The notes under the pieces are model-generated. The model worked only from the letters and a program-made list of their open reading frames with translations. It did no database searches and had not been told where the DNA came from. The position numbers and the translations under genes were made by a program. Of a DNA stretch of 44,657 nucleotides, positions 1 through 44,657 are shown one piece after another (within the stretch, counting starts at the first letter, position 1; each line of letters begins with the position of its first letter). The stretch comes from a virus: IMG/VR virus record IMGVR_UViG_3300045988_179769. One strand, given 5' to 3'.

Positions 1-119
1 AAAGGCTTGATCATGCATTATACTGCGAACAACGGAGGAACTGCACGAAACCATAAAAGCTACTTTAACAACCTGAATGGTGTTTATGCTTCTGCTCATT
101 TGTTTGTGGATGATGAGGA
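1..119. repeat. Terminal direct repeat: 1..119 is identical to 44539..44657, consistent with a circular contig with assembly overlap
   Basis: Direct comparison of the first and last lines of the window; the endolysin ORF reads through the junction in frame. Confidence 0.9.
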
Positions 120-870
120 GGCTATTTGTGTCATTCCGCTGAATGAAGTAGCTTACCATGCAAATGACATTCAAAAATATGTCAATGGGCAACCATATTA
201 TCCATTAAGAAGTATTATTGGTAATGCCAATTATTCAACCATCGGTATAGAAATGTGTTTGGATAGAAACGGTAAGATCACTGAAAAGACATTCCAAAAT
301 ACGGTAAAAGCAGTAAAAGAGTTGATCGCTAAGTATCCGAATATTACTCGAGATAAGATTTGGCGCCATTATGACGTTACTGGCAAGAATTGCCCAGCTC
401 CATGGGTAGCTAAACCAAGTGAGCTAGAACGATTCAAAGATGCGGTGTTTGGCAAGACTAGCGGTTCTAATTCAGCAGCTAAACCTAGTACACCATCTGT
501 AAAACCAAACACCAATAAAATCTCAGAAGACGGTATGTTTGGACCAAGCACTGCCAATAAAGCAATGAAATATGAGGGGATTACGCCAGATGATGAAATC
601 AGTCACCAATACCGGCAGGCGTGCAACAAGAACCTTTATGCGGCGCAATTCGATAATACGCTAAAAGGATCAACGTTGATTCGTAAATGGCAGAAAAGGT
701 TGAAAGCGAAAGGTTTATACAAAGGTGCAATCGATGGGTTGTGCGGTACAGAAATGATTAAAGCTATGCAAAGAGCCTTGAAGACCACAGTTGATGGAGT
801 TATCAGCCCTGTATCTAATATGGTCAAAGCGTTACAAAGAGCATTGAATAACAATAAGCTTCCTTGGTAA
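1..870 (+). CDS. Endolysin, N-acetylmuramoyl-L-alanine amidase (Amidase_2/PGRP-like) with C-terminal PG_binding_1-like repeats; 3' continuation of the gene starting at 44467
   Basis: ORF 7..870 is in frame with codons 1-3 and 4-6 and with the ORF beginning at ATG 44467. Amidase_2-like N-terminus (HYTANNGGTARNHKSYF...AHLFVDD...CP). C-terminal DG.fG/DGlcG peptidoglycan-binding-like repeats. Confidence 0.8.
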   Translation, partial: KGLIMHYTANNGGTARNHKSYFNNLNGVYASAHLFVDDEEAICVIPLNEVAYHANDIQKYVNGQPYYPLRSIIGNANYSTIGIEMCLDRNGKITEKTFQNTVKAVKELIAKYPNITRDKIWRHYDVTGKNCPAPWVAKPSELERFKDAVFGKTSGSNSAAKPSTPSVKPNTNKISEDGMFGPSTANKAMKYEGITPDDEISHQYRQACNKNLYAAQFDNTLKGSTLIRKWQKRLKAKGLYKGAIDGLCGTEMIKAMQRALKTTVDGVISPVSNMVKALQRALNNNKLPW

Positions 871-910
871 AAAAACAAGCCCTTTCTCTTTAAATGAGAA
901 GGGGCTTGTT
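871..910. terminator. Bidirectional rho-independent terminator between endolysin (+) and GDPD gene (-)
   Basis: aacaagccctttctc...gagaaggggcttgtt inverted repeat flanked by A/T runs. Confidence 0.6.
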
Positions 911-1714
911 TTATTTTCTGTATTTATTTTCTAATGCTAGAGCTTTTGCTGTGAAGTTGGTAAAATAATTATCTATACCAAGATCAATTGCTTTTTTTAT
1001 TTCACTAGTTGAGTTTATTGTCCAAATATTAAAAAGCTTTTTGTGGCCATGAACCAATTCAACATTTTCTTCAGTCATCATGCTTTTTTCAGCAGCAACT
1101 ATATCCACAACGTCATATGTGACTGCTTCTTCCAATTCGTCTTGATCTTTAACTAATAAGAGTTTTGGCATACTTGGAAAACTTTTGTTCAAATCTTGCA
1201 ATGGTTTGATTTCAGATGCCTGAACTACGATATTATCCTCCAAGTTATTTTTCTTCACAATGTCTTCGAAAAGCTTCGTTTGATTAGAATTTTCCTTCAG
1301 TTCTATTACATAATTCACAGTATCTCCATATCGATCAAAAACATTTTGTAAACTCAATATCTTTTCATTATTTTCAGTTCTTAAATCAGAAATTTCATCA
1401 TCGCTCATATCTGAAAAAAGTTTGTCTAAACCAGTTATTCTTTTTGCGGATAAATCATGAGAAACATAAAGAGTGTTGTCTCTGGACGTTACAAGATCTT
1501 GTTCGATATATTTTGATCCGTATAAAATCGCCAAATCATAGGCTGCGATTGTGTGTTCAATTTCTTCTCCGGAAGCGCCCCTATGAGAGTAAACTCTGGA
1601 ACTGGGGGCGTTAGTATTTCTTATTAAGTAAAATGTTAAGAGTGAAGAAAGGAGAACTAAAAAAATCAAGAACGGAATTAGTATTTTTGTTTTTTTTATC
1701 TTTTTTCGATGCAT
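911..1714 (-). CDS. Membrane-anchored glycerophosphodiester phosphodiesterase (GDPD/GlpQ-UgpQ family); lysogenic-conversion moron
   Basis: HRGASGEEIEHTIAAYDLAI...EQDL...DNTLYVSHD matches the GDPD catalytic motif (HRG..E.T..A...E.D). N-terminal hydrophobic anchor ILIPFLIFLVLLSSLL. Start moved to ATG at 1714 (MHRKK) which has RBS tgaggt; the 1786 ATG has no RBS and lies inside the att repeats. Confidence 0.7.
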   Translation of the reverse strand: MHRKKIKKTKILIPFLIFLVLLSSLLTFYLIRNTNAPSSRVYSHRGASGEEIEHTIAAYDLAILYGSKYIEQDLVTSRDNTLYVSHDLSAKRITGLDKLFSDMSDDEISDLRTENNEKILSLQNVFDRYGDTVNYVIELKENSNQTKLFEDIVKKNNLEDNIVVQASEIKPLQDLNKSFPSMPKLLLVKDQDELEEAVTYDVVDIVAAEKSMMTEENVELVHGHKKLFNIWTINSTSEIKKAIDLGIDNYFTNFTAKALALENKYRK

Positions 1715-1779
1715 AGGGTACCTCAAAGTTTTTCTTTTATTGTACCAGATAAATTGAAACATCAAAATAGATTTTAAAA

Positions 1780-1801
1780 TGACCATACTTTGACCATACT
1801 T
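1780..1801. repeat. Tandem 2x TGACCATACTT; putative integrase arm-type binding sites (attP arm)
   Basis: tgaccatactttgaccatactt seen directly; the same 11-mer recurs twice at 2017..2038. Confidence 0.55.
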
Positions 1802-2015
1802 TGTATGGGAAATCAGTTGAAATGAGGGAATATTAATTTGTACAAACTCTATTGCATCAACATTTAGGACTGTTCAGGATTGATCAAGAGATGACTGGAT
1901 TAAAAACCAGGTCTTAAGAAAGCTCGTAAAGCTTCACAGTTCTCTAAGCGTTAATCATTGTTATATCAATCTTTATGGGGTGTTTCTCAATTCGAGAGAC
2001 GCCTCTTTTTTTGTT
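1802..2015. other. Putative attP core region between the arm-type repeat pairs, immediately downstream of the integrase 3' end
   Basis: Non-coding ~210 bp flanked by two pairs of TGACCATACTT repeats, located between the int stop (2040) and the GDPD start. The ORFs at 1958..2186 lack RBS or coding character. Confidence 0.4.
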
Positions 2016-2039
2016 TTGACCATACTTTTGACCATACTT
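2016..2039. repeat. Tandem 2x TTGACCATACTT; second pair of putative arm-type sites
   Basis: ttgaccatacttttgaccatactt seen directly. Confidence 0.55.
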
Positions 2040-3197
2040 TCAAAAATTCATATACGCGGCATATTTTTCAGCAGTCTGTTCCTTGGCTTTTTCGGTTACG
2101 TGAGTATAGATGTCCATCGTGGTTTTTATATCTGTGTGACCCATTCGTTCTTGCACTTCTTTAATACTCACACCAGCTTCAAATAATAAGCTACAGTGAG
2201 TGTGTCTAAAACCGTGAATAGTAATTTTTTCTAGGTTGTGTTCCTTCAAAAAAGTTTTCATAAAATTATTCAGATAATCGAGATAAAGATGATTATTATC
2301 AATGTCGGTAAAAAGTAGTTGTTCAGGTTTGAGAGTATTAATCCCTAACTTGAGGTATCTTCTTCGTTGCTCTTTTTTCCAAGATAAAAGGTACTTAAGT
2401 GTTACCTCATCAACCGAAATAGTTCGCCGACTATGTTTCGTTTTTGGGGTCTGGAATATTTCTTTACCGTATTCACTTTTGGCCAAAGTCTGATTGACCG
2501 ATATAGTACCTTTTGATAAATCGCAATCTTTCCACCGCAGAGCTTGGAGTTCCCCTTTTCTTAAACCTGTGAACGATAGCACTCTGAACATGGTAAATAA
2601 CTGGACATCTTCATGCTGCTCAAGAATATCTAAAAAGTTCTTCAATTGCTCTTTATTATAAAAAGGTGATACATATTTTTCTTGATCAATTTTTTCGGAT
2701 TTGCGCGGACGTATAACGTGGTTCATTGGATTATTTAAGATAAGACCGATCTTGAGACCGTAATCAATAACCCTTGTTGTCAAACCGATAAGATTAGAAT
2801 ATTTTTTATAGTATGAGAACCAATCGTTCACCTGTTCTTGACAGTAAACAACTGTTATCTTGTCCAATGGAAGCGATCCGAATTTAGGTATAATGTGTTT
2901 TTCAATCGCATTTCTTTGCACAAACAGTGTGCTCTCTTTAACCGTGTTTTTGTATTGTTCATACCAGAGATCATAAATTTCTTTGAAAGTGGGAATTTCT
3001 TTTTTTTCAACAGAAAATCCGGTTTTCTCAATTTCTAATTCTAGTCTTGATAGAGCTATTTTTGCTTCCTTCTGAGTCTTGAATCCTCTCTTAGTCGTGT
3101 ACTTCTTCTTTCTTGTGAGAGGATCTATCCCAAGGTAAGTTTTGAAATACCACGCTTTTTCCCCATTTTTCTTCTTGTATTGTTTTATCATAGCCAT
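2040..3197 (-). CDS. int: Tyrosine site-specific integrase (phage integrase family)
   Basis: C-terminal catalytic region FTGLRKGEL...HGFRHTHCSLL...GHTDIKTTMDIYTHV (R..HxxR..Y). N-terminal SAM-like domain. RBS aaaggagtgataaacc before the ATG. Confidence 0.9.
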   Translation of the reverse strand: MAMIKQYKKKNGEKAWYFKTYLGIDPLTRKKKYTTKRGFKTQKEAKIALSRLELEIEKTGFSVEKKEIPTFKEIYDLWYEQYKNTVKESTLFVQRNAIEKHIIPKFGSLPLDKITVVYCQEQVNDWFSYYKKYSNLIGLTTRVIDYGLKIGLILNNPMNHVIRPRKSEKIDQEKYVSPFYNKEQLKNFLDILEQHEDVQLFTMFRVLSFTGLRKGELQALRWKDCDLSKGTISVNQTLAKSEYGKEIFQTPKTKHSRRTISVDEVTLKYLLSWKKEQRRRYLKLGINTLKPEQLLFTDIDNNHLYLDYLNNFMKTFLKEHNLEKITIHGFRHTHCSLLFEAGVSIKEVQERMGHTDIKTTMDIYTHVTEKAKEQTAEKYAAYMNF

Positions 3198-3250
3198 GGT
3201 TTATCACTCCTTTTACGAATGTATGTTCTCTTTTTGTTAAAAAATAATAA

Positions 3251-3667
3251 TTAGGCGTATACATCCTCGAAAATATAATGGTATAGCAACTTTCTAACAG
3301 TCGCCTCAAACTTGAGGTCCAATTCAGCAGATTCAATGAAGTAAACCGGATTGACTTGGTCTGGTTCAAGAAGATTTAATTCCATATAATCCAATAGTAA
3401 AAGGTTTACCATGAAATAATCCGCTTCATACTCCATTTTGAATCGGGGGATGGGTAATTTATATAATGGTGTAAATTCATCATGCAAAACGCCATGCCCC
3501 GCTTCGTGGTAGATAACCTTTAAAATTTCCATCTCAGAAAGGTTCTCGTTTATAAATATAGTATTGAAATCTGAATCGTAGTATCCATCAATATCCAAGT
3601 CTAAGTATTCTATAGAAATTCCTTTTGCAGCTAGTATCTTTTTAACTCTATTCATATGACAACCCAT
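3251..3667 (-). CDS. ImmA/IrrE-family zinc metallopeptidase (anti-repressor protease partner of the XRE repressor)
   Basis: HEAGH zinc-binding motif (YHEAGHGVLHDE). Lies immediately downstream of, and co-oriented with, the XRE repressor. Confidence 0.75.
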   Translation of the reverse strand: MGCHMNRVKKILAAKGISIEYLDLDIDGYYDSDFNTIFINENLSEMEILKVIYHEAGHGVLHDEFTPLYKLPIPRFKMEYEADYFMVNLLLLDYMELNLLEPDQVNPVYFIESAELDLKFEATVRKLLYHYIFEDVYA

Positions 3668-3669
3668 CC

Positions 3670-4008
3670 CTATCGATCGCTAAATTTTCCTTCCAAAAAT
3701 GCGCGTATAGTTTCTCTATCACGATCAGTCATTTCTTTACCACCGAAACTTTTCATATTATCAAGAACTTCATCTAAATCCTTAGAAGCAGGTTTAGAGC
3801 TAACTGGATTAGGATTATCAGTAATTCCTAGTAGATAGTCAGAAGATACCCCAAAGTATTCTGCAACTTTTTGTAGAGTGTCAGATTTTGGACTACTTTT
3901 TTTCCATTGATAAATAGCATTCTCGCTCAAACCCAACTTCAAAGCTAACTCTTTTAATCCTATGTGTTGTTTTTTTGCTAATAATGAAACCCTTTCGTAT
4001 ATTGACAT
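3670..4008 (-). CDS. XRE-family HTH repressor (CI-like)
   Basis: HTH IGLKELALKLGLSENAIYQWKK. Divergent from cro. Start placed at ATG 4008 (MSIYE), which has RBS gaaagga; the 4029 ATG lacks an RBS. Confidence 0.75.
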   Translation of the reverse strand: MSIYERVSLLAKKQHIGLKELALKLGLSENAIYQWKKSSPKSDTLQKVAEYFGVSSDYLLGITDNPNPVSSKPASKDLDEVLDNMKSFGGKEMTDRDRETIRAFLEGKFSDR

Positions 4009-4029
4009 CAGTAAAGATCCTTTCTGCAA

Positions 4030-4312
4030 GAAGTGTTATAGTATAAAATTTTGAGTTAAAAGTGTTTACAAACATAAAATATTATACTATACTCTTCTCG
4101 TAAGCTAATTTAATAAGCTAACAAGCAACAAGAAAGGCACCCAACTAAAAATAAACAATTCGACGTCGCCAAACTAAGAATGTTGATTTAATAGGGAAAA
4201 TTCTGCGCTTATTTAACTATGTCTATATAGTATAAAACTTTGTGTTGGTTGTCAACACAATTTAGCGAATTTAATTAGCTTACAAATCATATGAGAAAGG
4301 AGATTTAACAAT
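4030..4312. promoter_or_regulatory. cI/cro divergent promoter-operator region with repeated operator-like motifs
   Basis: TATAGTATAAAA at ~4037 and ~4230. Inverted copy ATTATACTATACT at ~4078. Perfect palindrome TTGTGTTGgttgtCAACACAA at ~4243..4263 overlapping a TTGtCA -35-like box. Confidence 0.55.
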
Positions 4313-4504
4313 ATGTCACAAGATTTTATTTTAAAAGTCAGAATCCAGTTGGCTAAATACGACAAGACACAGAACTGGCTGGCGGATACGATTGGGATTT
4401 CAAGAGCGTACATGTCCGATATTATGAACGGCAAACGGAAGCCAGATAAACAAATTGAGCCAATCGAAAACGCCTTAGCCTCATTGAAGGAGGGGAATGT
4501 CTAA
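4313..4504 (+). CDS. Cro-like XRE-family HTH regulator
   Basis: 63 aa. HTH QNWLADTIGISRAYMSDIMNG. Divergent from cI. RBS aaaggag. Confidence 0.7.
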   Translation: MSQDFILKVRIQLAKYDKTQNWLADTIGISRAYMSDIMNGKRKPDKQIEPIENALASLKEGNV

Positions 4505-4785
4505 TGGATTTGCATATACCAGATGAGTTGCTACAGAAACAAATTGCTTTTGCAATTGTGACAATAGCAACTGCCGAAATTGAAAAACGTATGAAGTTGA
4601 TGACAAAAACCTTAGAGCTACCTCCTTATCCAAATAAAAGTGAAGTGAAAAGCATTTTAGGGATGGGTGACGAAATGCTGAAAGAATGGATTGCTGAGGG
4701 TCTTCCGGTTATCCCTTGGAGTAAAAAGGAAGATCGATTTGATCGCGACGATATCAAGGCTCATATAAATAGTATGAAGATTTAG
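4504..4785 (+). CDS. Small DNA-binding protein, excisionase-like (HTH_17/MerR-like) candidate
   Basis: SILGMGDEMLKEWIAEGLPVIPWSKK resembles Xis/HTH_17 DNA-binding helices. Position follows cro. Confidence 0.35.
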   Translation: MDLHIPDELLQKQIAFAIVTIATAEIEKRMKLMTKTLELPPYPNKSEVKSILGMGDEMLKEWIAEGLPVIPWSKKEDRFDRDDIKAHINSMKI

Positions 4786-4862
4786 AGGTGTGAAAATGAC
4801 CTACACACTTGAACAAGAGCTGCTGATCGACACCCTAGCAAAAGAGAAGTGAGGTGAGAGAA

Positions 4863-5144
4863 ATGGATTTTAAAACATGGAGTGAATTATTGAACGAAAA
4901 TTTAAGATTATTGAATAGAGAGTTTACGGATGCTGATTTACAGAGATTGTTCAAAGATATTGATGAAATCAAAGAAAAACAGAATTTGAACGACAATACA
5001 ATGGCCATTCTGCTTGAGGGATTTATTGTTTTAAAACTAAAGCTACCCCTTTCTGAGGAAAAGAGGCAGCAGAAGCTAAAGCAAGATCAGGATACTTTAA
5101 AAAGGTTTAATAATTATCTCAAAGGTGAAATTGATCGGACATAA
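4863..5144 (+). CDS. Hypothetical protein
   Basis: ORF with RBS gaggtg 6 nt before ATG 4863; coiled-coil-like composition. Confidence 0.45.
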   Translation: MDFKTWSELLNENLRLLNREFTDADLQRLFKDIDEIKEKQNLNDNTMAILLEGFIVLKLKLPLSEEKRQQKLKQDQDTLKRFNNYLKGEIDRT

Positions 5145-5488
5145 TCTGAAAAATCAACAATAGTCGCTTGTGGGTATTTAATCAAAAAGCTTTGAATTTG
5201 TAATGACTTGAAACCGTCTAGTAATGTTGCGGCTAAATCTACACCATATAAGCCAATGCTTTTAACAATCAAATCTTCTGTGTCCACAAACGGACTACCA
5301 TCGCATTTCAAATAATCATAGTAGCATAACTGGGCAATGCATTGTTGGACGTTTGTTCGATTATAATCTTCAAGGTTTTCATGAGAAAGGAAATCATCTA
5401 TGGTCCAATTCATTTGTTCTTTAATAGGGACTATCTTCATGATTTCCACAGCAAGTTCTAAATTTACATCCTGAGGTATGGGCATCAT
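5114..5488 (-). CDS. Hypothetical protein, reverse-strand moron in the early region
   Basis: 124-126 aa ORF on - strand. RBS aggagg + 7 nt + ATG (5488), alternative GTG at 5494. Preceded by the conserved palindromic element. Confidence 0.5.
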   Translation of the reverse strand: MMPIPQDVNLELAVEIMKIVPIKEQMNWTIDDFLSHENLEDYNRTNVQQCIAQLCYYDYLKCDGSPFVDTEDLIVKSIGLYGVDLAATLLDGFKSLQIQSFLIKYPQATIVDFSDYVRSISPLR

Positions 5489-5496
5489 CTTCACAC

Positions 5497-5544
5497 CTCC
5501 TTATCAATTATTTCAGCCGACCACTGACTGATAAGGAAATTATA
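5497..5544. promoter_or_regulatory. Conserved 48-bp palindromic element (copy A), 42/48 identical to 44389..44436
   Basis: ctccttatcaattatttcagccgaccactgactgataaggaaattata. The ccttatca/tgataagg inverted repeat includes the SD of the - strand gene. Lies in a divergent intergenic region with the Rha antirepressor. Confidence 0.6.
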
Positions 5545-5565
5545 CCAAAGAAAGGAAATTGAAAA

Positions 5566-6264
5566 ATGACAAATTTAGTAATTATGAAAGATCAGCAAGC
5601 AGTAACGACTAGCTTGCAAGTAGCAGAAACTTTTGAGAAACGTCACGATCATATTCTAAGAGATATAGATGGGATCGAAAAAGATGTCCCCAATTTTGGG
5701 GAGATGTTTGTAGAAGGCACCGAGCCAGATTCGTACGGTCGTTCAAGAAGAGTTATCTATATGAATCGTGACGGATTCACATTGTTAGCAATGGGATTCA
5801 CTGGGAAAGCTGCATTGCAGTTCAAGTTGAAATATATCGAAGCATTCAATCAAATGGAGGATCACATCAATCAACAACCACAGATTCCAAATACACCTCG
5901 AGGACTTGCCTTGCTGGCATTAGCTGCAAACGAAGAAGCGAGCCAACGTATCGATGATATCAACGAACGTCTGGTAGATATCGAAGAAAACAAACTAATC
6001 ACTACTGAAGATAAAGGGACTATCGATCGAGCGGTTCAAAAGAAAGTCTATCAGATCTGCAAGGATCAACATCTTGGACAGGGCGCAAAAAGCATGCTGT
6101 TTCAGGATTTGGGATCAAGTATCAAACAATTGTTTAGTGTTCCGAATCGTGGCCGCATCAAAGACAAAGATTTCCAAAAGGTTTTGGGGTTCATTGATCA
6201 TTGGCAGCCATCGTCAGTGACCAAGGAACGAATCAATCAGATTCAGACAGAATTGGAAATGTAG
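5566..6264 (+). CDS. Rha-family phage regulatory protein (antirepressor-like)
   Basis: N-terminus LVIMKDQQAVTTSLQVAETFEKRHDHILRDI matches the Phage_pRha signature (..vtTS..iAe.f.k.H..vlr.I). Confidence 0.65.
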   Translation: MTNLVIMKDQQAVTTSLQVAETFEKRHDHILRDIDGIEKDVPNFGEMFVEGTEPDSYGRSRRVIYMNRDGFTLLAMGFTGKAALQFKLKYIEAFNQMEDHINQQPQIPNTPRGLALLALAANEEASQRIDDINERLVDIEENKLITTEDKGTIDRAVQKKVYQICKDQHLGQGAKSMLFQDLGSSIKQLFSVPNRGRIKDKDFQKVLGFIDHWQPSSVTKERINQIQTELEM

Positions 6265-6275
6265 GAGGAAGCTAA

Positions 6276-6503
6276 ATGAAAATCAACGAAAAATTAGAGC
6301 AAAAATGGCAAGAGTGGGAAACGATGATGGAAGGCGCTGAGATGCTCCTAAACGCTGCGAGAGATTTAGGTTCAACTGTCGTAAACGAGGATGAAACATT
6401 TGTTGACCTAGCTAGCGAAAAAATCCAATTAACCATTGACCAATTGGAATGTGCAAAAAAATTAGTTGAAAAGCTAGAATTCGCAGAAGAATTAAAAGAG
6501 TAG
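6276..6503 (+). CDS. Hypothetical acidic protein
   Basis: ORF with RBS ggaggaag. Confidence 0.4.
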   Translation: MKINEKLEQKWQEWETMMEGAEMLLNAARDLGSTVVNEDETFVDLASEKIQLTIDQLECAKKLVEKLEFAEELKE

Positions 6504-6535
6504 GTAAATACTTTTTAAAGGAGGTAATTGATCAG

Positions 6536-6712
6536 ATGAAAGGACTTAGACGATCGGCATTCTTGATCACCATATTCTTTCTAGGTGTTTGGTTCGGCAA
6601 TCACCAACAGTTGCCAGATTGGGCAGTATTAGCATTGCCAGTGTCAATTATGTGGTGGCTAATAAAATATGACGAGATTGCTTATAGAAGAAAGAAATTT
6701 GAAGGGAGGTGA
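6536..6712 (+). CDS. Small hypothetical membrane protein (59 aa)
   Basis: RBS aaggaggtaattgatcag before the ATG; two hydrophobic segments (FLITIFFLGVWFG, LALPVSIMWWLI). Not in the ORF table because <60 aa. Confidence 0.35.
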   Translation: MKGLRRSAFLITIFFLGVWFGNHQQLPDWAVLALPVSIMWWLIKYDEIAYRRKKFEGR

Positions 6713-7390
6713 ATGGATATGGGAGGCAGAAAGTGGACAAAACATGAAGATACAACTCTTTTGAAAAATGTAGCATTTGATCATCGAGGGTTTGCGTGTA
6801 ACGTAGAGGATCTTGTTGAACTACTGCAAAGTAGAAGTAAAAGAGCGATTTACCATAGGATTAACACTTTACGAAAATGTGGTAAGTTAGCAGATCTTTG
6901 TTTAGATGATCCTATTGATCCTTATTTCAAACCTTTTACAAAAGATGAAGATCGAATCATCATCGGTGCGCTAAGAATGGGGACAACTCCAACGGAAATC
7001 GGTGAAGCACTTGATCGAAGTATGAACTCAATTCAAGGAAGAATCAAGCTACTCAGATCACGTGGAGAGGATATTCCAAGATTAATAAGGAAATTTACAG
7101 ACCAGGAAGTCGAAATCCTTCTTCAAAATGTAAAGTTTGATGAATATGGTTTTGTATCTAATACCGACGAACTGACAGCATTACTAAAGAGATCTACGGC
7201 AACGGTCAGAGGGAAAATAATGCAGTTGAGGAAAATGGGCCTGATCGAAACACTGCCAGATAAGAGCAAATCAGGGATCAGCTGTAATGCTCGAAAATCA
7301 TTCAGGAAGAGCAATGAAGTTTGTTTCGTTTTCAACAAAAAACAGCCTACACCAGTTCCCGCTAGTGTAAGCCAAACAGTAAATAATTAA
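6713..7390 (+). CDS. Protein with three tandem Myb/SANT-like (RsfA-like) HTH repeats
   Basis: Three repeats: WTKHEDTTLLKNV..., FTKDEDRIIIGAL..., FTDQEVEILLQNV..., each followed by a basic recognition-helix-like segment. Confidence 0.45.
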   Translation: MDMGGRKWTKHEDTTLLKNVAFDHRGFACNVEDLVELLQSRSKRAIYHRINTLRKCGKLADLCLDDPIDPYFKPFTKDEDRIIIGALRMGTTPTEIGEALDRSMNSIQGRIKLLRSRGEDIPRLIRKFTDQEVEILLQNVKFDEYGFVSNTDELTALLKRSTATVRGKIMQLRKMGLIETLPDKSKSGISCNARKSFRKSNEVCFVFNKKQPTPVPASVSQTVNN

Positions 7391-7415
7391 ATTCATCCAA
7401 GGAGAGTGTAACAAT

Positions 7416-7748
7416 ATGAACGAAAAAATTCAAGCTTTAGCAAATCAATTACAAGAAGAATGCCGCAAAGAGTGTGTTCCTTTGCTTTGCACAATGGAAA
7501 AAGGTGGCGAAGGAAAGTCGATCATCACCGGTAGCTTACCAGAAATTGGTTTGTTATTAGCTTTACAGGAGCGAAGTTTGAACAGTCAAAGTCCCATAAA
7601 TGCTGAAATTTTGCGTAAAGCAGCGATCGCATCGTTACAAGAAATTGATATCGAAGAAGGAATGAACACTGGTCACACTTTTGTAGTTGACGATCTAAAT
7701 GATATTCCGGAAATTCTAAAAAGTTTTATGAGAGGTGATTACGAGTGA
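7416..7748 (+). CDS. Hypothetical protein
   Basis: RBS aaggagagtg; 110 aa. Confidence 0.45.
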   Translation: MNEKIQALANQLQEECRKECVPLLCTMEKGGEGKSIITGSLPEIGLLLALQERSLNSQSPINAEILRKAAIASLQEIDIEEGMNTGHTFVVDDLNDIPEILKSFMRGDYE

Positions 7749-9694
7749 GAGAAATCAAACTTAATCGTTTATCACTGAAACACTTCAAAGGTTTGGATTC
7801 GTTCGAATTTGAACCGCAAGGCAAAAGCGTCACAGTAAGCGGTCAGAACGGATCAGGAAAAACAACACTGGCTGATGCATTACTTTGGTTGCTTTTCGGT
7901 AAAGACACTCGAGGTGCAAAATTAAACCCTAAACCTTTGGACGGAAACAACGAGGAAAAGCTGGGATTAGAACCGACTGTTGAAGCAGAGCTTCTTATTG
8001 ATGGCACTGTGGTAACGCTAAAACGAGTTCAAGAAGAAAAATGGAATACACCTCGTGGGCAACTTGAAAAGGTTCGAGGTAGTGACACAACCAAATACAC
8101 GATCGATGGTGTGCCGACCATGGAAAAAGAATGGAAAGCATATCTCGAAAATATCAGTGCTGAAAACATTCTTCAGATGCTTTTTGATTCTACATTCTTT
8201 ATGAAGATGAACTGGAAGAATCGTCGCGAGATCTTGGTCAATATGACTGGCTTAAGTGATGAAGAGATCATCGCTAAGGATCCAACGTTGAAAGCTATCG
8301 AAAAGGTCATCAAGGAGCATTCGATCGATGACTACCGCAAAATCCTTGCTTCTCAGAAAAAAGAAGTGAAGCGGAAAATTGATGGATTGCCAGCTCGCAT
8401 TCAAGAGGTCACAGACATGTTCGCTAAAGCAAAAACTGATATCGGGGACCAATCTGCTGATGAGATTCAGGAGCAAGTTTTGGAATACGAGGCAGATGTG
8501 TCAGAACTACAAAGCAAATTGAATGCTATTGCTGCTGGCAATGCAACGCTTGATCATCATGAAGAACTGGCCAATTTAAAAGTTAAGCTAGCAAATGCTC
8601 AATCCGCTTATCTATCCAGTACTAATATGGAGACGCGATCCCTGCAAGATGACCTGAACAAACAGCAGCGGATTGTCAACGAAATTCGATCGCTGGTAGC
8701 TGAGGCTGAACATAAAAAGAGCATGTTAGCTACCCATATTGATGAAATGGCCATCTTTATTGAGAATCACTTGAAAGAATATTACGCATTAAAAAACCAA
8801 ACGTTTGATGAGCACCAAAAAGTTTGCCCAACCTGTGCACAAGAATTGCCAGCAGATCAAATTGTGACGATGGTTGCTACATTTGAACAAAAGAAATCTC
8901 AAAATATGGAAGAGAACGTTGCGCAGGGCAAGGCGGCTAGAGATCGTAGAAACGCTGCAGAAACGGAACTCGCTGAAATCGCAAGTGAGTATAAGCGGTT
9001 ATCACAAAAGTTGGTGGAAGCAGAAGAGACGCGCAATAAAATTAATTCGGAACTTGAGCTCATCGAAAATTTTACTCAAAAATTTGAAGAAACAAAGGAT
9101 TATCAAAAAATTCAAGATCAAATCAAAGTCGTGCAACAAAAGATCTTGAATGCGACTTCTGACACAGCAGAAGAAGAACAAGACATAAAGGAACAAATTC
9201 GGCAAAAACGAGTATTGATTGCGGAAGCGCAAGCGAAATTCCAGCAAATCAAAGGTCTATCCGGTTACGAAAATCGCATCGAGGAACTAAAAAAAGAAGA
9301 TGCTGCATTGAAGGCGCAAAATCAGGAGATTGAAAAGAACATGTTTCTTTTGGACGAATTTACTCGAAAAAAAGTTAGCTATCTTGAAGAGTCCATCAAC
9401 AGCAAATTCGAATTGGTCAAATTCAAATTGTTTAACATTCTGAAAAATGGCGGTCTTGAAGAAGTATGCGAGGCGACATACAACGGTATCGAGTATGGAA
9501 CAAGCCTGAATACTGGCGCCCGGATCAATTGCGACTTGGACATCATCGACACCTTAAGCAAAGAGTTTGGCTTGAGCGTCCCAGTATTTGTAGATAATAC
9601 CGAATCAGTAAACGACCTACATCCAATCAATTCGCAAATGATTGAGTTACGTGTAACAAAAAATAAAAATCTGAAAGTCGAGGTATCGGAATGA
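7745..9694 (+). CDS. SbcC/Rad50-like AAA ATPase with central coiled coil and CxxC zinc hook (recombination module)
   Basis: Walker A GQNGSGKTTLADAL. Long coiled coil. CPTC hook-like motif mid-protein. C-terminal VFVDNTES Walker B/D-loop-like. Confidence 0.6.
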   Translation: MREIKLNRLSLKHFKGLDSFEFEPQGKSVTVSGQNGSGKTTLADALLWLLFGKDTRGAKLNPKPLDGNNEEKLGLEPTVEAELLIDGTVVTLKRVQEEKWNTPRGQLEKVRGSDTTKYTIDGVPTMEKEWKAYLENISAENILQMLFDSTFFMKMNWKNRREILVNMTGLSDEEIIAKDPTLKAIEKVIKEHSIDDYRKILASQKKEVKRKIDGLPARIQEVTDMFAKAKTDIGDQSADEIQEQVLEYEADVSELQSKLNAIAAGNATLDHHEELANLKVKLANAQSAYLSSTNMETRSLQDDLNKQQRIVNEIRSLVAEAEHKKSMLATHIDEMAIFIENHLKEYYALKNQTFDEHQKVCPTCAQELPADQIVTMVATFEQKKSQNMEENVAQGKAARDRRNAAETELAEIASEYKRLSQKLVEAEETRNKINSELELIENFTQKFEETKDYQKIQDQIKVVQQKILNATSDTAEEEQDIKEQIRQKRVLIAEAQAKFQQIKGLSGYENRIEELKKEDAALKAQNQEIEKNMFLLDEFTRKKVSYLEESINSKFELVKFKLFNILKNGGLEEVCEATYNGIEYGTSLNTGARINCDLDIIDTLSKEFGLSVPVFVDNTESVNDLHPINSQMIELRVTKNKNLKVEVSE

Positions 9695-9927
9695 ACGAAG
9701 TTATTGTATACGCCAAGATCAACAATGAAAAAGTGCTAATTGGCACTTTTGAATCTACAGAGAATATTTATGAAGAAGTCGAAGAGAAACTAGATTATCT
9801 AAATCTATCTCACTTGATGGATCAACAAAATCGCATTTATGTTCGCACGAGATTTGATGATTACCGCATGATTTGGGGCGAACAAAAGTCGCCAATCATT
9901 GCTGTGATGCAAACAAAAGAAGAATGA
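9691..9927 (+). CDS. Hypothetical protein
   Basis: ORF, translationally coupled. Confidence 0.4.
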   Translation: MNEVIVYAKINNEKVLIGTFESTENIYEEVEEKLDYLNLSHLMDQQNRIYVRTRFDDYRMIWGEQKSPIIAVMQTKEE

Positions 9928-9941
9928 TAGGAGTATAAAAA

Positions 9942-11006
9942 ATGACTAATCAAAACACACCAGCAAAAGTATACAAATCACAGCTAGCAAAAATTAACGA
10001 CACGTATATGCCGCAGATTGAAAGTCAGTTGCATGGTAATGGTATTCATATGACCGAGTATCAGCGTACTTGTGTAATCAATTCAATCTCGGCAATCAAC
10101 GAAATGCTCGTAAAAGAAGGAATTAGTGTTGGGGATATTGATCAAAGTAACTTGACTCAGACTTTGATGCATGTAGCGGCACTGCAATTGAATGCAACAG
10201 CCACTCCTCGTGAAGTGTATTTCATCAAACGCAAACAAAAAAATAAAAACGGAACGGAAATACAAATCGTTGAGATGGGGATCGAGGGTGATGGAAACGA
10301 TGCTATTCTTTCTCGATTTGGCCGGAGCGTTAAAAAGGTACATCGTCATTGGGAAGTGCGAGAGCATGATGGATTTACTTATCCAGGATATGCGGGTCTG
10401 GAAGTGACACCACCAACTTGGACGCCTAAAGGAGAAGGTAAGGTAATCCGTGTTGTTTATCCAATCGAATACAACGATGGGCAAGTAGAATTTTTTATTG
10501 CCGAGCGAGAAGATGTCAAAGCTAACTTATTAGCTCATATGTACAACAATTTGATGTGGGATAACAAAAAAACTGAGAAGAAAGAAAAAATCAAAGAATT
10601 TTCCGAGGTGCATTCTCTTGATGAAATTTTAGATAGTACCGAGATGCAAGAACTAGGGAAAATAAGTCCAGCTTGGAAAGAACCACAAAGTAGAGAGTCA
10701 ATGATTGTTCGAAAAATGAGAAATAGAATTGTCAAAAAAATTCCGAAAGATTTCTCCAATGCCTATATTCAATCAATTGTTGAATCTGTCGAAGATGATT
10801 TCCAAACGCGCCAACTACAACGAAAAGAAGCAGAAATTATCGAAGAGATCGATCAAAATGCGAATACCGAAATCTTAGATCCTAAACCTACTGAAAAAGA
10901 TGATCGTCCGAAAAATGTAACTGAAGACGGCGAGATTCAGGAAGGTCAATTCACAGAGGAATCGGAGCAAACCAATTTTGACCTTGGAGAGGATGACCCG
11001 TATTGA
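9942..11006 (+). CDS. Putative single-strand annealing protein (RecT-like), with acidic C-terminal tail ending DDPY
   Basis: Position between the SbcC-like ATPase and the MBL hydrolase. Weak resemblance to the RecT core (IQIVEMGIEGDGNDAILSRFG vs RecT ..GYRG...). Acidic C-terminus. Confidence 0.35.
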   Translation: MTNQNTPAKVYKSQLAKINDTYMPQIESQLHGNGIHMTEYQRTCVINSISAINEMLVKEGISVGDIDQSNLTQTLMHVAALQLNATATPREVYFIKRKQKNKNGTEIQIVEMGIEGDGNDAILSRFGRSVKKVHRHWEVREHDGFTYPGYAGLEVTPPTWTPKGEGKVIRVVYPIEYNDGQVEFFIAEREDVKANLLAHMYNNLMWDNKKTEKKEKIKEFSEVHSLDEILDSTEMQELGKISPAWKEPQSRESMIVRKMRNRIVKKIPKDFSNAYIQSIVESVEDDFQTRQLQRKEAEIIEEIDQNANTEILDPKPTEKDDRPKNVTEDGEIQEGQFTEESEQTNFDLGEDDPY

Positions 11007-11731
11007 TTTCCGTTAAAGTATTTGGATCAGGAAGTAAGGGGAATGGCTATCTAATTGACGATGGCCATTCTCAGCTAATCATTGAATGCGGTGTCCCATT
11101 CATAAATGTGCAACAACAAATGGGACATGACTTTTCAAAGGTTTCAGGAGTTCTCATTACGCATGAGCATCGAGATCATTGCAAATACATCAGCAAGCTG
11201 ATTGATAAAACTTCAGTTGATGTTTTTGCAACACACGGTACTATCAATGCCATGTTTGACGATCCAGTCTTAAAGTTAAAAACTCATCATGGTTACCGAT
11301 TCAACGAGCTGTATTACAAGCAAACTCAGAAAATCGGCACTTGGTATGTAACGCCATTTGAGACCAAGCATGATGTTGCTGAACCTTGCGGCTTTCTGAT
11401 AGATAACACAGCTGGAGATAGATTGGTCTTCGTTACAGATTCCTACTACGTGAAATATCGATTTCCCAATGTTACCCATATGATGATTGAAGCAAATTAT
11501 TCAAAAGAAATCATTGATCAGAAAATGAATCGTGGTTTTGATATTAAGCGAAAAGAACGGCTTCTTGAAAGTCATTTCGATTTTGATCGAACGCTTGATT
11601 TCATCAAAACAAACAAAAGCGATCGCCTGCAAGAAGTTTGGCTGCTGCATTTATCAGATGCAAACAGCCATGAACAAAAATTTAAAGAGGATACGCAAAA
11701 GCTTGTTGGCGTTCCTGTTTATATAGCTTAG
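11003..11731 (+). CDS. MBL-fold metallo-hydrolase
   Basis: HEHRDH (HxHxDH) motif. TTG start with RBS ggagagg. Confidence 0.7.
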   Translation: MISVKVFGSGSKGNGYLIDDGHSQLIIECGVPFINVQQQMGHDFSKVSGVLITHEHRDHCKYISKLIDKTSVDVFATHGTINAMFDDPVLKLKTHHGYRFNELYYKQTQKIGTWYVTPFETKHDVAEPCGFLIDNTAGDRLVFVTDSYYVKYRFPNVTHMMIEANYSKEIIDQKMNRGFDIKRKERLLESHFDFDRTLDFIKTNKSDRLQEVWLLHLSDANSHEQKFKEDTQKLVGVPVYIA

Positions 11732-11744
11732 GTGGTGATAACGA

Positions 11745-12548
11745 ATGAACCTAGGTTATATCAAGCTTTATCGGAAGGTGACTAGTTCATTCGTTTGGAC
11801 CAATTCAGATATGTTCAAACTATGGATACTCTGTTTAATGAAGGCTAGTCACGAAGATAGGAAGTTTTTATTTAACGGTCAAGAGGTGTCGTTGACAAGC
11901 GGACAATTTGTCACGGGAGCCCATGCGATAGCAAAAGAATACAACGAAGGAGTGCCGAGTGACAAAGCAGTGGCATGGCGAAAGCTATGGAGATGGCTTA
12001 AAAAATTTGAAACTGAGGGATTATTGACAATCCAATCGAACCCCAGATACAGCGTCATATCAATAAAAAACTGGTCTGACTACCAGAGCAGTGACAAGCC
12101 AGTGACAAGCCAACGACAATCTAATGACAAGCCGATGACAACATACAAGAATGATAAGAATGAAAAGAATGATAAGAATTTAAATAATAGTCCTCGCAAC
12201 AAACGCAAAAAGCGCGTTTATGCGGACGACGACCCTAATAAAATTCTCGCAAAGACTTTATTGAAACTCATTCAAAAGAATCAGGACATAAAAGAACCTG
12301 ATATTGATGCTTGGGCAAATACAATCCGTTTAACGATTGAAGCAGACAAAAGATCTGGAAAAGAAGTTCAGGAAATGATTGTTTGGGCTTCGCATCATGA
12401 TTTTTGGAGCACTGTTGTTTTGTCGCCTTCAAGTCTAAGAAAAAATTTTGACAAAATGAAAGCTCAAAAAGGCGGTGGAAGTGAAAATAAAAAAACTAGT
12501 CTTCCAGAAAGCAGAAAATCAAAATCCAATTCGGGGGTGGAATTTTAA
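11745..12548 (+). CDS. Phage replisome organizer / replication initiator (Phage_rep_org_N + DnaD-like C-terminal domain)
   Basis: N-terminus YIKLYRKV...FKLWILCLMKA typical of replisome organizers. C-terminal WASHHDFWSTVV...LRKNFDKM is DnaD/DnaB_2-like. Confidence 0.65.
   Translation: MNLGYIKLYRKVTSSFVWTNSDMFKLWILCLMKASHEDRKFLFNGQEVSLTSGQFVTGAHAIAKEYNEGVPSDKAVAWRKLWRWLKKFETEGLLTIQSNPRYSVISIKNWSDYQSSDKPVTSQRQSNDKPMTTYKNDKNEKNDKNLNNSPRNKRKKRVYADDDPNKILAKTLLKLIQKNQDIKEPDIDAWANTIRLTIEADKRSGKEVQEMIVWASHHDFWSTVVLSPSSLRKNFDKMKAQKGGGSENKKTSLPESRKSKSNSGVEF
12085..12185. repeat. Iteron-like direct repeats inside the replisome organizer gene (putative origin of replication)
   Basis: agtgacaagcc agtgacaagcc ...atgacaagccgatgacaa... 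then gaatgataagaat x2. Confidence 0.5.
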
Positions 12549-13459
12549 TGGATTTCCCTATTCTTAACGAAGTCAACAAAACAAATGATCGATGTCAAAA
12601 ACACGACAAACCGATGGTTATGCTACGTGGGATGGAACCGTTCTGTACAGAATGTCAAAAAGAAAAGCTTGCTGCAGCTGAACAGGCACAAGTTGATGAC
12701 AGCTTCCTAAAGCATCGAAAAAGAAGAACAGTCGAAGTTTTAGAGAAAGATTCTATCATTGGAGATCCTACGCTATGGTATGCCGAATTTGGAAACTACA
12801 AAACAGACAACAAAGAAACGCAGTTGGCTCTTGAAAAATCACGTATTGCTGCAGGACAGTATCTGGATGGGTTGAATCGTTTGAATGCGTTGAAACGAGA
12901 GAAAAAGATGGCCAAGCAGAAATATGGAGATGATTCAGATCAAGTGAAAGAATTAAACACCAGTCTAAGAGAACTGGATCGTCAAACAAGCTTTAATGTT
13001 ATTTACACGGGGGTTCCCGGAGTCGGGAAGTCACATCTAGCGATGTCAATTCTAAAAGGTATAAATGCGAATGCCAAACCTTATGCGAGTTGCTTATTTG
13101 TATCCATCGCTGATGTCATGCGGCTTATCAGAGATAGTTTCAGCAATCCTAAAAGCATCTACACTGAAGAAAACATGGTGCGCCTTTTAAGCGAAGTGGA
13201 TTTACTGGTGCTAGATGATCTAGGAAGCGAGTCAACTTTTCAGAGTAAAAATAATGAAGCAAGTGAGTACAATCAGAAAGTTTTGTTTCCAGTACTAAAT
13301 GCTAGGAGTCGAACGATTATCACAACGAATCTCGATAGCAATTCTTTGGAATCAATTTACAACTCCAAAATTGTCAGCAGGATCTACAAAGGTGTTGATG
13401 GAAATATCATCAAATTCACACAATCAACTAAAGACAAACGAAGCAAGATCCAATTCTAA
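12548..13459 (+). CDS. DnaC/DnaI-like helicase loader ATPase (IstB-like) with N-terminal zinc-finger
   Basis: Walker A GVPGVGKSHLAMSI. Walker B LLVLDDLGSE. N-terminal CQKHD...CTECQKE. Confidence 0.75.
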   Translation: MDFPILNEVNKTNDRCQKHDKPMVMLRGMEPFCTECQKEKLAAAEQAQVDDSFLKHRKRRTVEVLEKDSIIGDPTLWYAEFGNYKTDNKETQLALEKSRIAAGQYLDGLNRLNALKREKKMAKQKYGDDSDQVKELNTSLRELDRQTSFNVIYTGVPGVGKSHLAMSILKGINANAKPYASCLFVSIADVMRLIRDSFSNPKSIYTEENMVRLLSEVDLLVLDDLGSESTFQSKNNEASEYNQKVLFPVLNARSRTIITTNLDSNSLESIYNSKIVSRIYKGVDGNIIKFTQSTKDKRSKIQF

Positions 13460-13478
13460 AAAAATAGGGGGAAAAACA

Positions 13479-13616
13479 ATGAAATGCCTTTTATGTAGCG
13501 ACCAACGAATTATCTGGACAAAAGCACCGGGGATTGCTCGTTGCGAACCATGTCCGAATTGCAATAAAAAAGTTTCGGATGAAAATCAGCGCATGAAAAA
13601 CAAGGCGGTGCGATAA
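13479..13616 (+). CDS. Mini zinc-ribbon protein (45 aa), paralog of 15124..15282
   Basis: RBS aggggg + 8 nt + ATG. CLLCSDQRIIW...CEPCPNC (2x CxxC). Alignable with the second copy. Confidence 0.45.
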   Translation: MKCLLCSDQRIIWTKAPGIARCEPCPNCNKKVSDENQRMKNKAVR

Positions 13617-14051
13617 ATGGAAATATTTTTTACAGTGCCAGGGGAACCAGTGCCGCAAGGTCGACCTAAATTCACTACGAAGCCGTTCGTTCGTGCGTAT
13701 GATCCGCCAAAATCAGCAGCATATAAAAAGTTAGTGGCTGCTTATGCATCGAGAGTGAAACCTACTACTCCGTTAGAAGGAGATTTGTTCGTGAAAATCG
13801 ATGTCTACAAAGGCTCATTGAAGAGTTTCAGCAAAAAGAAGCTTGAACAAGCTGAAGCGAAATCTCTAAGGCCCAGAACAAAGCCTGATGCAGATAACTA
13901 CGCAAAAGGACCACTTGATGCATGCAAAGGAATTCTTTGGAAAGATGATGGCCAAGTCGTCGATTTGTTTGTCAGTAAGTACTATTCAAAGAATCCGAGA
14001 ATTGAAATTCGTATTCAGGAAGTAAATTCAATACAAGAATCACTATTTTGA
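13617..14051 (+). CDS. rusA: RusA-family Holliday junction resolvase
   Basis: MEIFFTVPGEPVPQGRPKF...DADNYAKGPLDACKGILWKDDGQV matches the RusA endodeoxyribonuclease signature. Confidence 0.8.
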   Translation: MEIFFTVPGEPVPQGRPKFTTKPFVRAYDPPKSAAYKKLVAAYASRVKPTTPLEGDLFVKIDVYKGSLKSFSKKKLEQAEAKSLRPRTKPDADNYAKGPLDACKGILWKDDGQVVDLFVSKYYSKNPRIEIRIQEVNSIQESLF

Positions 14052-14063
14052 GGAGGCGAAAAT

Positions 14064-14330
14064 TTGCTAAACATGAAGGTTTTAGATTACCAAATAACGA
14101 GCGATGAAAATTCTGTTTCGGTAAGTAAGGTTAGGATTAGCGAGAAAAATGGTAATGAAGTATATACATTAGTTGGACATTATCCAACTTTGGAAATGGC
14201 AATGAGAGGTGTTCAGAAACACTACACACTCGGTGGCGGAACAGAGATTAAAACTATTGAAGATTACCGAACTGCTTTAACAGAAATACAAGAAGCCTTT
14301 CAAATCGAACTAAAATTGGAGGAAAAATAG
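14064..14330 (+). CDS. Hypothetical protein
   Basis: RBS gaggagg; TTG (14064) or ATG (14073) start. Confidence 0.4.
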   Translation: MLNMKVLDYQITSDENSVSVSKVRISEKNGNEVYTLVGHYPTLEMAMRGVQKHYTLGGGTEIKTIEDYRTALTEIQEAFQIELKLEEK

Positions 14331-15110
14331 ATGACATTAGAATTTAACGCAACAGTGCGCGACAAAGGTTTAGGAAACGATGATAAAAAGAAAATCTTGC
14401 TTGAGGTTCCGATCAGTGAGTTGAAAGGGAAAGTTGAAGAATTAACGCAGATTACCAACAAAGCTGTAACGATCCAAATTATTCCTCAATACTATCGGTA
14501 CACAGTGCCTTTTGACAAAAGCACCAATGCACCAACACAAGAATACGTTGTAAACAATGATGGAACGATCAACTTCGTTAAAAAGGAACAGACACAGCTG
14601 GAAGTTGACGATCAAGGAAATATCGATATCGAGAACCGACCGTTTGAAGTCACAAAAGATATCGTTGATGAATTCATTCGTGCCGCAAGATCTCTTGAGT
14701 TTCCGGGAAATATTAATCCACGAAGCGTGCTCATTCGACTTGAAGACGGCGAGCCAGCGGAAGATGTGGCAGAAGACTACGAAATGTCAGCAATTACAAT
14801 GCTCAATGAGCTTGAAAAAGCACGTGAGTATTACGCACCGTATGCAGCAGCTTGGGATAAAAAGCGTAATGAAGTCATCTTTCTGGAAAAAGAACCTGAA
14901 ACCGACGATTCTGATGACTCAGAAGAAGCTAGCGAGGATATTTCCGACGAGGTGAATAATGAATCGGAAATAGAAGAAAACCTCTCAGAAGTCGAATTAG
15001 ACGCTAATGAAGAAATTCCCGGAATTGACGAAGAAGCTGATGGTGATTTATTGGGACAATCCGATCCTTATGGAAACGAGCCGTCGGAAGGCGAAGCAGA
15101 CCCATACTGA
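14331..15110 (+). CDS. Hypothetical protein with ~80-aa strongly acidic C-terminal tail ending ADPY
   Basis: RBS ggaggaaaaatag before the ATG. The C-terminus is D/E/S-rich and ends ...GEADPY. Confidence 0.5.
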   Translation: MTLEFNATVRDKGLGNDDKKKILLEVPISELKGKVEELTQITNKAVTIQIIPQYYRYTVPFDKSTNAPTQEYVVNNDGTINFVKKEQTQLEVDDQGNIDIENRPFEVTKDIVDEFIRAARSLEFPGNINPRSVLIRLEDGEPAEDVAEDYEMSAITMLNELEKAREYYAPYAAAWDKKRNEVIFLEKEPETDDSDDSEEASEDISDEVNNESEIEENLSEVELDANEEIPGIDEEADGDLLGQSDPYGNEPSEGEADPY

Positions 15111-15123
15111 TTAGGGATATTAC

Positions 15124-15282
15124 AATGGCTTGTTTGAGATGTAAAGGTGAGCGAATCATTTGGTTGAAAGATAAATTTGGCCGGGCAGTAGCGAAAAGCT
15201 GCCCGGTATGTAACCGAAATGGCTTAGCAATAAAAAAAGAAATGAGGGATCTTGAACGTGAGCACCAAAAAAGGGGTTATTG
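15124..15282 (+). CDS. Mini zinc-ribbon protein (52 aa), paralog of 13479..13616
   Basis: CLRCKGERIIWLKDKFGRAVAKSCPVC; aligns with CLLCSDQRIIWTKAPGIARCEPCPNC. Confidence 0.4.
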
Positions 15283-15504
15283 AAGTCTTTTGGATAAATG
15301 TCTTGTGGCATGCGGAAAACAAAAAAGTACCAATCTCTGAAATCATGAATGGAAACACTAAAAAAGCGCAAAATAAAATTGCGAACGTCAATTTAAAAAG
15401 AGTCCAAGAGATTTCGCAAGTTTTGGATATCGATGACTATGCGATTTTGTTTGAAGAGGTTGAGTAGTGGAAGAGATACACAACTAAGAAAAGAGGAATA
15501 TTTA

Positions 15505-15783
15505 ATGTTTTATTACGAAAATAAAGAGTTCAGCGCTAATTCTCTATCTCATGCCTATACGAAATTTTTAGATGAATCTTGGGGATTGCACTACGTTGAT
15601 TACTTAAAACAAAATAATCTTGAACATGAAAAAATTTATGCGACAGAAGATATTGAGGAAGTTGAAGATCTTGTTGATGGATATTACAAATTGAAACAGA
15701 AGTTAGAAAATGGTGCTGTTTTTCAAATCGAAGTTTGGGAAAACGGAGATGGCTCATACGATGGACTTGCTCAGGTAGTTTAG
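15505..15783 (+). CDS. Hypothetical protein
   Basis: RBS aagaggaata before ATG 15505. Confidence 0.4.
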   Translation: MFYYENKEFSANSLSHAYTKFLDESWGLHYVDYLKQNNLEHEKIYATEDIEEVEDLVDGYYKLKQKLENGAVFQIEVWENGDGSYDGLAQVV

Positions 15784-15912
15784 TCAGCTATCCGACGAGA
15801 TAGAGGAATCACGCGAAAGTCAATCGAAATTAACATTCGATAAACATTGATATATAAACGATTACGAACAACAAACCGACAAAAATGTCGGACAGTCAAT
15901 CGAAAGCGAGGA

Positions 15913-16335
15913 ATGAATGTGAGTAGTTTAAAAGAAAAAATAGCAGAAGCAATAAGCAAACATGTTTCAATCGAGGACACATATACTTACGATTTAAAAA
16001 GAACCAAGTCTGCATTTGAAGTAGGAACCATGTCTTTAGAAGATTTCGAAGAATGGACAGATGAAAATGTTGAGGATTTAGCTGAGACAATCGTTGATGC
16101 ATTACAACCGCAACTCACTCCAAATCAGCAGATTGTGTTGAAGTTGTTAAAGGAAGAGCAGACTAAGAATCCGGGATTATCAATCTTTGGCACACTTTCA
16201 GTTTTGTTTGATGAATCAGAAAATCGGTTTATGAATCTTGATGTAATCGACGCACTAAACAACCTGTCTAATTCGCAGCAATCAGGTGTTTTCCAAGCGT
16301 TCAGCCAATGGGCTTTGGAACAGGGGGAAGAGTGA
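15913..16335 (+). CDS. Hypothetical protein
   Basis: RBS gcgagg before ATG 15913. Confidence 0.4.
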   Translation: MNVSSLKEKIAEAISKHVSIEDTYTYDLKRTKSAFEVGTMSLEDFEEWTDENVEDLAETIVDALQPQLTPNQQIVLKLLKEEQTKNPGLSIFGTLSVLFDESENRFMNLDVIDALNNLSNSQQSGVFQAFSQWALEQGEE

Positions 16336-16493
16336 TGGCTAAAAAGATTGCCTCAGCTACAGGATTGGGAAGAAACACTTTTCACTACTGGGATTCTGAG
16401 ATGGCACAAATAAATCTATATAGAGGTGGAAATCCAGATCCAACTTTCATCAGAAAAAGCAAACGAACTAAACCAAAAAAACGGAAGAAGTAA
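16335..16493 (+). CDS. Small hypothetical protein with lysine-rich C-terminus
   Basis: RBS gggggaag. ATG overlaps the upstream stop (ATGA). Confidence 0.35.
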   Translation: MAKKIASATGLGRNTFHYWDSEMAQINLYRGGNPDPTFIRKSKRTKPKKRKK

Positions 16494-16496
16494 TTC

Positions 16497-16530
16497 CGCA
16501 ATCGTCAGCGATAACGAAAAAAAGACCCAC
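16497..16530. terminator. Bidirectional terminator between converging + and - genes
   Basis: aaaaagacccactaggagtcttctttt, stem agac.../...gtct with T-run. Confidence 0.45.
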
Positions 16531-16790
16531 TAGGAGTCTTCTTTTGGAACTATTGAAATTCCTTGTATTTTCAGATCGACCGCAACACGTTCAGTCACTC
16601 TGACCATAAATTGTTGCTTAAGAATTTCAGAAAATTCATCAGAATACTCATTTATGTAAATACTCAGTTGTTTCAGAAATTCGTTAGGATCATCGCTTAA
16701 TTCGATGACTCGTAATGGATACATCATTTCATTAACAGCATCAATGACGGCTATTGGAACAACTGAGTTTAGATCAACAGTAATTTTCAT
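16530..16790 (-). CDS. Hypothetical 86-aa protein, reverse-strand moron inside the rightward early/middle region
   Basis: Strong RBS aggagg + 6 nt + ATG at 16790 (MKITVDL...). The longer 194-aa ORF in the table lacks an RBS. Convergent terminator at its 3' end. Confidence 0.5.
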   Translation of the reverse strand: MKITVDLNSVVPIAVIDAVNEMMYPLRVIELSDDPNEFLKQLSIYINEYSDEFSEILKQQFMVRVTERVAVDLKIQGISIVPKEDS

Positions 16791-16834
16791 ACGATCGCCT
16801 CCTATGGCGATTATATCATGGATGGAGGGATAAG

Positions 16835-17344
16835 ATGTTCGGATTAATGAAGAAGAAAAAAGATTATGATTTAGCAGATCAAATTCCAGTTGATAATCTG
16901 AAAAAATATGTGGTCCAAGGATACGAGAAAGAGAAGTCTTTGGAATTACAAATTGAAAAGAAAGATTCTGAAATTGAAAAACTTCAAAATGATCTGCAGC
17001 AATTTGAGGCCTTGAAAGTCGTACTTGAGAACAAAGAAAAAACAATTGCGGATTTGAATGGGAGACTTTACAGCATCGATCATTATAAGTCACGGATAGA
17101 AGATCTAGAGACAAAAAATAATACGCTGAAGATCGAAAAAATGCAGTTAGCGAATGAAGTCAACGATCTGAAAAGACAAGAAAAGCAAATCACTGAAAAA
17201 ATATCGGATAAAGTTTCTAAAGAAACTTCGGCTGCAATTAAATTGAATCTGAAAAAGAAGGTCTTGGGGATCAAAGGTAATCTTAGCAAAGGGCAAGTCA
17301 TTAATTTGATTGATCAAATCCAACAGATTGAACAGGAGGGATAA
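16835..17344 (+). CDS. Coiled-coil hypothetical protein
   Basis: RBS ggatggaggg. Heptad-rich K/E sequence. Confidence 0.45.
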   Translation: MFGLMKKKKDYDLADQIPVDNLKKYVVQGYEKEKSLELQIEKKDSEIEKLQNDLQQFEALKVVLENKEKTIADLNGRLYSIDHYKSRIEDLETKNNTLKIEKMQLANEVNDLKRQEKQITEKISDKVSKETSAAIKLNLKKKVLGIKGNLSKGQVINLIDQIQQIEQEG

Positions 17345-17345
17345 G

Positions 17346-17771
17346 ATGGTACCAAAATTTAGAGGTAAAAGAAAAGACAATGGAGAGTGGGTTGTAGGAG
17401 TTCCGATTCCAAATAGCTTTTGCAACGTGGTACACATGATTCCTATTCTTTTGACAGACAAAGTAGCCTATCCGCCAGAAAGACTACATGAATATTTAAT
17501 TGAAATAGTGCCTGAAACGCTTGGGCAGTCCACTGGCTTAAAAGACAAAAACGGTGTGGAGATTTTCGAGGGGGATATTTTAGTTTATGATGCACCAAAA
17601 AAATACGCCCACCGAAGAAGTATGCACGAAATTGCTTATGCAGATGGACGGTTTTTCTGGCAATTTTTAGATCTTATATTTTGCCAATCTAACATTTTGT
17701 ATCGCGATGGCTATCTAATTATCGGAAACATCTATGAGAACCCAGAACTGTTGGAGCAAGCCAATGAGTAA
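17346..17771 (+). CDS. YopX-family protein
   Basis: N-terminus MVPKFRGKRKDNGEWVVG resembles the YopX start (M..KFRaWdk...m..). RBS caggaggg. Confidence 0.45.
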   Translation: MVPKFRGKRKDNGEWVVGVPIPNSFCNVVHMIPILLTDKVAYPPERLHEYLIEIVPETLGQSTGLKDKNGVEIFEGDILVYDAPKKYAHRRSMHEIAYADGRFFWQFLDLIFCQSNILYRDGYLIIGNIYENPELLEQANE

Positions 17772-18252
17772 AACAGATTTAACCAGACAAGCAGAGAAAT
17801 GCTTATGGAACTATACAAATAAAATGGGTGTTTTCGGATGTTTTGAAGTCACTATCGGTTGGTACGGCAAAGAGCGAGTGGACTATATCACATATTCAAC
17901 AGATAACACGATTCGATGTTATGAGATCAAAGTCACGCTAGCTGATTTGAAATCAAAGGCAAGTCAAACGTTTATCGGTGATTATAACTATCTCGTGGTA
18001 ACTAATGAACTATGGGAAGCGATCCAAGCCGATCAAGATTTAGGTTGGAAATACTATTATGAGGGCATTTTGATTTTTGATGAACTCAGCCACAACATCG
18101 GCATAACAAGCGTTAAAAAAGCCAAAAAGCGAAATGTCACAATCGGAACTAGGGCGACTGTACTAGAAAGTATGGTACGTTCGCTGAATAGAGAAGTCGG
18201 AAAACTATATAAATTGGCGCCATTTTGGGAGTTGAAAGCTAATGAAAGTTAA
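17764..18252 (+). CDS. Putative PD-(D/E)XK nuclease-fold protein
   Basis: GCFEV...VDYITYSTDNTIRCYEIKVT resembles the D...E.K restriction-endonuclease-like core. Confidence 0.3.
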   Translation: MSKTDLTRQAEKCLWNYTNKMGVFGCFEVTIGWYGKERVDYITYSTDNTIRCYEIKVTLADLKSKASQTFIGDYNYLVVTNELWEAIQADQDLGWKYYYEGILIFDELSHNIGITSVKKAKKRNVTIGTRATVLESMVRSLNREVGKLYKLAPFWELKANES

Positions 18253-18442
18253 TCAATATTCAATACTAGCTATAGTCTCAATACTACTAACGATCGCTGG
18301 CTTGAGTTGGTTATTCTATACAATTGTGGACCAACAGAAGCAAATCGAGCAGTTAGAGAATCAATTACAAGAAGTGCAAAGGAAATATGAAATTATCAAA
18401 AATGATCCATTAGCTAGAGATGCAATGGAGGCAGGAGGATGA
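18242..18442 (+). CDS. Small membrane protein
   Basis: Hydrophobic ILAIVSILLTIAGLSWLFYTIV followed by a coiled coil. Confidence 0.35.
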   Translation: MKVNQYSILAIVSILLTIAGLSWLFYTIVDQQKQIEQLENQLQEVQRKYEIIKNDPLARDAMEAGG

Positions 18443-18583
18443 ATGATGGACATTGCAGTGTTGGTAGTCGTAGCACTTTTTGCAACAGTATTTACATGTG
18501 TGATTTTTGGTAAAGATTTAGATGAAAAGGGGAAACAAGCCATTGCCAAAGAAAAAATCGAAAATAAAAAAGAAAAAGTGTAA
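18443..18583 (+). CDS. Small membrane protein (46 aa)
   Basis: RBS gcaggagg. MMDIAVLVVVALFATVFTCVIF. Confidence 0.3.
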   Translation: MMDIAVLVVVALFATVFTCVIFGKDLDEKGKQAIAKEKIENKKEKV

Positions 18584-18762
18584 GTTACTAGAAAAAGCCA
18601 AGGCGAACGGAACCATAAATAAAAAAGTACTTGGTAAGACCTTGAAGAGTTTGATCATTGATGAAGAACATCAACATGGCTCACATTTTGATAAATAAAA
18701 AAAGCCGGATTACTCCGACTGTTAAAAATATTTCCGTCAGAGATATTATAACATAAGGGGGA

Positions 18763-19275
18763 ATGGCGGTCATGTCGCTATTTGATGTTAGTAAATATGA
18801 AGTGCCAAGCAACAAAGATATTGATATGCTCTTAACCAGAAAGAATTTTGAGATTTTTATTGGAGCCTACAAAAATTCTCGTGAAAAAGTTGGACAGCCA
18901 AGAGTGCCTAAAGTGACGCAGTCTTTCAGCCTTATTCCTCCTTCAACAGCTGGCAGCAATACAGGCGAAGCAGAAAGAATTTTAATTCAAAGAGAAGATG
19001 ATATGGAAGAATTTCGAGAACTGCACCAATTGTTTGCTAAGGGATTCGCTGTTATATCTCATCCATTTAAAGCCGAGGTAACCGAGAGAAGGCGTCAGAT
19101 ATTTATTTTGAGATATCTACAAGGATTTACTGTAAATGAAATACTTGATCTGGTACCAGTAAGCAAAGATATTGTTACTGATGAATCAAAGGAAGCAATG
19201 CTACAATTTAGCTACGAACTAAAACTTGTGGTTAGTAAATCGGAATCAACTCCGCTTATAACCCGTATCGAGTAG
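18763..19275 (+). CDS. ArpU-family late transcriptional regulator (sigma-70 region-4-like)
   Basis: RRQIFILRYLQGFTVNEILDLV HTH, typical of ArpU/phage late activators. Sits just upstream of the packaging module. Confidence 0.65.
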   Translation: MAVMSLFDVSKYEVPSNKDIDMLLTRKNFEIFIGAYKNSREKVGQPRVPKVTQSFSLIPPSTAGSNTGEAERILIQREDDMEEFRELHQLFAKGFAVISHPFKAEVTERRRQIFILRYLQGFTVNEILDLVPVSKDIVTDESKEAMLQFSYELKLVVSKSESTPLITRIE

Positions 19276-19607
19276 GAATTAGCTCCGTAAAGTTCCGGCG
19301 CAAACTCCTCGTAAAATGAGTTATTATGATATTGTCAAAAAGATTAAGAGAGACGGTTATTGGGCTACTCACACTATTCCACATACCGAAAGGGGGCTAA
19401 TCCCTCATCGCTTCACTTCTTTGACAGGAATAGAAAGACAGCACATTTTTTTGAAAGAGGTGAAACTCCTTGTTTCGAAATTCGCTAGTGCTGTCTTTTT
19501 TCTCTTTGTTTCACATCAAATTCATAAGACACTAATCAATCCTTTTAACACATGATCTGCTTATCAGAGTTAACATGTTACCAACACAAACGAAGGGATT
19601 TGATCAA

Positions 19608-19787
19608 ATGAACGCATTACAATTAGCTACGAAAATCAAAAACAATCCTGAGTGGAGAAAAGCTTACGACCGTATTGCAAATGCTAAAAGTCACGACAAG
19701 AAAATGAAAGCTTATCAAAACTTCGAGAAAAAGTTTGGCATTAATTTGAACGATTCCATTGGCATTTATGTGAAAGGATTTCTATAA
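19608..19787 (+). CDS. Hypothetical protein
   Basis: RBS aaggga before ATG 19608. Confidence 0.35.
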   Translation: MNALQLATKIKNNPEWRKAYDRIANAKSHDKKMKAYQNFEKKFGINLNDSIGIYVKGFL

Positions 19788-19815
19788 AAGTCTCTTAAAT
19801 CAGAGGCTTTTTTAT
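19788..19815. terminator. Rho-independent terminator
   Basis: aagtctctt-aaatc-agaggctt stem (with a G-U pair) followed by ttttatttt. Confidence 0.5.
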
Positions 19816-19829
19816 TTTGGGAGGAAACT

Positions 19830-21101
19830 ATGAAGATATCAAAAATGAAACTCGCTGATCTTAAAGCGGCTGATTACAATCCTAGAATTGATTTAAAACC
19901 AGGGATGGAAGAGTATGAAAAACTTAAAAGTTCTATTCTTGAGTTCGGCTTTGTTGATCCACCAATCTTCAACATACGGACAGGCAACCTTGTGGGCGGC
20001 CATCAGCGCATCGCTGTGGCTCGTGATTTGGGCTTGTTTGACGAGATAGAGGTATCAACCGTAGATTTACACCTTGAGAAGGAAAAAGCTCTCAATTTGG
20101 CTCTCAATAAGATTTCCGGCAGATGGGATGAAGAGAAATTAGCTATTCTTTTAAAAGAGCTAAGTGAAGAAGATGTTTCTTTAAGTGGTTTTGACCTTGA
20201 AGAAGTTGAAGATTTAATTGCGGCTTTTGATTATCAAGAAGATATTAATCAACCAATTGTTGAAGACGACTTTGATGTGAATCAATTTATTGAAGACCAT
20301 CCAGAACCTAAAACAAAACGTGGCCAATTATGGCAACTAGGTAATCATTTTTTGCTTTGTGGAGATTCGACGGATCAAACTGATGTTGATCGCTTAATGC
20401 AAGGAAATAAAGCAGACTTAGTTGTAACGGATCCGCCTTACAACGTTGCAGTTAAATCTACAAGTGAGGAACTAACGAACACCGGACGTGGGGAAATTCT
20501 AAACGATAACATGGATCACGATGCATTCGTGGGCTTTTTAGAGCAAGTCTTTCTTAATTACGCGCAACTCATGCATGATCAAGCGGCAATTTATGTTTTT
20601 CATGGATCGTCATACCAACGTGAGTTTGAAAATGCGATGAATGCTGCAGAAATTGACGTTAGAGCACAATGTATTTGGGTCAAGAACAATGCGACCTTTG
20701 GGTGGAGTCAATACCGTTGGCAACACGAACCAGTATTTTATGCATACCGTAGAGGCCAATCTCCGGATTGGTATGGCGATAGAAAACAAACTACTGTCTG
20801 GAAAGATGATTTGATCCAAGATATCCCGGATGTGAGTATCTGGCAAATCGCTAAAGATGATGCAATGAAATACTATCATCCAACACAGAAGCCGCTATCT
20901 CTCATCGCAATTCCGGTGAGAAATAGCTCGAAACGTCAAGATATAGTTGTGGATCTCTTTGGAGGATCCGGAAGTACGTTAATGACTTGCGAACAGCTGC
21001 AGCGAAAGTGTTTCACAATGGAGCTTGATCCGATCTTTTGCGATGTGATCATTGAGAGATGGGAAAAAGCGACTGGAAAAACCGCAGTTTTAATAAATTA
21101 G
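19830..21101 (+). CDS. ParB-like nuclease domain fused to a beta-class N6A/N4C DNA methyltransferase (orphan MTase)
   Basis: N-terminal ParB motif GGHQRIAVARDLG. Motif IV VVTDPPYNVA. C-terminal motif I VVDLFGGSGST. No cognate restriction gene in the genome. Confidence 0.8.
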   Translation: MKISKMKLADLKAADYNPRIDLKPGMEEYEKLKSSILEFGFVDPPIFNIRTGNLVGGHQRIAVARDLGLFDEIEVSTVDLHLEKEKALNLALNKISGRWDEEKLAILLKELSEEDVSLSGFDLEEVEDLIAAFDYQEDINQPIVEDDFDVNQFIEDHPEPKTKRGQLWQLGNHFLLCGDSTDQTDVDRLMQGNKADLVVTDPPYNVAVKSTSEELTNTGRGEILNDNMDHDAFVGFLEQVFLNYAQLMHDQAAIYVFHGSSYQREFENAMNAAEIDVRAQCIWVKNNATFGWSQYRWQHEPVFYAYRRGQSPDWYGDRKQTTVWKDDLIQDIPDVSIWQIAKDDAMKYYHPTQKPLSLIAIPVRNSSKRQDIVVDLFGGSGSTLMTCEQLQRKCFTMELDPIFCDVIIERWEKATGKTAVLIN

Positions 21102-21293
21102 GTTATAGAGCTCACTTTTGGGAACTTGCAACGAAGTCATTTGAAAGGAGCTTATTAATAAAAAGAGGCCGGTGCGCTAACACCGACCCTTTCCACGAGG
21201 ATCGCTCCCCGAAGACACAGAGAATGCCCACGCGTGGTCTTTCGATACCCTCTGTATCTTTTAGCATTATATCTAATGCGGGGTGCTTGCACA

Positions 21294-21500
21294 ATGGGAA
21301 CAGAAGATTTTGATTTTGAGTATGAACTAAAAAAGGCAGAAGAGAGAGCTGAAACGGTTGATGAGTATAAACGAATTATTCGAGTTGCACTTGGAAAATG
21401 GCTGTCCAATCTCCAATCTGGCGAAATCAAACTCAATTCTGTAAGTGATTTGAAAGTTTTAATTGAAGCAGATTTGATGCTTAAAGATATAGAAAATTAG
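21294..21500 (+). CDS. Hypothetical protein
   Basis: ORF following the GC-rich island; start uncertain (21276 or 21294). Confidence 0.3.
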   Translation: MGTEDFDFEYELKKAEERAETVDEYKRIIRVALGKWLSNLQSGEIKLNSVSDLKVLIEADLMLKDIEN

Positions 21501-21547
21501 AGAAACAAAACTCAACTAATTAGTGATCGCGAGGTGGTGTGTATTGA

Positions 21548-22366
21548 ATGGCTAGGCAACGAGACCCAAGAAGGGATCAAGCAAAAGAAATTTGGTTGAA
21601 ATCTAATGGCGAAAAGCTTTTGAAAGAAATTGCAGAAGAGCTAGGTGTTTCTGATTCTCAAATTCGGAAGTGGAAATCTCAGGATAAGTGGGCAGCAGAA
21701 TTGAAAGGTAATGTTACCAATGCGAAAAGTAACGTTACCAATCGAGGTGGCGCACCGCCAGGAAATCAAAATGCCAAAGGAAACAAAGGGAACAAACAGG
21801 CATCTCCGCCATCAGGCAATAAAAATGCTCTGAAAACAGGTGAATATGAAACCATATTTGCGGACTATCTAACTGAAGAAGAGAAGGATCTTTATTCGAA
21901 TTTGAATGATGATCCTTTTTTTGTTATGTCAGAAGAAATACGGCTGCTAAAAGTTCGGCAAGTTCGAATGATGAAGCGCATCGCTACTGCAGAATCCGGG
22001 TTGACTGAAAAAGAGACAGAACAGCTTTTTGAGCTACGAGGACGCAAGACACTGATTGAATCAAAAAAATTCGGTCGGAAAGTTCAGGTCGACGTTCCAG
22101 AGCTTGTGCTAACAGAAGAGAAAACTAAAAGCTTTCGAAAACTCGATGACATTTTAGCAATCGAGGATGCACTCACTCGTGTCAGCGCTCAGCTACAGCG
22201 AGCAGTAAAGCAGCTTGCTGATTTGACGATGAATGACAAACGTGGTCAATTGATCGATGCTCAGATTGATCACACGAAAGCACAGACGACTAAAGCCCTA
22301 ATCAATAAGGACGGCGATGAAAATGATGGCGGAACTGTTATCAACATCATCGACGATATTGGGTGA
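21548..22366 (+). CDS. terS: Terminase small subunit
   Basis: N-terminal HTH IAEELGVSDSQIRKWK. GAPPGNQNAKGNKGNK...GNKNALKTGEY motifs characteristic of Gram-positive phage TerS. RBS gcgaggtgg. Confidence 0.7.
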   Translation: MARQRDPRRDQAKEIWLKSNGEKLLKEIAEELGVSDSQIRKWKSQDKWAAELKGNVTNAKSNVTNRGGAPPGNQNAKGNKGNKQASPPSGNKNALKTGEYETIFADYLTEEEKDLYSNLNDDPFFVMSEEIRLLKVRQVRMMKRIATAESGLTEKETEQLFELRGRKTLIESKKFGRKVQVDVPELVLTEEKTKSFRKLDDILAIEDALTRVSAQLQRAVKQLADLTMNDKRGQLIDAQIDHTKAQTTKALINKDGDENDGGTVINIIDDIG

Positions 22367-23646
22367 TCGGCATGGCTAAAGTGGTAACACAAAAAAATGT
22401 AAAACTCACTGATGTCTTGGCTCCTTCATTTTATTTATTCCACAAAGCAGTAAAAGACGGATTGCATTCTTCGTATTGGTTAAAAGGCGGTCGCGGATCA
22501 ACAAAATCGTCAGCTATTTCAGTTGAAATTATCCTCGGGATTGAGAAAGATTCGAACGCCAACGCAGTTGTTTTACGGAAGGTAGCTGAAACACTTCGAG
22601 AATCAGTCTATGAACAAATGCTGTGGGCGATTGACATTCTTGGATTAACCGATGAATATCATGCATCAGTCAAGCCGCTACGAATAACTAAAATTAAGAC
22701 AGGTCAACGCATCATCTTCAAAGGTGCTGAAAAGCCGAAAAAGGTAAAGGCATCAAAATTCCGCCGAGGTTATGCAAAGTATATTTGGTATGAGGAAGTC
22801 GATGAGTTCAACTCAATGGCTGAAATTAGAACGATCAACCAATCTCTTGGGCGTGGTGGTGCAGGCATCACCATCTTCTATTCGTTCAATCCACCGGAAA
22901 GTAATACTAATTGGACGAACCTAGAGATTCAACAGCAACAAGTTCGTGATGAGGTTTTTGTCCATCACAGCGATTACAGGACAGTTCCGAAAGAATGGTT
23001 AGGGGAATTGTTCATCCAAGAGGCAGAACACCTTAAGAAGACGAATGAGGACAAATACAAGCATGAGTATTTAGGTGAGGTGACTGGTACAGGTGCAGAA
23101 GTATTTAAGAATGTCACTGTCCGTAAAATCACTGATGAAGAAATTGCAAGCTTTGATAAAGTAGCGCACGGTATCGACCACGGTTACGCTGGGGATCCGA
23201 TGCACTACACGAAAAATCATTTCGACAAGACGCGGCGTAAGCTTTATATATTCGGAGAGGTTCATAAAGTGGGGTTGTCTAATCTTAAGGCAGTTTCAGC
23301 AATTAGAAAACTAAATCCTGATAATGAAATTGTTATAGCAGATAGTGCTGAACCTAGAACAAATAATGAATTCAAAGATCTAGGATTGAAGATAAAAGGA
23401 GCCAAAAAAGGACCTGGTTCTATCGAACACGGAATCAAATGGCTGCAAGATCTGGAAGAAATTATTATCGATCCGTATCGTTGTCCAAATACTAAGCGAG
23501 AATTTTCAACTTATGAACTGGAACGAGATTCTAACGGAAATCTTAAGGGGTCTTATCCAGATAAAAATAACCACTCGATTGATGCTGTTCGCTACTCTAG
23601 AGAAGAAGAGATGAAGAAACCAGCCAAAATAAAAATTATGAAATAG
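22363..23646 (+). CDS. terL: Terminase large subunit, PBSX/XtmB family (headful packaging)
   Basis: Walker A LKGGRGSTKSSAIS. Nuclease domain with conserved acidic residues. Immediately follows terS. Confidence 0.85.
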   Translation: MIGMAKVVTQKNVKLTDVLAPSFYLFHKAVKDGLHSSYWLKGGRGSTKSSAISVEIILGIEKDSNANAVVLRKVAETLRESVYEQMLWAIDILGLTDEYHASVKPLRITKIKTGQRIIFKGAEKPKKVKASKFRRGYAKYIWYEEVDEFNSMAEIRTINQSLGRGGAGITIFYSFNPPESNTNWTNLEIQQQQVRDEVFVHHSDYRTVPKEWLGELFIQEAEHLKKTNEDKYKHEYLGEVTGTGAEVFKNVTVRKITDEEIASFDKVAHGIDHGYAGDPMHYTKNHFDKTRRKLYIFGEVHKVGLSNLKAVSAIRKLNPDNEIVIADSAEPRTNNEFKDLGLKIKGAKKGPGSIEHGIKWLQDLEEIIIDPYRCPNTKREFSTYELERDSNGNLKGSYPDKNNHSIDAVRYSREEEMKKPAKIKIMK

Positions 23647-23659
23647 GAGGTGTTGCGAT

Positions 23660-25051
23660 TTGGATATTGAAACAGTCAAAAAAATCATAAGCGAGAATCT
23701 GAAAGGTTTTCCTAGCAGAGTACAAAAAATTAGAAAATCAGAACTCTATTATGAAAATAAAAACGACATCTTACGTAGGCGAAATCCTTTAGCTGAAAGA
23801 ATTAAAGATAAGGATCCTGACAATCCTCTGAGGAACGCAGATAATCGTATTAGTCATTCCTTCCATCAGTTGCTAGTCAACCAAAAGGCAGCATATGCAA
23901 TGACGGTGCCGCCTTTGTTTGACGTTGATGATAAGACATTGAATCAAGAGATTGTAAAACTCTTAGGTGATGTATATCCTAAAGTGGCAAAGGACCTATG
24001 CATCAATGCTAGTAACGCAGGGATTGCATGGTTACATGTGTGGAGAGATGAAGAACATCAGAATTTCTTTCGATATGCGGTCATTGATTCGAAGCAGATC
24101 ATACCGATTTACTCCAAGCGATTATCTAATCAATTAGAAGGAATTTTGAGAGTGTATGAGGATTATGATGATGCGGGAGATGTTTTATTGGTTTATGAGT
24201 ATTGGAATAACGAAGAGTGTAGTGCTTATTCTAGAAAAAAAAGCAAGACACTCGATAGTCTAGAGGAATACGAGGTATTTAATCTCATAGATATTGCAAC
24301 GAATCAACCAGCGGGCGCAACAAATACTTATAAACACGGATGGTCAAGATTACCATTCATTCCTTTGAGAAATAATCCTCTACAACAACCAGATTTGGAA
24401 ATGTACAAAGCTTTGATTGACGTCTACGACAAGGTCTTTTCTGGTTTTGTTAATGATGTTGACGATATTCAAGAAATCATTTATGTGTTGACCAATTATG
24501 GTGGGGAAGATAAAAAGGAATTCTTGAATGACTTGAAAAAATACAAAATGGTTCAGGTCGAAGATGATGGCCAAGGAGCTAAAGGAGGGGTTGAGACACT
24601 CGCTATTGATATTCCAATTGAAGCACGATCAAAGATTTTGGAAATGACACGAGATAGCATATTTGTCCACGGACAAGGTGTGGATCCTCAGAAAAATATT
24701 GGCCAGAACAACAGCGGTGCTGCTTTAAAATATATGTACTCATTACTAGAGCTTAAAGCGTCGATGTTAGAAACAGAATTCCGTTTAGGATTCGCTGAAT
24801 TGGTCCGATTTATTCTAGAATATTCTGGCAAAGATGCGAACGTTACAATTAAACAGACATGGACTCGTTCTGCAATCAACAATGACCTTGAACAAGCGGA
24901 CATTGTCAGCAAACTTGCTCCAGTGACGAGCGAAGAGAATCTTGCCAAGGCTAACCCGATTGTTGAGAATTGGGAGACAGAGGTCGCAAATCTAAAAGAG
25001 GAGCGTCAAAAAGAATATCGAGGAGAGGATGATTATCGACCGGAGGAATGA
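23660..25051 (+). CDS. Portal protein
   Basis: 463 aa, position after TerL. RBS aggagg + TTG start. Confidence 0.7.
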   Translation: MDIETVKKIISENLKGFPSRVQKIRKSELYYENKNDILRRRNPLAERIKDKDPDNPLRNADNRISHSFHQLLVNQKAAYAMTVPPLFDVDDKTLNQEIVKLLGDVYPKVAKDLCINASNAGIAWLHVWRDEEHQNFFRYAVIDSKQIIPIYSKRLSNQLEGILRVYEDYDDAGDVLLVYEYWNNEECSAYSRKKSKTLDSLEEYEVFNLIDIATNQPAGATNTYKHGWSRLPFIPLRNNPLQQPDLEMYKALIDVYDKVFSGFVNDVDDIQEIIYVLTNYGGEDKKEFLNDLKKYKMVQVEDDGQGAKGGVETLAIDIPIEARSKILEMTRDSIFVHGQGVDPQKNIGQNNSGAALKYMYSLLELKASMLETEFRLGFAELVRFILEYSGKDANVTIKQTWTRSAINNDLEQADIVSKLAPVTSEENLAKANPIVENWETEVANLKEERQKEYRGEDDYRPEE

Positions 25052-25056
25052 TCTAA

Positions 25057-26070
25057 ATGAGATATTGGCAAAAGCGTTACCTGCAGATTTCGATTGATCG
25101 TGATCGAAAGGACCAAGATTATATCCGACAGATGCAAAAAGAATACAGGCGTTTATCAAAGTCAATGTACAAAGAGATAAAAGGATGGATCGACCGATAT
25201 GCCGATAACGATCAAATTTCATCTAAAGAAGCACATCAGATTTTGTCCAAGAAAGAACAAAAGACCTGGTCAATGACATTGGAGCAATTCCGGCAAAAAG
25301 CAATATCGGGCGGTTACGAGCAAGAGTTAAATCGTGAGTATTTCAAGTCAAGGATCAGCCGTCTTGAACAACTACAGCGACAGCTTTACTTCGAACTTGC
25401 CGAGATGGCAAACAATCAAGAAGCAGCGCTGCAATCATATTTAAAAGAATCACTTAATGAGAGCTACCTGCGTCAGATCTATGAGCTGACCGATCAGGGT
25501 GCTTTTTCTTTGGACTTTAGTCGGTATAGTAGCTATGCATTGCAAGTGGCCATATCCAAACCGTGGAAAGGAAATAACTTTTCAGGAAGAATTTGGAAAA
25601 ACCATCTAAAAACCATTCCGGATCGCTTGTCAAAAACGATGTCCTTATCAATCCTACATGGCTGGGGCGTGGATCGTACGGTCAAAGAAATGATGTTTGG
25701 AATCGATTCTGTGTTGCGTAATAGAATGACAACTCTAGTCCAAACTGAATCGGCACACTTAGCTGAAGTGGCCAATGATAAAGCAATGGCTGAAACTGGA
25801 GTAAAGGAGTGGGAATGGCTTGCTACTCTTGAAGCTCATACCTGTGATCGATGTGGTGAATTTGATGGTAAGACTTCAAAAGAGTTGAAGGAGAAGCTTG
25901 GATACATTCCCAGTTGTCCGGATCACCCGAATTGTCGTTGTACTCGTGTTCCTGTCATAAATGGGTGGAAATCTAAGTCAAGATGGCAGAGAGATCCAAT
26001 CACTGGTAAAGGTTCAGTTGAGGATTATCAAACGTTCAATCAATGGAAAAGGAATGCCCTCTATGGATGA
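25057..26070 (+). CDS. Head morphogenesis protein (Mu gpF / SPP1 gp7-like)
   Basis: LVQTESAHLAEVANDKAMAETGVKEWEW...CDRCGEF...CPDHPNCRC: Mu-F-like domain with C-terminal zinc motif. Confidence 0.7.
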   Translation: MRYWQKRYLQISIDRDRKDQDYIRQMQKEYRRLSKSMYKEIKGWIDRYADNDQISSKEAHQILSKKEQKTWSMTLEQFRQKAISGGYEQELNREYFKSRISRLEQLQRQLYFELAEMANNQEAALQSYLKESLNESYLRQIYELTDQGAFSLDFSRYSSYALQVAISKPWKGNNFSGRIWKNHLKTIPDRLSKTMSLSILHGWGVDRTVKEMMFGIDSVLRNRMTTLVQTESAHLAEVANDKAMAETGVKEWEWLATLEAHTCDRCGEFDGKTSKELKEKLGYIPSCPDHPNCRCTRVPVINGWKSKSRWQRDPITGKGSVEDYQTFNQWKRNALYG

Positions 26071-26217
26071 TGATGAACTAGAAGAAGTATGGGAACTAGA
26101 GGATTTAGGTATTTTATAGTCTAGCTTGCTAGGCTTTTTGTTTTGTCAAAAATCGACCGGAACGTCGTTAAACTACCAAATCCAACCGGTGTCGTTGCAC
26201 CGTAAAATCTCGAAAGG

Positions 26218-26811
26218 ATGAACAATATGAAAAGAGAAGAGCTAAAAAAAATAGGACTGTCTGATGAGCAAATGGATGCGGTGATGGCAGCACATGGCCA
26301 AACTGTTCAATCACTTAACACTCAGATTGCTACATTACAACAGTCAGAAACAGATTTAAAAGGACAATTGTCTAGTCGTGATAAGGATCTTGCTAAGTTA
26401 CAAAAAGACAATAAAGACAACGAAGAACTGCTAGGGCAGATTGATTCTTTGAAGAAGCAATATAAAGACCTAGAGAAAACCAGTAACGATAATTTAGTAA
26501 AAATTCAACGAGAGTCAGCGTTAAACTCTTTACTAGTTGAATCGAAAGTAAAAAATCCTAAAGCTGTCGCTGCATTGTTAGATGATGAAAAAATTGTCTT
26601 TAAAGAAGGAGAATTATCTGGAGCAAAAGAACAGATTGAAGCTCTACAAAAGTCTGATGCGTATCTGTTTGATATGGGCACCAAGCCGGGAGGATACAAT
26701 CCACCTGCAGGACAGGCTGCAACAAATTACGCTTCTTTTGACGAAGCTATGGAAAAAGGTGACGTGGATGGTTTTTTGCGTCAACAAATTGAAAGTGAGG
26801 AAAATGAATAA
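26218..26811 (+). CDS. Scaffolding protein
   Basis: Coiled-coil, acidic, 197 aa, directly upstream of the capsid gene. Confidence 0.6.
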   Translation: MNNMKREELKKIGLSDEQMDAVMAAHGQTVQSLNTQIATLQQSETDLKGQLSSRDKDLAKLQKDNKDNEELLGQIDSLKKQYKDLEKTSNDNLVKIQRESALNSLLVESKVKNPKAVAALLDDEKIVFKEGELSGAKEQIEALQKSDAYLFDMGTKPGGYNPPAGQAATNYASFDEAMEKGDVDGFLRQQIESEENE

Positions 26812-27839
26812 TGGCGAATGAAATTACAAAAATTCTGGATACTATTACTCCGGAACAGTATACAAAATATACAAATTGGTACGCAGAGCAACACTCGGCG
26901 TTCATTCAATCGGGTATCTTAGTACCAACACCAACTTTAGATCAAATGATCGTAGCAGGTGGGCTGTTAGTTACAATGCCCGAATGGAGTAAGACAGCGC
27001 TAGTTGATCAAGTCTTAGCTGAAGACAAAGCTCTAGAAACTGGTAAAACCAGTGCTGACAAACAAGTAGCACCAGTACTTTACCGTGGAACGGGGGCAGC
27101 GTATACGGATCTTGCCGCAATCACTGCTGGATCTAATCCTGCAACTCAGATTTTAAGTGACTTTGGTGTATATACAATCGAATCTGACCAAGAAATTTTG
27201 CAAGCAATCATCAAAGCGTTGTTCGCAAAAGGAACAGGACAAAACAAAGGGGCATTGGCTGATTCTCACGTATCAGATCAATCTGCGGCCAAAAATCCAG
27301 TGATCTGTCCTGAAATGGTTATTGATGCACGGTCGATTTTGGGAACTTCTCGAAGCAAGTTATCAGTGATCGCAATGCATTCTAAAGTAAAAGCAGAACT
27401 GGAAAAGCAAAATACTCAAACAAAACATTTTATTCCCGCAAGTGACTCTAAGTCTGGATTTGATACGTATCTCGGTATGCGTGTTGTAGAAGATGATGCA
27501 TTACTACCAAATACAGATGGTATTTATGAAACCTATCTTTATGCTACAGGTGCCTTTGGTCGAAATACTGCAACACCAGCAGACATGGTGACTTATGAAC
27601 CTGATCGTGATAAAGCAAAAGGAAATAACATGCTTTATGTTCGACGCGCTCGTGTAATTCATCCTTTCGGCTTGGCTTTTGAAAATGCTCAAGTTTCAGG
27701 GCTAACGCCAACAAATGCTGATCTAGCTTTACCTAAAAATTGGAAGAAAGTTCGCGAGGATAAGAAGATTGGTTTGGTTTGTTTGCGGCACAAAATCAGT
27801 GCTGATTTAGAAGAAACGACGCCAACAACTGAAGGATAA
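26811..27839 (+). CDS. Major capsid protein
   Basis: 342 aa. Position scaffold -> capsid. Strong RBS agtgaggaaaatgaataATG. Confidence 0.65.
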   Translation: MANEITKILDTITPEQYTKYTNWYAEQHSAFIQSGILVPTPTLDQMIVAGGLLVTMPEWSKTALVDQVLAEDKALETGKTSADKQVAPVLYRGTGAAYTDLAAITAGSNPATQILSDFGVYTIESDQEILQAIIKALFAKGTGQNKGALADSHVSDQSAAKNPVICPEMVIDARSILGTSRSKLSVIAMHSKVKAELEKQNTQTKHFIPASDSKSGFDTYLGMRVVEDDALLPNTDGIYETYLYATGAFGRNTATPADMVTYEPDRDKAKGNNMLYVRRARVIHPFGLAFENAQVSGLTPTNADLALPKNWKKVREDKKIGLVCLRHKISADLEETTPTTEG

Positions 27840-27847
27840 GTGATCGT

Positions 27848-28222
27848 ATGGAAGAGCTGAAAGAACGAATTCTTAAAAAATTGAAGAAGCTGAAAGGCAT
27901 CGATGACGATGGTTCAAACGATGTCTTTTTGTTTGCAATTGAAACAGCTATTCAAGACATCCTGAACTATTGTCATTTTGAAATAGAAGATTGGCCGGTG
28001 GCTTTGGATAACACTACAGTTTTAATGTCAATTGATCTTATCAATGAGACAGATTTTTTTCTTAAAGCGGCAGAAGCTGAAGGTGAAATGAAATCTTTAA
28101 GCGAAGGGGATTTCTCAATCACAAAAGAAACTAAGGCAGAGGCATATCAAAAAATGATGCAGTTGCCTTCTTTTGCTAGAAGCTATTCTAGGACCCTGAA
28201 TCAGTTTAGACGGTTGAGGTGA
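27848..28222 (+). CDS. Head-tail connector protein (gp6/gp15-like)
   Basis: Size and position after the capsid gene. Confidence 0.5.
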   Translation: MEELKERILKKLKKLKGIDDDGSNDVFLFAIETAIQDILNYCHFEIEDWPVALDNTTVLMSIDLINETDFFLKAAEAEGEMKSLSEGDFSITKETKAEAYQKMMQLPSFARSYSRTLNQFRRLR

Positions 28223-28229
28223 ATATTCC

Positions 28230-28592
28230 ATGTATGATTTTGCAAAAATAGAATTTGAGAAACAATATGATTCCAAAATGACAGTGAAAAAGAACCAGCA
28301 GGTCAAAGAAGGGACTATAACAAAATCTAAGTGGGTTGCTGTGAATGGTCTGAAAGATATACCTTGTCGCATCTCGAAAAAACAGATTACTCCAGTTAGT
28401 GAGGGAGAATTTGCAGGTATCTCTTATTCAATTTCCTTGTACTGCGATCCATTACTGGAAATTGAACCCGGGAGTCGCATATCTATTACTGATCTTTATG
28501 GTGTAGTAAGAGAGTATAAACGCTCATCAGAAGGCTTTTCTAGTTACAGAACACACCAAGAGATTTCAATTGTAAGGGATGATAAAGCATGA
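28230..28592 (+). CDS. Head closure / head-tail adaptor protein
   Basis: Size and position. Confidence 0.45.
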   Translation: MYDFAKIEFEKQYDSKMTVKKNQQVKEGTITKSKWVAVNGLKDIPCRISKKQITPVSEGEFAGISYSISLYCDPLLEIEPGSRISITDLYGVVREYKRSSEGFSSYRTHQEISIVRDDKA

Positions 28593-29059
28593 GTTCGGAT
28601 TTCATTTATGATGAGTTTTTGGCTTTTGCTAATAAATTTCATAAGAACTTGCAAGAAGAAACGTTTATCGTCGATGTCATGAATAAACTAGGAAATCTTA
28701 TGATTCGAGAAGTGAAAATGAAAACGCCAGTCGGTAAATATGATAATTCTGTATTTTTCGTCTCGAATGGAAAGCTGCTTGTTTTTGAAGCTGGTAGCAC
28801 AGCACGAACAGGTGGAGAATTGAGAAGGAATTGGATCCTTGACGGTGTGGAAAGCACTGGTGATGGATATGCTGTTACGATCTCAAACAATACGGAATAT
28901 GCATCATATGTTGAGAACGGTCATAGGAAAGCAGATCATTCTGGATGGGTGGAAGGCCAGTTCTTTTTGAAGATCACGATGGAAGAAATTCTTGATCAAT
29001 TACCAAAAATCGTTGGTCCGGCGTATGAAGAATATTTGAGAGGATTTGGTTTTTCATGA
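28589..29059 (+). CDS. Tail-neck protein (XkdH/HK97 gp10-like)
   Basis: Position; translational coupling. Confidence 0.4.
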   Translation: MSSDFIYDEFLAFANKFHKNLQEETFIVDVMNKLGNLMIREVKMKTPVGKYDNSVFFVSNGKLLVFEAGSTARTGGELRRNWILDGVESTGDGYAVTISNNTEYASYVENGHRKADHSGWVEGQFFLKITMEEILDQLPKIVGPAYEEYLRGFGFS

Positions 29060-29487
29060 TCGATGTAACGTTAGCAATTGCAAACGAACTTTCTAGAATC
29101 GTTCCTGATGCGGTCATCTACCGGGAAAATCAGGAACAAGGATTCCGAGAGCCGTCTTTTTATATCTACGAAATCATGGCTGATAGTAAGGGCGAATTGA
29201 TGTCATATGAGAATCGCAAACATCTATATTGTGTGATGTGGTTTCCTGATACAACAACAGATGATCCTGGTGTGAAAGAGCAGTGTGAAAAAATGCGTAG
29301 CAAGCTACTAGATGAGTTTAATCGTCTGGATGGCTTATCTGTTGGTTTGTTAAATAGAGAGGCTAAAATCGAATCTGGTACGCTCAATTTTACATTTAAA
29401 ATCAGATATCGAGTTGCTTTTGATAATGAAATATCAAAAATAGACTCATTTGAACAAAAAGGAGGTTTGAAAAGTGGCAAGACCTAA
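29056..29487 (+). CDS. Tail completion protein (XkdI-like)
   Basis: Position before the sheath gene. Confidence 0.4.
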   Translation: MIDVTLAIANELSRIVPDAVIYRENQEQGFREPSFYIYEIMADSKGELMSYENRKHLYCVMWFPDTTTDDPGVKEQCEKMRSKLLDEFNRLDGLSVGLLNREAKIESGTLNFTFKIRYRVAFDNEISKIDSFEQKGGLKSGKT

Positions 29488-29707
29488 AAAAGCAATTACA
29501 GAGGCAACAGTCGAGAATATTGGAGAAGAGATTGCGAATGAAGAAACCAGTGAAGAAAAAAAGTTCCCTAAAGAAGATGTTATTCTTTCAGCAGATTTTT
29601 CTCCAATTGATCGAGATTTTTTAAGCGGCTACTTAGAAGATAAGAAATACACAGTGGCTGAGGCTAAACAGGCCTTAAATAAAATAAAAAAAGGAGTTGT
29701 AAATTAA
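29474..29707 (+). CDS. Hypothetical protein (XkdJ position)
   Basis: ORF with RBS aaaaggagg. Confidence 0.35.
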   Translation: MARPKKAITEATVENIGEEIANEETSEEKKFPKEDVILSADFSPIDRDFLSGYLEDKKYTVAEAKQALNKIKKGVVN

Positions 29708-29708
29708 T

Positions 29709-31013
29709 ATGGCAGGTGGAACATGGACTACACAGAATAAAGTACGACCAGGAGCATATGTTAACGTTCGTTCCAATGGGAATGTCGGGACATCTGATTC
29801 AATTACGGGAGTAGTGGCTTTGCCATTGGCTCTAGATTTTGGGCCAGAAGGCGAAGTTATTGAAATTAATGTTAGTTCAGATCTGACTAGATTTGGATAC
29901 GACCTAACACACGAAAAACTTTTGTTGCTCCGAGAAGCATTAAAGCAAGCTGCAACTGTATTACTTTATCGAGTAGGTAGCGGAGGAAAAGCAGCAGCTG
30001 TCGAAGGATCTTTATCAGTTACGGCACTATACGGTGGAACTAGGGGAAATGACATCAGTGTTATTTCAAAAGAAAATGTAAATATTACTGGAGCTTTTGA
30101 TGTTGAGACATATCTTGAGGGCCGATTGATTGATTCTCAGACGGCAAAGACGATCGGCGAATTAAGCAATAATCGGTTAATTTCTTTCACTGGCGAAGGA
30201 GATTTAACTGCTTTCTCGATTGTCTTAGAAAATGGATCTAATACTGCAGCAACGGCGAATGACTATATGACTTTCTTTAGCAAGATTCAAGTATATGATT
30301 TCAATACCATTGCTTTGCCAGTCAAAGATGAAGTTACAAAGGCTGCGGGCGCTTCTTTTATCAATCGCATGAGAAATGAAGAAGGCAAAAAGTGTCAATT
30401 AGTAGTTGCGGGTTATGCGGCTAATAGTGAGGCTGTTATCAACATTAAGAATGGTGTAGTGCTGTCAGATGGCACCTTAATTTCTCCCGAACAAGCAACA
30501 GCATGGGTAGCAGGAGCTTCGGCGGCAGCGGGTGTTGCGACATCGCTAACTTACAAAGCTTATGATGGTGCTACTGATGTAACACAACGGTACTTAAATT
30601 CGGAGATCATCACTTCACTGCAGAATGGTGAATTCGTATTTACAGAAAAACGAGGATCTGCTGTTGTTGAGCAAGATATTAATAGTTTACGCTCATTCAC
30701 TACCGAAAAAAGTCGAGACTTTGCTAAGAACCGTATTCTTCGAGTATTGGATGATATTGCTAATAACTCAAAGAAAACATTTGAAGATAATTTCATTGGA
30801 AAAGTAAATGCAGATCAGGACGGCAGAGAGTTATTCAAAGCCGATCGTATTAGCTATTTCAATTCATTGCAAGGAGCAGGAGCAATCACGAACTTCTCGG
30901 CAGATGATGTTGTGGTAGAAGCAGGAAATGATAAAGATTCTATTGTACTTAATGTACAAGTTCAGCCAGTAGACGCTATGGAAAAACTTTACATGACAGT
31001 GCAGGTCTTATAA
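29709..31013 (+). CDS. Contractile tail sheath protein (PBSX XkdK-like)
   Basis: N-terminus MAGGTWTTQNKVRPGAYVNV matches the tail-sheath start (..G.w..QNKvRPG.Y.n). 434 aa, followed by the tube gene. Confidence 0.75.
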   Translation: MAGGTWTTQNKVRPGAYVNVRSNGNVGTSDSITGVVALPLALDFGPEGEVIEINVSSDLTRFGYDLTHEKLLLLREALKQAATVLLYRVGSGGKAAAVEGSLSVTALYGGTRGNDISVISKENVNITGAFDVETYLEGRLIDSQTAKTIGELSNNRLISFTGEGDLTAFSIVLENGSNTAATANDYMTFFSKIQVYDFNTIALPVKDEVTKAAGASFINRMRNEEGKKCQLVVAGYAANSEAVINIKNGVVLSDGTLISPEQATAWVAGASAAAGVATSLTYKAYDGATDVTQRYLNSEIITSLQNGEFVFTEKRGSAVVEQDINSLRSFTTEKSRDFAKNRILRVLDDIANNSKKTFEDNFIGKVNADQDGRELFKADRISYFNSLQGAGAITNFSADDVVVEAGNDKDSIVLNVQVQPVDAMEKLYMTVQVL

Positions 31014-31032
31014 GAAAGGGGAATAAAAGAAT

Positions 31033-31497
31033 ATGCCATTTTTAAAAGCTGGGGACGTGATTTCTGGTCGTGAAGGAACTGCCTTTATGACCATTGATGG
31101 CCGGAATATTCCGATGTTTTGGTTAAAAAATATTGAGGCTAAAGTTGAGTTAATCAAAACGGAAGTTCCGGTTTTGGGTAAACGAATGAATCAACAAAAA
31201 GTAACTGGGGCTAATGGTACAGGATCGATGACTATTCACAAAGTAACCAGTGAATTTGCAGCAATCGGTATCAACTACCTTAAGTCGGGAAAGATTCCTG
31301 ATATCACAATTAAAATTACAAACGATGATCCCAATAGCACCGTAGGTCGACAATCGACGCTTATTAGTGATGTTATTTTTGATTCTATCGTTATTGCGAA
31401 GTTAGATATTGAATCAGAAACATTAGATGAAGATGTTGACTTTACATTTGCAGATGCTGATTTATTAGATCAGTTTGTTGAACCATCACTAGGATAA
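31033..31497 (+). CDS. Tail tube protein (XkdM-like)
   Basis: 154 aa, MPFLKAGDVISGREGTAFMTIDG; position after the sheath gene. Confidence 0.65.
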   Translation: MPFLKAGDVISGREGTAFMTIDGRNIPMFWLKNIEAKVELIKTEVPVLGKRMNQQKVTGANGTGSMTIHKVTSEFAAIGINYLKSGKIPDITIKITNDDPNSTVGRQSTLISDVIFDSIVIAKLDIESETLDEDVDFTFADADLLDQFVEPSLG

Positions 31498-31514
31498 TTT
31501 AGGAGGAGACACAC

Positions 31515-31910
31515 ATGGATATCAAAAGTTTTATGATTGAAGCACAAGGCGGAACAAAAGAAGTCGAATTTGATCGGTTTGAAGAACCATTTGTTATTGA
31601 AGCAATTTCAGAAACCGAAAATGATCGCTTGAAAAAAGCGAGCACCTCTAAACGGCGCAGTAAATCAGGAAATACTATCAAAGATCTTGATACTGATCGA
31701 TATGCAGACGCTTTGCTATCTCGATGTGTAAAAACGCCTGACTTGCACAATGCAGAACTGCAAGCTTATTTTAAAACGGAAGGATCGGCTTCTGATACAT
31801 TGAAAGCAATGTTGCTTGCAGGTGAATATGCAACACTATCAAAAGAAGTATTAGAGCTTAACGGTTTTGATGAGGACGAAGAAGATCTTAAAGAAGATGT
31901 AAAAAAATAA
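31515..31910 (+). CDS. Tail assembly chaperone (XkdN-like; gpG analog)
   Basis: Position between tube and tape measure; ends at the A7 slippery run. Confidence 0.6.
   Translation: MDIKSFMIEAQGGTKEVEFDRFEEPFVIEAISETENDRLKKASTSKRRSKSGNTIKDLDTDRYADALLSRCVKTPDLHNAELQAYFKTEGSASDTLKAMLLAGEYATLSKEVLELNGFDEDEEDLKEDVKK
31901..31907 (+). promoter_or_regulatory. A_AAA_AAA slippery heptamer for programmed -1 frameshift (gpG/gpGT-type)
   Basis: Frame 0 reads gta aaa aaa taa. A -1 slip reads ata atg gaa..., continuing into ORF 31910..32104. Confidence 0.55.
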
Positions 31911-32104
31911 TGGAAGACGGCGAATCCGGTGAGTTTTGGTATGCATATCATGCGTACCATCGCAATGGGATGACGCCGTCTATTTTTTCAAATCTTCCCA
32001 AAAGAGAAAAAGCAATCGTTATGGCTTTCATAGATATCAATATTGAAGCAGAAGAAAAGGCTAATAAAAAAATGAAGAAGAAGAAAAGGCTAATAAAAAA
32101 ATGA
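31910..32104 (+). CDS. Frameshift extension of the tail assembly chaperone (gpT-like portion)
   Basis: -1 frame relative to 31515..31910, overlaps its stop; conserved arrangement upstream of the tape measure gene. Confidence 0.5.
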   Translation: MEDGESGEFWYAYHAYHRNGMTPSIFSNLPKREKAIVMAFIDINIEAEEKANKKMKKKKRLIKK

Positions 32105-32109
32105 AGAAG
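32051..32109. repeat. Tandem 29-bp direct repeat (2 copies) just upstream of the tape measure start
   Basis: gaagaaaaggctaataaaaaaatgaagaa(g) x2. Confidence 0.7.
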
Positions 32110-32121
32110 TAGGTGGATTCT

Positions 32122-35100
32122 ATGGCATCTCTAGAAGCGAGCTTAAAGCTTCGAGATCAATTCACCGCAGTTCTCAAAACAATCGATAGCGCCTTAAATC
32201 ATACAACGCAAACCATGAGTTCATTTAAGCAAACAGCAGCTGGTCCGGCTCAAGCATTACAGCAAATGGCCACAGCAGCTGCTAGTGCTGTTAGCAAGAT
32301 GAATTCAAGTATTCGAAGTGGATTAGATGTTGTGATGAATGTGGTTCGCTCGACTACCGAGAGAATCTTAACGCTATTCGGGAACTTCGGAAATCAAATT
32401 TCGACGAAGCTAAATCTTGGAGGTGTGACCTCAAAAATATCTTCAGCATTTAGCGGAGTGACCAATAAACTTTCATCTGTATTTTCTGGTCTAGGAAAAA
32501 TAGCAGGATCCGCTTTTAGTTCAGTGACGTCTGCTGCTAAGAGTTTTGGTTCAGGAGTATCATCAGTATTTACTTCAGTGATTGGGCATGCTAAAAATTT
32601 TGGCAGTAACCTAGGCAATGCATTTAATGGCGCGAAAAATTCGTTCAAGCAGTTTGGCCACGATTTAAAATCAGGCTTTTCAGGAATCAAAGAATCTACA
32701 GGACAAGCAACAAATGGTGTGAAAAGTTTTGTTGCTGCTATTGGCTTGATGAAAGCTGCAAGTGCAATAGTAAATACTGTCAAAAGTTCGATCGATGGAG
32801 CAATTGATCGTTTTGATACGCTGAATCAGTTTCCTAAAATGATGCAAGCTGTTGGCTTTAGTGCCGATCAAGCCGCAACTGCAAAAGATAAGCTAGTGGC
32901 GGGGATCGATGGATTGCCAACTACTTTAGGTGAGGTTGTAAGCACTACACAGCGTATCGCCACAATGACCAAAGATTTGGATGGGGCTACTAAAACAACG
33001 TTGGCCCTAAATAACGCATTTTTGGCATCTGGTTCAGATTCTGCAAAAGCCTCGCAAGGTCTAGAGCAATATATTCAAATGCTCGGTAAAGGCGAAGTGG
33101 ATATGCAATCTTGGCGATCGCTTCAAGATACTATGGGGGTTGCTCTAAATGAAGTTGCTGAATCTTTTGGTTTTGCTGGTCGTTCTGCTCAGAATGATTT
33201 GTACAAAGCCTTGCAAGAAGGAAACATAACTTTTGATCAGTTCAACAACAGAATCATTGAAATGAGTGAGGCAACTGGCGGATTTGCAGAACGTGCTTTG
33301 ATTGGTTCTGAAGGTATTAAGACGAGCTTTAAGAATATCAGAACAGCTGTTACGAACGGCGTTGAGGGGTCCATAAGGAAAATAGATTCCTTAGTTGAAA
33401 AGATTACTGGGAAAAATATTGCTAAAAACTTAGATGGTGTGAAACAAAAAGTTAAAGATGTTTTCGCAGCGATTAATGGAAACGATGAAAAGACTGGTCT
33501 GTTGGATCGTTTACCAGGAATGATTGAAAAGGTTACTCCTTATGTGAACGTATTGAAAGGCGCCTTTAATGATTTGAAAGGACCGATTGGCGATGCAATC
33601 AATGCAGTCAAGAAAAGCCTGTCCGAATTAACAGGATCCTTTGGTAGTCAAAAAAGCGTGGCTAGCTTTCAATCGTTTGTTGATGGAATAACGGAGAGTA
33701 TATCTAAACTTGCAGGTTTTGTTGAAAAACATTCAGATTCAATTGCTAAATTAATTTCATTGTTACCCAAATTAGCTGCTGCTTTTATTGGGTTTAAAAT
33801 CGGCAAAGGAGTTTTATCACCATTCCTTACATTTGGGAAAGGATTAACCACTGTCTTATCCGCTACTGGTAAATTAGGTGGTAATTTGGCTGGTAACTTT
33901 TTAAGTATTTTTGGTTTTGGAAAGAGCAAACCCGGGAGCGATCCTTCGGGTGGCTCCGACATGGGTGCAAAAACCCTAATTAGTCCATTAAATACTTTCT
34001 TAAATACAATGAACGGTTTTGCAAAAGGCGCAACAAACCTAGCGCTTGTTTTTGGAGTTATTTTATTGATCAAGCAAGCAGCCCAAGCTCTCAAAGAAGT
34101 AAGTGAGAAAATTCCTGATAATTTGGCTATGCTATCAGTGAAACTGGGAATGATGGCAGCTGCATTGGCTGGTATGGGTGTTTTTGTTGCCGCTGCAGGA
34201 CTAATTGCTAAAAGAAATCCAAGCGCTGCAATAGCGGGTTTGGCAACTGTTGCTGCACTATCAGGAAATATTATTTTGGCGGCAGAAGCTATGAAACAAA
34301 TTGACTCAAAAGTACCTACTGATATAGCGTCTTTTGGTGCAAAACTTGGAAACATGGCAATTGCACTTGGCAGTATGGCGGCTATTGTGGGAATTGCGGG
34401 TGTACTGGCAAATCTTAATCCTTCAGCTGCAGTAGCTGGATTGGTGGTTGTTGCTGCGCTAAGTGTTGAATTAATCTTAGCAGCAGAAGCTATGAAACAA
34501 GTGAATAATAAGGTTCCAAGCAACATAGGGGATTTCTCTTCTAAAATTGCAAATATGGCGATAGCTATTGGTAGCTTATCTCTGCTGGCCGGCATCATAG
34601 GATCAGTCATGGCTACAGGAATTGGCGGAGCAATCATTACAGCGGGTCTGTTAGCAATTGCAGCCGTTGCCGCTGATTTGATTCTTGTTGCTGAAGCAAT
34701 ACAACAAGTCCAAAACAAGGTCCCTGATGATCTGTCTGGAGTAAAAACAAAGATCGACAATATTGCTGAAGTAATTGGATATTTTTCTGACAAAAATTTG
34801 GGCAATATCTTCAGTGTGTTTAGTAATGCTGTAGGTATGCTAAATACTGCAGTAGTCGTATCTAACTTATCGAAGTTTGTTGAAATTGGTAACGCAATGA
34901 TCGATCTTCAAACAGTAGTTTTTTCAAGAACAGCTGTGATGGGGGCAATTGAAGACATTCAATACTGCATGGATGCTTTGACCAAAGGTAGTTTCATAAG
35001 CAAGTTTGGAGCTTTAGCTAATAGCAGCATAGACACTGGGACAACCTCTAATGTAGAGAAAATACTCGATACCCTAATTCAAATTGGTAATAGTTTTCAG

Positions 35101-36582
35101 AAATTGGAGTTAGTTTTATTTACTCGAAGCGCAGTTGAAAAATCTATTCTTGATATTCAAAGTGCAATTGATTTATTGACTAGTGGAAGTCTATCAACAA
35201 AATTGAATAATTTCATAGGCAGTGGTTTTGACAGTGGAACTGTTAATAAGGTCTCTGAGACTATTGATACGCTGATAAAAATTGGAAATCAATTTGTTAA
35301 GCTACAATCAACTGTTTTCTCTGCAAACGCTGTTCAATTGGCTATCGATGATTTGCAAAAATGTATCGATATGCTGACTGGAGGTGGTTTGTGGGATAAA
35401 CTGAAAAACTTTTTTGGAAGTAAAATTGACACAGGTACCTTGAACGAAGTCAGTCAAGCGATAGACGTACTGATTCAAATTGGTCAAAAATTTTCAAGTC
35501 TGCAAGGTGTTCTGTTTACACCAAGTGCAGTTCAGCAAAGTATTACAGCAATTAATGATGTTATTGAGACTATCGGCACTTCTTCTATAGGGAATTGGAT
35601 AGGTACAATGGTTAAATCATCACAATTGGGGGAAGTTGTTTCTACAATTTCTCAATTGACCCTTATACGTGACGCCATAGCTAATTTCGGGAGTGGAGAA
35701 ATCAATACACAAGGAATTGAAGCAGCAATTACTGCAATCGATTCAGTAATTCAAAAGCTGAACACTTTACCGGAAACTGCTGATATTGGCGGCTTACAAA
35801 ACATGATCGGTGTTTTACAATCCTTAGTAAGTCAGTTTGATGCTGTAGTAGCAGCTACACAAGCAAGCATGGCAGGAATGGATGGGCTATCAGCTAATTT
35901 CAGTTCCAATCTTTTATCAATGCAAAGCAATACTACAGCTACAATGAGCGCAATTCAGTCGGCAGGTACTTCTGGGATGGCAGCATTTACTACAGCTATT
36001 GCTAGTGGAATGGCTGCTGCATCGAGTGCGGCACGAGCCGGAAATACTCAAATTGTTAGTGCTTTTTCATCGTTGAGGAGCCAACTGTTTTCTGCAGGTT
36101 CTTATGCGATGTCTGGTTTAACTGCCGGGATTCAAGCAGGTGCAGGATCAGCAATCGCAGCAGCGCAGTCGGTAGCAAGTCGAGTGGCGTCGACGGTTCG
36201 TAGTGCATTAGATATCCATTCACCTTCACGAGTTATGATGGCTATTGGTGGATTTGTATCTGAAGGATTGGCTAATGGTATCCTTGCGGCTCAGAACTTA
36301 GTGCAAAAGGCAAGTGACGCACTGGCGTTGGCAACAATTCCGGATCAGTTAGCGACAGTTGCTGCAAACGGGACCGTAACAAGCAGTGTTCATGTTGATG
36401 ATGAAGATATTTCTCGTCTAAAAGCTTCAACAAGTTCTACGGTAGTGGTCCAACATAAGCAAGTAGTACCACAAGTTACGATTCACATTGACAACAAGGA
36501 TGGAGAGCCAATTGATGAAGAAGCTTTACTTCAAAAATTTGAAGATAAAGTAATTGAGTTGATTGATTCAGATTTGAGTTAG
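32122..36582 (+). CDS. Tail tape measure protein
   Basis: ~1486 aa after the chaperone pair. Ala/Gly-rich with internal repeats (AAEAMKQ..NKVP.. x3 units; ~57-aa units ..FS..AV...I.DIQ..ID.LT.G.. x4). RBS aggtgg + 6 nt before ATG 32122, alternative GTG at 32113. Confidence 0.85.
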   Translation: MASLEASLKLRDQFTAVLKTIDSALNHTTQTMSSFKQTAAGPAQALQQMATAAASAVSKMNSSIRSGLDVVMNVVRSTTERILTLFGNFGNQISTKLNLGGVTSKISSAFSGVTNKLSSVFSGLGKIAGSAFSSVTSAAKSFGSGVSSVFTSVIGHAKNFGSNLGNAFNGAKNSFKQFGHDLKSGFSGIKESTGQATNGVKSFVAAIGLMKAASAIVNTVKSSIDGAIDRFDTLNQFPKMMQAVGFSADQAATAKDKLVAGIDGLPTTLGEVVSTTQRIATMTKDLDGATKTTLALNNAFLASGSDSAKASQGLEQYIQMLGKGEVDMQSWRSLQDTMGVALNEVAESFGFAGRSAQNDLYKALQEGNITFDQFNNRIIEMSEATGGFAERALIGSEGIKTSFKNIRTAVTNGVEGSIRKIDSLVEKITGKNIAKNLDGVKQKVKDVFAAINGNDEKTGLLDRLPGMIEKVTPYVNVLKGAFNDLKGPIGDAINAVKKSLSELTGSFGSQKSVASFQSFVDGITESISKLAGFVEKHSDSIAKLISLLPKLAAAFIGFKIGKGVLSPFLTFGKGLTTVLSATGKLGGNLAGNFLSIFGFGKSKPGSDPSGGSDMGAKTLISPLNTFLNTMNGFAKGATNLALVFGVILLIKQAAQALKEVSEKIPDNLAMLSVKLGMMAAALAGMGVFVAAAGLIAKRNPSAAIAGLATVAALSGNIILAAEAMKQIDSKVPTDIASFGAKLGNMAIALGSMAAIVGIAGVLANLNPSAAVAGLVVVAALSVELILAAEAMKQVNNKVPSNIGDFSSKIANMAIAIGSLSLLAGIIGSVMATGIGGAIITAGLLAIAAVAADLILVAEAIQQVQNKVPDDLSGVKTKIDNIAEVIGYFSDKNLGNIFSVFSNAVGMLNTAVVVSNLSKFVEIGNAMIDLQTVVFSRTAVMGAIEDIQYCMDALTKGSFISKFGALANSSIDTGTTSNVEKILDTLIQIGNSFQKLELVLFTRSAVEKSILDIQSAIDLLTSGSLSTKLNNFIGSGFDSGTVNKVSETIDTLIKIGNQFVKLQSTVFSANAVQLAIDDLQKCIDMLTGGGLWDKLKNFFGSKIDTGTLNEVSQAIDVLIQIGQKFSSLQGVLFTPSAVQQSITAINDVIETIGTSSIGNWIGTMVKSSQLGEVVSTISQLTLIRDAIANFGSGEINTQGIEAAITAIDSVIQKLNTLPETADIGGLQNMIGVLQSLVSQFDAVVAATQASMAGMDGLSANFSSNLLSMQSNTTATMSAIQSAGTSGMAAFTTAIASGMAAASSAARAGNTQIVSAFSSLRSQLFSAGSYAMSGLTAGIQAGAGSAIAAAQSVASRVASTVRSALDIHSPSRVMMAIGGFVSEGLANGILAAQNLVQKASDALALATIPDQLATVAANGTVTSSVHVDDEDISRLKASTSSTVVVQHKQVVPQVTIHIDNKDGEPIDEEALLQKFEDKVIELIDSDLS

Positions 36583-36591
36583 GAGGCATGT

Positions 36592-37269
36592 ATGGCAATT
36601 AAATTCTATCTAGAGATTAGTGGGAAGCGTTACATGCTTCCTGTTAATCCTAGTTCAATAAATGTTGAAGTTCCAAGTAGAAATGAATCAAATGAAGTTG
36701 TAAAGCTGGGAGAGATCACCCAGTTTGCTGTCAAAGGATTAAAATCAGCATCCTTTGATTGTTTTTTTCCTGCAAGCAAAGACAATCGTTTTGTTATGAA
36801 TGGAAGTTCTTTTTTGCCACCAGGAGATTATGTTTTGCTTTTAGAAAAAGCTATGGATAGCCAAAAAGCAATCAGATTTATTGTTACTGACACAAAAATT
36901 AACATGCTTGTTTCAATCGAATCTTTTTCGTGGGAAATTGTTGATTCAACTGGGGATATTGAATACTCTCTTTCATTAAAAGAGTATCGAGAATATGCTG
37001 CTAAATATGTAAAAACAGTAGCGAAACAAGTAAGTCGACAACCGGCAAGACCGACCGTCACCCAAGAGATAACAATTGGGTGCACAGTGATTGTCAATGG
37101 CAGACTACATCGTGACAGCTATGGAGCAGGACCAGGACTAACGGAAGTTAATGCTACGAGAAAAGTCAATTTTATTGCAAAAGGTCGTAGCCATCCATAT
37201 CATGTGACATTAACAAATGGCGGATGGCGAGGATGGGTTACCGCTGGAAGTGTGAGGAGAATCAAATGA
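36592..37269 (+). CDS. Tail protein (XkdP-like position)
   Basis: Follows the tape measure gene in PBSX-like order; RBS aggaggcatgt. Confidence 0.45.
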   Translation: MAIKFYLEISGKRYMLPVNPSSINVEVPSRNESNEVVKLGEITQFAVKGLKSASFDCFFPASKDNRFVMNGSSFLPPGDYVLLLEKAMDSQKAIRFIVTDTKINMLVSIESFSWEIVDSTGDIEYSLSLKEYREYAAKYVKTVAKQVSRQPARPTVTQEITIGCTVIVNGRLHRDSYGAGPGLTEVNATRKVNFIAKGRSHPYHVTLTNGGWRGWVTAGSVRRIK

Positions 37270-38243
37270 ACTTACAGATTCTGGAAACTAGTATAAACAA
37301 TAGGGAAATGTACGATATTTCAGAAATAGCGAGCAATCCAAGATGGACAACTGGAACATCATCCCAACCGGGGAAATTTGAGTTTTCTGTTAATGTTGAT
37401 AAGGTTGTTTTTATTCGTAGCGGAGATATTATTGAGGCAAAAAGTGATGGTAAGACTTTCTTTAAAGGAAAAGTCTTTATTAGGCGAAAAAGCAAATCTA
37501 TGTTGTGGCAAATTATTGCATATGACAATATGCGATATTTAAAAAATGAGGATACCCTTGTTTTCGGTGCGTCTAGTGTGTCTAACAGATTTAAAACAAT
37601 TTGTGAAACACAGGGATTAAAATATAAAGTTTTGGACCAGGTGCCGTATAATTGTCCAGCAGCAGTTATGGATAGTAAAACTTATTTTTCAATGCTGGAA
37701 GATTCGTTAGAAGATACAAGGATTAATTACGGAGGAATGCGTTATGGTATTAGAGATACCGCTGGAACATTAGAATTTTTTTCTTATAATCGTATGATCA
37801 CAAAGCTTGTCATCGGTGACAATTCGCTTATGACTGATTATGATTATGAAGCTTCAATTGATGATTCAGCCAATGCAGTCAAAGTGATTCGTGAGGATTC
37901 GGAAAAAAAATCTCGAGAAGTCTATACTGCCAGTCATTCTGGAAATATAGAAAAGTGGGGACGGCTGCAAATCGTTGAGACAGTAAGCGATGCTGATTTA
38001 AACTCATCCCAATTACAACAACAAGCAAATTCTCTATTACGTGAAAATAATAAAGAATTTAAGTCACTCGGGATTGAATCAGTGGGCACTCTTGAAATCC
38101 AAGCAGGAAGCAGCTTTATTTTGAGATTATCAGATCTTCAAAAGGATGGCATCGGCACAGATAGTTTAGCGTTAGTAACCTCTTGTGTCCATAATCTAGG
38201 CAAAGTTCATACAATGAGTTTACAAGTTGAGGTGGTGGCATAG
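37266..38243 (+). CDS. Baseplate hub / late-control-D-like tail protein (XkdQ-like)
   Basis: Position; RBS gaggag before ATG 37266. Confidence 0.45.
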   Translation: MNLQILETSINNREMYDISEIASNPRWTTGTSSQPGKFEFSVNVDKVVFIRSGDIIEAKSDGKTFFKGKVFIRRKSKSMLWQIIAYDNMRYLKNEDTLVFGASSVSNRFKTICETQGLKYKVLDQVPYNCPAAVMDSKTYFSMLEDSLEDTRINYGGMRYGIRDTAGTLEFFSYNRMITKLVIGDNSLMTDYDYEASIDDSANAVKVIREDSEKKSREVYTASHSGNIEKWGRLQIVETVSDADLNSSQLQQQANSLLRENNKEFKSLGIESVGTLEIQAGSSFILRLSDLQKDGIGTDSLALVTSCVHNLGKVHTMSLQVEVVA

Positions 38244-38545
38244 TGGCAGGCGAAAAATTAGCTAGTGTAATCAAAAGAAGCAAACCAAAAGAAAGCGAAT
38301 TGTCAGATTTGATATTTGGCGTTGTTACTAGCGCTAATCCATTAACGATTCGTGTAGACAATCGATACAGCGTTGGTAGCCAACATCTTATTTTATCGCA
38401 GATGGTTAGAAATCTTTCAGTAACGGTAACGATAGACGGAAAACATGGGACTGCGCAAGTATTTCGTCCGCTACAGGCAGGTGATCGTGTAAATATGTTA
38501 AGAGTGAGCAAAGGGCAAATGTTTTACGTTTTGGAAAGGAGCTGA
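38243..38545 (+). CDS. Small baseplate protein (XkdR-like)
   Basis: Position; GTG start with RBS gaggtgg. Confidence 0.4.
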   Translation: MAGEKLASVIKRSKPKESELSDLIFGVVTSANPLTIRVDNRYSVGSQHLILSQMVRNLSVTVTIDGKHGTAQVFRPLQAGDRVNMLRVSKGQMFYVLERS

Positions 38546-38549
38546 TTAA

Positions 38550-38924
38550 GTGGATGAAGAAATTCTTGATCAATTGCCAACTAGGACTTACCGGGTTTTA
38601 AATAACCGTATTATTGGCTGGGTCGATGATTTAGAAGCTATGCGTCAATCCATTGAAAAAGTGCTTCAAACAGAAAGGTTTACATGGCCTATTTACACAG
38701 ATAACTATGGTATTGAATTACAGAACTTAGTTGGCCAAGATTTAGATCTGGTTATTTCGGAAATTGAGCGAGTAATAACAGAAGCTTTATCACCAGATGA
38801 AAGAATTGTAGGATTAGAAAATTTTTACATTTCAAAAGAAAGCAGGAGTACACTTCTGGTTTCTTTTTTTGTATCGACGATCTTTGGACAAATAAAAATT
38901 GATCAGGAGGTGAACGTGGAATGA
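38550..38924 (+). CDS. Baseplate protein (XkdS-like)
   Basis: Position; GTG start with RBS aaaggag. Confidence 0.4.
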   Translation: MDEEILDQLPTRTYRVLNNRIIGWVDDLEAMRQSIEKVLQTERFTWPIYTDNYGIELQNLVGQDLDLVISEIERVITEALSPDERIVGLENFYISKESRSTLLVSFFVSTIFGQIKIDQEVNVE

Positions 38925-40054
38925 ATCCAGAAGAAATTGGAAATTATCTGGAGGTTTATGATTTCGACTATTTTATAAATGATGCCCTCTCAAGAGTTCC
39001 TGAAGGTATTGACACGAGAGAAGGATCTATCATCTACGATGCGTTAGCACCGACCTGTTACCAATTGTCAGATTTCGTAATGCAGCTGAAAAATGTGCTT
39101 TTAGATACATTTGTTGCAACTGCTACTGGGGAATATCTCGATTATCGAGCAGAAGAAGCTGGTTTAAATCGTATTCAAGCTACAAAATCTATTGTTCGAG
39201 CAAAATTCAAGCGATCTGATGGTAGTCCATTTTCTTTGGCCATCGGCAGTAGATTTTCTTCTACAGGAGAGGAAGCAGTTTATTACCGCGTAATTGTTGA
39301 AGATTCAGAACCCGGCACATACCGAATGCAAGCAGAAACTGAAGGTGAAATAGGAAACAAGTTTATTGGTACATTGCTACCGTTGGATAACTTTAATGGA
39401 TTAGCAGAAGCTGTTTTGACTGAAATATTGATTCCTGCTAGAGATACTGAATCAGATGACGATTTAAGAAAGAGAATTATAGAAGCTAAAGAGATCGTAA
39501 CTTTTGGCGGAAATATCTCTGACTACTACTATTTAACATCAGGTATCGATGGAGTGGGAGCAGTTCAAGTGTATCCGGTTTGGAACGGTGGGGGAACAGT
39601 GAGGTTGGTTATTCTGGATGATACTTATCACTCAGCTTCCTCAGTGCTAATCGATCGAGTTCAACAGATGATTGATCCCACAAAAGATGGACAAGGTTTA
39701 GGATACGCACCTATTGGACATAAAGTAACTGTTGCAGGTCCAGTTGAAAAAGTTGTTGATGTATCTTTCGAATTAACTCTGAATTCAGGGATCACCTATC
39801 CTCAAGTTGAAGTTCAAATACAAAATGTTGTAGCCAATTATTTTGATAAAGTAAGAAAGTCATGGGATGAGCGTAATGATTCAGGCTATGAATGCTGGAT
39901 CTTTCGATCGCAAATAACTGCAGCAATTTTGTCAGTGTTAGGTGTGGCCAACGTCCAATCCTTAAAACTGAACAATGTAGAAGCTGATGTGAAGATGGAG
40001 TTGACTGATATTAAACAAGAATTACCAATGCTCGGGGAAGTGAATGCTCTATGA
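38921..40054 (+). CDS. Baseplate J-like protein (XkdT-like)
   Basis: 377 aa; position in the PBSX-like order. Confidence 0.55.
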   Translation: MNPEEIGNYLEVYDFDYFINDALSRVPEGIDTREGSIIYDALAPTCYQLSDFVMQLKNVLLDTFVATATGEYLDYRAEEAGLNRIQATKSIVRAKFKRSDGSPFSLAIGSRFSSTGEEAVYYRVIVEDSEPGTYRMQAETEGEIGNKFIGTLLPLDNFNGLAEAVLTEILIPARDTESDDDLRKRIIEAKEIVTFGGNISDYYYLTSGIDGVGAVQVYPVWNGGGTVRLVILDDTYHSASSVLIDRVQQMIDPTKDGQGLGYAPIGHKVTVAGPVEKVVDVSFELTLNSGITYPQVEVQIQNVVANYFDKVRKSWDERNDSGYECWIFRSQITAAILSVLGVANVQSLKLNNVEADVKMELTDIKQELPMLGEVNAL

Positions 40055-40632
40055 GTCTTAAAGATTTAGTGCCGAATTGGTATGAGAGTATAAAGGAATT
40101 TGATGTTTTATTTGAGGTCGAAGACAAACTAATTCAAGAAGTGGATGAGCATCTTAAAAAGATCAAAAATAACCAATGGATTCAGACTGCAGATGAGCAG
40201 ATGATTTATTTCCATGAACAGCTTTTAGGAATCCTTGTTAATCCTGAAACAGAAGATCTTGAATTTAGAAAGCAGAGAATTTTAAATCGATTACAATCGA
40301 CTCCTCCTTTTACGATTTCATATTTAAAGGACCATTTGAACAGAATTTTCGGTAAAGAAAACTATTTGTTGATCGTGAAATATGATGATTACCAAATGGT
40401 TTTAGAAACTGCTGCAGAGAACGCAAATTGGTTTTTAGAAGCTCAAAAAATTATCCATAAAGTAAAACCAGCAAATATCATTTATATACAACGGCCGACT
40501 TATCTTCAGGAGATTGTGTTGGTCGAAACAGCTGCAATTGCTCCATTAACTTATTTTCGGCTTGGACGAAGTCGAGTTGGTAAGGATCAGCTACTAAAAC
40601 GATCAGAAGATAGTGAGGTGATTCTTCAGTGA
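40051..40632 (+). CDS. Tail protein (XkdU-like)
   Basis: 193 aa; position. Confidence 0.45.
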   Translation: MSLKDLVPNWYESIKEFDVLFEVEDKLIQEVDEHLKKIKNNQWIQTADEQMIYFHEQLLGILVNPETEDLEFRKQRILNRLQSTPPFTISYLKDHLNRIFGKENYLLIVKYDDYQMVLETAAENANWFLEAQKIIHKVKPANIIYIQRPTYLQEIVLVETAAIAPLTYFRLGRSRVGKDQLLKRSEDSEVILQ

Positions 40633-40895
40633 TTACTGAAAGTTTAAAAACAAAGGTCAATACTGCAATAAAAGAAATGGTCACTGCTATTCGTTTAAAT
40701 GGTGAAATACCAATTAATGAATTCAGTTCGGTAGTTGAGGGATCCATCTTACTTATAGAATTCGAAATTCCTGAAGAAATTGCAATATTAAGAAAGCTAG
40801 AGTTCTACGACAAAGAGTCTCTCCTTTCTGAATGCAAAGTATATGTCCCGATTAGTGGTAATACATTGTTTAAATATCGAATAGAGGTGAAATAG
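40629..40895 (+). CDS. Hypothetical tail-associated protein
   Basis: Translationally coupled ORF upstream of the fiber gene. Confidence 0.35.
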   Translation: MITESLKTKVNTAIKEMVTAIRLNGEIPINEFSSVVEGSILLIEFEIPEEIAILRKLEFYDKESLLSECKVYVPISGNTLFKYRIEVK

Positions 40896-43319
40896 ATGGC
40901 AAAACAATGGAAAAATGAAGATATTATTTATCCTGAGGACGCCCAGCGTTGGGAAAGCGGGCTAGAAAATGCTCAACAAAACAATGCTCAGAATGAAACT
41001 AATCTTAAGAATCACACGGTTAATAAATCGAACCCTCACAATGTGACAGCGGCACAAACTGGAGCGTATACGAAAGCTGAAGCAGATACCAAAGACTCAA
41101 CTGTTCTTTCAACTGCAAAGGCATATACGGATTTACACTCTGTAAAAAAAGATAATCCTCATGGAGTAACTGCAGCTCAGGTTGGTGCTTACTCAAAGGT
41201 AGAGTCAGACTCGAATTTGACAGCAGCCCTGTTACCTAAGACTGATTCACGAGGATACAGTAATGGAATCGTGACGGATATTTCTGGTGCGGATTTAAAC
41301 AATTTGACTGAAACTGGAACTTTTATGGGATCCGCTCTAACAAATGCACCATCATCAAGTTGGTGGTTTATAACGAACTTGGTCCATGCATCTAATTACA
41401 TTACTCAGATAGCTTATGTTGTTTCAGCTACAGCAGATCGTCCAAGAGTAAGGAAGAAATCAAATGGTATTTGGGGAGAATGGCAGACATTAATGTTTAC
41501 CTCTGACAATGCCGTTTCCTCATCTAAGTTGCAAACTCCTAGACGTATTGCCGGAGTAGATTTTGACGGAACTAAGGACATTTCAATACCAGCGAATAAC
41601 GTAGGTGCGTATACTAAAAATGAAGTTGATACTCAAATTGCTACTGCTAAAAGCAGTGTTATAAGTGGGAATGTATCTTCTGCGACAAAGCTACAAAATC
41701 CTAGGAAAATCAACGGAGTAGATTTTGATGGAACATCTGATATATCAATTACAGCTGATCCTAATCAACAGACTATCCCTGCTAATACTAATTTAGATAA
41801 TTTAACTACGCCTGGTTTTTGGAGTTCAGTTTCAGATGGTAATACAGGAACTTTAACAAATGTGCCTTTTGGAACAGGCACTTTTACGTTGCAAGTCGAA
41901 ACTGGATTGAATGATACTCGGATTATCCAAACAGCCAAACGTGCCACTAATGGCGATATTGCGATTCGGTCTAAAACGGAATCAGCAGCTTGGCGACCAT
42001 GGGTAGCTTTGGCTAAAAATGATGGAAATATACAAGCTGGCTTAGTCGCAGAGAAAGCAAGTAGACTAGCAAATCCTAGGACAATAGCGGGCGTTCAATT
42101 TGATGGAACTAGTAATATTGAAATCAGCGCTGATAATGTAGGTGCCTATAGTAAAGAACAAGTGAACACAAGGCACAGAAGCAATACGATTAAAACGAAT
42201 TATGTTTCTCATAGAGGAATGAGTATTTTGGCTCCTGAAAATTCATTAAAAGCGTTTGATTTTGTCACTCGCCACTCTGCAATAGAAACCGATATTCAAG
42301 TTACTTCTGATGGCGTTTGGATTTGTATGCATGATTTAACTGTCGACAGGACAACAAATGGTACAGGATCAGTTGCTTCAAAGACTTTGGCACAAATGAA
42401 AGCCTTGCGGATAGATTCAATTGAAAATCCGCACAATAACATTCAAGTTAATAGCTTCAATGATAATGATTTAAAAGTTCCTACTTTTGAAGAGTATTTG
42501 GTGATCTGCCGAAGTCGAGGCAAAGTTCCTGTGGTTGAGATTAAGAAATCGAGCTACACGGCAGCTAATTATCAAAACTTAGTCAATATATTAAAAAAAC
42601 ACAGAATGGAAAGTACAGCAATCATAATTTCAACTGAGATTTCCATTTTAAGTTCTATAAGAAATCTTCTACCTAATATTCACGTGCAACAAGTAATTCA
42701 AGAAATTTCTCAAAGTATATTGAATAGCATCGCTAGTTTAGGAACGCCCTGCGGCATTGCTGTTAAATATGATTCTAGTAGTGTAACTCAAACTAACATT
42801 GACTTAGCGAAAAGCTTGGGATTAACGTTAAACTTATGGACAGTTCCCAAAACTGAATTTGCTAGATTAGAAGCTTATGGAATAGATTTCATTACTACGG
42901 ACGAGATGTCTGGTACACGTAAGTATGAATTTCTAGATGATTCTAAGATGAAGAATGCTTGGAAGGATTATTTTTCAAATTCAAATGCACCCAATCCTTC
43001 GAAATCATACGTTGAAGAGTTAGATGATGGAATTATTCATGTTCATTTACATGTTAGAGATGGTAATAGGACAAAAGGATTGCCTGTTTGTGTGTTGCCG
43101 GAATGGGCGTGGCCGCAAGCAGAAATTTGGGGGACTGCTACATTAAGAACATCTAATAATATTGCAATGGGAACGTGCGATATTTTAGGCTATGTTTCAA
43201 TGAAAGATTCGATCAATGCAGGATTGTCTCCAGGTTCTATCGTTGTAGGGTTAGGATGGGAACAGGGTTCAGGATCAAATTGGGTCCGAGCTGATTTTGT
43301 ATACAATCCGGCCTTTTAA
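40896..43319 (+). CDS. Tail fiber / receptor-binding protein with N-terminal repeat array and C-terminal GDPD domain
   Basis: Repeats: NPHNVTAAQTGAYTKAEAD / NPHGVTAAQVGAYSKVESD. Three ~40-aa units K/RLxNPRxIxGVxFDGTxxIxIxAxNVGAYxK. C-terminal VSHRGMSILAPENSLKAFDF...ETDIQVTSDGVWICMHD is a canonical GDPD motif. Confidence 0.75.
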   Translation: MAKQWKNEDIIYPEDAQRWESGLENAQQNNAQNETNLKNHTVNKSNPHNVTAAQTGAYTKAEADTKDSTVLSTAKAYTDLHSVKKDNPHGVTAAQVGAYSKVESDSNLTAALLPKTDSRGYSNGIVTDISGADLNNLTETGTFMGSALTNAPSSSWWFITNLVHASNYITQIAYVVSATADRPRVRKKSNGIWGEWQTLMFTSDNAVSSSKLQTPRRIAGVDFDGTKDISIPANNVGAYTKNEVDTQIATAKSSVISGNVSSATKLQNPRKINGVDFDGTSDISITADPNQQTIPANTNLDNLTTPGFWSSVSDGNTGTLTNVPFGTGTFTLQVETGLNDTRIIQTAKRATNGDIAIRSKTESAAWRPWVALAKNDGNIQAGLVAEKASRLANPRTIAGVQFDGTSNIEISADNVGAYSKEQVNTRHRSNTIKTNYVSHRGMSILAPENSLKAFDFVTRHSAIETDIQVTSDGVWICMHDLTVDRTTNGTGSVASKTLAQMKALRIDSIENPHNNIQVNSFNDNDLKVPTFEEYLVICRSRGKVPVVEIKKSSYTAANYQNLVNILKKHRMESTAIIISTEISILSSIRNLLPNIHVQQVIQEISQSILNSIASLGTPCGIAVKYDSSSVTQTNIDLAKSLGLTLNLWTVPKTEFARLEAYGIDFITTDEMSGTRKYEFLDDSKMKNAWKDYFSNSNAPNPSKSYVEELDDGIIHVHLHVRDGNRTKGLPVCVLPEWAWPQAEIWGTATLRTSNNIAMGTCDILGYVSMKDSINAGLSPGSIVVGLGWEQGSGSNWVRADFVYNPAF

Positions 43320-43325
43320 TAAAGT

Positions 43326-43366
43326 TAGAGCAATCGGCTTAATGGTCGGTTGCTTTTATTTTAGGA
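43326..43366. terminator. Rho-independent terminator after the tail fiber gene
   Basis: agcaatcggc-ttaatg-gtcggttgct stem (with G-U pairs) + ttttatttt. Confidence 0.5.
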
Positions 43367-43379
43367 AAGTAGGTGGCAT

Positions 43380-43673
43380 ATGTTAAACGTAGGAGAGTTA
43401 GCAACTTGGGCGGGGTGGATAATGACGATTGTTGGAATGCTGGCACTTGTAATCAAACCGGTAATGTCTAATTTCACAAAAATTGCAGATAATCTGACTA
43501 AGCTTGCGCATAATCTTGATCTATTAACTAGAGATTTAGAAGCAAGTAAATCTGATCGTGTAGCAATTCATGATGAATTAAAGCGACATGATGAGCGTTT
43601 GGATAAGCACAATGATCGATTGATTGAACATGGAGAACAATTAAAATCTTTATGGAAAGAAAGAGGGAAGTAA
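43380..43673 (+). CDS. XhlA-like hemolysin-family membrane protein (lysis-associated)
   Basis: N-terminal TM WAGWIMTIVGMLALVI. C-terminal coiled coil DELKRHDERLDKHNDRLIEHGEQLKSLW typical of XhlA. Precedes holin and amidase. Confidence 0.55.
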   Translation: MLNVGELATWAGWIMTIVGMLALVIKPVMSNFTKIADNLTKLAHNLDLLTRDLEASKSDRVAIHDELKRHDERLDKHNDRLIEHGEQLKSLWKERGK

Positions 43674-43674
43674 T

Positions 43675-43920
43675 ATGAAATTGACGAACACGCAATATGA
43701 TTTAGCAAAAAAAGTTTTAACCGTTGGGGTGCCAGGAATCACGGCATTTATCGTAACTTTAGGCGGTTTATATGGATTCTCAACAGAAATCATTGTTGGA
43801 ACGATCACGGCTGCTGCAACTTTAGCTGGTGTGTTCTTGAATATCGCTAGCAGCCAGTATCAAGATGAACAAAAACCAGATTACGGCGATGGACAGGAGT
43901 TCACAGAAAAAAAGGAGTAG
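43675..43920 (+). CDS. Holin (two-TM)
   Basis: 81 aa, two hydrophobic segments (GVPGITAFIVTLGGLYGF; IVGTITAAATLAGVFLNIA), charged C-terminus; lysis cassette position. Confidence 0.6.
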   Translation: MKLTNTQYDLAKKVLTVGVPGITAFIVTLGGLYGFSTEIIVGTITAAATLAGVFLNIASSQYQDEQKPDYGDGQEFTEKKE

Positions 43921-43961
43921 CCGCTTGGCTGCTCTTTTTAATTTGAAAGGATGATGAAAAA

Positions 43962-44171
43962 ATGAAACGAGAAATTTTAAAGCAGTTTGAAGAACTAGAG
44001 GATCTAGTGGATATCGAAATCAAGAATATTGCCAGTAAATTATTGGAAGAATATTCCACTTATCAAGAAGCAGTGGAGGCTTTGAATGATTACTATCGCA
44101 GTCGATTTAAACTAGACGATCATGTCTATTCTGAAATCCACAAAAAAATGATTGCACAAGCAACTAAGTAA
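43962..44171 (+). CDS. Small acidic hypothetical protein between holin and endolysin
   Basis: RBS gaaaggatgatgaaaaa before ATG; 69 aa. Confidence 0.4.
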   Translation: MKREILKQFEELEDLVDIEIKNIASKLLEEYSTYQEAVEALNDYYRSRFKLDDHVYSEIHKKMIAQATK

Positions 44172-44194
44172 TAGCAGCCAGCGCAATCATTCTT

Positions 44195-44380
44195 TTAATC
44201 CGGGATACCTCTCATCCTATTTTGTTGACGTTGCTTGTGAGAAATGTTTTCAGAAACATGTTTCGCTAAATCACGATCTTTGGAGAATTCTTTCAAAATC
44301 TTTTCCAATGCCAAAGAAAGCTCTTTTGATTGAGCGACACCATGTTCAGAAAGTATTTGTTCAATCCGTTCTGCTCTCAT
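44195..44380 (-). CDS. Hypothetical 61-aa protein, reverse-strand moron preceded by the conserved palindromic element
   Basis: RBS aggag + 8 nt + ATG (44380) on the - strand, located inside element copy B. Confidence 0.45.
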   Translation of the reverse strand: MRAERIEQILSEHGVAQSKELSLALEKILKEFSKDRDLAKHVSENISHKQRQQNRMRGIPD

Positions 44381-44388
44381 AATTAAAT

Positions 44389-44436
44389 CTCCTTATCAGT
44401 TATTTCAGTGGACCACTCACTGATAAGGAGAGTATA
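44389..44436. promoter_or_regulatory. Conserved 48-bp palindromic element (copy B)
   Basis: ctccttatcagttatttcagtggaccactcactgataaggagagtata. 12-bp perfect stem ctccttatcagt/actgataaggag with inner palindrome agtggaccact. 42/48 identical to 5497..5544. Confidence 0.6.
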
Positions 44437-44466
44437 TCAAAAATAATAACAATCGGAGGAAAAAAA

Positions 44467-44657
44467 ATGAGCTTTATTAAATACGAGTATATCCGAATCA
44501 ACAAATTTTCTCGTCCAGGAATTAAAAATTCTGGAATCAAAGGCTTGATCATGCATTATACTGCGAACAACGGAGGAACTGCACGAAACCATAAAAGCTA
44601 CTTTAACAACCTGAATGGTGTTTATGCTTCTGCTCATTTGTTTGTGGATGATGAGGA
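44467..44657 (+). CDS. Endolysin (N-acetylmuramoyl-L-alanine amidase), 5' portion; continues at position 1 through the terminal repeat
   Basis: RBS tcggaggaaaaaaa + ATG 44467; MSFIKYEYIRINKFSRPGIKNSGIKGLIMHYTANNGG... in frame with 7..870. Confidence 0.8.
   Translation, partial: MSFIKYEYIRINKFSRPGIKNSGIKGLIMHYTANNGGTARNHKSYFNNLNGVYASAHLFVDDE

Follow-up and report, generated by a model that had tools for sequence, protein, structure and literature searches.

The window, i.e. the whole stretch of 44,657 nucleotides that was analysed, is a temperate phage of an Enterococcus. Its integrase, ImmA, CI-like repressor and Cro-like genes are given in Table 1, together with Rha, a Dp-1 holin and an Amidase_2 lysin. 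For the 8-kb stretch 19800-27800 no near match was found among deposited phages. Two genes on the minus strand, termed cargo A and cargo B, are each preceded by a non-coding 48-mer, located at 5497-5544 (site A) and 44389-44436 (site B).

An earlier reading made without database searches, here called the sequence-only reading, described these 48-mers as 42/48 identical. Direct reading of the sequence and a count by eye gave the same 42 identities and six differences. Further statements of that reading were confirmed as well: the position directly 5′ of two minus-strand genes is evident from sequence and ORFs, the neighbouring plus-strand genes are indeed Rha (Phage_pRha plus ORF6C) and an endolysin, and the two moron proteins are unrelated according to their translations and to cargo clustering. 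The degenerate 38-mer CCTTATCARTTATTTCAGNNGACCACTNACTGATAAGG matched at 5499-5536 and 44391-44428 only in the whole window, and 0 times in 100 shuffles. With a covariance model built from the leader family described below, exactly two window matches were obtained, site A with 72 bits and site B with 66.3 bits. Three of the six differences between the copies fall into the two top pairs of an inner stem, in which pairing is kept (CAGUC...GGCUG at site A, CAGUG...CACUG at site B).

Table 1 Genes and leader elements of the window, in order of position
Feature	Coordinates	Strand	Basis or remarks
Integrase	2040-3197	-	
ImmA	3251-3667	-	
CI-like repressor	3670-4029	-	
Cro-like	4313-4504	+	
Terminator-like hairpin (12-pair stem) and T-run 3′ of cargo A	5042..5070	-	
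Cargo A, 124 aa	5114..5488	-	translation
Site A Shine-Dalgarno AGGAGGUG	5494..5501	-	7 nt 5′ of ATG 5488, direct read
Site A long palindrome	5499..5536	.	arms 5499-5508 and 5527-5536
Site A conserved single-stranded AAUAA tail	5508..5512	-	near-invariance of CUGAAAUA; with A5513 it gives AAAUAA of CUGAAAUAA
Site A RNA hairpin	5513..5531	-	stem 5531-5526 with 5518-5513 (UCAGUC/GGCUGA, including one U.G pair), loop AGUGGUC 5525-5519
Site A predicted transcription start, A, 7th nt after -10 hexamer	5532	-	usual sigma-A spacing
Site A candidate promoter, extended -10 TGG-TATAAT	5539..5547	-	TATAAT 5544..5539, TG 5547-5546; consensus match
Rha (Phage_pRha and ORF6C)	5566-6264	+	
Dp-1 holin	43675-43920	+	
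Cargo B, 61 aa, PHROG 12161	44195..44380	-	translation, PHROG match
Site B Shine-Dalgarno AAGGAGA	44388..44394	-	7 nt 5′ of ATG 44380, direct read
Site B long palindrome	44391..44428	.	arms 44391-44400 and 44419-44428
Site B RNA hairpin	44405..44423	-	stem 44423-44418 with 44410-44405 (UCAGUG/CACUGA), loop AGUGGUC 44417-44411
Site B predicted transcription start, A	44424	-	predicted from -10 spacing
Site B candidate promoter, extended -10 TGA-TATACT	44431..44439	-	TATACT 44436..44431, TG 44439-44438; direct read; -10 box in same register as site A
Amidase_2 lysin	from 44467	+	

Extent of the leader family and its cargo genes

A search of the 48-mer in other phages and prophages, which had been recommended as a check, revealed that the element is present in related phages and widespread. 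At least about 140 distinct copies of the leader were found in IMG/VR viral contigs and GenBank phages. The copies were collected with exact-match patterns over IMG/VR, each segment being freed in turn as a partial control for ascertainment bias; hence the diversity of the family is under-sampled. Among the matches listed, 113 distinct leader sequences had a callable cargo ORF. By BLAST the element was detected in the deposited phages phiFL1A-3B (two copies each), EG-TP1, 4995_1 and vB_ElaS_B1578. A scan with one genome per species yielded 29 loci in some 23 named species. Enterococcus accounts for nearly all of them, with about 20 named species or strains; Vagococcus fluvialis and Pisciglobus halotolerans were the hosts outside this genus. 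Three of the scan matches, on contigs that carry the labels Stenotrophomonas, Streptomyces and Flavobacterium, are probably contamination; two of these contigs measure only 606 and 1155 bases.

The GenBank phage records carry no annotation at the element. Rfam 15 gave no match in the window at gathering score, and for 5400-5620 at E ≤ 10 chance-level matches only (mir-184 with 23.7 bits, 54.1 being needed). A literature search by sequence string returned nothing relevant to the motif, and in the main texts and available supplements of published enterococcal TSS maps it is neither mentioned nor contained. As far as we found, a shared, covarying, loop-conserved leader before dozens of unrelated prophage genes has not been described previously.

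Behind the leader, 123 cargo ORFs of 45-225 aa were grouped into at least 47 unrelated clusters. The sequence-only reading regarded the cargo as uncharacterised, and searches of Pfam, PHROG and PDB agree with this. Only DUF1508, YjzC, DUF2513, DUF1883 and DUF2321 were obtained from Pfam, for some of the families, and none of the Pfam matches concerned cargo A or cargo B of the window. All PHROG matches of cargo families are of 'unknown function', and a PDB sequence search with the cargo gave nothing meaningful. Cargo A had no match in Pfam, PHROG or PDB, and no relatives were found in viral contigs. The identical protein occurs as 'hypothetical protein [Enterococcus sp.]' on 17 contigs, where the 50-nt leader is identical, too. 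A 73%-identical homologue (locus L208) is preceded by TGtTATAAT and AAGGUGGUGA and has no hairpin. Thus, the hairpin is a separable insert in an ordinary promoter-SD unit. Homologues of cargo B were found behind the same leader at two further loci (L102, L155) and in EG-TP1. In the minus frame, 12/19 and 7/9 of the substitutions between cargo B and two of its homologues fall on third codon positions, which are the second positions of an overlapping plus-strand ORF. This excess argues that cargo B is a real gene of the minus strand.

The cargo families are shuffled among the stem variants of the leader, with up to 23 families behind each variant, which indicates that the cassette recombines as a module. 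At least three hot spots of the element were recognized, beside rha/ant (cro/ant region), in the holin-lysin gap and before terminase or portal, and at a given hot spot the same leader can precede different cargo. In 69 of 136 assessable contexts most of the neighbouring genes are on the opposite strand, and in 62 their orientation is mixed; the mixed contexts inspected adjoin the lysogeny module, in the same orientation as the cargo. A terminator-like signal within 150 nt 3′ of the cargo was found on the cargo strand in 54/120 cases (45%), compared with 5/120 (4%) on the opposite strand; 3′ of cargo B none was detected. An own promoter lies directly upstream, as judged by sequence consensus. 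With unrelated cargo, the orientation of lysogeny genes and a frequent terminator, the genes correspond to classic "morons". In lysogens, the morons of V583 prophage 6 have promoters of their own that drive constitutive expression (PMC6356687).

A covarying hairpin in the cargo-sense RNA

In cargo sense the 5′ part of the leader reads [TG]nTATAAT, 6-7 variable nt, (U)UAUCAG, NN, AGUGGUC, NN and CUGAAAUA(A). Its 3′ part consists of 3-12 variable nt, AAGG(U/A)GGUGA and 5-8 nt before the start codon. For the structural analysis a gapless alignment of 90 distinct leaders was used, with an inner helix in columns 13-18 and 26-31 and an outer helix in columns 8-17 and 36-45. Each measure was compared with 500 shuffles, and slid registers of the helices served as further controls.

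The inner hairpin, with a stem of 6 bp and a loop of 7 nt, is under selection on the cargo-sense RNA. Among the 90 leaders 99.4% of its cells are paired, compared with 25-40% in slid registers. Double changes were counted in 60 cells, whereas shuffling gave 17.3 ± 5.9 (0/500), and the covariation score was 0.319 compared with 0.133 for the shuffled alignments (0/500). The top two pairs of the stem occur in seven variants, CG/CG, CA/UG, UC/GG, UC/GA, UG/CA, UA/UA and CU/AG, all of which are pairable, and in one diverged copy a lower pair is changed from A-U to G-C. Since many copies are related by descent, the covariation is carried by effectively about seven stem variants and this one change in the lower stem. 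Eighteen cells of the inner stem are U.G pairs, which would be A.C mismatches on the opposite strand; hence the helix belongs to the cargo-sense RNA. Without guidance, RNAalifold returned the inner hairpin as the sole consensus structure. In the window copies it is the minimum-free-energy fold when the RNA begins at or after the predicted start. The stem is short, with a predicted stability of about −5 to −8 kcal/mol, and the z-scores of the short leaders are unremarkable. The sequence-only reading had taken this region for a conserved loop. Its conservation was verified, and the supposed loop contains, according to covariation and RNAalifold, a real conserved hairpin.

A TATAAT-like box, often with TG 5′ of it, is located 6-7 nt from UAUCAG in every class of leaders. 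The sequence 5′ of this −10 box is wholly different between classes, one having TTGTGA-16-TATAAT and others a TG-extended −10, as is expected for a promoter and not for a transcribed structure. The candidate moron promoters TGGTATAAT (site A) and TGATATACT (site B) have a constant distance to the leader and are, by sequence consensus, conserved across classes. From the usual spacing of 7 nt, transcription is predicted to start at the A of AUCAG (A5532 and A44424); at both sites the transcript would then have 1 nt ahead of the helix. The distance between hairpin and −10 box is constant within 1 nt, whereas the spacer between hairpin and SD varies from 3 to 12 nt. This combination argues that the hairpin is tied to the 5′ end of the RNA and not to the RBS.

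The sequence of the hairpin is constrained in addition to its pairing. When the 5′ half was freed in the search, UAUCAG was retained in 158/162 of the matches listed. When the 3′ flank was freed, CUGAAAUA was retained among the matches listed, its last base alone being variable, and with a freed loop AGUGGUC was still present in most of the new copies listed. With all fetched loci pooled, 113 of 124 distinct contexts have the loop AGUGGUC; the rest mostly deviate at a single base (four copies with AAUGGUC, two with AGCGGUC, other variants as single cases). Thus, sequence constraint acts on the loop, the three lower pairs and the short flanks, and leaves top pairs, discriminator and spacer free. 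The earlier claim of a functional, conserved non-coding leader common to reverse-strand morons with unrelated cargo is supported.

Possible functions of the leader and comparison with known systems

With moderate confidence we propose, on the basis of these comparisons, that the 48-mer is the core of a portable moron cassette, the 5′-terminal hairpin of which would stabilize the mRNA. An extended −10 promoter of the host sigma-A type would fire, and the transcript would begin at the A of AUCAG. The first 20 nt or so of the mRNA would fold as U-CAG-NN / AGUGGUC / NN-CUG-A. Next would come the A-rich tail (AAUA) and, after a variable spacer, a strong Shine-Dalgarno sequence in front of the cargo ORF. 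Located at the extreme 5′ end and close to a strong ribosome site, the hairpin may shield the mRNA from 5′-end-dependent decay, in a manner similar to aprE. The outcome would be a robust, context-independent expression of any attached cargo in lysogens. Stabilization of this kind would explain why the hairpin keeps a constant position relative to the start site, why it has to be paired and why the cassette is used with any cargo. However, a protective hairpin needs neither a conserved loop nor conserved UAUCAG and CUGAAAUA flanks, so that stabilization alone under-explains the conservation.

The near-invariant loop and flanks suggest a sequence-specific partner, for which a protein and the 3′ tail of 16S rRNA are candidates. 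For the latter, pairing of the loop GUGGUC with the tail sequence, which we take to be GAUCAC, would give six pairs including one G.U. This idea was formed post hoc and is speculative; the rarer loop variants weaken the pairing. As a tentative alternative to stabilization, the hairpin could mainly be bound by a conserved trans-acting factor, be it an RNA or an RNA-binding protein of host or phage. All morons with the hairpin would be switched on or off jointly by it, for instance between lysogeny and induction. AGUGGUC, UAUCAG and CUGAAAUA are near-invariant while top stem pairs and surroundings vary freely, and the three lower stem pairs almost never vary, which suggests readout of the sequence. 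The hairpin is, moreover, a separable module that is absent from the similar cassette L208. The restriction to Enterococcus, Vagococcus and Pisciglobus fits a lineage-specific partner, and occurrence in Enterococcaceae-like hosts is compatible with a host factor. Against such joint switching, no candidate factor and no consistently linked gene were found, the copies lie at three or more genome positions, and the homogeneity could partly stem from recent spread by recombination. The two proposals overlap, as binding of a factor could itself stabilize the mRNA. In its more specific form, which we consider rather doubtful, the hairpin would be the address tag of a new post-transcriptional regulon, AGUGGUC and the 6-bp stem being read by one enterococcal or phage RNA-binding factor, possibly together with the 16S 3′ tail. 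If a regulon of this kind exists, the element would represent a new class of cis-regulatory RNA with co-control of dozens of unrelated prophage genes, and the motif would flag new lysogenic-conversion, defence or anti-defence genes in Enterococcus.

It is unlikely that the long palindrome CCUUAUCAG...CUGAUAAGG sequesters the SD in the mRNA as a translational switch, with the inner hairpin as the alternative 'on' conformer. Inner and outer helices both use CAG and are hence mutually exclusive. If the RNA started at least 7 nt upstream of UAUCAG, the long helix would be the minimum-free-energy fold of both window copies, with −17.8 and −13.6 kcal/mol (z −3.3 and −2.3), and the SD would be paired at a probability of 0.97 in the UCCU subclass. 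Folding of the minus-strand 5′ UTRs, as advised in the sequence-only reading, thus gave the long helix for RNAs starting upstream of CC; with the predicted start, however, the SD is free. Its mean pairing probability is 0.22 in this case, compared with 0.67 for an RNA with 8 additional nt at its 5′ end. Because the 5′ arm coincides in part with the promoter discriminator, most of the arm is not expected to be transcribed; the predicted start would leave AUCAG alone of this arm in the RNA. Furthermore, even the fully formed long helix covers AAGG and not the remainder of GGAGGUG.

The comparison across the family also speaks against this switch. In the 90 leaders, 67.6% of the outer-helix cells are paired, compared with 66.5% after shuffling, double changes are without excess, and the covariation score of 0.132 is close to the shuffled value of 0.126 (110/500). 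Its register was not distinguished from a slide by +3. In a permutation test, which was negative, the duplex of own discriminator and SD flank had −3.63 kcal/mol compared with −3.48 ± 0.14 kcal/mol for permuted ones (72/500). The largest subclass, UUUAGUUAUCAGCG ... AUUAAAAGG, lacks outer pairing, and mutations of the 3′ arm such as CUGACAAGG are uncompensated. Hence, the earlier claim of an RBS-hiding hairpin found no support. The 10-bp inverted repeat described with it is present in both window copies, but it is not the conserved structure of the family. Judged from the aligned leaders, the long palindrome of the window copies is to be regarded as a subclass feature and not as the functional core.

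We likewise see little probability for an antisense or interference device, in which reverse promoter and hairpin would damp leaky antirepressor or lysin read-through in lysogens, either by polymerase collision or by a kissing loop of AGUGGUC with its complement in an antisense hairpin. Cassettes do lie antisense in early and late operons, directly 5′ of Rha/Ant or endolysin, and a transcript of cargo B, which has no terminator, would run antisense into the holin region. Loops of 7 nt are the usual size for kissing-loop contacts, and the hairpin has such a loop. However, any sense/antisense pair is complementary, which leaves the conservation of the loop unexplained; many cargo genes have terminators, and many copies adjoin other genes or an RNA gene.

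A DNA operator, on which a dimeric regulator (CI, Cro, Rha or a host factor) would cover the moron start or control the divergent Rha and lysin genes, had been offered as an equal alternative and is very improbable. Its constant position relative to the −10 box, with an overlap of +1 to +35 as is typical of operators, the approximate dyad symmetry TATCAG / CTGA-ATA and the location of the window copies in divergent intergenic regions would suit it; but compensatory changes and U.G pairs have no rationale in a double-stranded DNA site, symmetry is broken in the centre (AGTGGTC) and by an extra A in the 3′ half, prophages with CI-like repressors of only 44% identity carry the same 50-mer as at cargo A, no related site was found in the cI-cro region (4030-4312) or elsewhere in the window, and the phage-sense genes next to the copies are of unrelated kinds (Rha, Ant, lysin, tRNA-like RNA, portal).

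Some further candidates were rejected. Class-2 copies lie directly beside tRNA-like RNAs, and the loop is similar to the D-loop of a tRNA, yet neither ARAGORN nor Rfam called a tRNA. For a plus-strand promoter of Rha or lysin within the element, weak matches of 9/12 to the consensus were obtained only. A terminator function on either strand was ruled out, as no U-run follows the stem. The mini-ORF GUG-GUC-NNC-UGA in the hairpin has no SD and is considered coincidental.

Enterococci are major hospital pathogens, and their prophages are rich in small uncharacterised genes. A searchable leader motif before at least 47 gene families in more than 20 species offers a handle for cataloguing these accessory genes, among which defence, anti-defence or fitness factors are possible, and suggests one common mode of expression control for them. 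If the loop has a dedicated partner, a new pair of regulatory RNA and factor would be at hand; if the hairpin merely stabilizes, it would provide a compact natural promoter/5′-UTR part for expression in Enterococcus. In addition, probable strand mis-annotations in deposited phage genomes were corrected by the analysis.

The moron concept reportedly goes back to Juhala and Hendrix. Morons are autonomous promoter-gene-terminator units of temperate phages. Like these, the genes described here are small accessory genes between phage genes, carry a candidate promoter and in many cases a terminator of their own, point in the direction suited to prophage expression and are of diverse, mostly uncharacterised function. 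Classical morons have, to our knowledge, not been described as having a common structured 5′ UTR. In contrast, dozens of unrelated morons share here one standard leader with a covarying hairpin. HK97 gp15 is cited as an example of a moron in PMC6356687.

According to references compiled in a review (PMC3997798), B. subtilis mRNAs are stabilized by 5′ stem-loops and 5′-proximal ribosome binding. The 5′ stabilizers covered by these references are B. subtilis aprE, E. coli ompA/papA, the STAB-SD of B. thuringiensis cryIIIA and phage SP82 (PMC3997798). The moron leader resembles them in a hairpin predicted to lie within 1-2 nt of the 5′ terminus, a short A/U-rich spacer, a very strong SD and an architecture that is portable across coding sequences. 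It differs in that loop and flanks, as well as the lower stem, are conserved in sequence, which is not required there, and its stem has only 6 bp.

The boxB of lambda-type nut sites is a short promoter-proximal RNA hairpin with a GNRA-like pentaloop that is read by sequence. The moron leader likewise contains a short promoter-proximal hairpin in a temperate phage, with variable stem and conserved loop. Unlike lambda nut, it has a loop of 7 nt and no identified boxA or N-like protein, and a single gene with usually a terminator follows, which leaves no evident target for antitermination. In Cluster K mycobacteriophages, the SAS/ESAS are RBS sequence motifs without a demonstrated RNA helix, and the acr-aca operators are inverted repeats in DNA to which an HTH protein encoded at the same locus binds. 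In both cases, as here, a short non-coding motif recurs upstream of unrelated phage genes and flags accessory genes. In contrast to both, the signal of the moron leader is an RNA helix, and no regulator gene is linked to it. The unit of leader and cargo would work like a moron with an aprE-type 5′ leader; it fails the tests for an SD switch and for an immunity operator.

Leader variants with and without the hairpin

A homologue of window cargo A (73% identical) was found in locus L208 behind TGtTATAAT and AAGGTGGTGA, with the hairpin absent. The cassette in L208 is a natural "hairpin-deleted" version. Another promoter-like stretch of the same locus, beginning TTGATATAATTCTCCTGTCAG, is similar to the class-1 promoter with its discriminator but has no hairpin core. 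This stretch may represent a degenerate leader or a different one.

A diverged leader copy with the loop AGUGCUU was detected in Enterococcus phage AE4_2 (L207) with a small reverse gene that it would drive. The portal and large terminase genes lie on either side; thus, the cassette is also found within the packaging module.

Inside the leader hairpin a mini-ORF of three codons, GUG-GUC-NNC-UGA, is conserved. Its start lies in the loop and no Shine-Dalgarno sequence precedes it; hence, the mini-ORF is probably coincidental.

Positions of the features described in the window and in related loci
Feature	Sequence	Position	Strand
Cassette without hairpin	L208	2400-2505	
Promoter-like stretch	L208	2190-2230	
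Diverged leader copy	L207	~1500-1565	
Hairpin mini-ORF	window	5513-5524 and 44405-44416	-
Region of gp37 (+) and the cargo B homologue (-)	L002	2769-2978	+ and -
Equivalent of gp37	window	44152-44382	+
Candidate ORF, 194 aa	window	16530-17114	-
tRNA-like element	L056	4440-4672	-
tRNA-like elements	L007	~12320 and ~12537	-
tRNA-like elements	L047	2530 and 2727	+

Strand annotation and host labels

For Enterococcus phage EG-TP1 (L002) the deposited record gives the hypothetical plus-strand CDS gp37 in a region where the conserved leader precedes, on the opposite strand, the gene for a homologue of cargo B. In the window, the equivalent plus-strand ORF is unsupported by the substitution pattern. 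Probably, gp37 was annotated on the wrong strand. A further minus-strand candidate ORF of the window, within the plus-strand early/replication region, showed no Pfam match and no leader copy.

The otherwise enterococcal element was also present in records whose labels name Acinetobacter, Listeria, Stenotrophomonas, Streptomyces and Flavobacterium. These are PQ554527 "Acinetobacter phage D2SVT" (matches H11/H53), "Listeria phage LM 4-11-1/4-14-1" (H51/H52, UNVERIFIED_ORG) and the loci L133, L134 and L151, with two very short contigs among them. In these records the host label, or else the assembly, seems questionable.

tRNA-like elements beside class-2 promoters

Furthermore, a family of tRNA-like non-coding elements on the phage strand, immediately adjoining class-2 moron promoters, was observed in related loci such as L056, L007 and L047, not in the window. 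The family comprises 60 distinct copies. Neither ARAGORN nor Rfam gave a call for these elements. The 5' part (GTCACTGTGGCGGAAAGGGTAGACGC) and the T-arm with the 7-bp acceptor (GCAAGGTTCGATTCCTTGCCAGTGAC) are constant, and the middle part of 30-65 nt is variable. Some elements are arranged in tandem, followed by more hairpins and a terminator. The predicted fold is cloverleaf-like.
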